Shown here: in pieces, positions 1 through 64,000 of the stretch
Position numbering within the stretch: the first letter of the stretch is position 1
Layout: each line of letters begins with the position of its first letter
IMG/VR virus record: IMGVR_UViG_3300018876_000008
Span: 105,338 to 169,337 of that record
Length of the DNA: 64,000 bases
Direction: 5' to 3' (one strand)
Origin: a virus
Notes under the pieces: model-generated
The model's input: the letters and a program-made list of their open reading frames with translations, nothing else
Databases searched by the model: none
What the model was told of the DNA's origin: nothing
Made by a program: the position numbers and the translations under genes

Positions 1-873
1 TATTATGATTAATGGTCATCATCTTTCTGTCCTAAAAGAGTATGACTCTAAGGGTGTCAGTATATAAATTTCTAAATTTTTTTGTGTCTACATTTCTCAG
101 GCGGGGGGTCTTTAAAAAACTTTCTATTGTAAACCTCAAGGTTATAACTCCAAAGTTTCTTCAATATATTATATAAGAGATTCATTTATATAGAGTCCAT
201 AAGATAATACCCACTCTTTACATATACACAGTAAAAGAAAGGGGTATTGTATGGATATACATATAAAGGTTAAGAAAAGGGGGTATCTATATGAGTAAAC
301 ATATAATCCCTAATAAAAGGGTGTGGAGTATAGTCTATTATATAATACACTACCTATAATTCTCCGTAAGGAGAAGAAAACCAAAGTGTAGTGTGAGTAT
401 AGACTCATATAAGAACACCCTCTTAATAGAAAATCACCCAAAATCACGGTTTCATCTACGAAACACTCTACAAAACACCACTTAGAACACCATTAACCGA
501 TATATAGGGATGGTGCCCACTAGTATTTCTAAATAGGGGATTCCGACAGTAAGGGAGGGGGTTATGACCATTAGTGAACATAATCACCTAAAAGTATAAC
601 TAAATGGGGATTTCACCGATGAAAACAAAGATTTTTTAGGTATCTGTCGGAATAAACTCTTTGGAAATATTATTAAATGGTGTAAAACTAATGATTTAAT
701 ATACTTAATTAATCATTCATATGCCGGAATCGGTTCCTTCGGACCTCTTTCTCGACCTTCGGTCGGTCTTTTTTCTTCTAAAAAATTTTTTTTTAACGGG
801 TCCTTCGTCCCGTATTATTTACACCTTTTTAAGAAAGTCTTTAAACATAAAGGGGTCACATATATTTATAGTT

Positions 874-1395
874 ATGGATTTTAATTTAATGAGTGACATG
901 TTTAATAGAATAATGCCTAAATCATATGAAGATTTATCTAAGTATTCTAATATGGTTATGGACCATACTTTATTAGATGGTAAGATAAAGAATATTGAAT
1001 TAAAGTTTGAACCTTCTAAAGAACCTATTAAATATGGTGGATGGGAAATGAGACAACCCGGTACTTTAGTTGTTAATGTATTTTTAAATACAGAAAATTT
1101 TTATGGAATATCTGATAGTATACCAGGGATAGAAAAGACATATGAATTAATGCCTGAACTTGAAGCCGACACTTTTTTAGAATTTAATGGATACGAATTT
1201 ATAAAAAACATAATCTTCCCATATATTTCAAAAAAGTTTCTTAGATTATTAGGGTTGTCATTTAATGATATCCCTTATATAGAATTTAATCTTATTAATC
1301 ACAAAGGTGATGTTTTAGTTAATTACGAAGAAGATTTGGATACGTATGTTAGACCTTATTTGTTTGACAAACGTTTGTGGAAAAAAATAGATTAA
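874..1395 (+). CDS. hypothetical protein (late-motif class)
   Basis: ORF 721..1395; start moved to the in-frame ATG at 874, just after TATATTTATA (861-870). Confidence 0.7.
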   Translation: MDFNLMSDMFNRIMPKSYEDLSKYSNMVMDHTLLDGKIKNIELKFEPSKEPIKYGGWEMRQPGTLVVNVFLNTENFYGISDSIPGIEKTYELMPELEADTFLEFNGYEFIKNIIFPYISKKFLRLLGLSFNDIPYIEFNLINHKGDVLVNYEEDLDTYVRPYLFDKRLWKKID

Positions 1396-2273
1396 AGTTC
1401 GTACTTACCTTTATTGGTTTCTAACCAATTAACAAACATATCTAATACTTCAAAGTCAACGTCCTCAAGGTATTCACCATAATTTAAATTATTTAAACCA
1501 TCATAAGATGGTAAAGTAACTTGAATTAATACTGATATATTTTCAGTGAAAATATTATCATAGACCATACCTGAATCGTATAGCATATCATAAAATGATG
1601 AGAATATATCACCATCAACGTTAAAGTGTCTATCTCTTGATTCTTCAGTAACTAAATTAGATATTAATTCAAAAATATAATCAGGAGAAACCTCTTCAGA
1701 TATACCTTCAACACTCTCTATAAAATCGTTAATAGTTTTACGAGTAAACGGATTACCATTTAATTTTAATAATTCAGGATTATTTATTATTGCATCAAAA
1801 CGAATAAAATCTTCATCCTCTAATTCAAAATAATAATTTATTTTACTATTGTATCCTTCTAATAGTAAACTCTTAACAGTAGAGTTTAAAGGGAGTGTAA
1901 CTTTAAAGTATTTAGTTATGTTTTTATAGTAATCTTGAATATTATTTTTAAGTTTATCACTTAAAGTTAAATTATTCCCAATTTTTTTACCATTTAAAAT
2001 CACATTTCTAATATAAAAAGTTTTATTTAGAACTTTAGGTATATTGAAATAGGGTGAGTCTTTCATAAAAAGAGAAACAAACATATCTGAAAACATGACT
2101 TTAGTTAATATTGGTACAGGAAAATCTCCTTCCACAAAGATATCGATTGGTCTCAAACCATTATCAGGTTCTTTCTCTCCCAATTCATAAGTTATATCCA
2201 TACCCATATACTTAGAACGAGTTTGGTTCATAAATTGAATTAACATGTCGAATTTGGTATCCATTTCACTCAT
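1392..2273 (-). CDS. hypothetical protein
   Basis: 293-aa ORF; TATTTAT motif on the minus strand at 2279-2285. Confidence 0.75.
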   Translation of the reverse strand: MSEMDTKFDMLIQFMNQTRSKYMGMDITYELGEKEPDNGLRPIDIFVEGDFPVPILTKVMFSDMFVSLFMKDSPYFNIPKVLNKTFYIRNVILNGKKIGNNLTLSDKLKNNIQDYYKNITKYFKVTLPLNSTVKSLLLEGYNSKINYYFELEDEDFIRFDAIINNPELLKLNGNPFTRKTINDFIESVEGISEEVSPDYIFELISNLVTEESRDRHFNVDGDIFSSFYDMLYDSGMVYDNIFTENISVLIQVTLPSYDGLNNLNYGEYLEDVDFEVLDMFVNWLETNKGKYEL

Positions 2274-2328
2274 AACCTATAAATAGTTACGTAAAACATA
2301 TTTAACCGAACAACTAATATTTATTAAT

Positions 2329-2691
2329 ATGAGTAACAAAGTTGCATTAGAGTTATTAAGGGACTTTTTCATGATGCTTGGGCCCAAGAGACCTACCGAG
2401 TTTTATAACTTTGTGGTGACCCCTTATAAGGATTATAAGGAGGGTTCTCACGTTATATCTTTTAACCTATCAGATAAGTTAAAGGAAGAGTTGAATATTG
2501 ATATAAATATGTTACCATTAAGTGCCAGTTCTTTAGAGAATTTGATTTTGTCTCACATGACTAGTGAGACCGGAGTTAATCAAAAATTTATGAATCTAAT
2601 AGATTTTATTAAATCTTTACCTGATTTTAAAAAAAAGATTGACAACTATTTTGAAAAACAAAATATAGATATTATATTTGAGTTCCAATAG
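2329..2691 (+). CDS. hypothetical protein
   Basis: 120-aa ORF preceded by TATTTAT at 2318. Confidence 0.7.
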   Translation: MSNKVALELLRDFFMMLGPKRPTEFYNFVVTPYKDYKEGSHVISFNLSDKLKEELNIDINMLPLSASSLENLILSHMTSETGVNQKFMNLIDFIKSLPDFKKKIDNYFEKQNIDIIFEFQ

Positions 2692-2719
2692 TATTCCATA
2701 AATTATTTAAACAGAAAGA

Positions 2720-2935
2720 ATGGGAAATGCAGAGAAAATTAATCAACTTGAAAAACAGATTAAAGTTTTGGAGGATGAGAAATCAACTATACAAGAACAG
2801 TGTAGTCATAAAGAAACTCGTGTCCAATTCGAAAAAGGTACCAGTAATATGAGATTGTACTGCTGTGAATGTAATAGACAATTAGGTTTTCCTTCACAGA
2901 GCGAAATCGATAAATTTTTAAACGTAAAAAAATAA
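2720..2935 (+). CDS. small coiled-coil/zinc-ribbon protein
   Basis: CSH...CCEC motif after an N-terminal coiled coil. Confidence 0.6.
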   Translation: MGNAEKINQLEKQIKVLEDEKSTIQEQCSHKETRVQFEKGTSNMRLYCCECNRQLGFPSQSEIDKFLNVKK

Positions 2936-2938
2936 AAT

Positions 2939-3046
2939 ATGGCTTGTGAAAATTGTACGTGTAACAAAGACAAATGTCTTAACGAAGGTTGTACTTGCAC
3001 TAACTGTGAGTGTAAATTTATAGATAATACCTCTGAGGAGGTTTAG
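2939..3046 (+). CDS. metallothionein-like Cys-rich peptide (35 aa, not in ORF track)
   Basis: Manual translation MACENCTCNKDKCLNEGCTCTNCECKFIDNTSEEV*; 8 Cys in CxxCxC/CxC motifs; starts 3 nt after the upstream stop. Confidence 0.7.
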   Translation: MACENCTCNKDKCLNEGCTCTNCECKFIDNTSEEV

Positions 3047-3072
3047 GACCGCTTATGTTTATGGGCGATTTT

Positions 3073-3103
3073 AAGGGGGAAGGTTCGCTACCGTCTCCCT
3101 TTT
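3073..3103. terminator. hairpin between convergent genes
   Basis: AAGGGGGA-A-GGT-TCGCT-ACC-G-TCTCCCTTTT. Confidence 0.55.
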
Positions 3104-3862
3104 CTATTTTCTAAAACCTTTGATTTCTTTTCTGTTAACCACATCAATTAAACTCTTTAATTGGTTAACTCTATTAGATATAACTGATTGCATTAATTCT
3201 AAGGTTTCAATATCATATTCACCATTAACGAAGTTCATAAAATCCTCCGATTTTATTTCTGGCTGTACCTCAACATCTTCATTTAATTTTGATGTATCTG
3301 AGTTCATCGGTACTTCTTTAATGTCATCTACAATTTGTTCAGTATCCCAAGTGTCACCCCACTCCTCATATAAAAACTTACCATCAGATACGTCAATTTC
3401 ACGATAATCAATTTGTTTTTTGATAAACTCTTTTGAATATCCTTCAACAAATAATTTATAATAATCGCCTTTTCTACCGGTATATCTTTCTTCAGCTAAT
3501 ACTTCAAATTTTTTAAGAGTTGGTACGACATACTTAGTTTTATCAGTTTCACCATCACGAATTAGTTCAATATTTTCTAATATGAAATTTCCATATAAAT
3601 CTTCAATAATTCCATCAAATTTAGGTAAACCAAATAAAGATAAATTTTTAATAATTAAAGGTTTTAAACTTGTACTGTAATTTGAATCAGTAAAATCGAT
3701 ATCATCAAAATCTTCTACATAATCAAATGGTTCAGGGTTTTTTTCTTTTAAAAATAATAACATAGTTATAAGTGCGTCTATATTAATTGAAGGAGCAACA
3801 ACCTTTTTAAAACTTTGTTCTGTTATCATCATAATATTTTTGATTCTTTTAACTGTAGACAT
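3104..3862 (-). CDS. hypothetical protein with putative capsid-targeting N-terminus
   Basis: N-terminus KRIKNIMMITEQ; TATTTAT upstream (3881). Confidence 0.7.
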   Translation of the reverse strand: MSTVKRIKNIMMITEQSFKKVVAPSINIDALITMLLFLKEKNPEPFDYVEDFDDIDFTDSNYSTSLKPLIIKNLSLFGLPKFDGIIEDLYGNFILENIELIRDGETDKTKYVVPTLKKFEVLAEERYTGRKGDYYKLFVEGYSKEFIKKQIDYREIDVSDGKFLYEEWGDTWDTEQIVDDIKEVPMNSDTSKLNEDVEVQPEIKSEDFMNFVNGEYDIETLELMQSVISNRVNQLKSLIDVVNRKEIKGFRK

Positions 3863-3917
3863 GTATAGTTTTATTTTTAAATAAATATCTGAATATTTAT
3901 ATTAAAACAATACTAAA

Positions 3918-4772
3918 GTGAATTTTGAACAAATAGTACCCTTAATAAAAAAATTTATCGATAAGGTAGTTAATCTTGATAAAACATTATCAAAACCAAG
4001 CGCCGGATTTATTATTAATAGAATGTTAACACTACCAGGTGCTAGTAGATTAGTTAGGTCTTCTTTCAATAACAAAGAAATAGTTCAATTAGCATATGCA
4101 GTTTATTTCATGTTTAAAGGTAACAGTTTGGAAGCTGCAATATGGAAATCTAAAAATGATTTAAGTCTCTTAAAATTAAGAGAAGTTGGGGATTCATATA
4201 CATTAGAAATAGAATGTGAGGAATGTTATGGTGATGGCTATATAGATTGTGATGAATGTGAAGGTTCAGGTAATGAAGAATGTGAGGAATGTGAAGGTAC
4301 AGGGTTAGTTTATGACGTAGATGTATCTGATGAGGACATGGAGTGTCAGGAATGCGAGGGTACAGGACAACGTCCTTGTTGGACATGTTCGGAAAGTGGG
4401 GGACATGTTGATTGTGATAATTGTGTTGGTTCAGGGACTCATGATGATGATGAGGATACCGTATTTTATAATGATTCTGTTTGGGTAATCGGAAATCCTG
4501 AATTAAGTCAAAAATTAGATTCTTTAGAACAAGGTACATTTATTCCGAATATAGAGGAGTTATTAGATGAATATAAAGGGGATATAGTACTTTTATCGTG
4601 GGTTGAGGAAGCGGATAGTGAACCGATATATGATTTTGAAAGTACGTATGGAAATTATTCAGATTTACACAAAAGTGAATCTATTGAATTCTTAAGAGAT
4701 TATAAAGAGACTAGTCCATCTAGTTTTATAGAAAAACCCTCAAATAAAAATCTTATAGGTTATAGAATCTAA
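3918..4772 (+). CDS. DnaJ-type zinc-finger (CxxCxGxG repeat) protein
   Basis: Repeats CEECYGDG, CDECEGSG, CEECEGTG, CQECEGTG, CDNCVGSG; no J domain/HPD. Confidence 0.75.
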   Translation: MNFEQIVPLIKKFIDKVVNLDKTLSKPSAGFIINRMLTLPGASRLVRSSFNNKEIVQLAYAVYFMFKGNSLEAAIWKSKNDLSLLKLREVGDSYTLEIECEECYGDGYIDCDECEGSGNEECEECEGTGLVYDVDVSDEDMECQECEGTGQRPCWTCSESGGHVDCDNCVGSGTHDDDEDTVFYNDSVWVIGNPELSQKLDSLEQGTFIPNIEELLDEYKGDIVLLSWVEEADSEPIYDFESTYGNYSDLHKSESIEFLRDYKETSPSSFIEKPSNKNLIGYRI

Positions 4773-4777
4773 ATATT

Positions 4778-5059
4778 TTAGATTGAATACTTACTTATAA
4801 ATCTTTTTATTTTATTAATATTACCAAATGATTTTAATACGATAGTTCCCCCATCTCTAGTTATAGATACTGATAAATTATCCATATCGTAAATAATTTT
4901 ATGTGTATCATTTTCCTTTATTAACTTTTTATTGTTAAACGTACTTAATTTAAATCCTAAATTAATAAGATATTCTTGTATGTCATCTTTAGGAATAAAA
5001 GATGGTTCACTCTTTTTAATTCCAAATAAATTTTTTAAAAAATTAATCATCTCTCTCAT
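4778..5059 (-). CDS. hypothetical protein
   Basis: ORF in a tightly packed run. Confidence 0.6.
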   Translation of the reverse strand: MREMINFLKNLFGIKKSEPSFIPKDDIQEYLINLGFKLSTFNNKKLIKENDTHKIIYDMDNLSVSITRDGGTIVLKSFGNINKIKRFISKYSI

Positions 5060-5351
5060 CTATTAATGGGTATTCTTTATTGATGTGTTTTAGTCTGTTC
5101 TCCAACCAACTATTATAGGTTTCATCACTTTCTAAAATACCGTACCTATTTAATGTATCCCTTAAAATTGAAACTTCATTTCTAATATCATCCATTAATT
5201 TCCAAATGTAGGGAGGGGCTTTACTTACATTCTGAATACTTACACTGGTATGGTTTGCGGATTGCAAATATTTTCTTAATTCAGTATACATTTCGACAAT
5301 TTTATTGTCGGCTTTAGTTTTATCTAAAAATTTTTCCATTGAAGTACTCAT
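5043..5351 (-). CDS. hypothetical protein
   Basis: ORF with TATTTAT upstream (5356). Confidence 0.65.
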   Translation of the reverse strand: MSTSMEKFLDKTKADNKIVEMYTELRKYLQSANHTSVSIQNVSKAPPYIWKLMDDIRNEVSILRDTLNRYGILESDETYNSWLENRLKHINKEYPLIDERDD

Positions 5352-5371
5352 GACTATAAATATAGTCGAGT

Positions 5372-5626
5372 TTATAAAGTATGAAGTATATTTTTATAAA
5401 CTAATGAAAGATTTTCACCGCCAGTATTATTTTGATAAAATTCTAAATCTCCTGTATGTGTTGTGTCTTGAGACCAGTAAGTTTCTGTCTCATTTTTGAT
5501 AGTTTCGATAGTATAAGTTTCTATATTATCAATTTTAAGTACGTTAAATATTTCAGTTAAATCCTCTTTTGTGAATTTACCGTGTATTTGTATCGTTTTA
5601 GTTTTTAAATCTAATGTGAATTTCAT
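5372..5626 (-). CDS. hypothetical protein
   Basis: ORF coupled to the upstream stop. Confidence 0.6.
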   Translation of the reverse strand: MKFTLDLKTKTIQIHGKFTKEDLTEIFNVLKIDNIETYTIETIKNETETYWSQDTTHTGDLEFYQNNTGGENLSLVYKNILHTL

Positions 5627-5883
5627 TATTTTTCTTTAGTTTCTTTAGTTTCTATATTTTTAGTGAAACAATTACCTTCATTGATATTATTCCACAAATA
5701 GTATAGTAAAAAAACAGAAAGTAGTAAAGAAATTGATTCTACAATCCAAAATTCTTTGGAGTAACCACATTCACTTATAATATAACCTTTAAATGTATCA
5801 ACCACTGATAGTAGTGATAACCCAATAAAGATTAATATAACTTTTTGATACTTTAGACAAAATTTTAAATGTTTGTTAAACAT
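5626..5883 (-). CDS. small membrane protein (2 TM)
   Basis: Two hydrophobic segments; start moved to ATG 5883. Confidence 0.6.
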   Translation of the reverse strand: MFNKHLKFCLKYQKVILIFIGLSLLSVVDTFKGYIISECGYSKEFWIVESISLLLSVFLLYYLWNNINEGNCFTKNIETKETKEK

Positions 5884-5884
5884 G

Positions 5885-6508
5885 TTACAAATATACATCT
5901 AATGTGTCAGCATCAGTACTAAATTCGTCTATGAAATCCTGAGTGAATTTACCATCTTTTCTTAGATATTCAACAGGTATGTTACTAAAAACCCAATCTA
6001 AACAAAGTATAGCTACTAAATGCTTGTCTTTATCATATATCGGTACGGCGCAATGTCCTTTAGTTCCACTAGAATAAGCCAATGACCTCAAACCAATATC
6101 ATTCATATCTTCGATATTTGGAAAATACATATTATTTTCCATAACATCTTTTATGTAACTAGTAAAACTAGTGATTAAATGATTTTGATTTTTTTCGGCT
6201 TTTCGTTCTAATCCATCAGAACATCTTTCATAAGTAATTGATAATTTTTGCATAGGTGAAGTAGTATAAAAACTACCACCATTATGAAATTGCCATATAT
6301 ATACTCTATCGGCGTTATATCTTCGCCTAACGTCTCTTATTGCGAGATGTACTATTTCATCTCTTTTGATTTGTTCCATTAGTTTTTCTTTAGACTTATT
6401 TTTTTCTTGTTTTTCTCTCATTTGTCTAAAGAAACCTGCACCAACTAAAGCGACAATAATTGATGTTATAGAGGTTATTAAAACTTCCGTTATTCTTATC
6501 CAGTCCAT
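5885..6508 (-). CDS. N-terminal TM + GAF-like domain protein (T4 holin T-like architecture)
   Basis: TM helix then RVYIWQFHNGG...CAVPIYD...LVAILCLDW; late motif at 6529. Confidence 0.55.
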   Translation of the reverse strand: MDWIRITEVLITSITSIIVALVGAGFFRQMREKQEKNKSKEKLMEQIKRDEIVHLAIRDVRRRYNADRVYIWQFHNGGSFYTTSPMQKLSITYERCSDGLERKAEKNQNHLITSFTSYIKDVMENNMYFPNIEDMNDIGLRSLAYSSGTKGHCAVPIYDKDKHLVAILCLDWVFSNIPVEYLRKDGKFTQDFIDEFSTDADTLDVYL

Positions 6509-6541
6509 TAAATCGTAATTTATATCTTATAAATATGTGGT

Positions 6542-6781
6542 TTAGAGGACTTTTTTTGTTTTTTCAACTCTTTTAGTCCCAAAATTTACTTTGTACCACA
6601 ATCTCTCGTGTATAAAATAAAGAATCATCTTGGTTACAATCTCAAATGAACCGATAGTTAAACCAATTAGTGGGTCACCTGAAACAAACCATCCAATTAA
6701 CATTGTGTCAATAGTACCTACAATTCTCCATGTTATAGTTTTTAGTAGATGTCTTTTTACTGTTACTTTTGTTTTTACCAT
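6542..6781 (-). CDS. DUF2061-like membrane protein
   Basis: RHLLKTITWRIVGTIDT...LYFIHERLW signature. Confidence 0.8.
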   Translation of the reverse strand: MVKTKVTVKRHLLKTITWRIVGTIDTMLIGWFVSGDPLIGLTIGSFEIVTKMILYFIHERLWYKVNFGTKRVEKTKKVL

Positions 6782-6852
6782 ATAGTATAAGTATCTAAGT
6801 AAAAAATACTAAGTAAATAAATCCCCCACAATTAGGTGAGGGATTTAAAAAA

Positions 6853-7524
6853 TTACTTCTTACTACGAATCACCTCATCGATAATTCCATACTCTAAAGC
6901 CTCTTCCGATGATAACCACAAATCACGGGACGCATCCTGTTTTACTTTTTCGGGGTCTTTATCACAAAATTCACCAAGTAGGTTAAATAATGTGTCATTT
7001 AGTTTAGTCCATTCTTTCATTGTAATTTCAGCATCTTGAATGTTACCTACCGCACCTCCCGATGATTGATGTAACATTGTACGAGAAAATCTAAGTGATG
7101 AACGTTTACCTTTAGTTCCCGCTCCCAATAGAATTGAACCCATAGATGCCGCCATACCTGTATTTACTGTAACAATATCAGATTTAATGTAGTGCATAAC
7201 ATCGACCATTGAAAGTCCTGATTTAACCGAACCACCAGGTGAATCAATATGCATCGTTATATCCATATTATCGACAGAATCTAAATACATAAGTTGTGCT
7301 TGTACCACTGTTGACATTGCGTCATTAACAGGTCCTGCAACCCATAAAAGACGGTCTCTCATTAATCTTGAGAAGATATCTAATTGTACTGCCCTCATCT
7401 CTCTTTCTTCTAAAATGTAAGGGGTCATAGAACCCTCAAGTTCTTTTTTAATGTGATGCATTGTTAATGAAGATAAATTATGTTCACTCATTGCATACTT
7501 TTGAAAATCTTTTCCGTAATCCAT
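6853..7524 (-). CDS. clpP: ATP-dependent Clp protease proteolytic subunit
   Basis: DIFSRL, IDSPGGSV, catalytic AASMG, MLHQ, RDLW; Bacteroidota-type N-terminus MDYGKDFQKYA. Confidence 0.95.
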   Translation of the reverse strand: MDYGKDFQKYAMSEHNLSSLTMHHIKKELEGSMTPYILEEREMRAVQLDIFSRLMRDRLLWVAGPVNDAMSTVVQAQLMYLDSVDNMDITMHIDSPGGSVKSGLSMVDVMHYIKSDIVTVNTGMAASMGSILLGAGTKGKRSSLRFSRTMLHQSSGGAVGNIQDAEITMKEWTKLNDTLFNLLGEFCDKDPEKVKQDASRDLWLSSEEALEYGIIDEVIRSKK

Positions 7525-7597
7525 ATTTTTTTAATTTTAGTTCTACCGTTATATTTATAGTAACAAAGGTAAGTAAAAAAAACCAAATAGAAAAGAT

Positions 7598-8662
7598 ATG
7601 AGTTTAAATTTGAAAGAAGCTGCTGGAGTACCTAAAGGTATTGTTGATGCGGGTGAAAAACTATATAATGATTTTAAACAAAAGGTAGTTCCTATGTTAA
7701 AGGATGGTCAAACTGAATATGAAGTTAATTTTAAACCATCAGAACCATACAAAATAGGTGATGAAGAAATTAGTGATGTTGAGATTAATTTAACCCTTAG
7801 ACCTGATAGCGATAGTTATGGGGAAGCTAACATGCAAGTATTTAGAAAAAATACTTTGAAAAAAGTTGGTAATGAATATGTTCTAATGAAGGTTAATAAG
7901 AATGGTAAAGTTATATTAACTATTGATAAACCTGTACCTGAAGATTGGAATGTAAAAGATGTGATAAATTCTATTAATAACTCAAAAGTTCAAACAGTTA
8001 GCGCCTTATCACACGAATTAAAACATGAGTATGACGATTTAAAAACACCTCATATGGGAGTTGAAAAAGTTTCAGAATATCAATCAAATACTGAAATGTT
8101 TAACTTTCCAATTGCGCCAATCCAAAGAATGTTTTTTGATTTATATTATTTAGATGAAATAGAAAATTCAGTTAGACCCACGGAACTTTATGCTAAATTA
8201 AAAACTTTAGGTATAGGTAAATCAGGATTTTTAGATTACTTGAAAAAAGAATATTTCATTATTATGGAATCTATGAGATTTAGTGTTAATGAAATGATAA
8301 AGGAAATATATGGTAATATGAATTCAGTTGATGAGTTATTAAGTCAGGTAGATGGTTTAGGGGTACCTGTTTCTGAACTTAGTGACGATGAAAAAGTAAA
8401 TTTAGTTTTGAGGATTGCTTATATATCTGCGTCTAATACTCGAAGACAGAATTATGGAGACTCATTAGTTGACAATGATATTGAAACTGAAATAGGGTTT
8501 TTCGGAGACAAAGCCGTACAATTTGATAAGTATGAAAAAAGTTTTGGTAAGTACGAAGAAGATATTATGAAATTTTATCAAGACATCGAAAAATACTTAA
8601 AAAGAAGTTCCGCAAAAGTTATGAAGAAACTAGGGAAAGTTTATTCTCTACTCCCTGACTAA
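7598..8662 (+). CDS. HExxH zincin-like protein, putative virion protein
   Basis: SHELKHEYD motif; N-terminal LKEAAGV; late motif at 7552. Confidence 0.55.
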   Translation: MSLNLKEAAGVPKGIVDAGEKLYNDFKQKVVPMLKDGQTEYEVNFKPSEPYKIGDEEISDVEINLTLRPDSDSYGEANMQVFRKNTLKKVGNEYVLMKVNKNGKVILTIDKPVPEDWNVKDVINSINNSKVQTVSALSHELKHEYDDLKTPHMGVEKVSEYQSNTEMFNFPIAPIQRMFFDLYYLDEIENSVRPTELYAKLKTLGIGKSGFLDYLKKEYFIIMESMRFSVNEMIKEIYGNMNSVDELLSQVDGLGVPVSELSDDEKVNLVLRIAYISASNTRRQNYGDSLVDNDIETEIGFFGDKAVQFDKYEKSFGKYEEDIMKFYQDIEKYLKRSSAKVMKKLGKVYSLLPD

Positions 8663-9125
8663 ACCATTTAGGGGTTTTTCTATTTTTCCATTTAGAAAAA
8701 TAAGCTTTATCTCCGAGATAATAGTTTCTATAAGATTCTACAACAGATTTAACCTTATATTGGTTTGGCATTGCTTTAGGTGGTTCAGTAAAACCTTTAT
8801 CGGAAATGTTAGGTTTATTTACCACACACCATTCAATAACCTCCTGAGATTTGTGCTTACGACCATAACGGTAAGTGTATTCATAACATAACTCTAATCC
8901 TAATTCGCACAACCACAGATAATTGGTGATACTTTCACGTGCCCAAATAGAACATGGATGATTCTTATGTGATAATTTATAAGGTATCTCATTACTGATT
9001 GATTCTGTCATGTGATGTACTCCGCAAAGTAGTTGGGCGGATTCAAGTATCATTTTAACTACATGTTTGTCGTTGTGATATTCGGCACATTTCTTTACGT
9101 CTAAATCTAATACAAATATATTCAT
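8619..9125 (-). CDS. pyrimidine-dimer DNA glycosylase / endonuclease V-like
   Basis: MNIFVLD...DKHVVKMILESAQLL...HKNHPCSIWAR. Confidence 0.8.
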   Translation of the reverse strand: MNIFVLDLDVKKCAEYHNDKHVVKMILESAQLLCGVHHMTESISNEIPYKLSHKNHPCSIWARESITNYLWLCELGLELCYEYTYRYGRKHKSQEVIEWCVVNKPNISDKGFTEPPKAMPNQYKVKSVVESYRNYYLGDKAYFSKWKNRKTPKWFSQGVENKLSLVSS

Positions 9126-9162
9126 AGTGTTTATTTATTAATACAAATATAATAAAAAATGT

Positions 9163-9396
9163 TTAATTAAAGCCTAACTCTATCGACCGAAATGCTATTT
9201 TTTCAGAAATTAAATTCCACCTCTCTATTTCATTTACATGTGTTGAGTTAAATAAATCTATAACATCACTTGATAAGTCATCATTCATTACAAAGGCGTC
9301 CGCATGACCTAAATAAGTTTTTATCTCAGTTATCCCCCCTCTCCTGTATTTTTCAACTAATACTTCTTCTGTAATCCATCTTTTATGAAATCCCAT
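9163..9396 (-). CDS. hypothetical protein
   Basis: ORF in operon. Confidence 0.6.
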   Translation of the reverse strand: MGFHKRWITEEVLVEKYRRGGITEIKTYLGHADAFVMNDDLSSDVIDLFNSTHVNEIERWNLISEKIAFRSIELGFN

Positions 9397-9409
9397 AATT
9401 TTTATTTTT

Positions 9410-9949
9410 TTATAATCCTAAACTAAATGTTAATATGTAGTCAATAGTACTATCATTGACTTTTAAAGTTCGGTAATCTATAGAGTGTTTATCTAAGATA
9501 CCTTTAATTTTATTGTCGAACTCTAATGACTCTTTATAATCTTGAAATCTACCCTCATCTTGGAACACTTCAGGTCTATCTAAAAATATATTAATATTTT
9601 CGTATTGTTTAAAAATATTTAAAACCATATCGTCAAAAGTAGTATCGTATAATGCAGAGGGGTAACCATCTTCATAACCGTTTTTATAAGCTAACGACAA
9701 TAGTAGTGGAGAGTCTAAAATAATATAATCTACTTTACCATAAGACCTTACTATACCACGATGTTGACTTGCAAAAATAAAAAGTTGGTCATTTATTTGT
9801 GACGAGTTTTCTTCCCAAGCTACTTGTTTAGGGAATTCGTATGGATTATCACAGCTAATATTTCTTTTTTTTAATTCGTAAAATAATCCTGAAGTGATTG
9901 TTGATTTTCCTGAACCTGGACCACCGAATAGATTTATTATTTTAGTCAT
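9410..9949 (-). CDS. P-loop kinase/ATPase (NadR/AAA_28-like)
   Basis: IINLFGGPGSGKST Walker A; YIILDSPLL. Confidence 0.8.
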   Translation of the reverse strand: MTKIINLFGGPGSGKSTITSGLFYELKKRNISCDNPYEFPKQVAWEENSSQINDQLFIFASQHRGIVRSYGKVDYIILDSPLLLSLAYKNGYEDGYPSALYDTTFDDMVLNIFKQYENINIFLDRPEVFQDEGRFQDYKESLEFDNKIKGILDKHSIDYRTLKVNDSTIDYILTFSLGL

Positions 9950-9955
9950 CTTTTA

Positions 9956-10162
9956 TTAAAATATCTTGGTGAATAAATAAATAAGTCCCATTAAAAACAT
10001 ACCAACAAACCCAACAAATGCACCAATATAACTACTTCTCATCTGTAATTCAGTTTTACCTTGATTATCAAAAACACGTTCATCTACCGATTCTTTAGGT
10101 AATGGTTGTTTATATCCGTACTCTTTAGTCTGTCTTAATTCATTTATGGTTCTTTTCTTCAT
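9956..10162 (-). CDS. small membrane protein
   Basis: C-terminal TM helix. Confidence 0.55.
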   Translation of the reverse strand: MKKRTINELRQTKEYGYKQPLPKESVDERVFDNQGKTELQMRSSYIGAFVGFVGMFLMGLIYLFTKIF

Positions 10163-10167
10163 CTTTT

Positions 10168-10758
10168 TTATTTTTTTAAGTCTCGTTTAATATCTTTTTT
10201 TACTGTCTCTAAATACTTTTTACGTTTTTTGTCGCTCACAAATGGTACTGACCAAAATTGTTTAGTTTTTCTCCATCTTGATGGGCTCCAACCAAATACA
10301 AAAGTATAAACCCCCATTACTAATCTTAATTTAACTGAATTTAAATAAAGGGTAATTACGGGTAACATTGGAGCTCCATGAGTTATATAAGTCCTCACCT
10401 TTTTATCACTTAGAAATGGTTTAGGGTAAGCATACATACCAAATAGGGGTACAAATTTATATGCGAATCCAGGAGTGAAAACTTCATCAAAAAACGTTTC
10501 CATTTTAGGTACCATTCTAAACCACCAAACAGGTGAAATAAAATAGATATGTGTTGACCATGTAACTAATTCTTGATAATCTTTAATTAAATCCTCTCTG
10601 TTCCTATGTAGTTTATCTTCATAAACGTCAATAACTTCATAAGTTTCATTTTTAGAATCTAATTCATTAATTATAGTCTTGAATATACCATTATAACAAA
10701 AGGATTTATGGTCAGGATGACCAACAACGACTAAATGTTTTTTATTTTTAGAGTTCAT
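10168..10758 (-). CDS. NAD(P)H dehydrogenase (quinone), flavodoxin-2 fold
   Basis: VVGHPDHKSF; SPVWWFRMVP..FDEVFTPGFAY. Confidence 0.85.
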   Translation of the reverse strand: MNSKNKKHLVVVGHPDHKSFCYNGIFKTIINELDSKNETYEVIDVYEDKLHRNREDLIKDYQELVTWSTHIYFISPVWWFRMVPKMETFFDEVFTPGFAYKFVPLFGMYAYPKPFLSDKKVRTYITHGAPMLPVITLYLNSVKLRLVMGVYTFVFGWSPSRWRKTKQFWSVPFVSDKKRKKYLETVKKDIKRDLKK

Positions 10759-10781
10759 AATACTTTAATATTAGTAAAATT

Positions 10782-11168
10782 TTAGTTTATATTCAACTTA
10801 GATTTAAAATATTTAACCATAATATGTCCACTCCTATAATTTGTAGCAAGCGGTACATCATGAACATCACATAATCTCATTAACATTGAAATATCTACAT
10901 CATGTGGGTGTTTATCTAAAGGGTCCCTGAAAAATATAACCCCATCAATCTCACCGCGAGTTACCATAGCACCGATTTCCGCATCACCACCTAATGGTCC
11001 GCTATTTACCGCGTCAACTTTATCTATACCAGCATGTGTTATTTTTTTACCTGTAGTTCCTGTAGTTACTAAAGATACTTTATTATTATTAAAAAATTTT
11101 AAACGTTTCATTACAAACGCAACCATATCGGATTTTTTACCATCGTGGGCAATAAGTGCTAATTTCAT
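10782..11168 (-). CDS. mgsA: methylglyoxal synthase
   Basis: LALIAHDGKK, TTGTTG, SGPLGGD, FFRDPL..HPHDVDI, PLATN. Confidence 0.95.
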   Translation of the reverse strand: MKLALIAHDGKKSDMVAFVMKRLKFFNNNKVSLVTTGTTGKKITHAGIDKVDAVNSGPLGGDAEIGAMVTRGEIDGVIFFRDPLDKHPHDVDISMLMRLCDVHDVPLATNYRSGHIMVKYFKSKLNIN

Positions 11169-11230
11169 ACTTTAATTATTTTATACAAATATATTATAAA
11201 ATATAATATTGATAAAATCAAAAAAATAAA

Positions 11231-11494
11231 TTACTTTAACACATCTACTTTAATAATAATTGAATTAGTATCCTTTGGATTTTTTTCAATCCACCATACT
11301 CTATTTTGAATATCTACAAATTCTTCCCCGAACTTAACAGGTAAAACCCACTCTTTAACGGGATACTCACCATTCCATTGGGTGTCAACTATAATTGGTA
11401 CTCCCCACATACTTGGATTTTTAATTATTTTTGCGGGTGTTTGATTATAACATCCCGAAAATAGTATTGAACAAACTATTAATATTTTTTTCAT
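11231..11494 (-). CDS. putative lipoprotein
   Basis: Signal peptide with LFSGC lipobox. Confidence 0.6.
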   Translation of the reverse strand: MKKILIVCSILFSGCYNQTPAKIIKNPSMWGVPIIVDTQWNGEYPVKEWVLPVKFGEEFVDIQNRVWWIEKNPKDTNSIIIKVDVLK

Positions 11495-11519
11495 ATCATT
11501 TAATTTTTATATAATTTAT

Positions 11520-12410
11520 TTATCTAAATAATGTCACATGTCCGTGAGTTTTTATCCCATAACCAGGACGAGTAGCCTCTAATTTCCAAGTATAAACACC
11601 ATCGGGACAATAATAATCTCCACTATATGGTAAAAACCAACTCAATTCGGGAAGAGGTGCCCCCGTCCAATTAGCTAAAGGATAGTCAGTTCTCCATACT
11701 AAATTGCCCCATCTATCGTAAATTTTCATATCCCACGTTAACCAACAATCAGCTTCAGTTACTACCCTAAATGATTCGTTTTTACCATCTCCGTTTGGTG
11801 TAAATGCGTTAGGAATATATAAGTCATCATCAACACATGGAACAACTGGTCCGTCATTGGATGAATTACAATCAGGGTTTGTTAGTGAGAAGGTAACTAT
11901 GTTATTTAAGGGTTCCACATCAGGATAGTCAAAGTTTCCTAAACCACTATCACTTTCGTATGGCCAAGTATTACTATCGTTTATTTGAGTTATGGAAAGA
12001 ATCCAACATTGTTCATCAAAGAATCCATCATTTATTGCCTCCTCCCAACAAAAGCTGGCGTCTGAACCGGTAACAAATGCGTCTACAATGTTAAAAGTAA
12101 CTTCATCACCTGTTTGTAACCAAGGACCTGGTGAATTAATATTGACTAAAGGAAAACTTACAGGGTAGATTAAAAGTGCCCAACCATTATCATAAAAACA
12201 CGGATATGGGTAGGTATCTAATTGTGGTTCTGTAGTTATACCTAATAAAAATTCACCGATTGAATCAGAAGGTGAACCACAATTTACTCCTGAATTCACG
12301 TATAAAGTAATATCCATGGTTTGAGGGTCAAATGACACAATTTCCATATCACATTGACCTTTCACTATGAATGAAATAAATAATAAAATTAATGTAAGTG
12401 GGTTTTTCAT
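11520..12410 (-). CDS. secreted protein with T9SS type-B C-terminal domain (gliding-motility CTD/CHU_C)
   Basis: Signal peptide-Q; C-terminal IPNAFTPNGDGKN...IYDRWG...DGVY...GHVTLFR. Confidence 0.85.
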   Translation of the reverse strand: MKNPLTLILLFISFIVKGQCDMEIVSFDPQTMDITLYVNSGVNCGSPSDSIGEFLLGITTEPQLDTYPYPCFYDNGWALLIYPVSFPLVNINSPGPWLQTGDEVTFNIVDAFVTGSDASFCWEEAINDGFFDEQCWILSITQINDSNTWPYESDSGLGNFDYPDVEPLNNIVTFSLTNPDCNSSNDGPVVPCVDDDLYIPNAFTPNGDGKNESFRVVTEADCWLTWDMKIYDRWGNLVWRTDYPLANWTGAPLPELSWFLPYSGDYYCPDGVYTWKLEATRPGYGIKTHGHVTLFR

Positions 12411-14266
12411 CTGAATATAGTTATATGTCCCCTTTCTTCAATTATCAATGCACTATTTACTTTCTTACCTGTAACTACATAAACGTATAGCCCGTCAGAA
12501 ACGTAATGATTTCCTCCATTCACACTTCCATCCCAATAAGGATAGTCGTCAAAATTATCACCAGTATTGTAATACACTTCATTTCCCCATCGGTTAAAAA
12601 TTCTAAATTCAACGTTTTCCCAACAGTTTAAATCATAGATTAGTTTCCACACATCGTTAATTCCATCATTATTTGGTGTAAAAGTATTAGGAATATGGAT
12701 AGTTGTCCAATCAGGACATATTAAACCTGGTGGGTCTTCATCACAAGGTAATCCCGTTTCACAGTCAATCCAAATTTCTTGTACAACATACTCGGTAACT
12801 GTGTCAGTTAGGTATATGTAATTATCAATAAAGACTGTATCTGTAAGATACTCTGTTATGTAAAGGGTGTCAGTTATGAATTCTGTTTCAGTTAAATAAA
12901 TCGTATCTGTAACTACTTCTGTAATATACAGTGTGTCTATAATGTATTCTGTTTCTGTAATATAGAGTGTATCTGTGACGTATTCTGTGATATATTCATA
13001 AACAGTATCTGTTACATACTCTGTTACATACTCAGTTATATATTCATAAACTGTATCCGTTAAGTAAATATAATTATCCACATACTCAATTAAAGTATCA
13101 GGTGGTGACTCAACATAAAGAGTGTCTATAATAGTATCAGTTATAAAGATAGAATCGATTTCATAGATATAAGTTACCGTTTCAATTTCAATAGTATCTG
13201 GCTCACAAACCTCAGGACAGATTAAATCTTCTAATTCATCAGGATAGTAAACGGTAGTGTTATTGTTACCCGTTACAATCTCATCATTAACATTATCAAC
13301 AGTCATTGTAAAGAAACTACCTAATGCGTCATATTCAAAGAAAGGTGAGGTGAATTGTTGACCCTCACCTACAGGAATATCATACCCACCAAACATAGAA
13401 TCATCAAAGCATTGATAGTAATCTTCATTCCATATCTCAATACAGTAATTTGTGATAGGTTCATTACCGTAATTGTAAACGGTATAAGTTATTTGATATG
13501 AGGGAATATCACCAATACACCCTATTTCAAATTCTATATTATCAATAACAGCATCAGGGGCATCGGGAGGACAATCAAAATCGGGAGAGGCTACTGCCGC
13601 ACCGGGATTCTCATCTCTACATAGGTACCAAGAATTATTACAATTTTGGTCTTGATATGTATTTGGTGCGAAATCGGGATTAGTTGACGAACTTGCCCAA
13701 CCTCCGTTTCCAACATACCAAGAAGAACCATAATTTACCTGCCACACAACAAATTCAATACACTCATCTTCAGATAACCAATAATCTATTAAGTCATCAC
13801 CACACTCGGCAAGTGGATATGGATATGTATCATAATCTCCAGGTGGGTTTAAAGGGATATTTACAACATCTCCTGTTACTAAACCGTCTCCCATTATCTC
13901 TTCCTGAAAAGTAACAGACGCTGAAGGACTGTACCACCAACCCGGATGATTATTATCGGGATTCTGACCCAAGTAGTATCCATTAGCATCCCATCCTGGA
14001 CTACATGGTGGTAATCCAAATGTTTCATTAAAATCTTCAATGACTTCATTATCGGGATTTATAGGTTCAGGAAGATGATAACCTATCTGTAATTGTGTAA
14101 CTTTACCGTTTACACCACCAGGACCGTTTGATAAACATCCTAGTGAATTAATTACCTCAATGGTGACTTCGTATGTGTTAAGGTCAACAGCGGTAATTGC
14201 GACATCACATTGTCCTTGTATAAAAAAGGCATGTAGATATGCTATAAGAAATAATAGTCTTTTCAT
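12407..14266 (-). CDS. secreted repeat protein with T9SS type-B C-terminal domain
   Basis: Signal peptide-Q; CARDB-like segment; TDTxYITE repeats; IPNTFTPNNDGIND...IFNRWG...DGLY...GHITIFR. Confidence 0.85.
   Translation of the reverse strand: MKRLLFLIAYLHAFFIQGQCDVAITAVDLNTYEVTIEVINSLGCLSNGPGGVNGKVTQLQIGYHLPEPINPDNEVIEDFNETFGLPPCSPGWDANGYYLGQNPDNNHPGWWYSPSASVTFQEEIMGDGLVTGDVVNIPLNPPGDYDTYPYPLAECGDDLIDYWLSEDECIEFVVWQVNYGSSWYVGNGGWASSSTNPDFAPNTYQDQNCNNSWYLCRDENPGAAVASPDFDCPPDAPDAVIDNIEFEIGCIGDIPSYQITYTVYNYGNEPITNYCIEIWNEDYYQCFDDSMFGGYDIPVGEGQQFTSPFFEYDALGSFFTMTVDNVNDEIVTGNNNTTVYYPDELEDLICPEVCEPDTIEIETVTYIYEIDSIFITDTIIDTLYVESPPDTLIEYVDNYIYLTDTVYEYITEYVTEYVTDTVYEYITEYVTDTLYITETEYIIDTLYITEVVTDTIYLTETEFITDTLYITEYLTDTVFIDNYIYLTDTVTEYVVQEIWIDCETGLPCDEDPPGLICPDWTTIHIPNTFTPNNDGINDVWKLIYDLNCWENVEFRIFNRWGNEVYYNTGDNFDDYPYWDGSVNGGNHYVSDGLYVYVVTGKKVNSALIIEERGHITIFR
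12790..13200 (-). repeat. intragenic degenerate tandem repeats (TDT[VLI]Y[IE]TE[YV])
   Basis: About a dozen DT-x-[YF] units in the protein; exact DNA duplication tctgttacatac x2 near 13007-13030. Confidence 0.8.
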
Positions 14267-14418
14267 TAATGGAAAGTTTAGTTGTTTTATATAAGAATCG
14301 TATGTCTAATTTTTAATTTGTAGAAGATTATAATTAAAAAGTTAGACAAGTATAACAGTGTTTCCTATAAATATATAACTAAACTTGTTAATACTATACT
14401 TTTTTAACACTAAAAAAG

Positions 14419-14706
14419 TTAAATTGTTAACATAACTAGAGCTCTATCAAAATCTGCAAACTCTTTATAGGTTTTGGCTCTACGAACGGTATTAGGGTTT
14501 ACACGAAGACGAACATGTGTAGGGTATTTTTTTTCAGACTCTTTCCTTTCTCTATTAACTTTAGAAATTGCCTCACGTTTAGTTTTTGCCCAAACATTAT
14601 TACCCCCTGTGGTTGGTTGGAAGTCTTTATTTCCCGTTGTCCCTGCGGGTGCTTCCAACCAACCAAACATATAAAGGTTCTCACCTTTTTGATTCTTGTA
14701 TGCCAT
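14419..14706 (-). CDS. hypothetical protein
   Basis: GGNNVWAKTKREA motif; in operon. Confidence 0.65.
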   Translation of the reverse strand: MAYKNQKGENLYMFGWLEAPAGTTGNKDFQPTTGGNNVWAKTKREAISKVNRERKESEKKYPTHVRLRVNPNTVRRAKTYKEFADFDRALVMLTI

Positions 14707-14714
14707 ATTACTAC

Positions 14715-14894
14715 TTAGTTTAAAATTGATTTACCCAATACCAAAGGAGATGCGTCAGGATGCGACGATACTAAAAAGCAATTATCTCTTTCAGTAATGT
14801 AAAGTGTTTTGTTTTTGAACATTTTGTAGTTGTTGTATGCGTACTCCTCAACTTTTGATTTCACTTCCGGTGCGATTGTTTCTTCTTTACCCAT
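14715..14894 (-). CDS. hypothetical protein (59 aa, not in track)
   Basis: Manual translation MGKEETIAPEV...LGKSILN*; TATATTTG promoter at 14933-14940. Confidence 0.6.
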   Translation of the reverse strand: MGKEETIAPEVKSKVEEYAYNNYKMFKNKTLYITERDNCFLVSSHPDASPLVLGKSILN

Positions 14895-14981
14895 GATTTT
14901 TAATTTTTAAATGTTTAACTGTTTTGATGATACAAATATAAGTAATAATTCTTTAAGTTTTACTAAAAATATTATTTTTTT

Positions 14982-15119
14982 TTAAATTCCTATAACAACT
15001 TCTTTATTAATCCAACCTACACATAATTCTAAATCACCATTTAGAAATCTATCGTAAGTTATTTTGATATATGGTATAATATAAATTTGAGATACTATAG
15101 TTGATATTGATATTTTCAT
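14982..15119 (-). CDS. small hypothetical protein (45 aa, not in track)
   Basis: MKISISTIVSQIYIIPYIKITYDR...VVIGI*; follows the upstream stop by 4 nt. Confidence 0.5.
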   Translation of the reverse strand: MKISISTIVSQIYIIPYIKITYDRFLNGDLELCVGWINKEVVIGI

Positions 15120-15123
15120 AATT

Positions 15124-15423
15124 TTAAAATAAAAGTGTTAAATAATAAGCTAATTTATATCCTACAAACGCCCCTATTGCGGTTGGTACGGGAAATATGA
15201 TAAATTTACCTAAACTTGTCACGTATTTAGGTCTATTAACTACTCTCCCTAAGAAAAAATAGTAAATCATATAACCTAATAGTACTAATATATCTACTCT
15301 TTCCGCAATAAAAACAACTAATATTGCCCCAAGTAGACCAAATATAAAGTTATCCAAAACAGCAGTTGTTAATTCGATTGTTGGTGTTTCTCGATACTCT
15401 TCTTGTATTTTTTTAAGACTCAT
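15124..15423 (-). CDS. membrane protein (3 TM)
   Basis: Hydrophobic segments. Confidence 0.7.
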   Translation of the reverse strand: MSLKKIQEEYRETPTIELTTAVLDNFIFGLLGAILVVFIAERVDILVLLGYMIYYFFLGRVVNRPKYVTSLGKFIIFPVPTAIGAFVGYKLAYYLTLLF

Positions 15424-15438
15424 TATAAATAAATTTTG

Positions 15439-15512
15439 AGCTTCCTGAGGGACTCGAACCCACGACCTGCTGATTACAAATCAGCTGCTCTAGCCAACTG
15501 AGCTAAGGAAGC
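15439..15512 (-). tRNA. tRNA-Thr(UGU)
   Basis: Cloverleaf; anticodon arm GCTGA-TT-TGT-AA-TCAGC; GGTTCGAGTCC. Confidence 0.95.
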
Positions 15513-15515
15513 TTT

Positions 15516-15731
15516 TTATACTAATTTCCATTTTTTGGCAGATTTGACTATCGCCTCTTCATTTGTTAAATTTGGTTCCTCTCTAATTATATCCATTGCA
15601 GTATACATTATTTGACCCTTTAATCCTTTTTTACTTGCTAAGTCTAAAACGTCAACATAATAATTAGGGTCAAATTTTGGTAGTGTACCGTCTTCTTCCA
15701 TGTCTGCAATTTTACTAAGTATATTACCCAT
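15516..15731 (-). CDS. hypothetical protein
   Basis: Start moved to 15731, after TATATTTG promoter (15754-15761). Confidence 0.6.
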   Translation of the reverse strand: MGNILSKIADMEEDGTLPKFDPNYYVDVLDLASKKGLKGQIMYTAMDIIREEPNLTNEEAIVKSAKKWKLV

Positions 15732-15862
15732 AAATGTTTTTTTTATTAGAGTACAAATATATGATAAATGCATGAAAAAACCAACATTAAGTATAAAAAA
15801 GTTACCTAATGATGGTTTTTTACTGCATAATTAAAAAAGTGAATTCTTTAACGGTTTATTGA

Positions 15863-16198
15863 TTATCCGTTAATGACGGAATTATTGTTTTCATCTAATT
15901 GTCTATAAATTTCTGATACGTGTTCGCTCATAATATTTATAGTTTTATCAACTCTACTGTCAATATGACTATAAAGTCTCTCATTCTCTTCTTTACAATT
16001 ACGGTCAATGTTATTCCCAAAATCATAAAGTTCAGAACTTCTTTTCTCCAAATCCATATGGGTATATTCCAATTCTTTTTGGAGTAGGTTTATTTCCTCT
16101 TTCAAGGACTTTGTTGTCAAATAATTCACAAACGTACCCACAACCATTAATAATACAATGACTGCACATACACCTAAAATAAATGATGTTATTTCCAT
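15863..16198 (-). CDS. membrane-anchored coiled-coil protein
   Basis: N-terminal TM followed by heptads. Confidence 0.65.
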   Translation of the reverse strand: MEITSFILGVCAVIVLLMVVGTFVNYLTTKSLKEEINLLQKELEYTHMDLEKRSSELYDFGNNIDRNCKEENERLYSHIDSRVDKTINIMSEHVSEIYRQLDENNNSVING

Positions 16199-16244
16199 AA
16201 TTTCTAATTTTTAATTTAAATTTTATGTCAAAGAACTCACCTCG

Positions 16245-16327
16245 TTGGAGAGGAGGGACTCGAACCCCCAAGGTCGAAAGACGGCAGATTTACAGTCTGC
16301 TGAGCCAACCAATTGCTCAACTCTCCA
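16245..16327 (-). tRNA. tRNA-Tyr(GUA), U1:A72 acceptor end
   Basis: GCAGA-CT-GTA-AA-TCTGC; long variable arm GTC-TTTC-GAC. Confidence 0.9.
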
Positions 16328-16332
16328 TTTAA

Positions 16333-16455
16333 TTATTTAAATTTTGATTTAATGAACAGGTAGAGACTTTCGAAGATATGATACAACAATAATCCAACCA
16401 TCCACGATACTAAACCAAATACTAATGATGCAATAATAAATCTAAATATTTCCAT
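16333..16455 (-). CDS. small membrane peptide (40 aa)
   Basis: MEIFRFIIASLVFGLVSWMVGLLLYHIF...; lies between tRNA-Ser and tRNA-Tyr. Confidence 0.5.
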   Translation of the reverse strand: MEIFRFIIASLVFGLVSWMVGLLLYHIFESLYLFIKSKFK

Positions 16456-16487
16456 GATTTTATTTTTTTTATAGTTTAAGAGTTTAG

Positions 16488-16572
16488 CGGAAGATGTAGG
16501 ATTCGAACCTACGGTACATTGCTGTACGCTGGTTTTCAAGACCAGTGCATTCGACCACTCTGCCAATCTTCC
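16488..16572 (-). tRNA. tRNA-Ser(UGA)
   Basis: CTGGT-CT-TGA-AA-ACCAG; long variable arm; G73. Confidence 0.95.
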
Positions 16573-16577
16573 GTCTG

Positions 16578-16651
16578 TGGACCTTGTAGGGCTCGAACCT
16601 ACGACCTACGCATTATGAGTGCGGTGCTCTAACCAACTGAGCTAAAAGTCC
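16578..16651 (-). tRNA. tRNA-Ile2(CAU, lysidine type; elongator Met less likely)
   Basis: CT-CAT-AA loop with CATAAT context; GGACTTTTAGCTCAGTTGGTTAGAGCA body typical of Ile2. Confidence 0.8.
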
Positions 16652-16674
16652 GTTATTCAAAAATATCTACTCCA

Positions 16675-16746
16675 CTTAGACTCCGTCTTTCGACTTGTAG
16701 GCGTGAGATTTGACGCCTCGTTGTTCGGTTGTTAAACCTATCTAAG
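16675..16746 (-). ncRNA. putative four-way-junction structured RNA
   Basis: CTTAGA/TCTAAG closing stem around GGTT-TAAC-AACC, AGGCGT-N8-ACGCCT and GTC-GAAA-GAC hairpins. Confidence 0.45.
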
Positions 16747-16749
16747 AGC

Positions 16750-16866
16750 GGGGGAGTAGGGGATTCGAACCCCCACCTCTTCTCAACAAGCCTAATCGTA
16801 TCTCGTAACTAGTATGATATTTTCGGCCTTATAGTTGGAGCGTCGTACCACTTTGACTAACTCCCC
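16750..16866 (-). ncRNA. tRNA-like RNA with expanded anticodon arm (117 nt)
   Basis: Perfect acceptor GGGGAGT/ACTCCCC, D arm GTC..TGG..GAC, T arm GGGGG-TTCGAAT-CCCCT; about 58-nt irregular hairpin in place of the anticodon arm. Confidence 0.75.
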
Positions 16867-16874
16867 GTATTTAG

Positions 16875-16948
16875 TACACCCATCAGGATTCGAACCTGAG
16901 ACCGTCTGCTTAGAAGGCAGATGCTCTATCCAGCTGAGCTATGGGTGC
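16875..16948 (-). tRNA. tRNA-Arg(UCU)
   Basis: TCTGC-CT-TCT-AA-GCAGA; A20 in D loop. Confidence 0.95.
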
Positions 16949-17020
16949 ATGTGAAAAAGATAGGGTTCTTTTTTAAAGTTACATAGTTCCAACGCGTATT
17001 GTGTAACTCCCTATCTATAG

Positions 17021-17106
17021 TACCCGGAGACGGGCTCGAACCGTCACGGACCGTTCGGTCCAACAGATTTTAAGTCTGTCGTGTCTACCAATTCCACCAT
17101 CCGGGC
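17021..17106 (-). tRNA. tRNA-Leu(UAA)
   Basis: ACAGA-CT-TAA-AA-TCTGT; long variable arm. Confidence 0.95.
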
Positions 17107-17212
17107 ATGTGGTACTAATTTATAATTTCAAATAACGTTTTTGTCTTTCAACAATGTAAATGTACGATACAAAAGATTAAGTAACAACTATTTTTTTAAA
17201 ATAATTTAATTG

Positions 17213-17286
17213 TAGGGATGGAGGGACTTGAACCCCCGACCTTGACTATATAAGAGTCCTGCTCTAACCAACTGAGCTACATCCCC
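17213..17286 (-). tRNA. tRNA-Ile(UAU)
   Basis: GACT-CT-TAT-AT-AGTC anticodon arm; full cloverleaf. Confidence 0.9.
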
Positions 17287-17339
17287 ATGTTGAAAACACC
17301 TATATTTTATGTAGAGGTGCAAAACTCGATTTGTATTGG

Positions 17340-17415
17340 TGGTGACCCCTCAGGGGTTCGAACCCTGGACCCTCACATTAAAAGTGTGATGCTCTACCAG
17401 CTGAGCTAAGAGGTC
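17340..17415 (-). tRNA. tRNA-Lys(UUU), encoded CCA
   Basis: TCACA-CT-TTT-AA-TGTGA; 3' end ACCA followed by a second CCA. Confidence 0.95.
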
Positions 17416-17450
17416 AATTTACCGAATACTGTGTCGTTACTTAATCCCGA

Positions 17451-17461
17451 TGTCAAAGAAC
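17451..17461 (-). promoter_or_regulatory. boxA-like antitermination element
   Basis: GTTCTTTGACA; identical copy at 16226-16236; variants GTTCTTTGAAA before the tmRNA and GTTATTTGAAA before tRNA-Leu. Confidence 0.6.
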
Positions 17462-17470
17462 ACTACTAAT

Positions 17471-17509
17471 ATAAAATAAGAAACCCAAACATTTCTGTTC
17501 GGGTCTCTT
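17471..17509 (-). terminator. attenuator terminator upstream of the tRNA array
   Basis: AAGAGACCCGAACA-GAAA-TGTTTGGGTTTCTT-ATTTTAT. Confidence 0.8.
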
Positions 17510-17559
17510 CTTCTTCATAGCTTTAAGTCTATTTTTATTATATCATGTTTACCGAACTT

Positions 17560-17631
17560 TTACATAATATTATAGAACCTTATTATTGATAAGCTTCTTA
17601 ATATTGATATGTATGTTTTCGATTTGTACAT
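17560..17631 (-). CDS. leader peptide of the tRNA array (MYKSKTYISILRSLSIIRFYNIM)
   Basis: 23-codon ORF between promoter and terminator; codons match the anticodons of the downstream tRNAs. Confidence 0.75.
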   Translation of the reverse strand: MYKSKTYISILRSLSIIRFYNIM

Positions 17632-17667
17632 TTTAAAATAGTCTTTTAATTGTCTGTTTGTATACTA

Positions 17668-17698
17668 CAAATATACTCCATTTATTTCTATTGTCAAA
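17668..17698 (-). promoter_or_regulatory. Bacteroidota sigma-A promoter of the tRNA operon
   Basis: TTTG-N19-TATATTTG, matching the -33/-7 consensus. Confidence 0.85.
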
Positions 17699-17699
17699 T

Positions 17700-18080
17700 T
17701 TATTTTGAGATATTTCTTCTTCTAAACCAAATTTTTGCACCAAATACTACTAATGTAATAAACACAAGACCGATAAGGAGGAAGAAACCACGATATGAAT
17801 CTGTAGGTGAAAGTTCGTAAGTTAGTAAAGTCCATCCTGAAATGTAACCAAACCACAAAGTGACCCAAATAAAATCAGGAATTCTCTTAGTTTTTTTCTC
17901 AATCTTTAAAACTCTTTCATCATGTACTACACGACTAAGTGCGTCCTGTAAATCTTTACCATATGCGGGTACGGTCTCAAATGTACCGTCTATATTTTGA
18001 ATAGTAACTTCATACTTCAACCATCCTTCAAAAGTTTCACTTTCCTTTCTAAGTTCAACTTGAACCGCCTTTCTTTTCAT
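17700..18080 (-). CDS. membrane protein
   Basis: PAYGKDLQDAL motif; two C-terminal TM helices. Confidence 0.7.
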   Translation of the reverse strand: MKRKAVQVELRKESETFEGWLKYEVTIQNIDGTFETVPAYGKDLQDALSRVVHDERVLKIEKKTKRIPDFIWVTLWFGYISGWTLLTYELSPTDSYRGFFLLIGLVFITLVVFGAKIWFRRRNISK

Positions 18081-18220
18081 AATATTATATTTTTTACTTT
18101 AACTTAATCTAAAACCTATAAACCATAAATCAACTCTAAAAAATTTATTTCCTTTATTTAATCCAAAACCAATACGTAACATACGATTTTGTTTATCTAA
18201 AATTATTTTAGTTAGTTTCA

Positions 18221-18835
18221 TTAATTTATGATTCTACCATCTTGAGTATAAATTTCTACCGTTGCTGCTTTACCCATATTATCCATCCATTCATGAATTT
18301 CTAAGAGTTGGTCTTTGAAGAAAATTCTAGAAACAAAATCCCATTCACCGTCAGGTGTGTCAATAGAACCTCCCATAACCGAGAAATCCTGTGCAACCGG
18401 AATTTGTTCTGATTCAAACATCATTTCGTAAATCCCTCCTTTTTGTTCATCAATAATGAGTAAAACATGTTCGACACCATCGTCACGATAATGAGGAGAT
18501 GCTAGAAAAGATTGGTACGGGTACATCTCGTCTACATCTCCAACATTCTCATATTCATCACCTAAGTCTTTTTCCTCAAATTCGGCAACTACATTATCAT
18601 TTTCATCTATAACTTTAAAAAAAAGTCTACCGTTATAAAATGGTGCGGACATTTGGAACATATCGGGGTCCCACATATCATCTATAATATCATCCTCCAT
18701 AAGGTGCCTAACTTCCCATAGTTCGTCACTATTATTATCTCTCATAAGGATATCCACCTTTTCTAATTGTTCATCATTTAAAGAATGTGCCACGGATTCC
18801 ATAGACCATCCATAAACTTCCAACTTGTACTTCAT
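18221..18835 (-). CDS. hypothetical acidic protein
   Basis: 204-aa ORF. Confidence 0.7.
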   Translation of the reverse strand: MKYKLEVYGWSMESVAHSLNDEQLEKVDILMRDNNSDELWEVRHLMEDDIIDDMWDPDMFQMSAPFYNGRLFFKVIDENDNVVAEFEEKDLGDEYENVGDVDEMYPYQSFLASPHYRDDGVEHVLLIIDEQKGGIYEMMFESEQIPVAQDFSVMGGSIDTPDGEWDFVSRIFFKDQLLEIHEWMDNMGKAATVEIYTQDGRIIN

Positions 18836-18847
18836 TTTGATTTACTG

Positions 18848-19540
18848 TTAATTTAAAAATTTAATTTGATTTGTATTTGGGTCCCAATCCACTGTTAAGG
18901 GTTTGTTTTTAAAAATATAATCTTCACCCAATACTGAAGCGTTAATGTAATGGGTTCCATTATCGAACTTATAACCGTATCCGCTATGAATATGGCCAAA
19001 AACGTGTATCTTAGGTTTAACGACCTTTAAACGTTCTGCCAATAGTTCACAACCAAGATTATCATATCGACCTACTACAGTATCTAAACATCCTTTAGGG
19101 GGTCCATGAGTGATAAGAATATCAATATCATTAGGTATGATACTCCATTTATGTTTTAATTCTTCACTGTTACGTGGTAGATTAAAAGCCCAATTGTAGA
19201 ACTCAGGTTGCCATGGAGTTCCCCATACTTTTACTGATGACTGATAATCGTCCCCAATAATTTGTAAGTCATCTTCAAGATAACTTACATTAAGGTAATT
19301 AGAAACAATTTCTTTAGCCAATTTAGGGTTATCCTCAAACATAAGGTCATGATTACCTGCAATAACAATTTTATTTGTGTAATTCTCTAAATCATTAAAC
19401 CAATCCATAAAACCATCAACCTCATGTTCATAACCTCGTGAAGTAAAATCACCCGCATGGATTAGTAAATCACCACCTGGTAATTGAGATGTCACTTGAC
19501 GATGTTTCGTGTGTGTATCGGATATGAATGTGATTTTCAT
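18848..19540 (-). CDS. calcineurin-like metallophosphoesterase (MPPED-like)
   Basis: ISDTH, HAGD, AGNHD, LITHGPP, FGHIH. Confidence 0.9.
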   Translation of the reverse strand: MKITFISDTHTKHRQVTSQLPGGDLLIHAGDFTSRGYEHEVDGFMDWFNDLENYTNKIVIAGNHDLMFEDNPKLAKEIVSNYLNVSYLEDDLQIIGDDYQSSVKVWGTPWQPEFYNWAFNLPRNSEELKHKWSIIPNDIDILITHGPPKGCLDTVVGRYDNLGCELLAERLKVVKPKIHVFGHIHSGYGYKFDNGTHYINASVLGEDYIFKNKPLTVDWDPNTNQIKFLN

Positions 19541-19577
19541 TTTATTTCTTTTGGCTAATATAAACATAGAATTTTAA

Positions 19578-20177
19578 TTAATAAAACTTTTCTTTTAATT
19601 TTTGTTTTTTCACCATAGATTTTAAAAGGTTAACATAATTATCCGCTTCAGCATATGATTTATCTAAGTATATATAATATTCTTCTTCAGTTTTTATTGT
19701 GGAAAGATACCTACATTGATAAAAGGCGTAGTCGTAGACAGATTCTCTCCAGTGAACATAAAATGCGTGATTATATTGTGTTCCTTTTGATGTGTGTACT
19801 CTAACTTTAGCTTCTTTCATACCGAATAGATTGTGGTTCTCTAAAAAGATTTTAGACTTATAGTGTCCACTCTCCAACTGAGCTTGGGCTAAAACAATAT
19901 GAGGAAATTTAACGTTTAGGGATTTTAATAATAAAATTAATTTTTCTTCAGAAAAATCATTTAGAGTGTCTTTAACATTAAGGACAACAATATCAGATTC
20001 TATATTATCTAAATTGTTTAAGTTGGTAGGTGTACTACATTTATTATTAGTTAAAAAATATACAGATAACAAGAATAATATACTTAATATTGGTATTAAA
20101 AATTTAAATGTATTAATTTTTTTGAATTGTAATGTTTTACTACAATAATAGTATAATTCTTTTTTATTTAATTTCAT
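19578..20177 (-). CDS. glucosaminidase-domain (FlgJ/Bax-like) cell-wall hydrolase
   Basis: IVLAQAQLESG...NNLFG-like NHNLFGMK...YAE; TM anchor. Confidence 0.75.
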   Translation of the reverse strand: MKLNKKELYYYCSKTLQFKKINTFKFLIPILSILFLLSVYFLTNNKCSTPTNLNNLDNIESDIVVLNVKDTLNDFSEEKLILLLKSLNVKFPHIVLAQAQLESGHYKSKIFLENHNLFGMKEAKVRVHTSKGTQYNHAFYVHWRESVYDYAFYQCRYLSTIKTEEEYYIYLDKSYAEADNYVNLLKSMVKKQKLKEKFY

Positions 20178-20243
20178 ATTTTTAGCTCATTAATTTTAAA
20201 AATAAGGCCCATTTAAATTAATAAATGAGCCGTAATGTTTAAT

Positions 20244-20636
20244 TTAAAGACCCATTTCTTTACGAATCTTAGTTGCCGAGATATCTCCGATATCAGAAGG
20301 TGGGGTATGTTCAATAATATCATATCCAACACCTCTTCCAAACTCTATTGAACAAATATCAGGTATAATTGTTACTGCTATTTTACCTGACTCAACTTCA
20401 GTTTCATAATGGTTGATAATATTCTCCTTAACTTCTGAAGCGGTAAACGGATTCTTTTCATTGGGTTTACCGTCCCTAATACAAATTAAGACATTCTTAC
20501 CTTTATCCAAAGCTTGTTTGAATAACTCTTGATGGCCTTTGTGTAAAGGTTGCCATCGACCTACAAACATCGCGTACTGACCTTCTCTAGCCGGCATCGA
20601 TGACTCTACATGAAATTTACTATTCCATTCACTCAT
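20244..20636 (-). CDS. cytidylyltransferase-like nucleotidyltransferase
   Basis: GRWQPLHKGH (HxGH); ISATKIR. Confidence 0.85.
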   Translation of the reverse strand: MSEWNSKFHVESSMPAREGQYAMFVGRWQPLHKGHQELFKQALDKGKNVLICIRDGKPNEKNPFTASEVKENIINHYETEVESGKIAVTIIPDICSIEFGRGVGYDIIEHTPPSDIGDISATKIRKEMGL

Positions 20637-20645
20637 AATTTATAA

Positions 20646-21017
20646 TTAAAAATATTTAGACCAATCGATACTTTTAAAACCCTCGTCCCTATTAAGGTTT
20701 ACTCCAAAAGCTCTTTGACCTGGTTTATTAGGGTCCATATCATTTATTAATATTCTAGGACCTCTCTCGATTCCTGTGATTAGACGGTCATATACAATTC
20801 CATTTTCTTTTAGTTCTTTAACCGTATGGTCATGGAGATAATCAGGTCTTGCAGTTGTTAATATAACCATATGACCTTCTTTACTCCATAACTCTAACCT
20901 TTCTTTAACCTCAGGTAAGACCTCAACAGATGAGGTTTCATACGTTTCAAACTTTCTATATTTAAATAGTGTACCGTCAATATCACAGAATATTGTTGAT
21001 TTTTTTTCTACCATCAA
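20646..21017 (-). CDS. HAD-superfamily phosphatase
   Basis: FCDIDGTL, LTTAR, LINDM. Confidence 0.8.
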   Translation of the reverse strand: MMVEKKSTIFCDIDGTLFKYRKFETYETSSVEVLPEVKERLELWSKEGHMVILTTARPDYLHDHTVKELKENGIVYDRLITGIERGPRILINDMDPNKPGQRAFGVNLNRDEGFKSIDWSKYF

Positions 21018-21454
21018 GATAAATTTAACTGTTTTACTAATTTATCGATTGACTCCTCCGGTGTGTCAATTGTGGTATCAATATCAATAAAGTTTTCTTT
21101 AGGTGCAACATACGCTTCTGACCTAAAATGGTCTCTTTCTCTTGGTTCAGAGGTATGGACGTATACTTCAACTAAATCTTCCCCTAATAATTTTTTAAAT
21201 TCTTCTCTTTGGTCCACGTAAGGTGAAACTAAAGATACTATTACATCTTTTCCTTGGTTGTGTAAATAATGTGATATTTTTTGAGCTGCATCTACATTAG
21301 TTACTCTACCTTTAATTGAATAGTCTTTATTGGTAAATAATTCTCTCATTTCATCACCATCAATTCTAAACGCTTTTGGGAGAAATCTTTCTTTAAACAT
21401 ATTAGCCAACACGGTCTTACCGTGAGAAGGCTGTCCTGTAAACCAATATACCAT
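21014..21454 (-). CDS. cysC: adenylylsulfate kinase-like
   Basis: WFTGQPSHGKT, IDGDEMR, SLVSPY. Confidence 0.75.
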   Translation of the reverse strand: MVYWFTGQPSHGKTVLANMFKERFLPKAFRIDGDEMRELFTNKDYSIKGRVTNVDAAQKISHYLHNQGKDVIVSLVSPYVDQREEFKKLLGEDLVEVYVHTSEPRERDHFRSEAYVAPKENFIDIDTTIDTPEESIDKLVKQLNLS

Positions 21455-21456
21455 TA

Positions 21457-21885
21457 CTATCCGATTTCTACTAATTCGATATTAAAGTTTAGTGACTTAC
21501 CAGCTAAAGGGTGGTTCATATCTAAAATAAGGTTTTCCTCATCTTCACCAATAATAGTTGCTTGAATTGGCATACCTTGTTCGGTTTGTCCTTGAACCAT
21601 TCCTCCGATTTCAACTTTAAAATCTTCAGGAAAGTTTTTACGACTTACCGGCATAACCGCCTCTTCTTTTCTCTCCCCATAAGCTTGAGTTGAGTCAAGA
21701 GTAATATCTTTTACTTCACCAACAGTCATACCTTCTACCGCCGAGTCAAAACCTGGAATCATTTGACCTGTTCCTACTGTGAAATTTAATGTTTCACCTC
21801 TTTTACGTGAACTGTCAAATTCTTGACCATCTTCTAAAGTTCCTGTATAATGAACTTTTACATTATTTCCTTTTTCTACTTTCAT
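21457..21885 (-). CDS. slyD: FKBP-type peptidyl-prolyl isomerase (SlyD-like)
   Basis: VHYTGTLEDG.EFDSS, IPGFD, AYG, DMNHPLAGKSLNF. Confidence 0.9.
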   Translation of the reverse strand: MKVEKGNNVKVHYTGTLEDGQEFDSSRKRGETLNFTVGTGQMIPGFDSAVEGMTVGEVKDITLDSTQAYGERKEEAVMPVSRKNFPEDFKVEIGGMVQGQTEQGMPIQATIIGEDEENLILDMNHPLAGKSLNFNIELVEIG

Positions 21886-21903
21886 TTTTTTTTGTTATTT
21901 AAT

Positions 21904-22305
21904 TTATTTAATGTACTTATTTTTAACCCTTTGTGAAATTGGGATAGGGTCCCCAGATTCGTCAATCCTAACAAATGTTATGTTAGTTGATAATATAATA
22001 GTTTGATTACCTGAATAAACATTATGTGAACGTGCCTCCATGTAAATAGTTAATGACGTACTTCCAATACTTTCAACCTCACCATAAATTTTGATTAGTT
22101 GACCTTCTTTAGCGGGTTTTTTAAAGGTACATTCATCTATTTTTAATGTCACCATTCTTGGTGTGTCTGCAACTTGCATAGCAAATGCTGCCGCACTTGC
22201 ATCTAACCACGCCAATAGTTTACCACCGAACAAATTTCCGTGAAATCCTAAATCACTTTTCTTTATTGGATGAGTATTTAAAAGTTCCATTGGTTTTAAC
22301 TCCAT
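21904..22305 (-). CDS. acyl-CoA thioesterase (hotdog fold, YciA-like)
   Basis: HGNLFGGKLLAWLD. Confidence 0.85.
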   Translation of the reverse strand: MELKPMELLNTHPIKKSDLGFHGNLFGGKLLAWLDASAAAFAMQVADTPRMVTLKIDECTFKKPAKEGQLIKIYGEVESIGSTSLTIYMEARSHNVYSGNQTIILSTNITFVRIDESGDPIPISQRVKNKYIK

Positions 22306-22309
22306 ATTA

Positions 22310-22891
22310 TTATTCTATTATTTTAAAATGTCCCCAGTCTTGTCCCGAAACATTTGTATTAGGAAAGTAGAACATTATTTCATTATTGTCAAATTTTATT
22401 TTCTTTTTAAACCCTGAGGGTATAGTTGCCCCTCCTATAACTTTCTGTAAGTCACCATCAAAACAAACTGTAATCTCTACAATGACATCTTCAAAAACTT
22501 TAGCGAGACCCACTTCAAAACGTTCTAATTCTTTCCACGGACCCCTATTAAGTCCTTCGTGTTGTAAAACACAATTTAAATAGGTAAATGTCTTTTTCAA
22601 TGTTTCCCTATCACAATTAAATGCGGAAGCAGGGGCTAAATGACCTTTATCCCATACATTATCAACGTAGTCATAATTGTCCGATGTTTGTATACTATCT
22701 ACCACACGGAAATCTAAACCGTCTCTTGATTCTTCCCCTAAAGGGCACTTAACTTCATATTTAATCCATAATGGTTGTTCTAATTCTTCGGAATAAATAA
22801 CCTCAAAAATATCAGTTTTAATTGTTTTTGTTTGAGCTAAAGTGGTATGTGTAAAAAACACACACACCACTATTTGTAATAATTTTATCAT
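22310..22891 (-). CDS. secreted DNA/RNA non-specific endonuclease
   Basis: Signal peptide; WDKGHLAP...N..LQHEGLNRGPW..LE. Confidence 0.85.
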   Translation of the reverse strand: MIKLLQIVVCVFFTHTTLAQTKTIKTDIFEVIYSEELEQPLWIKYEVKCPLGEESRDGLDFRVVDSIQTSDNYDYVDNVWDKGHLAPASAFNCDRETLKKTFTYLNCVLQHEGLNRGPWKELERFEVGLAKVFEDVIVEITVCFDGDLQKVIGGATIPSGFKKKIKFDNNEIMFYFPNTNVSGQDWGHFKIIE

Positions 22892-23319
22892 AGTTTAATG
22901 TTATAAATTTGACTGAACAAATCCTTAGTTTCATCTAAAACTCTAGATTTAGGCCACACTTTAGGGTTATCACCAGAATGAGAAGTATCAAATCCTACCC
23001 AATGACCTTCAGGCCATTTATCACCGTTAGGGATAACTTCTGAAAATGTTAATCCTCCGTGTACACTTACATCAATATCATCATAATGTTTTCCGTAGTC
23101 TTTATGTGATGGAATAATTTTTACATATCCATTGCCCCATCCTGTAGGGTAACTATCATTGGCCCATGTATTTTTTCTAAGCATAATTGGTGACTGTAAT
23201 CCGCTAATATCATAAGCGAGTAAAACATCATCTACTGTTAAATTTAAGTACATCGCCTCTTTAAGTGCCTCATCACCTATTGTGTTTAACCTATCCGAAA
23301 AAAAATTAATATTGTCCAT
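22888..23319 (-). CDS. conserved phage hypothetical protein
   Basis: NGYV...VHGGLTF...WVGFDTSH; start moved to 23319. Confidence 0.65.
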   Translation of the reverse strand: MDNINFFSDRLNTIGDEALKEAMYLNLTVDDVLLAYDISGLQSPIMLRKNTWANDSYPTGWGNGYVKIIPSHKDYGKHYDDIDVSVHGGLTFSEVIPNGDKWPEGHWVGFDTSHSGDNPKVWPKSRVLDETKDLFSQIYNIKL

Positions 23320-23355
23320 AGTTATATTTATTATTATATAATAGACTACAAAGAT

Positions 23356-24207
23356 ATGAAAAAAATTGAGATAAAAAAGCAATATTTAGAGGGGGATGAA
23401 TATTATTCAGATAAAACAGATAAAAAAACAATAGTTCTACACCATACAGCAGGAAGTCATAGACCTGATTGGGTTGTTAGTTCATGGGATAGAGATAGAA
23501 CTAAAGGTGGAAGACCTTTAAGGGTTGCTACACAATTTGTTATTGGAGGTAAATCCACAAGGGACGGTAATACAGATTGGGACGGAGTTATAATAGAGTG
23601 TTTACCTGTAGACATGTGGGCTCATCACTTAGGAACTAAGAATTCTAATAATGTCATGTTAAATAAACAATCGATAGGTATTGAGATATGTAATTACGGT
23701 CCACTTACTAAATCTGCAAAAGGTGAATATTTTACATATGTTAATAGTAAGGTACCTGAAGAAGATGTTATCGATTTAGGTAAAAATTGGAGAGGATATA
23801 GATACTATCAAAGATACACAAACAAACAAATAGAATCAGTTAAATATATAATTGAAAAATATAGTTCAGAATATAATATTGATGTTTGTAAGGGAATGGT
23901 CGAGTTATTTGATAGTAAACAATCAATAGACAAGTTAGATACCTTAGAAAAACAACGGTTTTTAAATGATAAAGGTTATTTGGGATTAAACGGTAAAATA
24001 CTAACTGAAGACGGTATCATGGGTGGTAATACAAAATATGCTGAAAGAACATATAACGACGCTAAAAGAGGTAAATGGGGCGCTTTTGAATATAATAAAT
24101 TGGCTAATCACGGTGGTGTTGGAATATGGTCACACACTAACTATCGGAAGGATAAGTTTGATGTGTATCCTTATCCTCCGTTGATTGAGATGTTAAAGAC
24201 TCTTTAA
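23356..24207 (+). CDS. N-acetylmuramoyl-L-alanine amidase (endolysin candidate)
   Basis: IVLHHTAG, WAHH, SIGIEICN, SHTNYRKDKFD; internal PG-binding-like EDGIMGGNT. Confidence 0.85.
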   Translation: MKKIEIKKQYLEGDEYYSDKTDKKTIVLHHTAGSHRPDWVVSSWDRDRTKGGRPLRVATQFVIGGKSTRDGNTDWDGVIIECLPVDMWAHHLGTKNSNNVMLNKQSIGIEICNYGPLTKSAKGEYFTYVNSKVPEEDVIDLGKNWRGYRYYQRYTNKQIESVKYIIEKYSSEYNIDVCKGMVELFDSKQSIDKLDTLEKQRFLNDKGYLGLNGKILTEDGIMGGNTKYAERTYNDAKRGKWGAFEYNKLANHGGVGIWSHTNYRKDKFDVYPYPPLIEMLKTL

Positions 24208-24358
24208 TTTCGTATTCTTGTGATTCATAGAATAAATGATATGCTATTTCATTTATTTCTTCATCTGTTAAGTTGTTAAGTCTATATTCTTTTAATTTAC
24301 CCATTTGTTTATTTAAATTATTACACTTATATTTGTTATAATAAAATAAAAAACAATT

Positions 24359-24841
24359 ATGAGAGTATCAACATTAATCATTACATTATTTATTTCTATA
24401 AATTCTGTTTTTTCACAATCATCTACAGTTGGTGTGTTATTCAGTAGTGGAGACTTATTTCTTTCAACTGATAACATTAACACTTCAGTAATTAATAGTC
24501 GTAATCCATATGCCCCATGGGGGATATATACCACAGGTCAATTAAACATAATTAATACTGGTGGGGTACCGATAATTAATCAAACGGGGGCGTACCCAAA
24601 TAGGTTAGGGATTAATTATGGTTTTTTAAGGAATGGTTTAAATTTAGGTGTCGGAGGTAAGATGGTACTATATAATACTGAACCTGCAGATTTTTATCCT
24701 GATTTGATGATAAGATTACACCCAATAAAACTACTATCTCAAAATCCTCGTGCTATTGATATTGCAATTATATTTAATGTATCAAATACTGTAGAATTTG
24801 GTGCGGGATTGTCAATACCTTTTCTACTTAATAGATACTGA
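24359..24841 (+). CDS. secreted, probable small outer-membrane beta-barrel
   Basis: Signal peptide-Q; alternating beta strands ending FGAGLSIPF; promoter TTTG-N20-TATATTTG (24304-24335). Confidence 0.5.
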   Translation: MRVSTLIITLFISINSVFSQSSTVGVLFSSGDLFLSTDNINTSVINSRNPYAPWGIYTTGQLNIINTGGVPIINQTGAYPNRLGINYGFLRNGLNLGVGGKMVLYNTEPADFYPDLMIRLHPIKLLSQNPRAIDIAIIFNVSNTVEFGAGLSIPFLLNRY

Positions 24842-24854
24842 TATATTTATTAGT

Positions 24855-25712
24855 ATGTTAAGTAATGAGTTTGAAGATTATTACAATGGTATAATAGAAA
24901 CCATATCACAAAATACAGGTTCAAGTTCCTATGCTAAAAACTTAGGTAAAAAAAACTATTTCAGAATTAAAACAGGATTTTATGAAGATGAAAATCCAAA
25001 AAATATTTCAGACGAATTACTATTAACTGTAAAAGAAAGTATAACAGAATCAAAGTTATTAACCGAAGCCAAAGGTATAAATGAACCCATAAGACGAATA
25101 GTTAGAGATATTACTAACATAGTTAAAAGTCAAAATTATGGAGAATATAATTTACCTGAAGATGTAACGTCAACTAACGAAATCGAATATGATTTTGATG
25201 TAGACTTTAAAAAGTTAAATGTTAGTAGGTCATATAATATACCCCCATTTTCAATAGAGTTAAATTATGATGCAAATTTCAATATGGATGAACCATATAT
25301 GATTAATGGGGCTTTAATGTCTGATGGTGATACAATTTCTATAGTTATTATTATTAACCCCAATTATTATCCTTCATTGATGTATGATTTGATTGCTGAT
25401 ATTAATGATATTGTGGCTCATGAGATAGAGCATGTATTTCAAGAAAACTTTATGAGACCTGATGAAGAAACTCATTGGGAGGAAGAAGGATGGGAAGCAC
25501 CTAAAGATAAAAATTATTATAAGCAACCACATGAAGTACCTGCAGAACTTAAAGGTATAATCCGAATGGCCAAACTACGTAAACAACCAATTAAACAGGT
25601 AATTGGTGATTGGTTTAAAAGAAGTAAATATGCTCACCAATTAAATGACAAGGATGTAGAAGAATTGGTATTATTTTTAACTAACGAATACGAAAAAAGA
25701 TATGGTATTTAA
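24855..25712 (+). CDS. HExxH zincin-like protein
   Basis: AHEIEHVFQ...YYKQPHEVPA; start moved to 24855, after TATTTAT. Confidence 0.6.
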   Translation: MLSNEFEDYYNGIIETISQNTGSSSYAKNLGKKNYFRIKTGFYEDENPKNISDELLLTVKESITESKLLTEAKGINEPIRRIVRDITNIVKSQNYGEYNLPEDVTSTNEIEYDFDVDFKKLNVSRSYNIPPFSIELNYDANFNMDEPYMINGALMSDGDTISIVIIINPNYYPSLMYDLIADINDIVAHEIEHVFQENFMRPDEETHWEEEGWEAPKDKNYYKQPHEVPAELKGIIRMAKLRKQPIKQVIGDWFKRSKYAHQLNDKDVEELVLFLTNEYEKRYGI

Positions 25713-26145
25713 AGATAAACAAGAATTTGATAAAGTAGCAAAAAGAGCGGTACAGATATTATTATTTATTGCCGAGACTAAATCTGAAATTTTTAGAGGA
25801 GCGAAAGCTAGTAATTTTATAACTTATTTAGATAACAATCCTAAATCTAGTATCAACCAACAAACAGGAAGTGTTTATTTTGAGATTACAGTATATTTTA
25901 TGAATGATGACCCCGACCACGGACCATTTTGTAAAAAGTTAGATGATATATTGACAGCAATTCTTAACACATTTGGAGGATTTTATTTAAACTCTAATTT
26001 AGAGTTTGTTGATAAAAAAGAAGAGGGGGACGATATGGTTGGGTTCTTTAAGTCTTGTTCTTATGATTGGAATAACCATGAAGAATCCAATAATTCACAA
26101 GCAACTTATGGGTTTGAATACTACTGGTATTCAGACGAAGATTAG
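25702..26145 (+). CDS. hypothetical protein
   Basis: Overlapping ORF in operon. Confidence 0.65.
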   Translation: MVFKDKQEFDKVAKRAVQILLFIAETKSEIFRGAKASNFITYLDNNPKSSINQQTGSVYFEITVYFMNDDPDHGPFCKKLDDILTAILNTFGGFYLNSNLEFVDKKEEGDDMVGFFKSCSYDWNNHEESNNSQATYGFEYYWYSDED

Positions 26146-26190
26146 TAACGTACATTTTTTTATTTAATAAAAAATCCTTATCTTTGTTGT

Positions 26191-26523
26191 ATGGAACATA
26201 CAAGAGAAAATTTAAATAAATTATCATTAGTTGAAATTAAGCTTATATGTAAAGAATATAATTTACATAGAACAGGGACTAAATCGGTTTTGATAAAACG
26301 AATCTTAGATTTTATAAAACCTATTCCTATTACAATTAATATACCTACCGAATATAAACCACCAAAAGGACAAAAAGTAATTGGGGTTTTATTAACTGAT
26401 AGTGAAAAACACAAACAGATAGGTAAGTTGAGAGAAAAAAATAAAGTAAAAGATTTATATTACTCTATGGGGGCACACTATTATTTGGTAGATAAAGAGT
26501 TTCAATTTGTAGATAATGGTTGA
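26191..26523 (+). CDS. SAP-domain DNA-binding protein
   Basis: LNKLSLVEIKLICKEYNLHRTGTKSVLIKRI; TATCTTTG promoter at 26179. Confidence 0.75.
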   Translation: MEHTRENLNKLSLVEIKLICKEYNLHRTGTKSVLIKRILDFIKPIPITINIPTEYKPPKGQKVIGVLLTDSEKHKQIGKLREKNKVKDLYYSMGAHYYLVDKEFQFVDNG

Positions 26524-26830
26524 TTTTAGTGATTTACCTGAAAAAATATTAAAAGAATTTATTATTTTAGAGGATAGACATTCTGATGGTAATCGATTAT
26601 TCATAATTAAAAGAAAAGTACCTTTCAATAAAAGAGGAATGTTAAAGAAAAAATATACCTCAAAAAATATACCTCACAAATATCAACAAAATAATACCCT
26701 TGAGGAGGCCAATTTATCAATAAGAAATTATTTGATTGAAGTTGAAGGTATTGTACCTTCAGATACATATGGTAAAAGTATATCTATTTTTTCGAGATTG
26801 TCTTTGCTATTTTTTGGACCACGTCTCTAA
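26516..26830 (+). CDS. hypothetical protein
   Basis: Coupled ORF. Confidence 0.55.
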   Translation: MVDFSDLPEKILKEFIILEDRHSDGNRLFIIKRKVPFNKRGMLKKKYTSKNIPHKYQQNNTLEEANLSIRNYLIEVEGIVPSDTYGKSISIFSRLSLLFFGPRL

Positions 26831-27407
26831 ATACTACAGAAGAAACCGTTATAAGTCCTGAGGAAAGTAATGTCTGCATTAACTTATTAAATTCTACAGA
26901 CTCAACACCAAACGTATTAACTACATTAATCAACATACCTAAGATAGGTAATAGGAAAGTATATGCTAGTATGTCACCAGCCCTATAGACACTTACACCT
27001 AAAACATTTAACATGTCTGAAAATTTTACTTTAAGTTGGTTGACCTTGTCAATGGCGGATTTTAACTCATCAGATAACCCTTGATTATCGATATCTTTTT
27101 TCATTTTATCGTACTCTTTACCTTCAAAGTAAACTATTGATAACGCCGCAATAACTAAAGAAGAAACTTGCCAAGGTTCTAAACCAGTAAACTCACTGTT
27201 AAGATATTTTTCAACGGGTTCCATCAGAGCTCCAATACCCGCACCGTAAGTCAGTGCGAATTTTGTACTAATACCAAACTGTTTATTAACATCTGATATT
27301 ATCTTCTTTGCTAATGAATCTAATCTTTTTAAAATTGAATTAATTTTATCTCCAATCCTTTCATTTAAAATTATTTGATATTGTTCTTCTGTAATTAAAA
27401 CTTTCAC
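26784..27407 (-). CDS. hypothetical membrane-associated protein with capsid-targeting-like N-terminus
   Basis: MKVLITEEQYQIILNE; late motif at 27423. Confidence 0.7.
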   Translation of the reverse strand: MKVLITEEQYQIILNERIGDKINSILKRLDSLAKKIISDVNKQFGISTKFALTYGAGIGALMEPVEKYLNSEFTGLEPWQVSSLVIAALSIVYFEGKEYDKMKKDIDNQGLSDELKSAIDKVNQLKVKFSDMLNVLGVSVYRAGDILAYTFLLPILGMLINVVNTFGVESVEFNKLMQTLLSSGLITVSSVVFRDVVQKIAKTISKK

Positions 27408-27481
27408 TTTTAATGTTTTATTATAAATATGCGGTTTAACCTAAACTGTTATTGTATATATTTATCTTAAAAGAGTTTAAT

Positions 27482-29107
27482 ATGAATCCTAAGTTAAAAG
27501 GTGGAGACAATATTGTTTTAATTTATATGAAAGACCCTTATTCCCCTATTGCAGGTGGAACTAAAGGAGTTGTTAATTATGTCACTAAAGACCCATTTGA
27601 TAAAAATGAGGAAATAATATCTGTTGATTGGGAGAATGGTAGAAGTCTTAATTTGGTTTCTTCAGAGGATATATGGATAAAGGCGGAGGATATTGATAAG
27701 CCAATAAATGAAAGTCTTGAAAAGTTGGTAAATAGATTAGATGATAATAATTTAAATCCTGAAGATTTTGAGGATTTAATTTCACAATTAGACGATATTA
27801 ATGTCACCGATTCTTTTTTAAGAAATTTAGATAGAAAGTTACTAAAGTCAGGAGATAAAAATGAAAATGTCAGGAAATACCTCAACAAATACTTGGACTC
27901 CCTCGGAAAAAGAGGAGAGGTTGAATCGGACCCATCGGATGATTTCGATGTTGAAGATGAATTTTTATATGGAGGAGTTGAACCAGAAAAATCGAAAATA
28001 GGTAGGAAACAATTTAAAAAAGAGTTACTACCACTTCAAGTAGAACTATTAAAATTACAGGAACACGTAAAGGATAGTAATATACCTGTGGCAATTGTTA
28101 TGGAAGGGAGAGACTCTGCCGGTAAGGGTTCCACAATACGTAAGATGACCGAATACTTAGACCCTAAATATTACAAAGTAGTCGCGTTGGGTATACCAAC
28201 AAAAGAAGAAAGAAAAAATTGGTTTAAGAGATATGAACAATATATTGAACCAGGTAAAATTACATTTTTTGACCGTAGTTGGTATAACAGAGGAATTGTT
28301 GAACCTGTTATGGGTTATGGTAGTGAGGAAGAATATTTTAACTTTATGAATAATGTTAATGACTTTGAACAGTCTTTAATTGACAGAGGAGTATTATTAT
28401 TCAAATTTTGGTTATCTATAACTTCTGATACTCAGAAGAGAAGGTTTGAACTTAGAAAAAATTCACCATTAAAGTATTGGAAATTCTCACCTAATGATGA
28501 AAAGTCTATTGATAAGTGGGATGACTATACGGAGTATAAAGAAAAAGTACTAACTCAAACTAAAGAAGCCCAACCGTGGACTGTGGTTGATACTAATGAT
28601 AAAAGAGTTGGTACACTTAACCTTTTAAGACATATATTAAAAAATGTAAACTATAAAGATAAGGATGAAAGTAACTTCGGTATGGGATTTCCTGAAGTTG
28701 TAACAACTGTAAATGAAAATAAAAACCCTGAATTAGACAGTCTAATAGCACTTAAAGATATTTTCAAATATTCTAATGAAAAAATATTTTTTGACTTCTT
28801 AAGTAAAATTAGAGAATCAGGAATTGTTAATATGTTTGAATCTGGTCAATTTTTATTCTCAGGTCCGCAATATTTAAAAAAGTTTTTAGAGTTCGAAGAA
28901 TTAAAAAGAGGGGAAGAATACGATGAAGATATGGTTGAGGAGTTATTAGACTTATCACAAAAAACACGAGACGAATTTATTAGAATGGCCATGAAAATGG
29001 TACAAGACGAAGGTAGTGAAGACTATTCTAATAGAAATTTAGAGACAAAAATAAGAGCCCTCACAAGGAAGGCTCTTTTGTACTACATACAAATGTTCGG
29101 GAGATAA
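27482..29107 (+). CDS. ppk2: polyphosphate kinase 2 fused to DUF4314-like (N) and DUF5049-like (C) domains
   Basis: EGRDSAGKG, FDRSWYNR, KYWKFSPND; N-terminal MKDPY...GTKGVV...VDWENGRSLNL; C-terminal IRESGIVNMF. Confidence 0.85.
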   Translation: MNPKLKGGDNIVLIYMKDPYSPIAGGTKGVVNYVTKDPFDKNEEIISVDWENGRSLNLVSSEDIWIKAEDIDKPINESLEKLVNRLDDNNLNPEDFEDLISQLDDINVTDSFLRNLDRKLLKSGDKNENVRKYLNKYLDSLGKRGEVESDPSDDFDVEDEFLYGGVEPEKSKIGRKQFKKELLPLQVELLKLQEHVKDSNIPVAIVMEGRDSAGKGSTIRKMTEYLDPKYYKVVALGIPTKEERKNWFKRYEQYIEPGKITFFDRSWYNRGIVEPVMGYGSEEEYFNFMNNVNDFEQSLIDRGVLLFKFWLSITSDTQKRRFELRKNSPLKYWKFSPNDEKSIDKWDDYTEYKEKVLTQTKEAQPWTVVDTNDKRVGTLNLLRHILKNVNYKDKDESNFGMGFPEVVTTVNENKNPELDSLIALKDIFKYSNEKIFFDFLSKIRESGIVNMFESGQFLFSGPQYLKKFLEFEELKRGEEYDEDMVEELLDLSQKTRDEFIRMAMKMVQDEGSEDYSNRNLETKIRALTRKALLYYIQMFGR

Positions 29108-29500
29108 TTAAATTGAATCTTTAATATTCAACTTACCGATGTTAACTTTCCACTTCTCAACACCATAAAGTACGAGTTCACGTGCGACTGATTTTTCGAT
29201 AAGACGCCGAATTTCTCGGTTTCGATAGATAGCACTTCGGAAATTCCTATCATCATCAATTCGACACAACCCATCCGAATCGGTTCTCCAACCCCAACCC
29301 TTCATTCTTCCTGAGATATTAACATTTACCTTAAGTGTACTACTATACTCACAATCTTTTTTAATGTGAGTAATTTTAAAATCAAGGTCATGAGAATCAT
29401 ACCTCCAAGTCGCAATCAGGTTTTTTGAGTTAAACGTTTTACGTTTAATCAAATCTCTAACTTTTTTATCATTTTGGTACTGTTCGATGAAGTTGGACAT
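29108..29500 (-). CDS. hypothetical protein
   Basis: TATATTTG promoter at 29523. Confidence 0.65.
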   Translation of the reverse strand: MSNFIEQYQNDKKVRDLIKRKTFNSKNLIATWRYDSHDLDFKITHIKKDCEYSSTLKVNVNISGRMKGWGWRTDSDGLCRIDDDRNFRSAIYRNREIRRLIEKSVARELVLYGVEKWKVNIGKLNIKDSI

Positions 29501-29541
29501 ATTTCCTTTGTTTTGTGTTATACAAATATAAGGATAAACTT

Positions 29542-29799
29542 TTAAACTGCCATAGATGTAGTCAAAAAAATAGGATTTCTTTCACCAAAATATCCACCAA
29601 CCATATTAAAATAATAATAGTCCACAGCTTCTTCTTCTGTCATATGACCAGTTTTAACTAGTTTTTGTATAATTCTTTGTTTTGAGTATGCGATACAGGT
29701 TTCATGTCCAAATGATTCACTTATACCTATAATACAATCATCAAAACCATCTAACACTATTGCCCCTTCCGCAATTTCATCAATATCTTCTCTATTCAT
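29542..29799 (-). CDS. conserved phage hypothetical protein
   Basis: LDGFDDCIIG...YS...EEAVDYYYFN..GGY.GE..P. Confidence 0.7.
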   Translation of the reverse strand: MNREDIDEIAEGAIVLDGFDDCIIGISESFGHETCIAYSKQRIIQKLVKTGHMTEEEAVDYYYFNMVGGYFGERNPIFLTTSMAV

Positions 29800-29885
29800 A
29801 ATTTTTATTTAAAATATAATTTATTCTACATACATAGTCAAATGAGAAATGATAATTACGGTATATTTATAGTAAAAACAAGATT

Positions 29886-30863
29886 ATGAGAAATTATATG
29901 ACTATATCAGACGAAGAAAAAAATTCAATACTTCAATCACATTCATCTTTTTATAATGGATATGCCACAGGTAATGTACCGACAAACGTACAACCTTTGA
30001 GAGTTGATAAGAGTATTAATGATAGTAACGGTATTACTGTTGATAACAAAGGAAATGTAAAAACATACAAAAACCATAAGATTAATGAATCTGTAATATC
30101 TGAACAAGAAGGTAAAGGATGTGCAGAATCTGAAGGTGGTTCAGGATGTATTAAGAAAAAAGATGGTGAATGGGTTATTATGAATAATAAAAAAGGTGGT
30201 ATTTTTAAAAAATGTTCATCTAAAAAAGATTGTGAAGAAATATTGGCAGGATATCACGCTAGTGTTAATGAAGTACAACATAATGGGCCTGAAGAAAGAG
30301 ACGAATTTGACGGTAGACCAGGGGAAGTTATTGGTGTTGATTCTAACATTAAAAAACAACGTAAAGAAATGGGTGAAATGGAAGCTAACGATATGGACGT
30401 ATCTGATGTTGATTCAGCTTATGATTTTGACTCAGGAGGTCCTGAACAATTTGATAGTTCTTACACAGACGACTCATACGGTTTAGATATTGATTCAATA
30501 ATGAAAATGTTTGGTACTGATATGTCACCCGCACAATATCATGATGAAGAAGATATGATGAATGGTAGTTTAGATGGTAAAGAAAAGTTTAACGATGAAG
30601 ATTCAGCTTATGAATTTGATTCACAAGGTGGAAATGCGGCAGTTTACTACGAAGAAGAACAATGTGAAGGATGTGGTGAAAAGTACGAAGAAGAAGTAAA
30701 AGAGAAAGAAGTATGTGAAGGTTGTGGAAGTGAAATGTATGAAGGAGAATGTGTAGAATGTGGTTCTTTATATGAAGAGATTGACGAGGAAATTCACGAA
30801 TCTTTTACACAAAATAGAAAAATGATAAAAGAAATGTTTAATAGAATAGGAAGATTTAATTAA
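29886..30863 (+). CDS. acidic putative head/internal protein
   Basis: ISDEEKNSIL N-terminus; DSAYxFDS repeat; CEGCG repeats; late motif at 29864. Confidence 0.6.
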   Translation: MRNYMTISDEEKNSILQSHSSFYNGYATGNVPTNVQPLRVDKSINDSNGITVDNKGNVKTYKNHKINESVISEQEGKGCAESEGGSGCIKKKDGEWVIMNNKKGGIFKKCSSKKDCEEILAGYHASVNEVQHNGPEERDEFDGRPGEVIGVDSNIKKQRKEMGEMEANDMDVSDVDSAYDFDSGGPEQFDSSYTDDSYGLDIDSIMKMFGTDMSPAQYHDEEDMMNGSLDGKEKFNDEDSAYEFDSQGGNAAVYYEEEQCEGCGEKYEEEVKEKEVCEGCGSEMYEGECVECGSLYEEIDEEIHESFTQNRKMIKEMFNRIGRFN

Positions 30864-30881
30864 ACAAAAGTATAACCAAAC

Positions 30882-30909
30882 AAAAAACCCATGTTATCAT
30901 GGGTTTTTT
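30882..30909. terminator. bidirectional intrinsic terminator
   Basis: AAAAAACCCATG-TTAT-CATGGGTTTTTT between convergent genes. Confidence 0.85.
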
Positions 30910-32585
30910 TATATATTCTTATATAGAATACCTTCCTCAACCAACCTTCGATTTTTTGGAAAATAATCCCAATCTAAAGTTACCATTTTTTCACCGTCAA
31001 ATAGGTAACCCTCATTAATCATTTTCTTTAGTTCATTTTCAGTTGTATGTGATAGTTCTTGATGTGCGAAATTTCTTAATTTATGTAAATTAAATTCCAC
31101 ATTACCAAACCAAGATAAATGCCAACCATTAATGTCATTTAAATGTGTTGACTGTTCATATCTTTGATTTCTAATTTCTTGAGGTGTTGTTGTTTTTAAA
31201 TATGACCATCTACTACAGGCGGGACCTGGCCATCTTAAATTCTTAAAGTCCCAATTAAAATTCCAATACATCCATCTCTGTAGTATTGTTCTAAAGGTTT
31301 TAAATTCTATGTGATTATTCTTTAGTCTATGTAAGATATCATCATCCCATATTTCATCGACATCTGATATGAGTACTATATCATTATCGTGAGGGTTAAT
31401 TTTTTCTAAGACAGTTTTAATACTATTTCTATGATAGTTTTCTCTAAACCAATTTATCCTGTCATCTTCATTTTTTGGTTCAGGATTGGGCTCGTACAGT
31501 ACTTCATTTGGTAAATCAACAACAACATGTTCTATTTTATGTAAAAATTTATCAAATAAATGTCTATTTTTTTGAAATATTAGTTCTTTATCTTTTCCTG
31601 TATGTGTATTTCTTGACTCAATTAATACAAAACGGTCAACATGATGATTCATTTCATGTAGTCTTAAATTTAACATATCTAATTCATGGTCAAATAAAAA
31701 ACAGTCGTATATCATTGATGATTTATTTCTAATTCCTAAACCTGATATTCTATCCCATACTTTAGGTTTATCATAACCTTCATAATCTGCTATTTTTAAT
31801 TTACCTGTAACTCCATTCTTATCTAATCCATTTGATGCGTACCCATCATTTATTAAACTAATTATATTGTCATTACTCTTCCAAAAATCAGTTGCAATTT
31901 CACTATGTGCGAAAGAATAAACTTTATCACGAATAAAATCAAAATCACCAAACCAAGAAAAGTGGTATCCTCCATTGTCTTTTATATAAAATTCAGTTGA
32001 TTTCTCATCCCACCTTTTATCTCTAATAGTTTGAAAAATCCTATTATCATTTATGTAATGAGAATAGTAAAAAGCGGAGCTACCCATCCAATGATGCATT
32101 TTTTCTAACGAACTATTCCATACCAACCATTTTTGTTTAAAAATAACAGGAGAAAATGGTAAGTTACGATTCAGTTCATCAATGTTATCTAAGTTAGGAA
32201 ATTCGTCAACATCTGATACTATAATAATATCGTCAAAATTTAAATCTAATGTTTTTAAAGCTTTACCGATAGATAATCTTTGGTGGTTTTCTCTAACCCA
32301 ATTCATTGTCCTTAAATCGGGTACCTTAACTAATTTAGTTATCTCTTCTTGAGATAAATTATTTGGCATATCATCAACAACACATATGTGTATTTTATCA
32401 AACCATTTTTTAAATCTATCAATATTATTACTAAAAAACAGTTCTTTTTTTACACCAGTAAATGTTTTAGTTGATTCCACAATCACAAACTTATCTACTT
32501 GTTCATAGTACTCTTCAAGTCTAAGTTCTAACAAATCTAACTCATTAAAAAAAAGTACAGTATCTATTATTTTTTGTTTAATCAT
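30909..32585 (-). CDS. tandem double-domain GT17-like glycosyltransferase
   Basis: Two copies of D..LF..ELD.L.LRL.E...VD.FV..ES..T.TG, SDVDE and G[YW]H[FL]SWFG. Confidence 0.85.
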   Translation of the reverse strand: MIKQKIIDTVLFFNELDLLELRLEEYYEQVDKFVIVESTKTFTGVKKELFFSNNIDRFKKWFDKIHICVVDDMPNNLSQEEITKLVKVPDLRTMNWVRENHQRLSIGKALKTLDLNFDDIIIVSDVDEFPNLDNIDELNRNLPFSPVIFKQKWLVWNSSLEKMHHWMGSSAFYYSHYINDNRIFQTIRDKRWDEKSTEFYIKDNGGYHFSWFGDFDFIRDKVYSFAHSEIATDFWKSNDNIISLINDGYASNGLDKNGVTGKLKIADYEGYDKPKVWDRISGLGIRNKSSMIYDCFLFDHELDMLNLRLHEMNHHVDRFVLIESRNTHTGKDKELIFQKNRHLFDKFLHKIEHVVVDLPNEVLYEPNPEPKNEDDRINWFRENYHRNSIKTVLEKINPHDNDIVLISDVDEIWDDDILHRLKNNHIEFKTFRTILQRWMYWNFNWDFKNLRWPGPACSRWSYLKTTTPQEIRNQRYEQSTHLNDINGWHLSWFGNVEFNLHKLRNFAHQELSHTTENELKKMINEGYLFDGEKMVTLDWDYFPKNRRLVEEGILYKNI

Positions 32586-32772
32586 CTAAACTAAGTTCGT
32601 AATATAGTTTATTATATTTTCTAAGAAGTATCTCATATCCACAGTAGTCACCACTTAATTTATAATAAAGTTTAATATAGTTTAAAGAGTTATTTAGTTG
32701 TAATATGTCATTACATGACATTAATACTGATTCCGCTCGAAAATAATAATTTGTTATGTTGATATCTTTCAT
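32578..32772 (-). CDS. hypothetical protein
   Basis: TATATTTG promoter at 32796. Confidence 0.55.
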   Translation of the reverse strand: MKDINITNYYFRAESVLMSCNDILQLNNSLNYIKLYYKLSGDYCGYEILLRKYNKLYYELSLDD

Positions 32773-32824
32773 ATGTTTATTACTTTTATATTCTACAAAT
32801 ATAATAAAAAAAACCTAAAAGAAT

Positions 32825-33406
32825 ATGTCTGAAATTGAAATACCATCATCTTTAAAAGAATCTAAAGTAGATATGTTAAATTACTATTACTTTACTGATG
32901 TTTTTACATCTGAAGAAATCAACGAAATAATAAATTTATGTGAAGATTTAAAATTAAATGATGTTATTGAGGAGGATAGTTTACGTAGAAGTAAAGTAGG
33001 GTATTTATCACCACAAGAAGAAACATTGTGGATTTACGAAAAAATATTTTTATTATCAGAAACCGCGAACGAGGAAATGGGTTGGGATTTTCAGATTGAC
33101 GGAATATATGATGATATAGAATACTCAATTTATGAAAATGGTTCAGGTCAGTACATATGGTATGCCGACATTAATAGTTCCCCTAATAATAAATTACATA
33201 TAACTATAAATCTTTCGACAGATAAAGAGTACAGTGGTGGTGAGTTAGAATTTAATCTCGGTGGTGATGAGTCCTTAGTGAATCCTTCTAGTGAGGTGGG
33301 AAGTATGGTTGTAGTACCATCATATATATTAGGTAGAACTACACCAATATTATCAGGAGTAAAAAGAACATTAAAATTATCAATATCAGGAATTAAATTT
33401 AGATAA
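32825..33406 (+). CDS. 2OG-Fe(II) oxygenase fold (PKHD-like), metal ligands degenerate
   Basis: RRSKV, YSGGEL, TPILSGVKRTL; HxD appears as YAD and the distal His as G. Confidence 0.7.
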   Translation: MSEIEIPSSLKESKVDMLNYYYFTDVFTSEEINEIINLCEDLKLNDVIEEDSLRRSKVGYLSPQEETLWIYEKIFLLSETANEEMGWDFQIDGIYDDIEYSIYENGSGQYIWYADINSSPNNKLHITINLSTDKEYSGGELEFNLGGDESLVNPSSEVGSMVVVPSYILGRTTPILSGVKRTLKLSISGIKFR

Positions 33407-33798
33407 TGACACACATTATAAACGAAGATAATTTAACAGAATATATTTTAAAATATGATAGAATCATATGGTTTATGTTTTTTGATGGTCAAGATAACCG
33501 TTCACTCTCTATAAAACCAAATTCTGATTTACTAAATGAAGTACTCACAGAATTTCCTGACGTTACGTTTTTTGAAACAAATTTAACTCATAATCCTAAA
33601 ATAATAGAACATTTTAAATTAACCGATAAATTTATATGGGATTATAATGAGAATAGGTTTAACCCTAGAATAATAACAGTAAAAGATGGTAAAAAAATAT
33701 ATGACCAATCAGGTACGGAATGTTATTGTTTAGAAACTTTATTAAAAATGATTTTTGATTTACATCCTGAATTAATTCCTGTACCACCCAGTGAGTGA
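33406..33798 (+). CDS. thioredoxin-like fold protein lacking CxxC
   Basis: Trx-like pattern (EFPDVTFFE...NPRIITVKDGK). Confidence 0.45.
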   Translation: MTHIINEDNLTEYILKYDRIIWFMFFDGQDNRSLSIKPNSDLLNEVLTEFPDVTFFETNLTHNPKIIEHFKLTDKFIWDYNENRFNPRIITVKDGKKIYDQSGTECYCLETLLKMIFDLHPELIPVPPSE

Positions 33799-34488
33799 TA
33801 ACCTAATTTCAGGTGTTCCGGGGTTAACGTGAGATACGTAATGTAATTTACCTTTATCTTCAGGTAGTAAAAATAACGTTAAACTATTAAATGTCGGTAC
33901 TTCAATATTTTCAACAACATTACCATCATCATTAAGAAAATGTAATAACCCTCCATACTCAGGTTTCCAATCTTTTGTTAATTGTAATACAAATCCTACA
34001 ATACCATTAGGACTATCTTGATGTGGAGATAAAAAATCACCAGGAACGTAACAAGCCGCAAATACTTCATTAGAACCTGTTATTTTTAAATCGGTGACTT
34101 TGGAAACCAAATCGTGAGATTCTTTATCGTTTAAATAATTTCTAATTTGACACTCTGTACAGTCACAATCATCGTAGTGATTATCTAATGTTCTATGAAA
34201 AGAATAGGAAAATTCATTATTACCAAAAGATTCGGTAGAGAACTGTCTGGCTCTTTCTATATTACTATATTCTTGAGGTGTATTTCTAAAATAACTAACA
34301 CCGTCAATATTTTCTGAAGGATAAGTTGCGACAGACCACCAATCACTTGGCATCTCATAACTAAAAAAGTTATGTAAATTTTCAGCTACATCTTCTTTTA
34401 AGTAATTATCAATAACAACATAACCTTTTTCTTTAAAGGTTTCATTAAGTTTAGTTAAATCTAAATTAGGGTTAATTAAATCTTTCAT
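33772..34488 (-). CDS. 2OG-Fe(II) oxygenase (prolyl-hydroxylase-like)
   Basis: LSPHQD, W.PEYGGLL, LHYVSHV, RLSLTGW. Confidence 0.85.
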   Translation of the reverse strand: MKDLINPNLDLTKLNETFKEKGYVVIDNYLKEDVAENLHNFFSYEMPSDWWSVATYPSENIDGVSYFRNTPQEYSNIERARQFSTESFGNNEFSYSFHRTLDNHYDDCDCTECQIRNYLNDKESHDLVSKVTDLKITGSNEVFAACYVPGDFLSPHQDSPNGIVGFVLQLTKDWKPEYGGLLHFLNDDGNVVENIEVPTFNSLTLFLLPEDKGKLHYVSHVNPGTPEIRLSLTGWYRN

Positions 34489-34510
34489 ATGTTATATATT
34501 AATAAAATGT

Positions 34511-35089
34511 TTAATAATCTGTAGTAAAAAAGAAAACTTGGAACAACCTACCGTCATACATATCTTGACCAAAATAGTCCATAGATACATGATAGTTATC
34601 TGACCTATACATCACCAAACGATTAAATTTATTACCTAAACGGTCAACTAACTCCCATTTAGTATAATCTCTGGGTTCAATCATATGAGGAGCTTTGAGA
34701 GTCTCTTCTTCACTGTGTAAATTATTATCCCACCCACAAAGACCTGTTTCTTTATGTTTATATAAACCAGTTCCCGAACTTACAGGTGCGTCAGGAGTTA
34801 AATATAAAACTGCTGCCCAACCTGTAGTACTGTCAGAATGAATCCATGACCTATCATAAGCTGTAGTGTATTGGTAAGAACCTGAATAATCTCCACCCCA
34901 ATGTGTTACCTCACCGGCAAAAGGTCTAATTATTTCTTGAATAGACTTTTTTAAGTCATCAGTTAAAAAAGATACTGTACGGTGACCAGGATAATTACCG
35001 TCCACATTGAAATCTTGAGAAAGAGCGAACTCTCTCACTTCTTCAGGGTTACGATAAAAGTCATCAATTATTAAAGTGTTAACTCTCAT
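34511..35089 (-). CDS. 2OG-Fe(II) oxygenase-like (DUF6445-like)
   Basis: IIDDFY.NP..VR, YPG.R, WIHSD, YLTP, NRLVMY..YH. Confidence 0.75.
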   Translation of the reverse strand: MRVNTLIIDDFYRNPEEVREFALSQDFNVDGNYPGHRTVSFLTDDLKKSIQEIIRPFAGEVTHWGGDYSGSYQYTTAYDRSWIHSDSTTGWAAVLYLTPDAPVSSGTGLYKHKETGLCGWDNNLHSEEETLKAPHMIEPRDYTKWELVDRLGNKFNRLVMYRSDNYHVSMDYFGQDMYDGRLFQVFFFTTDY

Positions 35090-35090
35090 A

Positions 35091-35408
35091 TTATTCTTCT
35101 GTTAATTTTGGATAATCTTTATCTGAAAAGTAATCATAAATAAAATCTAGTAAATCACTACTCTCTAAATAATCTTCAATATATTCATCGGCACTTATAA
35201 CCCAATCTTTAGTGTAGTGACTTTCGGTGGCGTAGTCCCACTCATCGCTAAACATTTCTAAATGGCCACCATTTTCTAAATATTCGTGAAAAACATCTTC
35301 ACAAATTTCTAAATCTCTGTATCCTTCTTCATTATTAACGGAAAAACTAATACTTAATTCACCGTTAAAAAAGATATAATCAAGTATCTCTATTTGGTCT
35401 TTACTCAT
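35091..35408 (-). CDS. acidic hypothetical protein
   Basis: 105-aa ORF. Confidence 0.6.
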   Translation of the reverse strand: MSKDQIEILDYIFFNGELSISFSVNNEEGYRDLEICEDVFHEYLENGGHLEMFSDEWDYATESHYTKDWVISADEYIEDYLESSDLLDFIYDYFSDKDYPKLTEE

Positions 35409-35455
35409 TTTTTAGATATTTGTATATAAAATAAAACATTTATTTAATTAAGGAA

Positions 35456-35761
35456 ATGGAAATTAGAGAAATAATATCCTCATATATAAACAAAGATAGT
35501 AACATTTTAAGGGTTGAGTTCCAAATGTTAGAGGACGAAGGTACTAGAACCGATGTAATCGAATATGAATATATTGTGGAGTTCGGTTATGATACTGAAA
35601 GTACTATGGATGTGTTTGAGGATTATGATACAGATTATGATGAATGGGAAACTTGGGATGACGATGGTGAGGTCTTTATTGATGACGAAACACTTATTTT
35701 ATTTTTAAATGAATATTATGTTGTTTTTCCTGATAGAATTCCTGACGAAGAATACAATTAA
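35456..35761 (+). CDS. acidic hypothetical protein
   Basis: 101-aa ORF; resembles the divergent neighbour in size and pattern. Confidence 0.65.
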   Translation: MEIREIISSYINKDSNILRVEFQMLEDEGTRTDVIEYEYIVEFGYDTESTMDVFEDYDTDYDEWETWDDDGEVFIDDETLILFLNEYYVVFPDRIPDEEYN

Positions 35762-35775
35762 GACTATTTATTGAT

Positions 35776-36285
35776 ATGTCAGGTATGATTCCACAAAATA
35801 ATAATAATAGTGAAGAAAACGAAAAAGTTTACTCACCTATGGTTAGGTTAATGACCCAACTATTAGGTAAGATATTTTTAACTAAACCCGTATTCTTCGG
35901 TATCGATGAGCAAAAAATAACTGTTGTAGTTAGTCCAAGCTTAAAGGTATTTGGTATCTACGCTTCACCTAATAGACTTATGAAAAAGTTTCCGTTTGAG
36001 GAAAAGAAAATATTAAGTCTTAGAGAGTTAAAGAGATGGGCGGAAGAAAATGATTTTGAAATATCATTTACTGCAGAAACGGGAAAACTTAAAAGAGACT
36101 TACTTATGGGATTAGGTGATGTTATGGTCGAATCTAAGAAACCTAAAGAAAGAGAACTTAACGTTGTGGTAATGGAAGAATTGAACAAATCTAAATTACC
36201 TGAGTCTATTAAAGAGTGGGCTAAAGACAATCCTGAAAAATTTATAAAGAATATAAGACACGTTCAAAACTTACTTAAAAAATAA
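35776..36285 (+). CDS. hypothetical protein
   Basis: Late motif at 35765. Confidence 0.7.
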   Translation: MSGMIPQNNNNSEENEKVYSPMVRLMTQLLGKIFLTKPVFFGIDEQKITVVVSPSLKVFGIYASPNRLMKKFPFEEKKILSLRELKRWAEENDFEISFTAETGKLKRDLLMGLGDVMVESKKPKERELNVVVMEELNKSKLPESIKEWAKDNPEKFIKNIRHVQNLLKK

Positions 36286-36310
36286 AAAGTGGTCGATTGA
36301 CCACTTTTTT
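36284..36310. terminator. bidirectional intrinsic terminator
   Basis: AAAAAGTGGTC-GATT-GACCACTTTTT. Confidence 0.85.
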
Positions 36311-36318
36311 AGTATATA

Positions 36319-36885
36319 TTAAAGTCTATGTAAGGTGATTTCTAAATGCGATACAATCGCCTTATCATATTGATTATTATTAACCATTATGTTTGTATAA
36401 AATGTTTGAGAAGTTAATTTCAAAACATTAGATGGCATCGCTCCATAAGTGTCAATTGAAAATGTATACCTATTATCATTACCTCCGATGTACATTACTG
36501 TAGATTCGGTACAGTAAGTACAAGGAAAATCAACTGTAGTAGTTTGGTCACCTAAACTATCTGTAATTCTGAGACTACCGTAATCAAACTCCCATTGAGT
36601 ATAATCAATATCAAATCGTCTTTTGATATCGGTACCTTCAAAATTTTGAGTGAGCAATAGGTTACCACTTGAATCTTGTCCTGTAACTACAAATGCCGAT
36701 ACGGATGCTTGGTCTTCAGACAGTACCTCGATTTCACTATCATAGTTAACCTCATCGATTACAACATTAATATCTACAACATCCCACCATCCATTAAGGT
36801 TAAGTTGAGGGTCACTAGTTAGTTCGTATTTCTCACATCCAACGAGAATTAGGGCTAAAGATAAAAGGTATAGTATATTTTTCAT
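36319..36885 (-). CDS. lipoprotein (lipocalin-like)
   Basis: LVGC lipobox; LNGWW motif typical of Bacteroidota lipocalin-like lipoproteins. Confidence 0.65.
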   Translation of the reverse strand: MKNILYLLSLALILVGCEKYELTSDPQLNLNGWWDVVDINVVIDEVNYDSEIEVLSEDQASVSAFVVTGQDSSGNLLLTQNFEGTDIKRRFDIDYTQWEFDYGSLRITDSLGDQTTTVDFPCTYCTESTVMYIGGNDNRYTFSIDTYGAMPSNVLKLTSQTFYTNIMVNNNQYDKAIVSHLEITLHRL

Positions 36886-36975
36886 AATGTTTATGTATTT
36901 TATTTAGTACAAATATAAGCCTTTTTATTTAACCACAAAAGAAAGATAATGCTTTTTTATAATATTTATTGAATT

Positions 36976-37656
36976 ATGGGTCAGTTAATAAACGAAATAT
37001 CACGTATTAAAGGAATAATGGGTCTTATTAATGAGGGAGAGTCACAGTTTGATTCTTCTGAAAAAAAGACTATTGATGACTTTGTAGACTTTGTTAAAAA
37101 AGAACTTAAAATCGATAATGATGTTGAAATAAAACTTCAAAACGATAAAGATGGAATAAAGACAACTGCGGTATACAAATACGAAGATGGTGACGATAAA
37201 GAAATAGAAAACTCAGAAATAAGAGTATTCACTTTAGGGAGAGCATTAGTTGATGTACTTCGTTCAATTGCACATGAGTTAGTACACCATAAACAAAATG
37301 AAGATGGTGACCTTGAGGGAAAACATTCTAATGTTGGTGGACCTATTGAGGATGAAGCAAATTCAGTTGCTGGTGAGATGATTAAAAAGTATGGGATAAA
37401 AGACCCTGAAATTTATGGTGACGACAATAAAGAAGAAATGGGTGAACAAGAAGATGGAGGGGGAACTGGAGGTGATTCAGATTCTGCTAACTCAACAGTT
37501 ACCACATGGGAAACGGGATTAACAAGAGGACCTGCAAATACCTTAACAATAAGTGTATGGAACACAGGTGTTAACAGAGGTAAAGCCAATCATATTGATT
37601 CTACAGGTACGTGGGAGTCAGGATTATCAAGAGGTAAGGCAAATCCTCTTAACTAA
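36976..37656 (+). CDS. HExxH zincin-like protein with C-terminal WxxGxxRGxAN repeats
   Basis: SIAHELVHHKQ..IEDEANS; N-terminal INEISRIKGIMGLINE. Confidence 0.65.
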   Translation: MGQLINEISRIKGIMGLINEGESQFDSSEKKTIDDFVDFVKKELKIDNDVEIKLQNDKDGIKTTAVYKYEDGDDKEIENSEIRVFTLGRALVDVLRSIAHELVHHKQNEDGDLEGKHSNVGGPIEDEANSVAGEMIKKYGIKDPEIYGDDNKEEMGEQEDGGGTGGDSDSANSTVTTWETGLTRGPANTLTISVWNTGVNRGKANHIDSTGTWESGLSRGKANPLN

Positions 37657-37680
37657 CATATTTATATATAAAACCTACAA

Positions 37681-38997
37681 ATGAGAAATAATGATATCAT
37701 ATTAGAGCAGGAACTTAAAAAAATAGGTTCTTTAATTGATTATGATAGGTCCAAAACCTTGATGGAACAAGACCCAGCTTGGACACGTAATATTGGTAGA
37801 CCCGGCACTACATCAATAACAGGAACAAAGATTCCTGGTAATTTAGGTGATGATAATATATTTAAAAATGTAGATATAGATTTACACGACATATTAATGG
37901 GTGTAGAAATTGCTTCAATGATAATCGCACCTTTTACAGGTCCATTAGCTCCGGTCTTTTTAGGTGTTAGTGTTGCTGCGGGTTTAGCGGACTCTGCAGT
38001 TTATTATTTTGTAGATGATGACCCACATTCAGCCCTTATCGCGGCGGCTTTGACTGTGATACCTCAAGCTAAATTAGGTAAAGTATTTAAAAATAGTAAA
38101 TGGTTTATAAATAAATACGGTAGAAAGGCAACTGGTGAATTATTAGAAAAATACAATAAATATAAAAAAGGTAATACCTCAATAAAGTTTACTGATGATG
38201 AAATTAAATTTTTAAAAGAGGCGGGTAAAGATGTTGTTTCAGAATCTTCACAACAAATTATTAAACAAGAAACTAAAGCGATGGTCAAAAAAGGTTTATT
38301 AAAGAATCTGTCTGAAAAATCACTTAAAGTATTAGTTGCTATGGTTTATAATATATTAAAGTATTCAGGTAAAACAGCTAAATTTATAGGTACTTTAGGA
38401 TTACAGGTGGGTGGAATTTATATCTCATTTGACAAACTATATCTTTTCTTGTGGGGAGATGACGAGGATAGACAAAAATCCGAATTTAAACAAATTGCAG
38501 ATTTAGTTGTAGAATTTAGTGGTGATATTAAGAAATGGTTAATTGGTTTATATGGTGATACCGTAGATGAAATGTCGGACGAACAGTTAACTGATTATCA
38601 AGAAAAAATTGCATCTGTTGATGAGGCAATTATTACACCATCGGAGTATGAAGAAATGGAAAGAAGAGAATACGAATACAGACAGGAAAATTTACCAGGT
38701 AAAAAAATAACTTTAGACGATATTAGAAAAGGTAAAGCAGATTTACACTACGGAGACCAAGGAACATCTGTTAAACAGATACAAAACATGTTACTTAAAA
38801 TTGGTCTAAATTTAGGTGAAGGAGGTGCTGACGGATTTTTTGGTGACGATACTAAAGAAGCTGTAGAAGATTTTCAAACATATCCTGATGATTATGGTGT
38901 TGAAGATATTATCATGTTAAAAAAAGTTGACGGAATTATCGGTAGAGAAACTTTAAAAGCAATTGAAAAAGCAGTTAAAAACAAAAACAATGAGTAA
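37681..38997 (+). CDS. putative virion protein with hydrophobic helices and C-terminal peptidoglycan-binding domain
   Basis: VKQIQNML...GADGFFGDDTKEAV..FQ...VDGIIGRET. Confidence 0.7.
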   Translation: MRNNDIILEQELKKIGSLIDYDRSKTLMEQDPAWTRNIGRPGTTSITGTKIPGNLGDDNIFKNVDIDLHDILMGVEIASMIIAPFTGPLAPVFLGVSVAAGLADSAVYYFVDDDPHSALIAAALTVIPQAKLGKVFKNSKWFINKYGRKATGELLEKYNKYKKGNTSIKFTDDEIKFLKEAGKDVVSESSQQIIKQETKAMVKKGLLKNLSEKSLKVLVAMVYNILKYSGKTAKFIGTLGLQVGGIYISFDKLYLFLWGDDEDRQKSEFKQIADLVVEFSGDIKKWLIGLYGDTVDEMSDEQLTDYQEKIASVDEAIITPSEYEEMERREYEYRQENLPGKKITLDDIRKGKADLHYGDQGTSVKQIQNMLLKIGLNLGEGGADGFFGDDTKEAVEDFQTYPDDYGVEDIIMLKKVDGIIGRETLKAIEKAVKNKNNE

Positions 38998-40909
38998 TAA
39001 AAAAGTATTAAACGAAGTAGATAGAATAAAAGAGGTTATGGGTTTGTTAAATGAACAATCCCGTCCTAAGATAGTCAAAGGACTTATTAGTGTTATTGAT
39101 GATTTATTAGGTATTAGCGCTAAAAATGTTGATGTTTTAGCGAGAGAATATGGTGATGATGGTGCTAAACTATTGAAAGAATTATCTGAAAGTAACCGTG
39201 GTGTAGGTGACATTTTAGATGACATGAGAAAATTATCAAACCAAAAAGCCTTTAGTGACACTTTTGAAGGTTTAAAATCTGCGTTCGATGAGGTTGTAGA
39301 TGATAGTGGAATAAGTATAACTGAAAAAATTAATACTGTAAGGAGGGGAGTAAAAGAGTTATTAGATAAAGGTCAAAAAACAAAAGCTGCTGAATATTTT
39401 AAAAATGAATCTAAAAAGATTGCTGAGTTTGGGGACGAAACCATAGAAAGATTTATGAAAGACGAATTCTTTTTTAATGACATTCCTAATTTTTCAAGGG
39501 CAGATTATAACTCAGCTTTAAAATTAGGTTCTGAAACCGTTAGAGGTAAGGGTACTGTCGGAGGTAAGGTTGGTAGGTTTATGGACACATTAAAAAGTTA
39601 TTTTAAATCAGTTAAAAAAATAGAAGCAAAAATAGTTGATGATACCGATAATTATTTAAAATTAAAAGATGAGGTAAGTAAATTACCTATAGATGACCCT
39701 ACAAGAATGGAGTTAATAAAAAGAGCGAATAGATACTTAGACCGAGTAGATTTTAATCTTGGAGTTTTAAAAAGAAAGAATAGAGAAACTTTAGACGCTT
39801 TAATTGAAGAAATTACTCAAAAAAGAAATTCATTACCTAGAACTTCACCCGAAAGAGCAAAACTAAATGATTTAATACAAAGGGCATCTAAAGAGGATGC
39901 GGATGTTGTTAGTGTATGGAATTACCTACCACAAGGAGGTTATAAACCTGAAGGTAGTATGTACCAAGAACTGAAAAAATTAAGACAAGATAGGGTAGAT
40001 GCAATAAGAAAATTAATTATGCCTAGAAAGTGGATGAAACCTGAAACGTTAAACAGAATTTCTAAACTAAGTTATGGAGGTTCTGCAGGAAGATTCCTAA
40101 CAGGTAATGTAGGACCTCCACTTAAAAAGTTATTTACAGACCCTAAAAAGGCGCCTCGTATTTTAGCTACTGAAATTGGTTCTAGATTATTCAGTATACC
40201 ATTGGTATTCGGTGCTACTGAAACTCTTATGGATTGGATAGCCTCGATGGTACTACAAGATTCTGAGTTCATGTCCGAAGAATGGATTAAAGAACACCCT
40301 GATTTGGCAAATGTCATTGCAGGTTTTGGTTTTGACTATAAAGATTATGAAGATAGTTATTGGGCGACAGATTTCGTCATTAATACTGTTGAAAATACTT
40401 TACAAAATTTTGGTATTACGATACCTGCTTTGGCAATTAAAAATTGGATGGACGATAACTCAAAACCAGGAGGTGGTTACGCATGGTGGAATCAACAATT
40501 CAATAAATTAGAAGAGATGCAAAAAAGTGAAAGCTTTAAAAATGCAAGTGAAGAAGAGAAATTAAAGATTCTTGAGGACATTATAGAGGAAACAGATACT
40601 TGGGTGACAAAAACATCCTCTTGGTGGTATGATGGTTTACCACCAACGGTGGACAGTGAAATTAATAAAGTACTAGCTCAAATAGAATCAGAAACAACAA
40701 CGGATGATACTGAGGTATCACCTTCACCTAATGGAGTAGAGGGTGATAACCAACAAGATGACTCATCCTCTTCAAGTTCAGGAGAACCTGGTAGTTTATC
40801 ACATGCAAATGAAGTGTTTGGTGGTGGGGTTACTCAAGAAGGGGAACTATTTATATATGAGGGTGATAAATTTAAATTTAATGGTACTGACTACGAATGG
40901 GTACCTTAA
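38990..40909 (+). CDS. large helical putative virion (ejection) protein
   Basis: N-terminal VLNEVDRIKEVMGLLNEQ; start moved to 38990. Confidence 0.6.
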   Translation: MSNKKVLNEVDRIKEVMGLLNEQSRPKIVKGLISVIDDLLGISAKNVDVLAREYGDDGAKLLKELSESNRGVGDILDDMRKLSNQKAFSDTFEGLKSAFDEVVDDSGISITEKINTVRRGVKELLDKGQKTKAAEYFKNESKKIAEFGDETIERFMKDEFFFNDIPNFSRADYNSALKLGSETVRGKGTVGGKVGRFMDTLKSYFKSVKKIEAKIVDDTDNYLKLKDEVSKLPIDDPTRMELIKRANRYLDRVDFNLGVLKRKNRETLDALIEEITQKRNSLPRTSPERAKLNDLIQRASKEDADVVSVWNYLPQGGYKPEGSMYQELKKLRQDRVDAIRKLIMPRKWMKPETLNRISKLSYGGSAGRFLTGNVGPPLKKLFTDPKKAPRILATEIGSRLFSIPLVFGATETLMDWIASMVLQDSEFMSEEWIKEHPDLANVIAGFGFDYKDYEDSYWATDFVINTVENTLQNFGITIPALAIKNWMDDNSKPGGGYAWWNQQFNKLEEMQKSESFKNASEEEKLKILEDIIEETDTWVTKTSSWWYDGLPPTVDSEINKVLAQIESETTTDDTEVSPSPNGVEGDNQQDDSSSSSSGEPGSLSHANEVFGGGVTQEGELFIYEGDKFKFNGTDYEWVP

Positions 40910-40924
40910 TAAATAACAAATAAT

Positions 40925-41992
40925 ATGGAACAATATAAATTTTGTAAAAAATGTAAATTAGACTCAGGAGAGGAAAAAGAAGTTGCCGCATTATGTCATG
41001 CAAGATGTAGTCAGGGAAAGGCTGAATGTCTTGAATATGATTTATCGCAAGTGGTAAGTGACTTTCCAGAAATAAAAAAGAAAGACGGTGAAACAGTTAC
41101 ACCAAAGAAAAAAATGATAAAGTTTGATAACGGTAAACTATATCTTAAAGGTGAAAGTAGAACTACCGATGGTACAGATAAAGACTTTGAATTGAAAAAA
41201 GAAAACGGTGAATGGTCTTTTTATGATGATGAAAAAGACGGTGGTGCAGGATGGATTAAACTATCAGAATACTTCACAACATCTTTACATGAAAATAAAT
41301 TATTTGAACAAAAAGAAATGAAATCATTATCAGACAAAATAAAAGATAAATTAAGAGACATATATTTTTATACTGTTTCTGAAAAAGGAAAAGAGAGAGT
41401 TATCTTTGATATGGAAGACTCTAAAAACATAGAACAACATTTAAAAGATTTACATAGCCAAAATATTACAGGTGACCAAGGATTTGTCATGGCAGTTGTA
41501 AGGGCTAAAGGTTCTGATAAAGAAGACGGACAACTAATTAAATTAGGTTCTTATCCTAAAAACTCTAATGTTGATTTAGGATTTGGAGAAGAAAAAGGGT
41601 TAGGTAGTCTCATAGGTACACAATATTTTTCAATAAAAAATAATGATGGTCCTGATGATAGAGACTTCGAAATTGTAAAGGGAGATATTCATGGTGATAT
41701 TGATTTTAAGAAAGAAGTTGAAGTGGAAGAACCTAAAGAAGCTGTAAATCAACCTGTTAAAGAAGAACCATATGAAGAGGTAATGAAACAAAAAGAATCT
41801 AAAGGATTAGCATCATTATTGGACACAAATGAGGTTGGTAATGATTTTACAAAAAAACAAAAAGAAATATTGGAAAAACTCAAGAGTCAGGGATATTTAT
41901 TTAAGAGACCTGTTGAAAACTCGGAGTATAATCGAAAAAAAGTGAAAAGTTCAGAATTCTTAGAATCCTTTCACGTATGGAAAAAAAAGTAA
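40925..41992 (+). CDS. hypothetical protein
   Basis: 355-aa ORF in operon. Confidence 0.7.
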   Translation: MEQYKFCKKCKLDSGEEKEVAALCHARCSQGKAECLEYDLSQVVSDFPEIKKKDGETVTPKKKMIKFDNGKLYLKGESRTTDGTDKDFELKKENGEWSFYDDEKDGGAGWIKLSEYFTTSLHENKLFEQKEMKSLSDKIKDKLRDIYFYTVSEKGKERVIFDMEDSKNIEQHLKDLHSQNITGDQGFVMAVVRAKGSDKEDGQLIKLGSYPKNSNVDLGFGEEKGLGSLIGTQYFSIKNNDGPDDRDFEIVKGDIHGDIDFKKEVEVEEPKEAVNQPVKEEPYEEVMKQKESKGLASLLDTNEVGNDFTKKQKEILEKLKSQGYLFKRPVENSEYNRKKVKSSEFLESFHVWKKK

Positions 41993-41997
41993 TAAGA

Positions 41998-42600
41998 ATG
42001 GGTATTAAGACTTCAATAATAAAAAACATTAAAATCTTACAAGAAGAGAAGAAAGTATCTTTAACTGAAGAAAAAATAGTTAAGGGTAGATTCTCTGTTG
42101 TACCCACAAAAATAAACAAATACTCTACAATACAAAATAATAAAACGTTTAATGTACTGTTTAATGAAGTGAGAACATTAAAAACTCATGGAATTAATCA
42201 AAAACTAATTAATGAAAATTTAGTTCAAGTTTTAAGTCAAATGTTTGATGAGGAAGGTCCTCGTTTTCTTGACGTAGTTAAAGAAAAGTTAGCAGAATAC
42301 TTAAAAAGTAAGTTACAACTTACAGATATTGAACAAGAGATTTTAGTTAGTGCAATAGGTAACACTGAAATGGATGATGTTCCTGAGTTATTTAATGACC
42401 CAAGATTTTTGGCTCAAAAGATATCTCAAGCATACTCCGAAGATATGGGTAGTAAGTATTCTATGGTGAATACTGATAACTCAGAGATGGTTAAGAAACT
42501 TGAAGACACATTTGTCGATAAGTTAAAGCCTGTAATCGGGGACGTTAATTCCAAAATGGAATTGAAGTTGAAAGACATTAGAGATAATATGCTTTCATAA
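41998..42600 (+). CDS. hypothetical protein
   Basis: LQE/LTE/INE sites; operon end. Confidence 0.7.
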   Translation: MGIKTSIIKNIKILQEEKKVSLTEEKIVKGRFSVVPTKINKYSTIQNNKTFNVLFNEVRTLKTHGINQKLINENLVQVLSQMFDEEGPRFLDVVKEKLAEYLKSKLQLTDIEQEILVSAIGNTEMDDVPELFNDPRFLAQKISQAYSEDMGSKYSMVNTDNSEMVKKLEDTFVDKLKPVIGDVNSKMELKLKDIRDNMLS

Positions 42601-42634
42601 ACTTTTAAAGAAAAAGGGGGTAAGACAATCTAAT

Positions 42635-42663
42635 AAAAGGTATCGGAAACGGTACCTTTTTTT
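42635..42663. terminator. bidirectional intrinsic terminator
   Basis: AAAAGGTATCG-GAAA-CGGTACCTTTT. Confidence 0.85.
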
Positions 42664-43156
42664 ATTTATAGAGTTTTTTAACAAAATCATCCCATATAGT
42701 TTCTACCTCTTCATTTATTATATGTGAGAATATATTTGGAACATAAGGTTTGGTTTTAAGTTTCATACCCGCTTCCGAAAGTGTTTTATCACCCTTTTTA
42801 GAGTTACATCTAAAACAAGAGGTCACCAAGTTACCCCATGTATTCTTACCCCCTTTAGAACGAGGTATAACGTGGTCTATAGTAAGATTTCTTTTAGAAC
42901 CACAGTACTGACATGTATTTCTATCTCTTTTTAAAATTTTTTTCCTATTAACTTTAATCGTTTTAGGTCTAAATTTTATATAATTTAATAGTCGGATAAT
43001 AATTGGACGTGCGAAATTACCTATAGTGGTTATAATATCGTTTTCTCCTTTTTTAATAATTTCAGCTTTACCCTTATCGACCAAAACGAACCCTCGTTTT
43101 AGGGATGTTACGTTAAGTGGAGAGTAATCTGAGTTTAATACTAGTACGGAACTCAT
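42662..43156 (-). CDS. HNH endonuclease (McrA/HNH_5-like)
   Basis: RD..TCQYCG..LTIDHVIPRSKGG...NLV.SC..CN..KG. Confidence 0.9.
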   Translation of the reverse strand: MSSVLVLNSDYSPLNVTSLKRGFVLVDKGKAEIIKKGENDIITTIGNFARPIIIRLLNYIKFRPKTIKVNRKKILKRDRNTCQYCGSKRNLTIDHVIPRSKGGKNTWGNLVTSCFRCNSKKGDKTLSEAGMKLKTKPYVPNIFSHIINEEVETIWDDFVKKLYK

Positions 43157-43230
43157 TAAAATGTTATTTTGTGTAAACTAATTATTGAATTTAATAATAA
43201 GTAATATATTTTATAAGAAAAAGTATTTTT

Positions 43231-43980
43231 ATGAAATTTGACCAAGTTTATGTTATTTCACTAGACCATAGTGAAGAATATATAAAAGATTTATATAATA
43301 GGTTAAGTAAAATTCCTTTACCTTACAATACTCCTGTTTTTATTATTGATGCGTTTTTAGGTACTCGTTTAAAAAATGAAACCGATTTAGGTTATGAGTT
43401 ATATAATAATTGGAATATTTCAGATTTAAACCCTAATTGGCATTGGTGGGAAAGACCTACAACTTATGGTGAAGCAGGTGGGATGATATCTCATACTATG
43501 TGTTGGGAAGATGCGTATTTAAACGGATATGAAAATATTATGATACTTGAAGATGATTTTGACACAGACGGTACTTTAGATTGGAATATTTTTGAAGAGT
43601 TAGACGGTTATGATTGGGATTTATGTTTAATGTCACATAACCCATTACACGGAAACTTTTCAAATATACACGGTTCATATGAAATTGGTAAAGAACATTT
43701 TTTAAGACCTTCTTATTTTTACAATACACATACTTACATTTTACAAAAAGATGGAATTAGGAAGTTGGTTGAGGACCATTTAGATACTCTAAAAAAGAAT
43801 ATAATAGTGTCTGACGAGTTTTTATCTGCCGTTACGACTACTCACCCCCGAAAAGATTTAAGAGAGCTCTACACATCTAATTTGAACGCTATAGCAACTA
43901 AAGAGGATTATACTTATCAGACTCGTTACATGAGTGCGGGGAATTCCTTAACTGAACCTACTGAAGATGATTTAAAATAA
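43231..43980 (+). CDS. glycosyltransferase family 25-like
   Basis: VYVISL, GEAG..ISH..CW, ILEDD, THTYIL...G..KL. Confidence 0.8.
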   Translation: MKFDQVYVISLDHSEEYIKDLYNRLSKIPLPYNTPVFIIDAFLGTRLKNETDLGYELYNNWNISDLNPNWHWWERPTTYGEAGGMISHTMCWEDAYLNGYENIMILEDDFDTDGTLDWNIFEELDGYDWDLCLMSHNPLHGNFSNIHGSYEIGKEHFLRPSYFYNTHTYILQKDGIRKLVEDHLDTLKKNIIVSDEFLSAVTTTHPRKDLRELYTSNLNAIATKEDYTYQTRYMSAGNSLTEPTEDDLK

Positions 43981-44010
43981 AATGGGGGGTCATCACTCCC
44001 CCCATTCATC

Positions 44011-44760
44011 TTACCATCTTAACATTACTCCTGCCGTTCCTTTCCACTCGATGATTGCTCGTTTTGGAATCCAAAATTCGAATTCTCCGATTTCATCGAT
44101 TTTAGAAGACATGTCTTCTTTGAACTTGGCAACTTCGTCAGAGTTCTTTGGGTGTTTAATACCCACGTACCCTGCACATACTGGTCCGATACCTGTTATT
44201 TGGGACATCTCATCAGTAAGAGTTCGTCCACAACAACGGCAGATACCAGCGTTGTCTTTTGTGAGTTTCGCTTTCAATTTGAAAGCTTTGTTAGAGATAG
44301 TCATCACTTCGGTAACATCAACCAAGATTGGGTGGAAATCTAGGTCGTAGTTTTCTTTGATACCTAAAGCGACCTTACGACCGAGTTTAATAGTGTTACC
44401 TACCAATTTCAAGTTCAACTCTTTCTGAGAGTCTTTTTGAATTTCACGGTCGATTGCTTTGTAACCTGCAGAAACCTGTTTTTCAGTCAACTGACGGTAT
44501 TTCTTGTATTTCATCTTTAAGTCATTTACGAATTTAGACTCACCTGTGTATTCTACAATTGCTTTGAGTTCAGTTGGTAGTTCTTCTACCTTTAACTCAC
44601 TGTTACGTACTTCTTGCATGATAAGTTTCTCTGCCACTGCGTATTGTTTTGGTGTTAAGCGACCCCACTTATTAAGTGATGGTTGTAGTTTTTTAATGAA
44701 TGAATTTACTCCTTCGTAGTTTCTTACTTTTTCTTCGATGTTGATACCTGTTACTGTCAT
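44011..44760 (-). CDS. hypothetical protein with DUF6011-like Zn finger
   Basis: Two LTxKQ repeats; CRCCGRTLTD..S...GIGPVC; promoter TATCTTTG at 44801. Confidence 0.7.
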   Translation of the reverse strand: MTVTGINIEEKVRNYEGVNSFIKKLQPSLNKWGRLTPKQYAVAEKLIMQEVRNSELKVEELPTELKAIVEYTGESKFVNDLKMKYKKYRQLTEKQVSAGYKAIDREIQKDSQKELNLKLVGNTIKLGRKVALGIKENYDLDFHPILVDVTEVMTISNKAFKLKAKLTKDNAGICRCCGRTLTDEMSQITGIGPVCAGYVGIKHPKNSDEVAKFKEDMSSKIDEIGEFEFWIPKRAIIEWKGTAGVMLRW

Positions 44761-44827
44761 GATGATTTTTTTTTTTAGTTTCTTACTGATGATTACAATA
44801 CAAAGATAAGCCAATTTTTTAGATATC

Positions 44828-44863
44828 AAAAAAAAATGCCAATTAAAATTAATTTAATTGGCA
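44828..44863 (-). terminator. terminator after tmRNA
   Basis: TGCCAATTAAA/TTTAATTGGCA inverted repeat plus T9 run on the minus strand. Confidence 0.8.
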
Positions 44864-44868
44864 CTTAT

Positions 44869-45252
44869 TGGTGGAGGTGGCGGGATTCGAACCCGCGTCT
44901 TGCTCGTATTACCCTATAAAGGACTACACGTTTAGGACAATATTGATTCTCAATATTCCGAAATATGTGATTGAATTTTTACATCCTCCATCACCAATAG
45001 ATGTACGACTCGATTTAAGGTTCGGTCGTTTTTCCACCTTTGTAAGACTTCTGTTCCTAGGTTATATGTCCCGACCCGTTGTGGTGTAACGTCTTACGCT
45101 ACAGCCACTTCTTCAGTACGAACAAGTCCGATAGCCTGAAGTTTTGCGATAGTTTCGCCAGATAAAAATTGCGTCCATAGATTTAAGTGATAGGATACAT
45201 CTCACTACGTGCCCCGTATAACTAATTCCGCCAATCAATTCCATTCACCCCC
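44869..45252 (-). ncRNA. ssrA: tmRNA
   Basis: GGGGGTG/CACCTCC acceptor with G3:U70, T arm GCGGGTTCGAATCCCGC, encoded ACCA; tag ORF 45159-45094 GETIAKLQAIGLVRTEEVAVA*; promoter TATATTTG at 45282. Confidence 0.92.
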
Positions 45253-45337
45253 ATATTTTCAAAGAACTTACTTTATAGGTACAAATATAAATACTTTTTT
45301 TCTTATAAGAAACTATTTATAGTAAAAATACACGGAA

Positions 45338-46579
45338 ATGGGTAAAAATATTATTAAATTAACTGGAGAAGATATTGAAAATATTGTAAGAACTGTTATT
45401 GAAGAACAGAAAAGAGGAGATTTAGGTCGAGGTAAAAAGAAAAAAAGAAAAAAGGACAAAACTGACCGTAACTCATCGGATTGGAATGGTGGTGATTCAG
45501 GTACACTTAATTTCGATGTAATGGAACAAGAAATGACTCCATTAGCCATAAACGTCACTGAGTATGATTTTGACGTTAGACTTTCCGTTAATTTAACACG
45601 AACAGGTAGGTCTGTCACACCAACAGAAACCCCTCCGACTCCACCTCCACCTGTAACAATACCACAATATACTATACAGGGAAGTGGATTACCTTACGCA
45701 GATAATATGGTTATGCCTTACTTTGATAAGTATCCTGAGTCTAATGAGCAGTTTACAAATATAGTTAAAAGTTTCGTCGCATATATTAAAGCGGGTGGTG
45801 GAGACCAACTTGATAATATCACAATTAAAGGTAGTGCGGATTCAGGAAGACCAACACTAAAAGTGCCAAGTGGTTATTCTAAATTAGACCATCCCGATAC
45901 TGAACCTTATGGAGGAAAAACAGACCCAAAAGAGATGAATCAATATTTGGCTGACATGAGAGCCAAGCAATACGCAAGAGCATTAATAAGTGAAGTTAAA
46001 AAACAAACAGGACTTGTACTAAACATAAATGTACTAAAAGGTGATAACTTCTATGGTCAAGGTGACACTAAAAGAGGTCAAGAATTTAGAAAGATAACTT
46101 TATCGCCAAACGCACCTACATTCCAACCTGAAGTTGAAGGTGGTGAGGGAACTGCCGGTACTAAGACACCAGGAAAATTAGTTAAAGGTGGTGGTATACC
46201 TTATGACGTAGCGGTTTATTGGGACGGAAAAGGTAGATATGTTGAAGGATTTAGAGTTTTAGATTTTTATAATAATAAAAGATTATCCGTTAGTAAGGAG
46301 GTTGCAGAAAAATTAGACCTACCTACAAAATATTTAAAAGGTAAAATAAATTCTGAAATAAAAGGTCAAGATTTTTATGTGAATGGTAAATTAATTGGTC
46401 CAATAAGACCAATAGGTGAGAGTCCTGTAAAATTTACTACAATGAATTATAATGTTATAGGTAGACCGAGATATTTCGCTGGACCAATAACCACTATAGA
46501 TGCTTATAGAACACATAAAATTGGTAATGAAGAGCTAACCGTAGCGTATTTATCTGAAAATTACTTCACTTTTACTTAA
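45338..46579 (+). CDS. putative virion protein with OmpA-like domain
   Basis: IKLTGEDIENIVRTVIEEQ leader; ITIKGSAD...NQYLADMRA...R. Confidence 0.55.
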   Translation: MGKNIIKLTGEDIENIVRTVIEEQKRGDLGRGKKKKRKKDKTDRNSSDWNGGDSGTLNFDVMEQEMTPLAINVTEYDFDVRLSVNLTRTGRSVTPTETPPTPPPPVTIPQYTIQGSGLPYADNMVMPYFDKYPESNEQFTNIVKSFVAYIKAGGGDQLDNITIKGSADSGRPTLKVPSGYSKLDHPDTEPYGGKTDPKEMNQYLADMRAKQYARALISEVKKQTGLVLNINVLKGDNFYGQGDTKRGQEFRKITLSPNAPTFQPEVEGGEGTAGTKTPGKLVKGGGIPYDVAVYWDGKGRYVEGFRVLDFYNNKRLSVSKEVAEKLDLPTKYLKGKINSEIKGQDFYVNGKLIGPIRPIGESPVKFTTMNYNVIGRPRYFAGPITTIDAYRTHKIGNEELTVAYLSENYFTFT

Positions 46580-47100
46580 TAGTCGTATTTTAAAATAGGG
46601 AACATCTGAACTGCCATTATGTAGTTTAATTTTTTATTATATGTCACATAATGTCCATAGTATGATGGAAAAGTAATTGTTCCATCTGAAACTTCGTTTA
46701 GTAAATTCATTCGATGATATTTAGAATTCATAAAATTATTATGAATTTCTTTTGCAATTTCTAAATCTGATTTACTACTGTCATAAAAAAATGCTGTTAT
46801 ATTCTCAGATGATACATCATATTTTAAATTACTACCTACTCTAATTCTATCAGTTGCATTTCTATACTTTAACTTAGGGTTTGTGTGTTTTACTTCTGAA
46901 ATATTAGTGATTAAACTTAAATAGTCAGCTTGTATTTTTGAACTTTTATTAATTAATGGGTCCGTCACAAAAGTACTCAGACCTCTACTACTTCTTTCTT
47001 CATTTACTAAATTTAACAAATGTCTTTGTATTTCACCTAAGTTTTGTGAGTAACCTACGCTACAAATAAGAGTTAGTAATATTAATAGTATATTTTTCAT
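46576..47100 (-). CDS. secreted CAP/SCP-domain protein
   Basis: Signal peptide-Q; LVNEERSSRGL, SENI, FMNSKYHRMNLL. Confidence 0.8.
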   Translation of the reverse strand: MKNILLILLTLICSVGYSQNLGEIQRHLLNLVNEERSSRGLSTFVTDPLINKSSKIQADYLSLITNISEVKHTNPKLKYRNATDRIRVGSNLKYDVSSENITAFFYDSSKSDLEIAKEIHNNFMNSKYHRMNLLNEVSDGTITFPSYYGHYVTYNKKLNYIMAVQMFPILKYDY

Positions 47101-47165
47101 ATAACAAATATAAGGAATAAAAATTAATTATACAAACAATCAACTATTTATTATAAAAGTTTTAA

Positions 47166-49070
47166 ATGAAATTTAGTACAATATTAAACGAAGGTAAAAA
47201 GGAAAATCTTATTTCTAAGTATGGTGATGAGCCAATATTCAAAGATAATGATTTTATTTCAACTATAGTTGATAGTGACCCATCTAGTACTAAGAAGTAT
47301 TCTGAATGGACCATTAAACAAGTAATTGATTTCATGAAAGTTAATGATGGGGCATCACTTCCAGATGTCGTTATCCAAATTACCGATTTAATTAAGAATT
47401 TTCACGACTTATCACTAACGATTACTGATGAGGATATTGATTTTGCCAAAAAATTACACTCAAGTATTAATGACACATATATAAAGGGAGCGCCTAAAGA
47501 TATACACAGATATAAATCATATTGGGAACTACAAACAGTCTTATCTGCACTTGAAAAAAAGAAAAAAGATAGAGAACAAGAAAAAGAAGCTTTAAAAGAT
47601 GTGGATAAACTTTATGAGGACAGTAGATTTTTAGTGGTGAGACCTTATAGTCATGATGCTTCGTGTTATTACGGTTCAAATACTAAATGGTGTACCGCAT
47701 CTAAAAATAATCGAGGATATTTTAATCGTTATGTAGATTCGGGAATATTAATTTATGTAATTGATAAAAAGTCCAATGATGAAACTTTAGGTAAAATGGC
47801 CATCAATATTAATGAAAATGGTAATATTTGGATTTACGACCAAAAAGATAATCAAAGGAGTGAAGACTTTTTACTTGATAGATTTGAACCTATTTCTGAG
47901 GTGATTAAAAAAATACTCAAAGGTGACACCGATTATGAGAAATTAATTAGAATAAAAGAAGGTAAAATAAGGGCTTCACAACAAAAACTTACTGCCCCGT
48001 ATTTTGAAGATATGAATGAAAATGATATTTTTTTACGTTTTGATGATGTGAGAGAATATCTTTCATTAATGAATGAGGCTTTAGAAGATTATGAAATAGA
48101 TGCTTATGCGAACGGTATTGAGTTACCTTATGGTATGGACAATTATTACTACGATTCATACAATTTTGATGAGGATTTGAAAGAAGGATACCCTCTTTAT
48201 AAATTAAATTCAGACCAGTTAAAAATTCTTAAAGATATATTAACTATTATTTCCCCTGACAAACTAAAAGGATTATTTAAAACTACCCCTAATGTATCTA
48301 GAGAGAAATTAAATAAATTTAAATCTATGGATAAGGGGTCACAAGATTATTTTGATTTATACAACTTATCAATTGTTGACAATAATAATTTACTCCCTGA
48401 TATTGGTAAGTTTTTATTAGGATTTGACGATAAATTTATAGAAGATTTTGGATATGCCTATGGGACTGCCGAAGATGAGTCAATGAAAAAAGGTGTTCAA
48501 GACGTATTAGAGGATGAATTGTGTAACTTCTATGAACCAATAGGGTTTGAATTAGTAGGTTCCGATTGTTTTTATAAGTATTCAGTATCAGTAGATAAGG
48601 TTATCAGTATGTATGAATCAAATATAGAATACTCAAAAAATTTATCTTTAAAAGAATTATTTGAATGGTTTGCCGAAGAAAACTTAGCATGGAGTCTTGA
48701 TGAACCTCATAATATGGCCTATGAGAATGCAGACGAAGAAACGTTTAATTACTATTTTAATTCAGATATGGAAAGTGCTTTGGAATCGTTACTTGAAAAA
48801 ATAGAAAGTGACGAAACATATGAAGATATTGAAGAATATAATAAAATAGTAAAATTAATTAGTAATAAGTACGGGTTTGATAAAAAAGTTGATATTCCAA
48901 CTACAGACGGTACTCAAATTACAATACAAAAAGTAAATCCACTAAATAATAAAGTTGAGTTTATGTTAAATAAAAAAGGTGATTGGAGAGGTAAAAAGGG
49001 TATAGCTAAACTATCCACAATCGAAAAAATGTTTACAAACTACCAACTATTTGACCCGTTCGAAGATTAA
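47166..49070 (+). CDS. conserved jumbo-phage protein (PcfJ-like WC motif)
   Basis: MKFSTILNE leader; ASCYYGSNTKWCTAS...YF..Y. Confidence 0.6.
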   Translation: MKFSTILNEGKKENLISKYGDEPIFKDNDFISTIVDSDPSSTKKYSEWTIKQVIDFMKVNDGASLPDVVIQITDLIKNFHDLSLTITDEDIDFAKKLHSSINDTYIKGAPKDIHRYKSYWELQTVLSALEKKKKDREQEKEALKDVDKLYEDSRFLVVRPYSHDASCYYGSNTKWCTASKNNRGYFNRYVDSGILIYVIDKKSNDETLGKMAININENGNIWIYDQKDNQRSEDFLLDRFEPISEVIKKILKGDTDYEKLIRIKEGKIRASQQKLTAPYFEDMNENDIFLRFDDVREYLSLMNEALEDYEIDAYANGIELPYGMDNYYYDSYNFDEDLKEGYPLYKLNSDQLKILKDILTIISPDKLKGLFKTTPNVSREKLNKFKSMDKGSQDYFDLYNLSIVDNNNLLPDIGKFLLGFDDKFIEDFGYAYGTAEDESMKKGVQDVLEDELCNFYEPIGFELVGSDCFYKYSVSVDKVISMYESNIEYSKNLSLKELFEWFAEENLAWSLDEPHNMAYENADEETFNYYFNSDMESALESLLEKIESDETYEDIEEYNKIVKLISNKYGFDKKVDIPTTDGTQITIQKVNPLNNKVEFMLNKKGDWRGKKGIAKLSTIEKMFTNYQLFDPFED

Positions 49071-50167
49071 TAAAAATAATCGTTTGATTCAGTCATACCT
49101 GAAAGTAATTTCTCTCTCAGTATTTCATACAACTCCCCAATCTCACTTTCATCCATGTAAACTACATCACCTGTAAATTTAGATTCAATGGAGATACCTT
49201 CTTTAGTATCAGTAACAATTACATTTTCCAATTCGTAACTTTCCTCATCGTAATCAATATCATCTACATCAGATTCCCAACCATCTAAAGTGTCATCAGT
49301 AACATCGAATAATGTACCATAATTGTTCCAATTAGGTTTTACATAATCATATACGTACTTTTGATTACCTAACTCATCTACCAATTTAATAGAAAACTCA
49401 ATAGCCTTAGATACGTCATCCACAACTACAAATTCATTAGCGGTATGCATGTTATAATATCCACATGAAAAATTAATACAACTAAAATCACCCTTACGTT
49501 TAATTTGAGAAACGTCAGTGTAAGGATGAGACTGAGGGTCGGCATTTACACCCATAATTTCATTAAATAGTGGAAGTGTTTTATTAATGAACTCACCACC
49601 TTTTTCATATAGTCTTGTCCCTGAACAAACTTCAGTAATTAAATTATTGCCAGGAGCATCGAATTGTACTGCATAACCCACATCGTTCAAGAAGTTGATG
49701 TCACATTTACTTGAACCATGACACCCTGTTTCTTCAGATACAAATAACCCTACTTTTACTTTAGAAAGGGTCCTGAGAAGTTCAAGTGCAATAAAGACAC
49801 CACACTTATCATCACCACCAATACCAGTTGGAATACCATCAGGTGTATAACCTTTAAGGGATAGAAATTCTTCATCTCCATAGGTATGACCAAAAGTATT
49901 TGGTTTAACAAGTGATTCTTCTTGAACGATTATTTTATCGACCAGTTGATGTACTGTGTCGGTATGGGCAATAAACATTGGATAATACTCTCCTTCGTCT
50001 AATGTACCTTTAGTGGCGTAAACATTATCCATTTCATCCGTATAATACTCAACATCGGGCATTGCCTCCAATACGTCGCGTAGGTATTGTACCATATTAT
50101 CTTCTTGATATGTTTTGGTTGGTACCGACAGTACTTCTTTTAGTCTATTGAGTTGTGTATTATCCAT
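49067..50167 (-). CDS. M20/M28-family metallopeptidase
   Basis: AHTDTV, GGDDKCG, SEETG, GYYNMHT..E. Confidence 0.85.
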   Translation of the reverse strand: MDNTQLNRLKEVLSVPTKTYQEDNMVQYLRDVLEAMPDVEYYTDEMDNVYATKGTLDEGEYYPMFIAHTDTVHQLVDKIIVQEESLVKPNTFGHTYGDEEFLSLKGYTPDGIPTGIGGDDKCGVFIALELLRTLSKVKVGLFVSEETGCHGSSKCDINFLNDVGYAVQFDAPGNNLITEVCSGTRLYEKGGEFINKTLPLFNEIMGVNADPQSHPYTDVSQIKRKGDFSCINFSCGYYNMHTANEFVVVDDVSKAIEFSIKLVDELGNQKYVYDYVKPNWNNYGTLFDVTDDTLDGWESDVDDIDYDEESYELENVIVTDTKEGISIESKFTGDVVYMDESEIGELYEILREKLLSGMTESNDYFY

Positions 50168-50229
50168 TTGTTTATTATTTAGAATACAAATATACTACTT
50201 TTTTTTAGAATAAAGAAAAAAAGGGAAAA

Positions 50230-52251
50230 TTAATTTCCCTTTTTAATGATTAATTCTTCATCGTTTTTCATTTCTACAGTAAAAGGTTTGTTTACTACAA
50301 TAGTACCTCTAAGAACTTCTTCAGAAATTAAATCTTCAATTTTTTCCTGTATTGCTCTTTTAATAGGTCTCGCCCCGTACTTTTCATCAAATCCAACTTT
50401 AGAAATAAATTCTTTAACTGAATCACTAAAATTAATATTATATTCCATTTCTTCTAAACGATTAGTTAATTTAAGTAATTCAATATCCACAATCTCAGAA
50501 ACTTCTTTTTCTTTTAGAGGGTTAAATACAACAACCTCATCTACACGATTTAAGAATTCAGGGGTAAAATGATTCTTTAATTCTTTTTGAAGTAACGCCT
50601 TTTTCATCTCTTCATTATTTGACATTCTATTAGAAGTCTCAAAACCAACACCTGTACCAAAATCTTGAAGTTTCTTAACCCCTAAATTAGATGTCATAAT
50701 AATCAAACAGTTCTTAAAATTAATTTTACGACCAAAACTATCGGTTAAGTGTCCATCATCCATCATTTGAAGTAATAATGAAAAAATATCTTTGTTAGCC
50801 TTCTCAATTTCATCGAACAAAACAACAGAATAAGGTTTGTTCTTAACCGCTTCAGTTAATTGACCTCCTTGGTCGTGACCAACATATCCTGGAGGAGAAC
50901 CAATTAATCTTGACATAGTGTACTTCTCTTGATATTCTGACATATCTACTCTAATTAAAGCGTCTTCAGCCCCAAATATCTCTTTTGCCAATTGTTTAGC
51001 TAAATGGGTTTTACCGATACCTGTAGAACCTAAGAATATAAAAGAACCGATAGGTCGATTAGGGTCTTTAATCCCAACTCTATTTCTACGAATAGCTTTA
51101 GAGATTTTTTCTACTGCAACTTTTTGACCGATTACAGAGCTATTAAGATTACCTTCTAAATTAAGTAGGGATTCTTTATCGTCAGAATTAAGTCTTGTAA
51201 CAGGTATTTTAGTCATAGTTGAAACAACCTCAAATACCATATCTTCAGTAATTGGTTTACGTTTTTGGTCTTTAGATAACTCAAACTTTTCTTTTTCATT
51301 ATCTAATTTTTTTAAGATTTTCTTCTCTTTATCACGTAATTCTGCTGCCTTTTCGTACTGCTGAGATTTTACTACTTCAATTTTTTCTTCTTTAATTTTA
51401 ACCGCATCTTCCTTTAACTTTTCAATTATTTCAGGAAGTTTGACGTTGATTTGAGCGCGGGCACCAACCTCATCCATAATATCGATAGCCTTATCAGGAA
51501 ATTCACGGTCAGTAATATATCTATCAGCAAGTGTTACACATGCTTTAAGTGAATTTTCACTATAAGTTACTTTATGATGTGATTCATAACGAGACTTTAA
51601 ATTTTCAAGAATGATTAAGGTTTCTGATGGAGTGGCACCATCAACAACAACTTTTTGGAACCTACGTTCAAGTGCACCATCTTTTTCTATGTTTTCACGG
51701 TATTCGTCAAGTGTTGTAGCTCCAATACATTGTAGTTCACCTCTTGCTAGTGCGGGTTTAAAAATATTAGAAGCGTCTAATGAACCTGAAGAATTACCTG
51801 CACCTATAATTGTGTGTATCTCATCAATAAAGACGATAATATCAGGATTCTCATAAAGTTCATCTAAAATAACTTTTAATCTTTCCTCAAATTGACCTCT
51901 ATATTTTGTACCTGCAACGATTGATGTCATATCCAAAGAGACGATACGTTTATCACATAAATTTTGGGGACAATCACCTTCGAAGATTTTCATTGCCAAT
52001 CCCTCTACAATTGCAGTTTTACCTGCACCTGGCTCACCTATAATAATTGGGTTATTCTTCTTTCTACGAGAAAGAATTTGAGCGATTCTATTAATTTCAT
52101 TTTCACGACCAACAACAGGGTCAAGTTTACCTTGTTCCGCATGTCTAATAAGGTCACGAGAAAAATTGTCTAAAACAGGTGTTTTAGAGTTACTCATTTC
52201 TTTAGGAGCTCTTCCTCCATCTTTTTCATTAGGGTCTAATGGTTCTATCAT
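50230..52251 (-). CDS. clpC: ClpC-like AAA+ unfoldase lacking the N-terminal Clp repeat domain
   Basis: Two NBDs (GEPGAGKT/IDEIH; GSTGIGKT/FDEIEK), UVR middle domain YEKAAELRD, VGF ClpP-docking loop. Confidence 0.9.
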   Translation of the reverse strand: MIEPLDPNEKDGGRAPKEMSNSKTPVLDNFSRDLIRHAEQGKLDPVVGRENEINRIAQILSRRKKNNPIIIGEPGAGKTAIVEGLAMKIFEGDCPQNLCDKRIVSLDMTSIVAGTKYRGQFEERLKVILDELYENPDIIVFIDEIHTIIGAGNSSGSLDASNIFKPALARGELQCIGATTLDEYRENIEKDGALERRFQKVVVDGATPSETLIILENLKSRYESHHKVTYSENSLKACVTLADRYITDREFPDKAIDIMDEVGARAQINVKLPEIIEKLKEDAVKIKEEKIEVVKSQQYEKAAELRDKEKKILKKLDNEKEKFELSKDQKRKPITEDMVFEVVSTMTKIPVTRLNSDDKESLLNLEGNLNSSVIGQKVAVEKISKAIRRNRVGIKDPNRPIGSFIFLGSTGIGKTHLAKQLAKEIFGAEDALIRVDMSEYQEKYTMSRLIGSPPGYVGHDQGGQLTEAVKNKPYSVVLFDEIEKANKDIFSLLLQMMDDGHLTDSFGRKINFKNCLIIMTSNLGVKKLQDFGTGVGFETSNRMSNNEEMKKALLQKELKNHFTPEFLNRVDEVVVFNPLKEKEVSEIVDIELLKLTNRLEEMEYNINFSDSVKEFISKVGFDEKYGARPIKRAIQEKIEDLISEEVLRGTIVVNKPFTVEMKNDEELIIKKGN

Positions 52252-52310
52252 ATTCTTTTAATTAATTTATAGTTACAAAGATAACAAAAATTATGTAGTT
52301 ATCAACTACT

Positions 52311-52410
52311 TGACATTTTGTCATACTAATTTTATTTTAAGTGTCATAATGTCATACTATAGGTTTTATAACCGTAATAAAGACAGTATTTAATTGATGG
52401 CACATTTTTC
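52311..52410. promoter_or_regulatory. TGACA-N3-TGTCA operator-like sites and TGGCAC element
   Basis: Palindrome at 52311-52323, imperfect copy at 52342-52354, TGGCAC at 52398. Confidence 0.45.
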
Positions 52411-52460
52411 GTCAATGGTTAAGTACAAAGATAAACAATAAATTTTAAAAAAGTAATAAT

Positions 52461-52832
52461 ATGTTTGGAAAAAGAAAATTTAACAACTTGTTCGGTGAAT
52501 TTGATTCTATGTTTAATGAATTCGATTCTTTATTTAATAATATGAAACCAACCTATTATAGAGTAGGTCCTAATGGTTACGTTTTATATTATGGTTCTGA
52601 AACCGATAAAAATACCACTGATGAAATAACAACACTTAAAGATGAGTTAGAGATTTGTGTTGAAAATCAAGACTTTGAAAAAGCTGTTGAACTTAGGGAT
52701 AAAATTAAATCCTTAGAGGAGAACGGTGAAAAAATAAATAAACTTAGAAAGGATTTAAAAAAATCTATCGATGAACAGAATTTTGAAGAATCTATTAAAT
52801 TAAGAGATAAACTAAATAAGTTGACAAAGTAA
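52461..52832 (+). CDS. tandem UVR-domain protein (putative ClpC adaptor)
   Basis: QDFEKAVELRDKI and QNFEESIKLRDKL. Confidence 0.75.
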   Translation: MFGKRKFNNLFGEFDSMFNEFDSLFNNMKPTYYRVGPNGYVLYYGSETDKNTTDEITTLKDELEICVENQDFEKAVELRDKIKSLEENGEKINKLRKDLKKSIDEQNFEESIKLRDKLNKLTK

Positions 52833-52836
52833 TTTT

Positions 52837-52862
52837 AAACCCTCCCATACGGAGGGTTTTTT
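52837..52862 (+). terminator. intrinsic terminator
   Basis: AAACCCTCC-CATAC-GGAGGGTTTTTT. Confidence 0.85.
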
Positions 52863-52900
52863 ATTTATTAAACTTTTATATACTTATAAAAAAATGTATT

Positions 52901-53149
52901 ATGGGAATTAAAAGTGAAAAAATAAAAGGTAAACTCATTATAAATGAGATTGAGTCATCTAACTTAAAAAAGACAGTATATGATACTGGTAATGAAAAGT
53001 TAGTAGTAACATTTAACAACGGTATGGAGTATGAATATGAAAAAGTTCCACACTCAATGTACACTAAATTTAGAATGGCGGAATCGCAAGGTAGTTTCTT
53101 TAATAAAGAGATAGGGAGGAAATACAAATACAAAAAAATCACAAAGTAA
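52901..53149 (+). CDS. KTSC-domain protein
   Basis: ESSNL...YD....L.V.FNNG..YEY..VP......AESQGSFFN..I. Confidence 0.9.
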   Translation: MGIKSEKIKGKLIINEIESSNLKKTVYDTGNEKLVVTFNNGMEYEYEKVPHSMYTKFRMAESQGSFFNKEIGRKYKYKKITK

Positions 53150-53171
53150 AAAACTTAACTATTTATTATTG

Positions 53172-53924
53172 ATGGAAACATTTAATAACATTATTTCTAG
53201 CTTCGATGTTAAGGACGAATTAAATCCCGTTATATGGGATAACCCTGATGACCCTTCAAGTGCCGTAATGAAAGAGGATATAAGATTACAACTAATTGAG
53301 ATTGCAAATAAATTCATAGATTTTTTAGGTTACGATATCTTTGTACAAGATATTACAATGACGGGTTCTTTGTCTAATTACAATTGGTCTAAATTTTCTG
53401 ATATCGATTTACATGTAATGTATGACTTTAATGAATCAGGAGATGAAAAAGAGTTATACCAAGATTTATTTAAATTAAAAAAGACTTTATTTAATTCTAC
53501 ACACGATATTACTGTCAAAGGATATGAGGTGGAATTATATGTTCAAGACACTAATGAACCACACATATCTACAGGCGTATATTCAGTTTTATTTAATGAA
53601 TGGTTAGTTGAACCATCAAAAGAAGAAGTTACTATTGACCAAAAAATAATCAAAGATAAAGTGGAACAATGGCAAGATATAATCGATATAGTCATTGAGG
53701 ATATTGAAAGTGGTGATGAAGAATTAGAAATAGGTTTAGAGAAAATTAGTAAAGTAAAAGATAAATTAAAAAAATATCGAGGTTGTGGATTAGAAAGGGA
53801 AGGTGAATATTCTTATGAAAATTTAGTATTTAAATTTTTAAGAAGAAATGGATACATACAAAAACTTTTTGATTTTCAAAATAATTTAATTGATAACCGT
53901 CTTTCTTTAGCCGAACAAAAATAA
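53172..53924 (+). CDS. Pol-beta superfamily nucleotidyltransferase
   Basis: TGSLSNYNWSKFSDIDLH...VELYVQD. Confidence 0.75.
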   Translation: METFNNIISSFDVKDELNPVIWDNPDDPSSAVMKEDIRLQLIEIANKFIDFLGYDIFVQDITMTGSLSNYNWSKFSDIDLHVMYDFNESGDEKELYQDLFKLKKTLFNSTHDITVKGYEVELYVQDTNEPHISTGVYSVLFNEWLVEPSKEEVTIDQKIIKDKVEQWQDIIDIVIEDIESGDEELEIGLEKISKVKDKLKKYRGCGLEREGEYSYENLVFKFLRRNGYIQKLFDFQNNLIDNRLSLAEQK

Positions 53925-53997
53925 ACTATAATTATATCGTAAGATAAGAAAAAGTGGAAATTCTTAACTTATCGTATATTTATTATAAAAAACTATT

Positions 53998-54153
53998 ATG
54001 GCGCAAACTGGATGTACATCGACACAATACGTAATTCCTGTGTCAGGAACTACAGGATTTACACCGTATCATGCTGTTTATACAGGTGATAACGGAAAGG
54101 ATAAAGTACAATGTACTACTGTAAGACTTGGTGGTAATGGTTTATATAGTTAA
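53998..54153 (+). CDS. small hypothetical protein (51 aa, not in track)
   Basis: MAQTGCTSTQY...PYHAVYT...VRLGGNGLYS*; late motif at 53977. Confidence 0.65.
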   Translation: MAQTGCTSTQYVIPVSGTTGFTPYHAVYTGDNGKDKVQCTTVRLGGNGLYS

Positions 54154-54182
54154 AACTAAAAAAATATTAAAAATATAGAGAT

Positions 54183-55397
54183 ATGGCAGATTTAAAACCT
54201 CTAGGTAGTGAAAAATTAGAAGGTCAAGAAAAAATTAGTAGAATTCTTGAGATAGCTAATTATGGTTCCAAACCATCTACCGTGAATGAAAGTAAAAACT
54301 CCGCAGCCGAATATTCAATTCAATTGGCGGATGGAAATTATTATGGGATTGTAAAAGAAAAATTAGGATACATCGTTAAAAAAGGAATTAACGAATCAGA
54401 ACTTGATTATATCGAACCAATGCAAAACCGTAAATATCATAAATCTTTTTCACAAGCAATGAAAAAAGTTAATTTAACCGCAGGTGAATTAAATAGATTA
54501 CATGAAAATGAAGAAGGGTTAAACCTAATAGGTGAACAAAAAAAGTTTGTTTTAAAAACACCTAAACCTGAAGTTGAGGTTGATGTTGAAGAACCTGTAG
54601 TTGAACCTGAATTAGATATGGATGTTGATGCTGATTTAGACCTTGATTTAGACGCTGATGAACCTGAAATGGATGGTGATTTAGATTTAGACTTAGATAT
54701 GGATGTAGATACACCTGAAGGTGAAGAAGAAGTTGATGTTGAAGTTGAAGATGAGGAAGGTTCATTTAAAATGATTCAAAAATTAACAGGTAAATTAGGT
54801 CAAAAACTAAGAACTTTTGACAAAAATCAAGGATTATCTTCTGAAGATATAAAGTATGTTTTAAATTCAATAATATCTGCCGTTGATTTAAACAAACTAT
54901 CAGAAGAAGATAAAGAAGATATATTAGATAACTTTGAAGAAGAAGAAGTCGAATATGACGTTGAAGGTGAAGTTGATATTGATATTGATGCAGGTGAAGA
55001 TGAATTAGACTTAGACTTAGATTTAGACATGGAAGAAGAACCAATGGGTGATGAAGAATTATCTGAAGAAGATAATATGTCAGCTATTGTTGATGAAATG
55101 TTTGGAGAGTCTAAAGTAGATAAAGTTTTAGAAAAGTATTTTGTAATTACAGAAGACGAGAAAAAAATAACTGAATCTAAAAAAGTTAAAAAGTTTTTAT
55201 TTGAAAAAATAAAAAACGTTTCAGTAAAAAAAGAAATAAAAAGACTATCAGAAACTGTAGAACAAGAATTAACTTCTGAGTTTTTAGTTAAGGAAAATGA
55301 TAATATTAAATTTTTAGGTAAAACTAATAAAGGAAATTTAGTATTTGAGGCTGATGGTAAACAACTTAAAGTATCTTCTAAAGGTGAGTTACTATGA
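54183..55397 (+). CDS. highly acidic putative head/scaffold-associated protein
   Basis: DLDLD/E-rich tracts; many L/V/I-x-E sites; lies upstream of terminase. Confidence 0.6.
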   Translation: MADLKPLGSEKLEGQEKISRILEIANYGSKPSTVNESKNSAAEYSIQLADGNYYGIVKEKLGYIVKKGINESELDYIEPMQNRKYHKSFSQAMKKVNLTAGELNRLHENEEGLNLIGEQKKFVLKTPKPEVEVDVEEPVVEPELDMDVDADLDLDLDADEPEMDGDLDLDLDMDVDTPEGEEEVDVEVEDEEGSFKMIQKLTGKLGQKLRTFDKNQGLSSEDIKYVLNSIISAVDLNKLSEEDKEDILDNFEEEEVEYDVEGEVDIDIDAGEDELDLDLDLDMEEEPMGDEELSEEDNMSAIVDEMFGESKVDKVLEKYFVITEDEKKITESKKVKKFLFEKIKNVSVKKEIKRLSETVEQELTSEFLVKENDNIKFLGKTNKGNLVFEADGKQLKVSSKGELL

Positions 55398-55804
55398 AGT
55401 TAGTTTATGTAAATGAACTAGGTCCCAACTATAAAGGGGATAATATATACGAATTCATCTTTTCAGATGTAGACGAAGTATGGGGTGATGAATGGGATGC
55501 TCAACCAGCTAATGGTAACCCTTCACCACCCCAAATTCATTTTATAAAGAAAGTGGGAGTATTAAGAAATGTGGATATAGATTTACACTTAATTCAAAAT
55601 TCTGACTTTTTTGGTGTGTATGATTCTATTGATGGAGTAATTGCGTTAGCATGGGAGGATGAAGACAGTGATTTTATACTTAACAAAAAATTTAAAAGAT
55701 TAGTTTTCCACTACGGTGACAGTGTTAAATCTGTTGAAGATAAACTTTACGAAAGAGACATTGTATTAAGTTACGAAAAAAGTTTTAGTGAACATGAAGA
55801 ATAA
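55394..55804 (+). CDS. conserved hypothetical protein
   Basis: Coupled ORF; DGVIALAWE motif. Confidence 0.7.
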   Translation: MKLVYVNELGPNYKGDNIYEFIFSDVDEVWGDEWDAQPANGNPSPPQIHFIKKVGVLRNVDIDLHLIQNSDFFGVYDSIDGVIALAWEDEDSDFILNKKFKRLVFHYGDSVKSVEDKLYERDIVLSYEKSFSEHEE

Positions 55805-56897
55805 AGTAAGAATAATGGATTTATTAAAGGAGGGTTTTAAACTTAATACTCTTAAAAAACTAAACTCTAAACAGATTGGTCTATTACATAGTAGATTAAT
55901 TAAAGAGCAAGATGCCGCTTCTGATAAGACAGAAAAAATTAAAAATGATTTACTACAGGCGAATCAATTGGCCGATGAATTAAAGTCAGAGTTAGGTGAA
56001 GAAGAATTAAATGAGTGGGGAAGTTCTGACCAATACTTTTTTAATCAATCAATACACAAACAATTAGGTGAACCTAAAGAAATGCCAAGTCCATTTAATC
56101 GTGAACTCGAAGACGCTGCCGAAAGTGCGGTTGACTTCTATTGGGATGAATGGGAAGAGTATCAAACAGATAGACAGGGATTAATTGACCACGCTAAACG
56201 TGGTTATCTAAGAAGTTACTTTAGGGACCAATTCAATATGTTAGTTAAGATGTTTGAACCTATATCTGATGATGAAGGTGAAATTGATGAAAATATAACA
56301 TCATCTAACGCTTTAGGTGACTTAGCCATGCAAAAACTAACAGGTCAGGAAACACCTCACGATGAGGATGATATGGCACCTGATGGTATGGATGATGATT
56401 CAGACAATAACAGAAAGATGATGAAGAATGAGGTGAAAACTATGAAAATGAAAACACCTATTACAACTTTAGGTATGTTTGAAGAAGATAACGAATATGC
56501 TATTTGTATGGATAGTATTCAAGATAAGTACGGACCTAAAAAGACATGGAATAAAAATGCTGAAAAGAAATTTGATGCGTGTGTTTCACAAGTTGGTAAA
56601 AAAATAAAAGAACGTAAAGAATCTATTAGAAAAATTGAAGAAAGTATCGTATCTTTAATAAAAGATATAAATAAACCTTCTATGAGTAAAAAAGATTTAA
56701 TGGATATTATCGAACAAACACCAGGAACGAAAGAGGCGCCGGTTAAAACACCGACACGTACTCGCCCGAAAAGAAAGACTCCGTATCAACCTAAACATAA
56801 ACCAGCACCTAAAGCCAAGGTCGAGGATAAAGATTTACCTGAATTTCTTAAATTCGATAATCTAAATATTTCATTCAAAGATGAAGAAAAAAATTAA
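55794..56897 (+). CDS. hypothetical modular virion-associated protein
   Basis: Pro/Lys C-terminus PKHKPAPKA; multiple xxE sites. Confidence 0.65.
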   Translation: MKNKVRIMDLLKEGFKLNTLKKLNSKQIGLLHSRLIKEQDAASDKTEKIKNDLLQANQLADELKSELGEEELNEWGSSDQYFFNQSIHKQLGEPKEMPSPFNRELEDAAESAVDFYWDEWEEYQTDRQGLIDHAKRGYLRSYFRDQFNMLVKMFEPISDDEGEIDENITSSNALGDLAMQKLTGQETPHDEDDMAPDGMDDDSDNNRKMMKNEVKTMKMKTPITTLGMFEEDNEYAICMDSIQDKYGPKKTWNKNAEKKFDACVSQVGKKIKERKESIRKIEESIVSLIKDINKPSMSKKDLMDIIEQTPGTKEAPVKTPTRTRPKRKTPYQPKHKPAPKAKVEDKDLPEFLKFDNLNISFKDEEKN

Positions 56898-58152
56898 AGA
56901 ACAAATAGAGTATGATGGACCTGAAAGAATGGACCAAGGAATTCAGTCTAAATTAGAGAAAGGAGAAACACCATTATCTGATAACCCTGCACTACCGAGA
57001 AAAGACGATGATGAATTTGATAATTCATTTGAACAATTAATTGCATCGAAAAGATTTAGAGATGTAGTTGAAAAAGTAAAAAGATATACTGGTGTACAAG
57101 AAGTGACTCAGAATCAATTAATGAATCTTCAAGGTATGATGATGCAGGCAGTACAACAAGTAAAACAAATTGAATCTAATAATGAGGGTTATTTAGAACA
57201 ATTAGCAGTTGAGCTCGTTAAAAAAGAATTATCTTTACCTGATGACGCATTTCAATACGATGTAGAGTTAACATCTATGCCGGGTCAAATTGATATGTCA
57301 GGAATGAAAAAAGATTCAGAGGAACCTGAAGATGAAGACGTTATTGAACAGTTTGGTGTTAGTGAAGATGAAGCTGAGGATGACTTAGAAAACTTTATGG
57401 CTGCATTTGAAAAGTTTGATTTAGAAAAGGCTAAGAGGAGATTTATTAATTCACTTATTCAGGGAGCATCTAAAAAAGGACATTACATGTTCCATTTAGT
57501 TAAGGATGAATTAGAAAATATAAATCCTCAACTATTAAATCTTTATGGTGTTTTAATGTCAGTAAACGATTTACTTTATTGGATTTTACCTGACCAAATG
57601 GTTATGATGGCGGCAGAAAGTGGACAAGGTATGGAAGGTAAAGAAGAAGTTGATGAAACTACTGACCCACCAACAATAAAAGCCAAAGGATTATTTTTCC
57701 CTATATTGGTTCATGAATTACTAAAAGGAGTATACGAAGTATTAGGAACTCAAGGATTACCTGATGACCCTAAAGCTGCCGAAATGGTTATGGCTTCACA
57801 AGATACATTACCTTATGAAATATGGGATTTACGTTTAGGTCCTGTAATTTGGGAAAAGTTTATGGAATCTTATCCTGACAAACTTTACCAAGAAGATTTA
57901 AGAGAAATTCAAAACTATTTATTTTCAAGATTTTCTTCATTAACAACTGACGAGTTTTTTGATGTTGCAAAAATGATAATGTCAGGGTCAGATGAAGGTA
58001 AGAAAATTGTAGAGAAAATGGTTGATGAGATTATTGAAGAGTTAAAATCTCAAGATTATGAAGACGCGATGTCACAGTATGATGACGATGATGATGACGA
58101 TGATGATGGTCTTGCGGGTCTTTTAGATGGTTTGGGTATTTCTTTATCATAA
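56881..58152 (+). CDS. conserved hypothetical protein upstream of terminase
   Basis: KRRFINSLIQGA, FPILVHEL.KG, E.WDLRLGP. Confidence 0.7.
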   Translation: MKKKIKEQIEYDGPERMDQGIQSKLEKGETPLSDNPALPRKDDDEFDNSFEQLIASKRFRDVVEKVKRYTGVQEVTQNQLMNLQGMMMQAVQQVKQIESNNEGYLEQLAVELVKKELSLPDDAFQYDVELTSMPGQIDMSGMKKDSEEPEDEDVIEQFGVSEDEAEDDLENFMAAFEKFDLEKAKRRFINSLIQGASKKGHYMFHLVKDELENINPQLLNLYGVLMSVNDLLYWILPDQMVMMAAESGQGMEGKEEVDETTDPPTIKAKGLFFPILVHELLKGVYEVLGTQGLPDDPKAAEMVMASQDTLPYEIWDLRLGPVIWEKFMESYPDKLYQEDLREIQNYLFSRFSSLTTDEFFDVAKMIMSGSDEGKKIVEKMVDEIIEELKSQDYEDAMSQYDDDDDDDDDGLAGLLDGLGISLS

Positions 58153-58172
58153 AAAAAACTTATTATGTATAG

Positions 58173-59945
58173 ATGGGACTGTCAAGAGAACAAGCTTTAT
58201 TGGAGTATGCTAAATGTGTAAAGGATACACCTTACGCTCTTAAAACCTATCTACAAACTTACGATAACACACAATCACAATACGTTCCTTTAGAATTATT
58301 TTCTGACCAAAAGACACTCATAAATGACTATGACAATTATGAGGAAAATATTGCATTGAAGTATAGACAGGCGGGAGTATCTACAGTAACGGCCGCTTGG
58401 TCATCTAAAAAATTAGTAACCGCTTCTAAGAAAAAACCTGAAAAGATACTGATTATTGCAAATAAGTTAGACACTTCTCAAGAATTTGCAAATAAAGTTA
58501 GAAGTTTTATAGACCAATGGCCATCATGGTTTGGAATATCTTATTCTAATGAAAAGAATTCACAAAGACATTTTAAATTATCTAACGGGTGTGAAGTAAA
58601 AGCAGTTGCAACCTCAAAAGATGCACTTCGTGGTTATACTCCAACAATACTTATTTTTGATGAGGCAGCGTTTATCGATGCCGATGATGACTTTTGGTCT
58701 GCATGTATGGCCTCACTTTCTACAGGTGGTAAGGTAATAGTTATTTCTACACCTAATGGATTTGACCCAATTTATTATACCATATATGACCAAGCGTTAA
58801 GAGGTATGAATGATTTCAAAATAACTGAAATGTATTGGTACCGTGACCCTCGTTATGCCAAAGATTTAAAACTTATAAAATGTAATGATATAATACATTA
58901 TATGTTAAATCGTGAAGATTATGACGATAATAAAATTGTTGTCGATTATACTCACATTAACCCCCGTGAAAGAGATTATGATGAAATTAAGCAAAAAATC
59001 GCAGACGGATACAAAGTTTATTCTTCGTGGTTCGAAGGAATGGCTAAAAAACTTAAATTCGATAGGAGAAAAATCTCACAGGAATTGGAATGTAATTTCT
59101 TGGGTTCAGGTGATAACGTCATCCCAAGTACAACGATTGAAATAATTAAGCAAAACTTTATACAAGAACCTAAGAATAAATTTATTGGGGGTTCATTATG
59201 GCAATGGAAAGAACCCGTACAAGGACATAAGTACATAATGGGTATTGATGTATCTCGTGGTGATAGTGAAGATTATACTACATTTACTATAATTGATTTT
59301 GAAACAAGAGAACAGGTTTTAGAATATTTAGGTAAAGTACCACCAGATGTCATTGCAGAAATTGCATTTAAATGGGCCACTATGTATTCAGCCTTTGTTG
59401 TAATTGATATTACAGGAGGTATGGGTGTATCAACATCAAGAAAACTACAAGAATTGGGTTATAAAAATTTATATGTTGAAGGATTAAATACTGCAAACAA
59501 ATGGAAATATAATCCTAAGGCACTTGAAAAAATACCGGGGTTAAACTTTAATAACAAAAGGGTTCAGATTGTTGCGTCATTTGAAGAGGCTTTGAGACAT
59601 AATTTTGAGATACGTTCTTCAAGATTATTAAATGAACTTAATACGTTTGTTTATATAAACGGAAGACCTGACCACCAAAAAGGTCAACATGATGATTTAA
59701 TTATGGCAATTGCTATGGCGATATATGTTGGTGAAAATTCATTTACACAGTTAGAAAAAGTGACTGAACAAACTAAAGCAATGATGGAAAGTTGGATGGT
59801 AAATGAAACTCCTGTAAAAAACACCTCTAACGATTTTAATCCAGGTATACCTGTTATGCCAGGAGGAATAAACCACCATAGAAGAAACGGACAGGCTAGT
59901 AAGCAAGACTATCAGGATAATTCATGGTTATTTGGAAGATTTTAA
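58173..59945 (+). CDS. terL: terminase large subunit (T4 gp17-like)
   Basis: KYRQAGVST Walker A, LIFDEAAF Walker B, ISTPNG, QELECNF, GIDVSRG, HDDLIMA. Confidence 0.95.
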   Translation: MGLSREQALLEYAKCVKDTPYALKTYLQTYDNTQSQYVPLELFSDQKTLINDYDNYEENIALKYRQAGVSTVTAAWSSKKLVTASKKKPEKILIIANKLDTSQEFANKVRSFIDQWPSWFGISYSNEKNSQRHFKLSNGCEVKAVATSKDALRGYTPTILIFDEAAFIDADDDFWSACMASLSTGGKVIVISTPNGFDPIYYTIYDQALRGMNDFKITEMYWYRDPRYAKDLKLIKCNDIIHYMLNREDYDDNKIVVDYTHINPRERDYDEIKQKIADGYKVYSSWFEGMAKKLKFDRRKISQELECNFLGSGDNVIPSTTIEIIKQNFIQEPKNKFIGGSLWQWKEPVQGHKYIMGIDVSRGDSEDYTTFTIIDFETREQVLEYLGKVPPDVIAEIAFKWATMYSAFVVIDITGGMGVSTSRKLQELGYKNLYVEGLNTANKWKYNPKALEKIPGLNFNNKRVQIVASFEEALRHNFEIRSSRLLNELNTFVYINGRPDHQKGQHDDLIMAIAMAIYVGENSFTQLEKVTEQTKAMMESWMVNETPVKNTSNDFNPGIPVMPGGINHHRRNGQASKQDYQDNSWLFGRF

Positions 59946-59992
59946 TTATTTAGTTTAATTCAAAAACTCTTACTATTTATGTAAAAAGAAGT

Positions 59993-61855
59993 ATGGCAGA
60001 AAATTATACTATATGGCAACGACTTACTAAAGTGTTCGGTCCTGACTCAACGTTAGACCAACAAGCGCCTACATTTAAGTTTGATAAGAAAGAACTTTTA
60101 AAGACTCCTGATAAAAAGGAGTATGAAAGAGAAAGGTTACAAGCACAACAAACTTTATATCTTGGTCAACAATGGCAAAAGATAGAAAATAATCTATATA
60201 CACAAGCAGTATATTACGAACCTACAAGATTAGCGTCATTTTATGATTATGAGAGTATGGAATATACTCCTGAAATATCTGCAGCTTTAGATATATACGG
60301 TGAAGAATCAACAACAGCAAATGAAGATGGATACATATTACAAATTTATTCAGAAAGTAAACGTATTAAATCAGTACTTGGAGACTTATTTAACAATAGA
60401 CTCGACATTAGTACTAACCTACCTATGTGGACGAGAAATACTTGTAAATATGGAGATAATTTTGTCTACCTAAAGTTAGACCCTGAAAAGGGTGTTGTAG
60501 GTTGTCAACAATTACCTAATATTGAAATTACTCGACAAGAAAGGGGTATGAAGATGAAGCCTGAGAGAAACAGTACTGATACTGAGAACGACGCATTAAA
60601 GTTCTTATGGCAAAATAAAGATATGGTTCTTAATACATGGGAGATGGCTCACTTTAGATTATTAGGTGATGACCGTAAATTACCTTATGGTACTTCTATG
60701 TTAGAAAAAGCGAGAAGAATTTGGAAACAACTAATTCTTTCTGAAGATGCTATGTTAGTATATCGTACATCAAGAGCACCTGAAAGAAGAGTATTTAAAG
60801 TGTTTGTAGGTAATATGGATGATAAGGATGTTGAACCATATGTACAAAGAGTCGCCAACAAATTTAAAAGAGACCAAGTAGTTGATTCCAATAACGGTAA
60901 TGTTGATTTAAGAATGAATCAAATGGCAGTAGACCAAGATTATTTCATTCCTGTTAGAGATGCTAATGCACCTAACCCAATTGATACTTTACCAGGAGCT
61001 CAGAACTTATCTGAAATAGCAGATATTGAATATATTCAAAAGAAATTATTAACCGCACTTAGAGTCCCTAAAGCATTTTTAGGGTTTGAAGAGGTTGTTG
61101 GTGATGGTAAAAACTTAGCTTTACAAGATATTAGATTTGCACGTACTATTAATAGAATACAAAAATCTATGATTCAAGAACTTAATAAGATTGCTATCAT
61201 ACACTTATATTTATTAGGTTTTGAAGATGAGTTAAATAATTTTACTTTAGGATTAACAAATCCATCTACTCAGGCGGATTTACTTAAAGTTGAACAATGG
61301 CAACAAAAAATACAATTGTATCGTGACGCAGTGTCTGACCCAGGTAATGGGATACAACCTGTATCTTCTTCGTGGGCTAAGAAACATATACTCGGTTTTT
61401 CTGATGAAGAAATTAAATTAGATTTACAACAACAAAGAATTGAAAAGGCTGTTGGAGCAGAACTTGAAAAAACTTCAGAAACTATTTCTAAAACAGGAAT
61501 ATTTGCAAACATAGATAAATTATACGGTAATAAACCTGGAGAAGGTGGTGCACCTGAAGGGGAAGTTACTGAACCTTCCGATACAGGTTTTGGCGGAGGT
61601 GACTTCGGTGGCGGGGGAGACTTCGGTGGTGGAGGTGATTTAGGTGGTGACTTAGGTGGAGATTTAAGTGATACAGGAACTGATACGGGTGGAGACACTG
61701 GTGGTGAAGTAACACCTGAAAGTATTGAAAATAAAGATTTAAATATGATTTTAGAAAATGATATGATTAATGGTATATCTGAAATAGATTTATCAAAAGG
61801 TAGAGTTTCATTAGGTAAAATCGAAGATGAATTGAAAACATTACTAGATGACTAA
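59993..61855 (+). CDS. portal protein (T4 gp20-like)
   Basis: YGTSMLE, EDAMLVYRTSRAPERRVF, DYFIP, IDTLPG; Gly/Asp-rich C-terminal tail. Confidence 0.95.
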   Translation: MAENYTIWQRLTKVFGPDSTLDQQAPTFKFDKKELLKTPDKKEYERERLQAQQTLYLGQQWQKIENNLYTQAVYYEPTRLASFYDYESMEYTPEISAALDIYGEESTTANEDGYILQIYSESKRIKSVLGDLFNNRLDISTNLPMWTRNTCKYGDNFVYLKLDPEKGVVGCQQLPNIEITRQERGMKMKPERNSTDTENDALKFLWQNKDMVLNTWEMAHFRLLGDDRKLPYGTSMLEKARRIWKQLILSEDAMLVYRTSRAPERRVFKVFVGNMDDKDVEPYVQRVANKFKRDQVVDSNNGNVDLRMNQMAVDQDYFIPVRDANAPNPIDTLPGAQNLSEIADIEYIQKKLLTALRVPKAFLGFEEVVGDGKNLALQDIRFARTINRIQKSMIQELNKIAIIHLYLLGFEDELNNFTLGLTNPSTQADLLKVEQWQQKIQLYRDAVSDPGNGIQPVSSSWAKKHILGFSDEEIKLDLQQQRIEKAVGAELEKTSETISKTGIFANIDKLYGNKPGEGGAPEGEVTEPSDTGFGGGDFGGGGDFGGGGDLGGDLGGDLSDTGTDTGGDTGGEVTPESIENKDLNMILENDMINGISEIDLSKGRVSLGKIEDELKTLLDD

Positions 61856-61876
61856 TATTTATAATAAAAAAAGATT

Positions 61877-62611
61877 ATGAATAAATTTGGACAAATAAAA
61901 TCAAATATAGAATCTTTAATGACTGAGTCATATGGTAAAGGTTCATTTAAGAACCACATGAAATCTTTCAAAAAGAATATAATAGAGAATGAAAAACTTG
62001 CCGAAGCGTATTTTTTGTACGATGAACTAAGTAAGAAAAAAGGTCTTTCAAAGGATATTGTTGATGATTATGTTAACGAAAGTATTGAAACAATTAAAAA
62101 CATCATAGTATCTGAATCTAAAAATTTAAAAGAACTTAACATGTGGATTTCAGAAAATGTTACCAAAAATGTAACTAACGAATATTCTGATATTGATACT
62201 GTAGTATATAGTAAATCAGTTAAGAACTTAGAAAAAGTTTTAGAATGTAAAAATAATATAAAGAATTTAATTGGTCAAAATTTAGAAAATGTAACTGTTT
62301 CTGAATCTTTAAACATACCTTTAAGTTCAATGTTAAAAATTGCAACTAATACGTTTAACAAAGAATATGGTAATATTAGTGAAGAGGATAAGAAAGAATT
62401 GAAAAATCTTTTATCCTTAAACAAAAGTCAATTATCTGAAGAGATAACAAAATCAAAAGAAATTGTTTTAGAAAAATTATCCGAAAAAGTAAATGAATCT
62501 AATGATGAGGATTTAAAACAAAAAGTTACTCAAACAATTGAAAGGATTAATGAAACAAAAGACTCTTTAGTTTCTTTATATAAGTTAAGACAGTTAGAAC
62601 AAGGTTTATAA
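61877..62611 (+). CDS. hypothetical head-module protein
   Basis: Between portal and protease; late motif at 61856. Confidence 0.7.
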   Translation: MNKFGQIKSNIESLMTESYGKGSFKNHMKSFKKNIIENEKLAEAYFLYDELSKKKGLSKDIVDDYVNESIETIKNIIVSESKNLKELNMWISENVTKNVTNEYSDIDTVVYSKSVKNLEKVLECKNNIKNLIGQNLENVTVSESLNIPLSSMLKIATNTFNKEYGNISEEDKKELKNLLSLNKSQLSEEITKSKEIVLEKLSEKVNESNDEDLKQKVTQTIERINETKDSLVSLYKLRQLEQGL

Positions 62612-62632
62612 TATTAGATATAAAAAAAGGAT

Positions 62633-62824
62633 TCAGTCTTCTGAATCCTTTATTTTTTGTATATAAATGGCTTTTTGTTTTTGTTTCCTTCGTTTGGATG
62701 ATTTCTTTGTAAATTCTTTTTCACTTCTAAGCCTATCCAATTGCTTAGTCTTGTAAACTTTGTTTTTGTACCTTTTAAGGGCCCTTTCTATATTTTCTTT
62801 TTTTCCAACTTTGATTATTAACAT
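62633..62824 (-). CDS. rpsU: ribosomal protein bS21
   Basis: ENIERALKRYK...F.K.S..RR....KA.Y54, Bacteroidota type. Confidence 0.9.
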   Translation of the reverse strand: MLIIKVGKKENIERALKRYKNKVYKTKQLDRLRSEKEFTKKSSKRRKQKQKAIYIQKIKDSED

Positions 62825-62930
62825 ATACTGTCTATTATAAATAAATATATTGTAATAGTCAATATTTTGACATCCACCCTTTTTATGGTTATATTTTTGG
62901 TGTAAATAAACATTAGAATTATGAAATTAT

Positions 62931-63368
62931 ATGAAAAAAGGAAAAACGTCCCAATTACAGGGATACGAACATGCAAAATGCAGTTATGGAACAGTTGATG
63001 CAAAAAAATTAAAATCAGTATATGTTCTAATACAGAGTTGGGTTGAACCTACAGTAAATGTAAGTAATTGGTCAAGAACAACAGGTATGTTAGAAAGAAA
63101 TATAAAACATCACTTATTAGAGGTGGTGGACCCTATAATATTTGAAAAACATAATATTGTAGATTTAGATTTAAGGAGTAGTGGAATTCAATTAGGTAAA
63201 AGAAGTTTTATGAATTTAGAAATTACTTTATTCTTAAAAGAACACATGGACTTTAAATCTATAATATTAAGGGATAGAATAAAACAAATAGTAAACACAA
63301 TATATGGTTATCCATTAATGAAATCACAACATTTCATTTTACATAAAACTAAAAAACAGTCAGTTTAA
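62931..63368 (+). CDS. conserved hypothetical protein
   Basis: YGTVD.K...S.Y...SW..P; IVDLDLRSSG...KRSFM.LE. Confidence 0.7.
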   Translation: MKKGKTSQLQGYEHAKCSYGTVDAKKLKSVYVLIQSWVEPTVNVSNWSRTTGMLERNIKHHLLEVVDPIIFEKHNIVDLDLRSSGIQLGKRSFMNLEITLFLKEHMDFKSIILRDRIKQIVNTIYGYPLMKSQHFILHKTKKQSV

Positions 63369-63391
63369 ACTATTTATAGTAAAACTAGTAA

Positions 63392-63772
63392 ATGAAAGTT
63401 ATTATCACAGAAAATCAATTACTAAGATTATTTGAAGCAAATACAGTTTTAGATAATCTTAATAATTTGATTGACCCTAAAAAGTTGATATATAAATATG
63501 GTTACAAAGATTCAGTTGTGATACCAAGTGAAGTTTTTATGGAAGGTAGTATTGAAGATGAGGATATTACAATTCATGTAAGTATTGGTGAAGTAAGGTA
63601 TAATGGAGAGGATGTTACTGAATTTGCAAACAATTATGTTTTTTGGTCAGGGGAAGGTGATGATAGTGAGTTGGCATATAAATATAAAATGTTTATTAGT
63701 GACGAAATAAATAAAATATTAAGGGTAACACCCATTAAAACAAATGAATGGGATGTTCATTTAGGAATATAA
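63392..63772 (+). CDS. hypothetical protein with capsid-targeting-like N-terminus
   Basis: MKVIITENQLLRLFE; late motif at 63371. Confidence 0.7.
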   Translation: MKVIITENQLLRLFEANTVLDNLNNLIDPKKLIYKYGYKDSVVIPSEVFMEGSIEDEDITIHVSIGEVRYNGEDVTEFANNYVFWSGEGDDSELAYKYKMFISDEINKILRVTPIKTNEWDVHLGI

Positions 63773-63793
63773 CATATTTATTAAATAAAAAGA

Positions 63794-64000
63794 TATGAAA
63801 ATATTAGGACCAAATGATACGGGTAAAGGAATTTTAATCGAGTGGGACGCTGGATTTATAAACCCAAACGATAAACGTAACGCCGACATTATAAAAGAAT
63901 CGTATGGTCAGTTAGACCATTCTAAACCTTTCGAGTTCTATGCCGTATTACAGAAATACGACACCCCAAATAGAAATGGAAGAATTTACCCTGAACAAAT
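63794..64000 (+). CDS. prohead core protease (T4 gp21-like), partial
   Basis: MKILGPND...EFYAVLQKYDTPNRNGRIYP, running off the window end. Confidence 0.8.

Follow-up and report, generated by a model that had tools for sequence, protein, structure and literature searches.

An eight-tRNA array of a phage is probably gated by an upstream leader-peptide attenuator

Ribosome-mediated attenuation is a known mechanism and its enterobacterial examples include multivalent attenuators such as the thr leader, with Thr and Ile codons, and the ilvGMEDA leader, with Ile, Leu and Val codons, as well as trpL, hisL, leuL and pheL. A component of the decoding apparatus is controlled in this way by the pheST attenuator of E. 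coli, in which the codons for a single amino acid in the pheM leader control Phe-tRNA synthetase by reading the supply of charged tRNA. The T-box, found mainly in Firmicutes, carries a specifier loop and a T-box sequence and binds uncharged tRNA directly, with no ribosome involved. In most accounts phage tRNA genes are treated as constitutive cargo, there to make up for a codon-usage mismatch or to replace tRNAs destroyed by host defences, and little has been described of how their expression is controlled. A full-text literature search returned no paper on leader-peptide attenuation of tRNA genes, phage or cellular, and it is the application to tRNA genes, rather than the mechanism itself, that would be new here.

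Here we analysed the last 64 kb (64,000 nucleotides, referred to as the window) of a 169,337-base virus record with a G+C content of 32%. On the minus strand the window contains in order a promoter (P1), a short leader ORF, the motif GTTCGG, an intrinsic terminator, a boxA-like site and a tRNA array (Table 1). An earlier note on this DNA had proposed that this arrangement is an attenuator, naming a Bacteroidota promoter, the leader ORF, GTTCGG 2 nt past its stop codon, a 14-bp GAAA-capped terminator with CCGAAC in its 5' arm, a boxA and eight tRNA genes, and each of these elements was located at the stated coordinates on re-analysis, with all eight tRNAs carrying the anticodons proposed for them. 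The eight are the sole tRNA genes in the phage genome. The description of the array was nevertheless incomplete, as a ninth, tRNA-like RNA had not been listed. The promoter type, together with a C-terminal CHU_C type IX secretion sorting domain (Pfam E 2.5e-16) on a 619-residue phage protein, suggests a host of the Bacteroidota type.

Table 1. Features of the leader, the tRNA array and other elements in the window, with positions counted from the first base of the window
Feature	Position	Strand	Basis or remark
Promoter P1, Bacteroidota type	17668-17698	-	TTTG, N19, TATATTTG
Leader ORF, 23 codons + TAA	17560-17631	-	behind consensus P1
Region 1 (AUCGAA, codons 3-5)	17618-17623	-	minimum-energy folds
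Hairpin A inside ORF, candidate pause or protector hairpin	17561-17613	-	fold
Region 2 (GUUCGG), 5' half of antiterminator	17552-17557	-	invariant in 12/12 aligned variants
Region 3 (CCGAAC), common to antiterminator and terminator 5' arm	17497-17502	-	sequence and fold
Intrinsic terminator, 14-pair stem (17509-17478), GAAA loop, T-rich tail	17471-17509	-	predicted
boxA-like site GTTCTTTGACA	17451-17461	-	invariant in relatives
boxA-like 11-mer sites	17451-17461, 17126-17136, 16226-16236, 45257-45267	all -	fifth site 32 kb before window
tRNA array: Lys(UUU), Ile(UAU), Leu(UAA), Arg(UCU), tRNA-like RNA, CAU, Ser(UGA), Tyr(GUA), two small ORFs, Thr(UGU)	15438-17415	-	Rfam/ARAGORN
tRNA-Ile(UAU) and a CAU tRNA (Met or lysidine-type Ile2)	16577-16651, 17212-17286	-
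117-base tRNA-like RNA within array	16750-16866	-	38 bits on Rfam tRNA model
9-mer TTCGGTAAA, two copies	17548-17556 (region 2), 17417-17425 (directly before tRNA-Lys)	-	conserved in clade A alone
619-residue protein with CHU_C domain	12407-14266	-	Pfam
tmRNA	44869-45252	-	Rfam, 77.7 bits

Like the amino-acid attenuators, this locus has a short leader ORF rich in regulatory codons, predicted to be translated and lying behind a promoter; its codons are linked to the products of the operon and an intrinsic terminator precedes the genes that would be regulated. An upstream segment is predicted to compete for the 5' arm of the terminator and to be masked by a ribosome at the stop codon, a candidate protector or pause hairpin is present, and several kinds of codon could act as triggers. 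In contrast to the biosynthetic enzymes of those systems the regulated genes here are tRNA genes, so that the sensed molecules would be the operon's own products. There would be seven inputs here and up to around 16 in relatives, mostly with one or two codons each, and the setting differs in being phage-encoded and of Bacteroidota type, with a boxA after the terminator and leader codons that track the gain and loss of cargo. The likeness to pheST lies in the leader-peptide attenuation of a decoding-apparatus component, although pheST is cellular and has a single input and a synthetase as its target whereas the present element would be viral and multi-input and act on tRNA genes. With the T-box it would share the principle that the state of a specific tRNA decides read-through of a terminator before genes of the translation apparatus, by competition between antiterminator and terminator. 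Rfam searches gave matches to tRNA and tmRNA only, with no match to the T-box or any other cis-regulatory family even at E values up to 1, and the element is not a T-box.

The array can decode 18 of the 22 internal leader codons, and all seven anticodons other than CAU are sampled. A recount of codons 2-18 agreed with the earlier tally of 14 exact cognates, two wobble partners (TCG and AGG) and a single uncovered codon (AGC), and all seven amino acids of the array were seen within codons 2-12, early in the leader as had been claimed. ATA occurs four times and AAA, TAC, TCA and TTA twice each. Classical attenuators have runs of regulatory codons whereas most codons of this leader are present once or twice, and a low sensitivity per input would therefore be expected.

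A match of this kind could in principle arise by chance from composition, since an A+T-rich genome (here 31-32% G+C) may hold spurious ORFs that are naturally rich in the A-ending codons which phage tRNAs serve, a caveat that had been raised at the outset, and the seven exact-cognate codons do make up 22.8% of the codons in the long ORFs of this phage. Against gene codon usage, however, 14 cognates among 17 codons have a binomial P of 3e-7 (5e-5 for 14 among all 22 internal codons), a strong enrichment in the test that the earlier note had proposed. Nulls drawn from the same genome agree: the leader ranks first among the 517 short ORFs of the window and first among the 1135 of the whole phage genome, 14/17 cognates were reached in 3 of 45,623 stop-free windows in the window null, and genome-wide only 12 of 101,228 stop-free windows of 22 codons sampled all seven anticodons with at least 18 codons covered. 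None of 400,000 random ORFs generated from phage codon usage combined 18/22 covered codons with 7/7 sampled anticodons (joint P < 2.5e-6), and the leaders of related clades B and C give similar values against phage codon usage. As the ORF is also conserved and open in all clades, and the rare Trp, Cys and His codons appear in the leaders of relatives exactly when those tRNAs are present, we reject chance or composition as the cause of the codon match and regard it as very improbable.

The first relatives of the locus were reached through neighbouring proteins, as IMG/VR contigs with 65-71% protein identity which share the layout of promoter, leader, terminator, boxA and tRNA-Lys. Metagenome contigs were also scanned with the terminator sequence, giving 63 loci of which 46 have the phage layout; conservation of the terminator itself is therefore partly by construction. 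In the other 18 the same hairpin acts as a plain terminator, in most cases behind a bacterial 5S rRNA or tRNA-Phe gene. The identical 23-base hairpin was seen in such ordinary use, following bacterial 5S rRNA and tRNA-Phe(GAA) genes with Bacteroidota-type promoters, at L020, L022, L024, L037, L048, L053, L055, L062, L067, L072 and L075, and its presence in phages and bacteria reflects either convergence or a borrowed host terminator. An upstream copy corresponding to region 2 is present in 46/46 phage leaders as compared with 0/18 of the unrelated uses of the same terminator, and no GTDB species genome places region 2 before this terminator. A blind detector, requiring a short ORF, an upstream copy of a terminator arm and a terminator, called the present site alone in the whole phage genome and, across all fetched loci, only the two leader families and one spurious match. 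Among GenBank phages there was no relative of either leader, with tRNA matches only, and a scan with a pattern internal to the ORF, independent of the terminator, gave one spurious coding match only.

The phage loci fall into three clades, A (the window, A2 and A3), B and C. The leader ORF is open in 52/52 loci with complete upstream sequence, at lengths of 23-29 codons and in 15 distinct versions with a mean column identity of 71%. Indels that separate B leaders from those of C, or from one another, have lengths divisible by three, and 12 of the 20 sites that vary within clades are third codon positions (P 0.013). Exceptions to the codon match include a 13-base deletion that shifts the leader frame in A3 and a missing ORF start at L043, a single low-coverage contig. 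Of 20 differences between the window leader and that of A2, 19 alter the amino acid, so it is not the peptide as such that is conserved.

Our comparison of the leaders with their arrays shows that the codons follow the cargo. Where a relative has 15-17 tRNAs, including those for Trp, Cys, His and Gln, the corresponding codons are present in its leader. Clade B and C arrays comprise Ile(GAU), Arg(ACG), Trp, Phe, Ser(GCU), Lys, Leu(UAG), Val, His, Cys, Gln, Leu(UAA), Arg(UCU), Ser(UGA), Tyr and Asn tRNAs (two clade B type IMG/VR contigs end inside the array), and their leaders hold a codon for each listed tRNA, among them the rare Trp, Cys and His codons; the two Arg tRNAs each have a codon of their own, as do the two Ser and the two Leu tRNAs, and Ala, Asp, Glu and Pro codons are missing. 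Where the clade C array is without Ser and Leu(UAA) tRNAs, on which Rfam and ARAGORN agree, the leader is without AGC, internal TCA and TTA, and ATA occurs in the clade C leader together with tRNA-Ile(UAU). The window array has gained Tyr and Ser tRNAs relative to its sister clade A2, and Tyr codons number three in its leader as compared with none in that of A2, and UCN codons three as compared with one; these codons stand where A2 has Asn, His and CGA. A2 is itself an exception, as its leaders retain those Asn, His and CGA codons although none of the clade A arrays has a tRNA for them.

When five leaders were scored against the arrays over 24 anticodon types, each leader correlated best with its own array and the true assignment ranked first of 120. 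A decodable codon was found in the own leader for 47 of 49 array tRNAs as compared with 23 of 71 absent tRNAs (Fisher 2e-13, without correction for relatedness), and both array tRNAs that have no such codon are U34 tRNAs serving four-codon boxes. Some parallels in order were also observed. The clade B leaders (L030, L063) contain the run Arg-Trp-Phe-Ser and their arrays start Ile, Arg, Trp, Phe, Ser, and the clade A leader core Lys ... Ile-Ile-Leu-Arg parallels the array order Lys, Ile, Leu, Arg.

Three relatives (L027, L028 and L079) carry a second tRNA cluster 2 kb beyond the first, with Glu, Thr, Met, Gly, Asp, Ala and Pro tRNAs. This cluster is preceded by its own 22-codon ORF, which is rich in the Ala, Pro, Thr, Glu, Gly and Asp codons that are missing from leader 1, and a comparison of the two leaders with the two clusters gives 24/2 against 8/10 (Fisher 0.0012). 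One exception is leader 2 of L079, which has no Ala codon despite a tRNA-Ala. Leader 2 is unrelated to leader 1 in sequence and yet arranged in the same way: its final codons, GAGGTGGG, are complementary to CCCACCTC, which lies in the 5' arm of its own terminator around 30 bases downstream. The eight pairs extend one beyond the stem of the terminator itself, which argues for selection on the pairing of region 2 with region 3 and against mere duplication.

The full promoter motif is matched 19 times in the 169-kb genome, where composition would lead one to expect 4.7, and a consensus P1 precedes every homologous leader. Between the terminator and tRNA-Lys of the window there is no consensus promoter, the box there being TATATTAG, so P1-driven expression of the array must cross the terminator. 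A nearer promoter for tRNA-Thr (15754) had also been claimed but we found no consensus match on the minus strand near that position. In clades B and C a TAnnTTTG box lies directly 3' of the terminator and is kept even though its two free positions vary, and in cluster 2 of the relatives a full consensus promoter lies between terminator 2 and the tRNAs; the arrays may thus also be expressed in a way that bypasses the attenuator.

These downstream elements would suit a different account of the locus in which the small ORF, with a promoter and terminator to itself, is a mini-gene or small RNA independent of the array, the array is served by a separate promoter, the same terminator also closes the upstream operon and the codon match carries no regulatory meaning. 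The leaderless relative L005, with plain promoter-boxA-tmRNA and promoter-boxA-tRNA units, fits this account and indicates that the basic unit functions without a leader. We nevertheless consider it quite unlikely, as it leaves unexplained the co-variation of codons and cargo, the match of leader 2 to cluster 2 and the upstream copy of region 2, and as the window has no consensus promoter after its terminator and lone -7 boxes occur in this genome at chance frequency (264 found against 249 expected). If instead the leader is an attenuator, it would probably add a regulated stream from the strong P1 on top of a basal stream from the second promoter.

The boxA-like 11-mer GTT[CA]TTTGA[CA]A has five sites in the 169-kb genome, every one of them adjoining a non-coding RNA gene, with the tRNA array, the tmRNA and a putative large non-coding RNA (so called in the earlier note) as neighbours. 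It resembles the boxA of rRNA operons in sequence and in its position near the start of non-coding RNA operons, which makes it a candidate NusB/NusE site. The site at the array differs from the rRNA type in lying downstream of the regulated terminator, and so cannot be what overrides that terminator; more likely it keeps transcription through the array processive after polymerase has passed the attenuator.

The terminator is the best terminator-like site within 14000-21000. In relatives its pairs survive through one-sided changes and the stem of clade A is lengthened. Region 2 is non-coding in the window and coding in clades B and C, yet invariant. With region 4, the partner of region 3 in the terminator, left out, the pairing of regions 2 and 3 is the minimum-energy fold in 5/5 representatives, at -5.5 (window), -6.9, -8.5, -15.4 and -15.4 kcal/mol as compared with -20 to -24 kcal/mol for the terminator alternative. 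The caution that the antiterminator is only 6 bp holds for the window, where these six pairs enclose a loop of around 50 bases and their -5.5 kcal/mol stand against -21.9 kcal/mol for the terminator; in clades B and C there are 7-8 pairs, at -15.4 against about -20 kcal/mol. In equilibrium folds of the full leader, including those with masked ribosome footprints, the terminator wins every time and the states are not separable, so that the switch must be kinetic, as control of the trp attenuator likewise is. Folding gives the alternative structures that the model expects, though as a kinetic switch only, and one that is weak in the window.

The ribosome-free fold pairs region 1 with region 2, enclosing the entire sensor ORF, with the terminator also formed. 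Clades B and C have an equivalent of region 1, CCGAA or CCGAG, whereas A2 has a weaker one and A3 none. The outer helix of regions 1 and 2 around hairpin A is part of the minimum-energy folds of the window, B and C, is weak in A2 and is missing from A3. The whole-leader fold has a z-score of -4.4, and for clades B and C RNAalifold predicts hairpin A with 16 pairs, two of them with compensatory changes, and the antiterminator as well. It had been suggested that relatives be examined for a conserved leader, codon content that follows tRNA content and compensatory changes in the GTTCGG/CCGAAC pairing; the first two are seen, but regions 2 and 3 are both invariant within the leader 1 family and show no compensatory change.

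Two further observations concern this stretch. The 9-mer TTCGGTAAA occurs a second time before tRNA-Lys, and this second copy could pair with CCGAA. We also considered whether a second ORF (17518-17453), running across the terminator, is conserved, and rejected this because a 1-base deletion in a relative shifts its frame.

The weakness of the window antiterminator bears on a further alternative, in which the leader is translated and senses the array codons but has an output other than simple antitermination by regions 2 and 3, candidates being a terminated leader RNA or a peptide acting in trans, a change in how the precursor is processed or how stable it is, or an influence on a promoter overlapping the terminator. 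The -7 box or full promoter 3' of the terminator in relatives would be in keeping with such an output, as would the fairly conserved N-terminal part of the peptide across A2, A3, B and C and the conservation of non-coding stretches after region 2, CATGAT among them. On the other hand two unrelated leader families both retain an upstream copy of the terminator 3' arm, the copy in leader 2 outreaches the terminator stem as competition for region 3 would predict, and the peptide is not kept between the window and A2. We regard this alternative as unlikely.

Codon enrichment, co-variation with cargo, an unrelated leader 2 with the same layout and the upstream copy in 46/46 phage leaders against 0/18 other uses all support the attenuator reading put forward in the earlier note, and we judge it likely that the leader is a ribosome-mediated leader-peptide attenuator acting as a multi-input OR gate on the tRNA array. 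The sequences themselves show the layout, a statistically supported codon match, leader codons that co-vary with the cargo and a geometry that recurs; that the ORF is translated, that ribosomes stall within it and that read-through responds we infer. Under this model transcription would start at P1 and a ribosome would translate the 23-codon ORF, nearly all of whose codons are read by the array. With quick decoding throughout, the ribosome would reach the stop codon and cover region 2, leaving region 3 to pair with region 4 and form the 14-pair terminator, and the transcript would end before the tRNAs. Were any cognate tRNA scarce, uncharged or cleaved, the ribosome would stall in the ORF with region 2 free to pair with the emerging region 3; the terminator would not be nucleated and RNA polymerase would pass the boxA into the array. 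Fresh tRNAs would then speed decoding and close the loop as demand-driven negative feedback. With no ribosome, pairing of region 1 with region 2 around hairpin A would let the terminator form.

Beyond this mechanism we lean, with confidence somewhat above even, towards a self-tuning OR gate in which the leader encodes a test peptide with about one codon per cargo tRNA, the array being switched on when any of these codons is decoded slowly, through codon-usage mismatch, starvation or host anticodon nucleases, and switched off once supply is restored. The leader would be rewritten at each gain or loss of a tRNA and separate clusters would have separate sensors. If this is true, the phage gauges decoding speed directly and makes tRNAs on demand, and classical attenuation logic is widened from amino-acid supply to the tRNA pool, with many inputs per leader. 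The leader would then predict which tRNAs share a transcription unit, an easily testable sequence signature, and the codons that a phage expects to be limiting in its host would be readable from sequence alone. Such a leader would also be a natural, compact, multi-input sensor of translation stress.

A number of features of the phage RNAs were observed in addition. The window array includes both tRNA-Ile(UAU) and a CAU tRNA which may be Met or lysidine-type Ile2, and ATA is the commonest leader codon. The tRNA-like RNA within the array was missed by ARAGORN; it has acceptor and T arms and a long insert in place of the anticodon arm. Other odd tRNA-like RNAs occur in a relative (L027:2193-2302 and L027:2581-2681), and a 95-base tRNA whose D loop has an inserted hairpin is found at L063:4617-4711, L030:719-813 and L079:8612-8706. 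The phage also encodes a tmRNA, for which ARAGORN made no call in the window, and the tmRNA of relative L005 has a 24-residue tag. A ribosome-rescue RNA is thus carried by the same phage that appears to read ribosome stalling.
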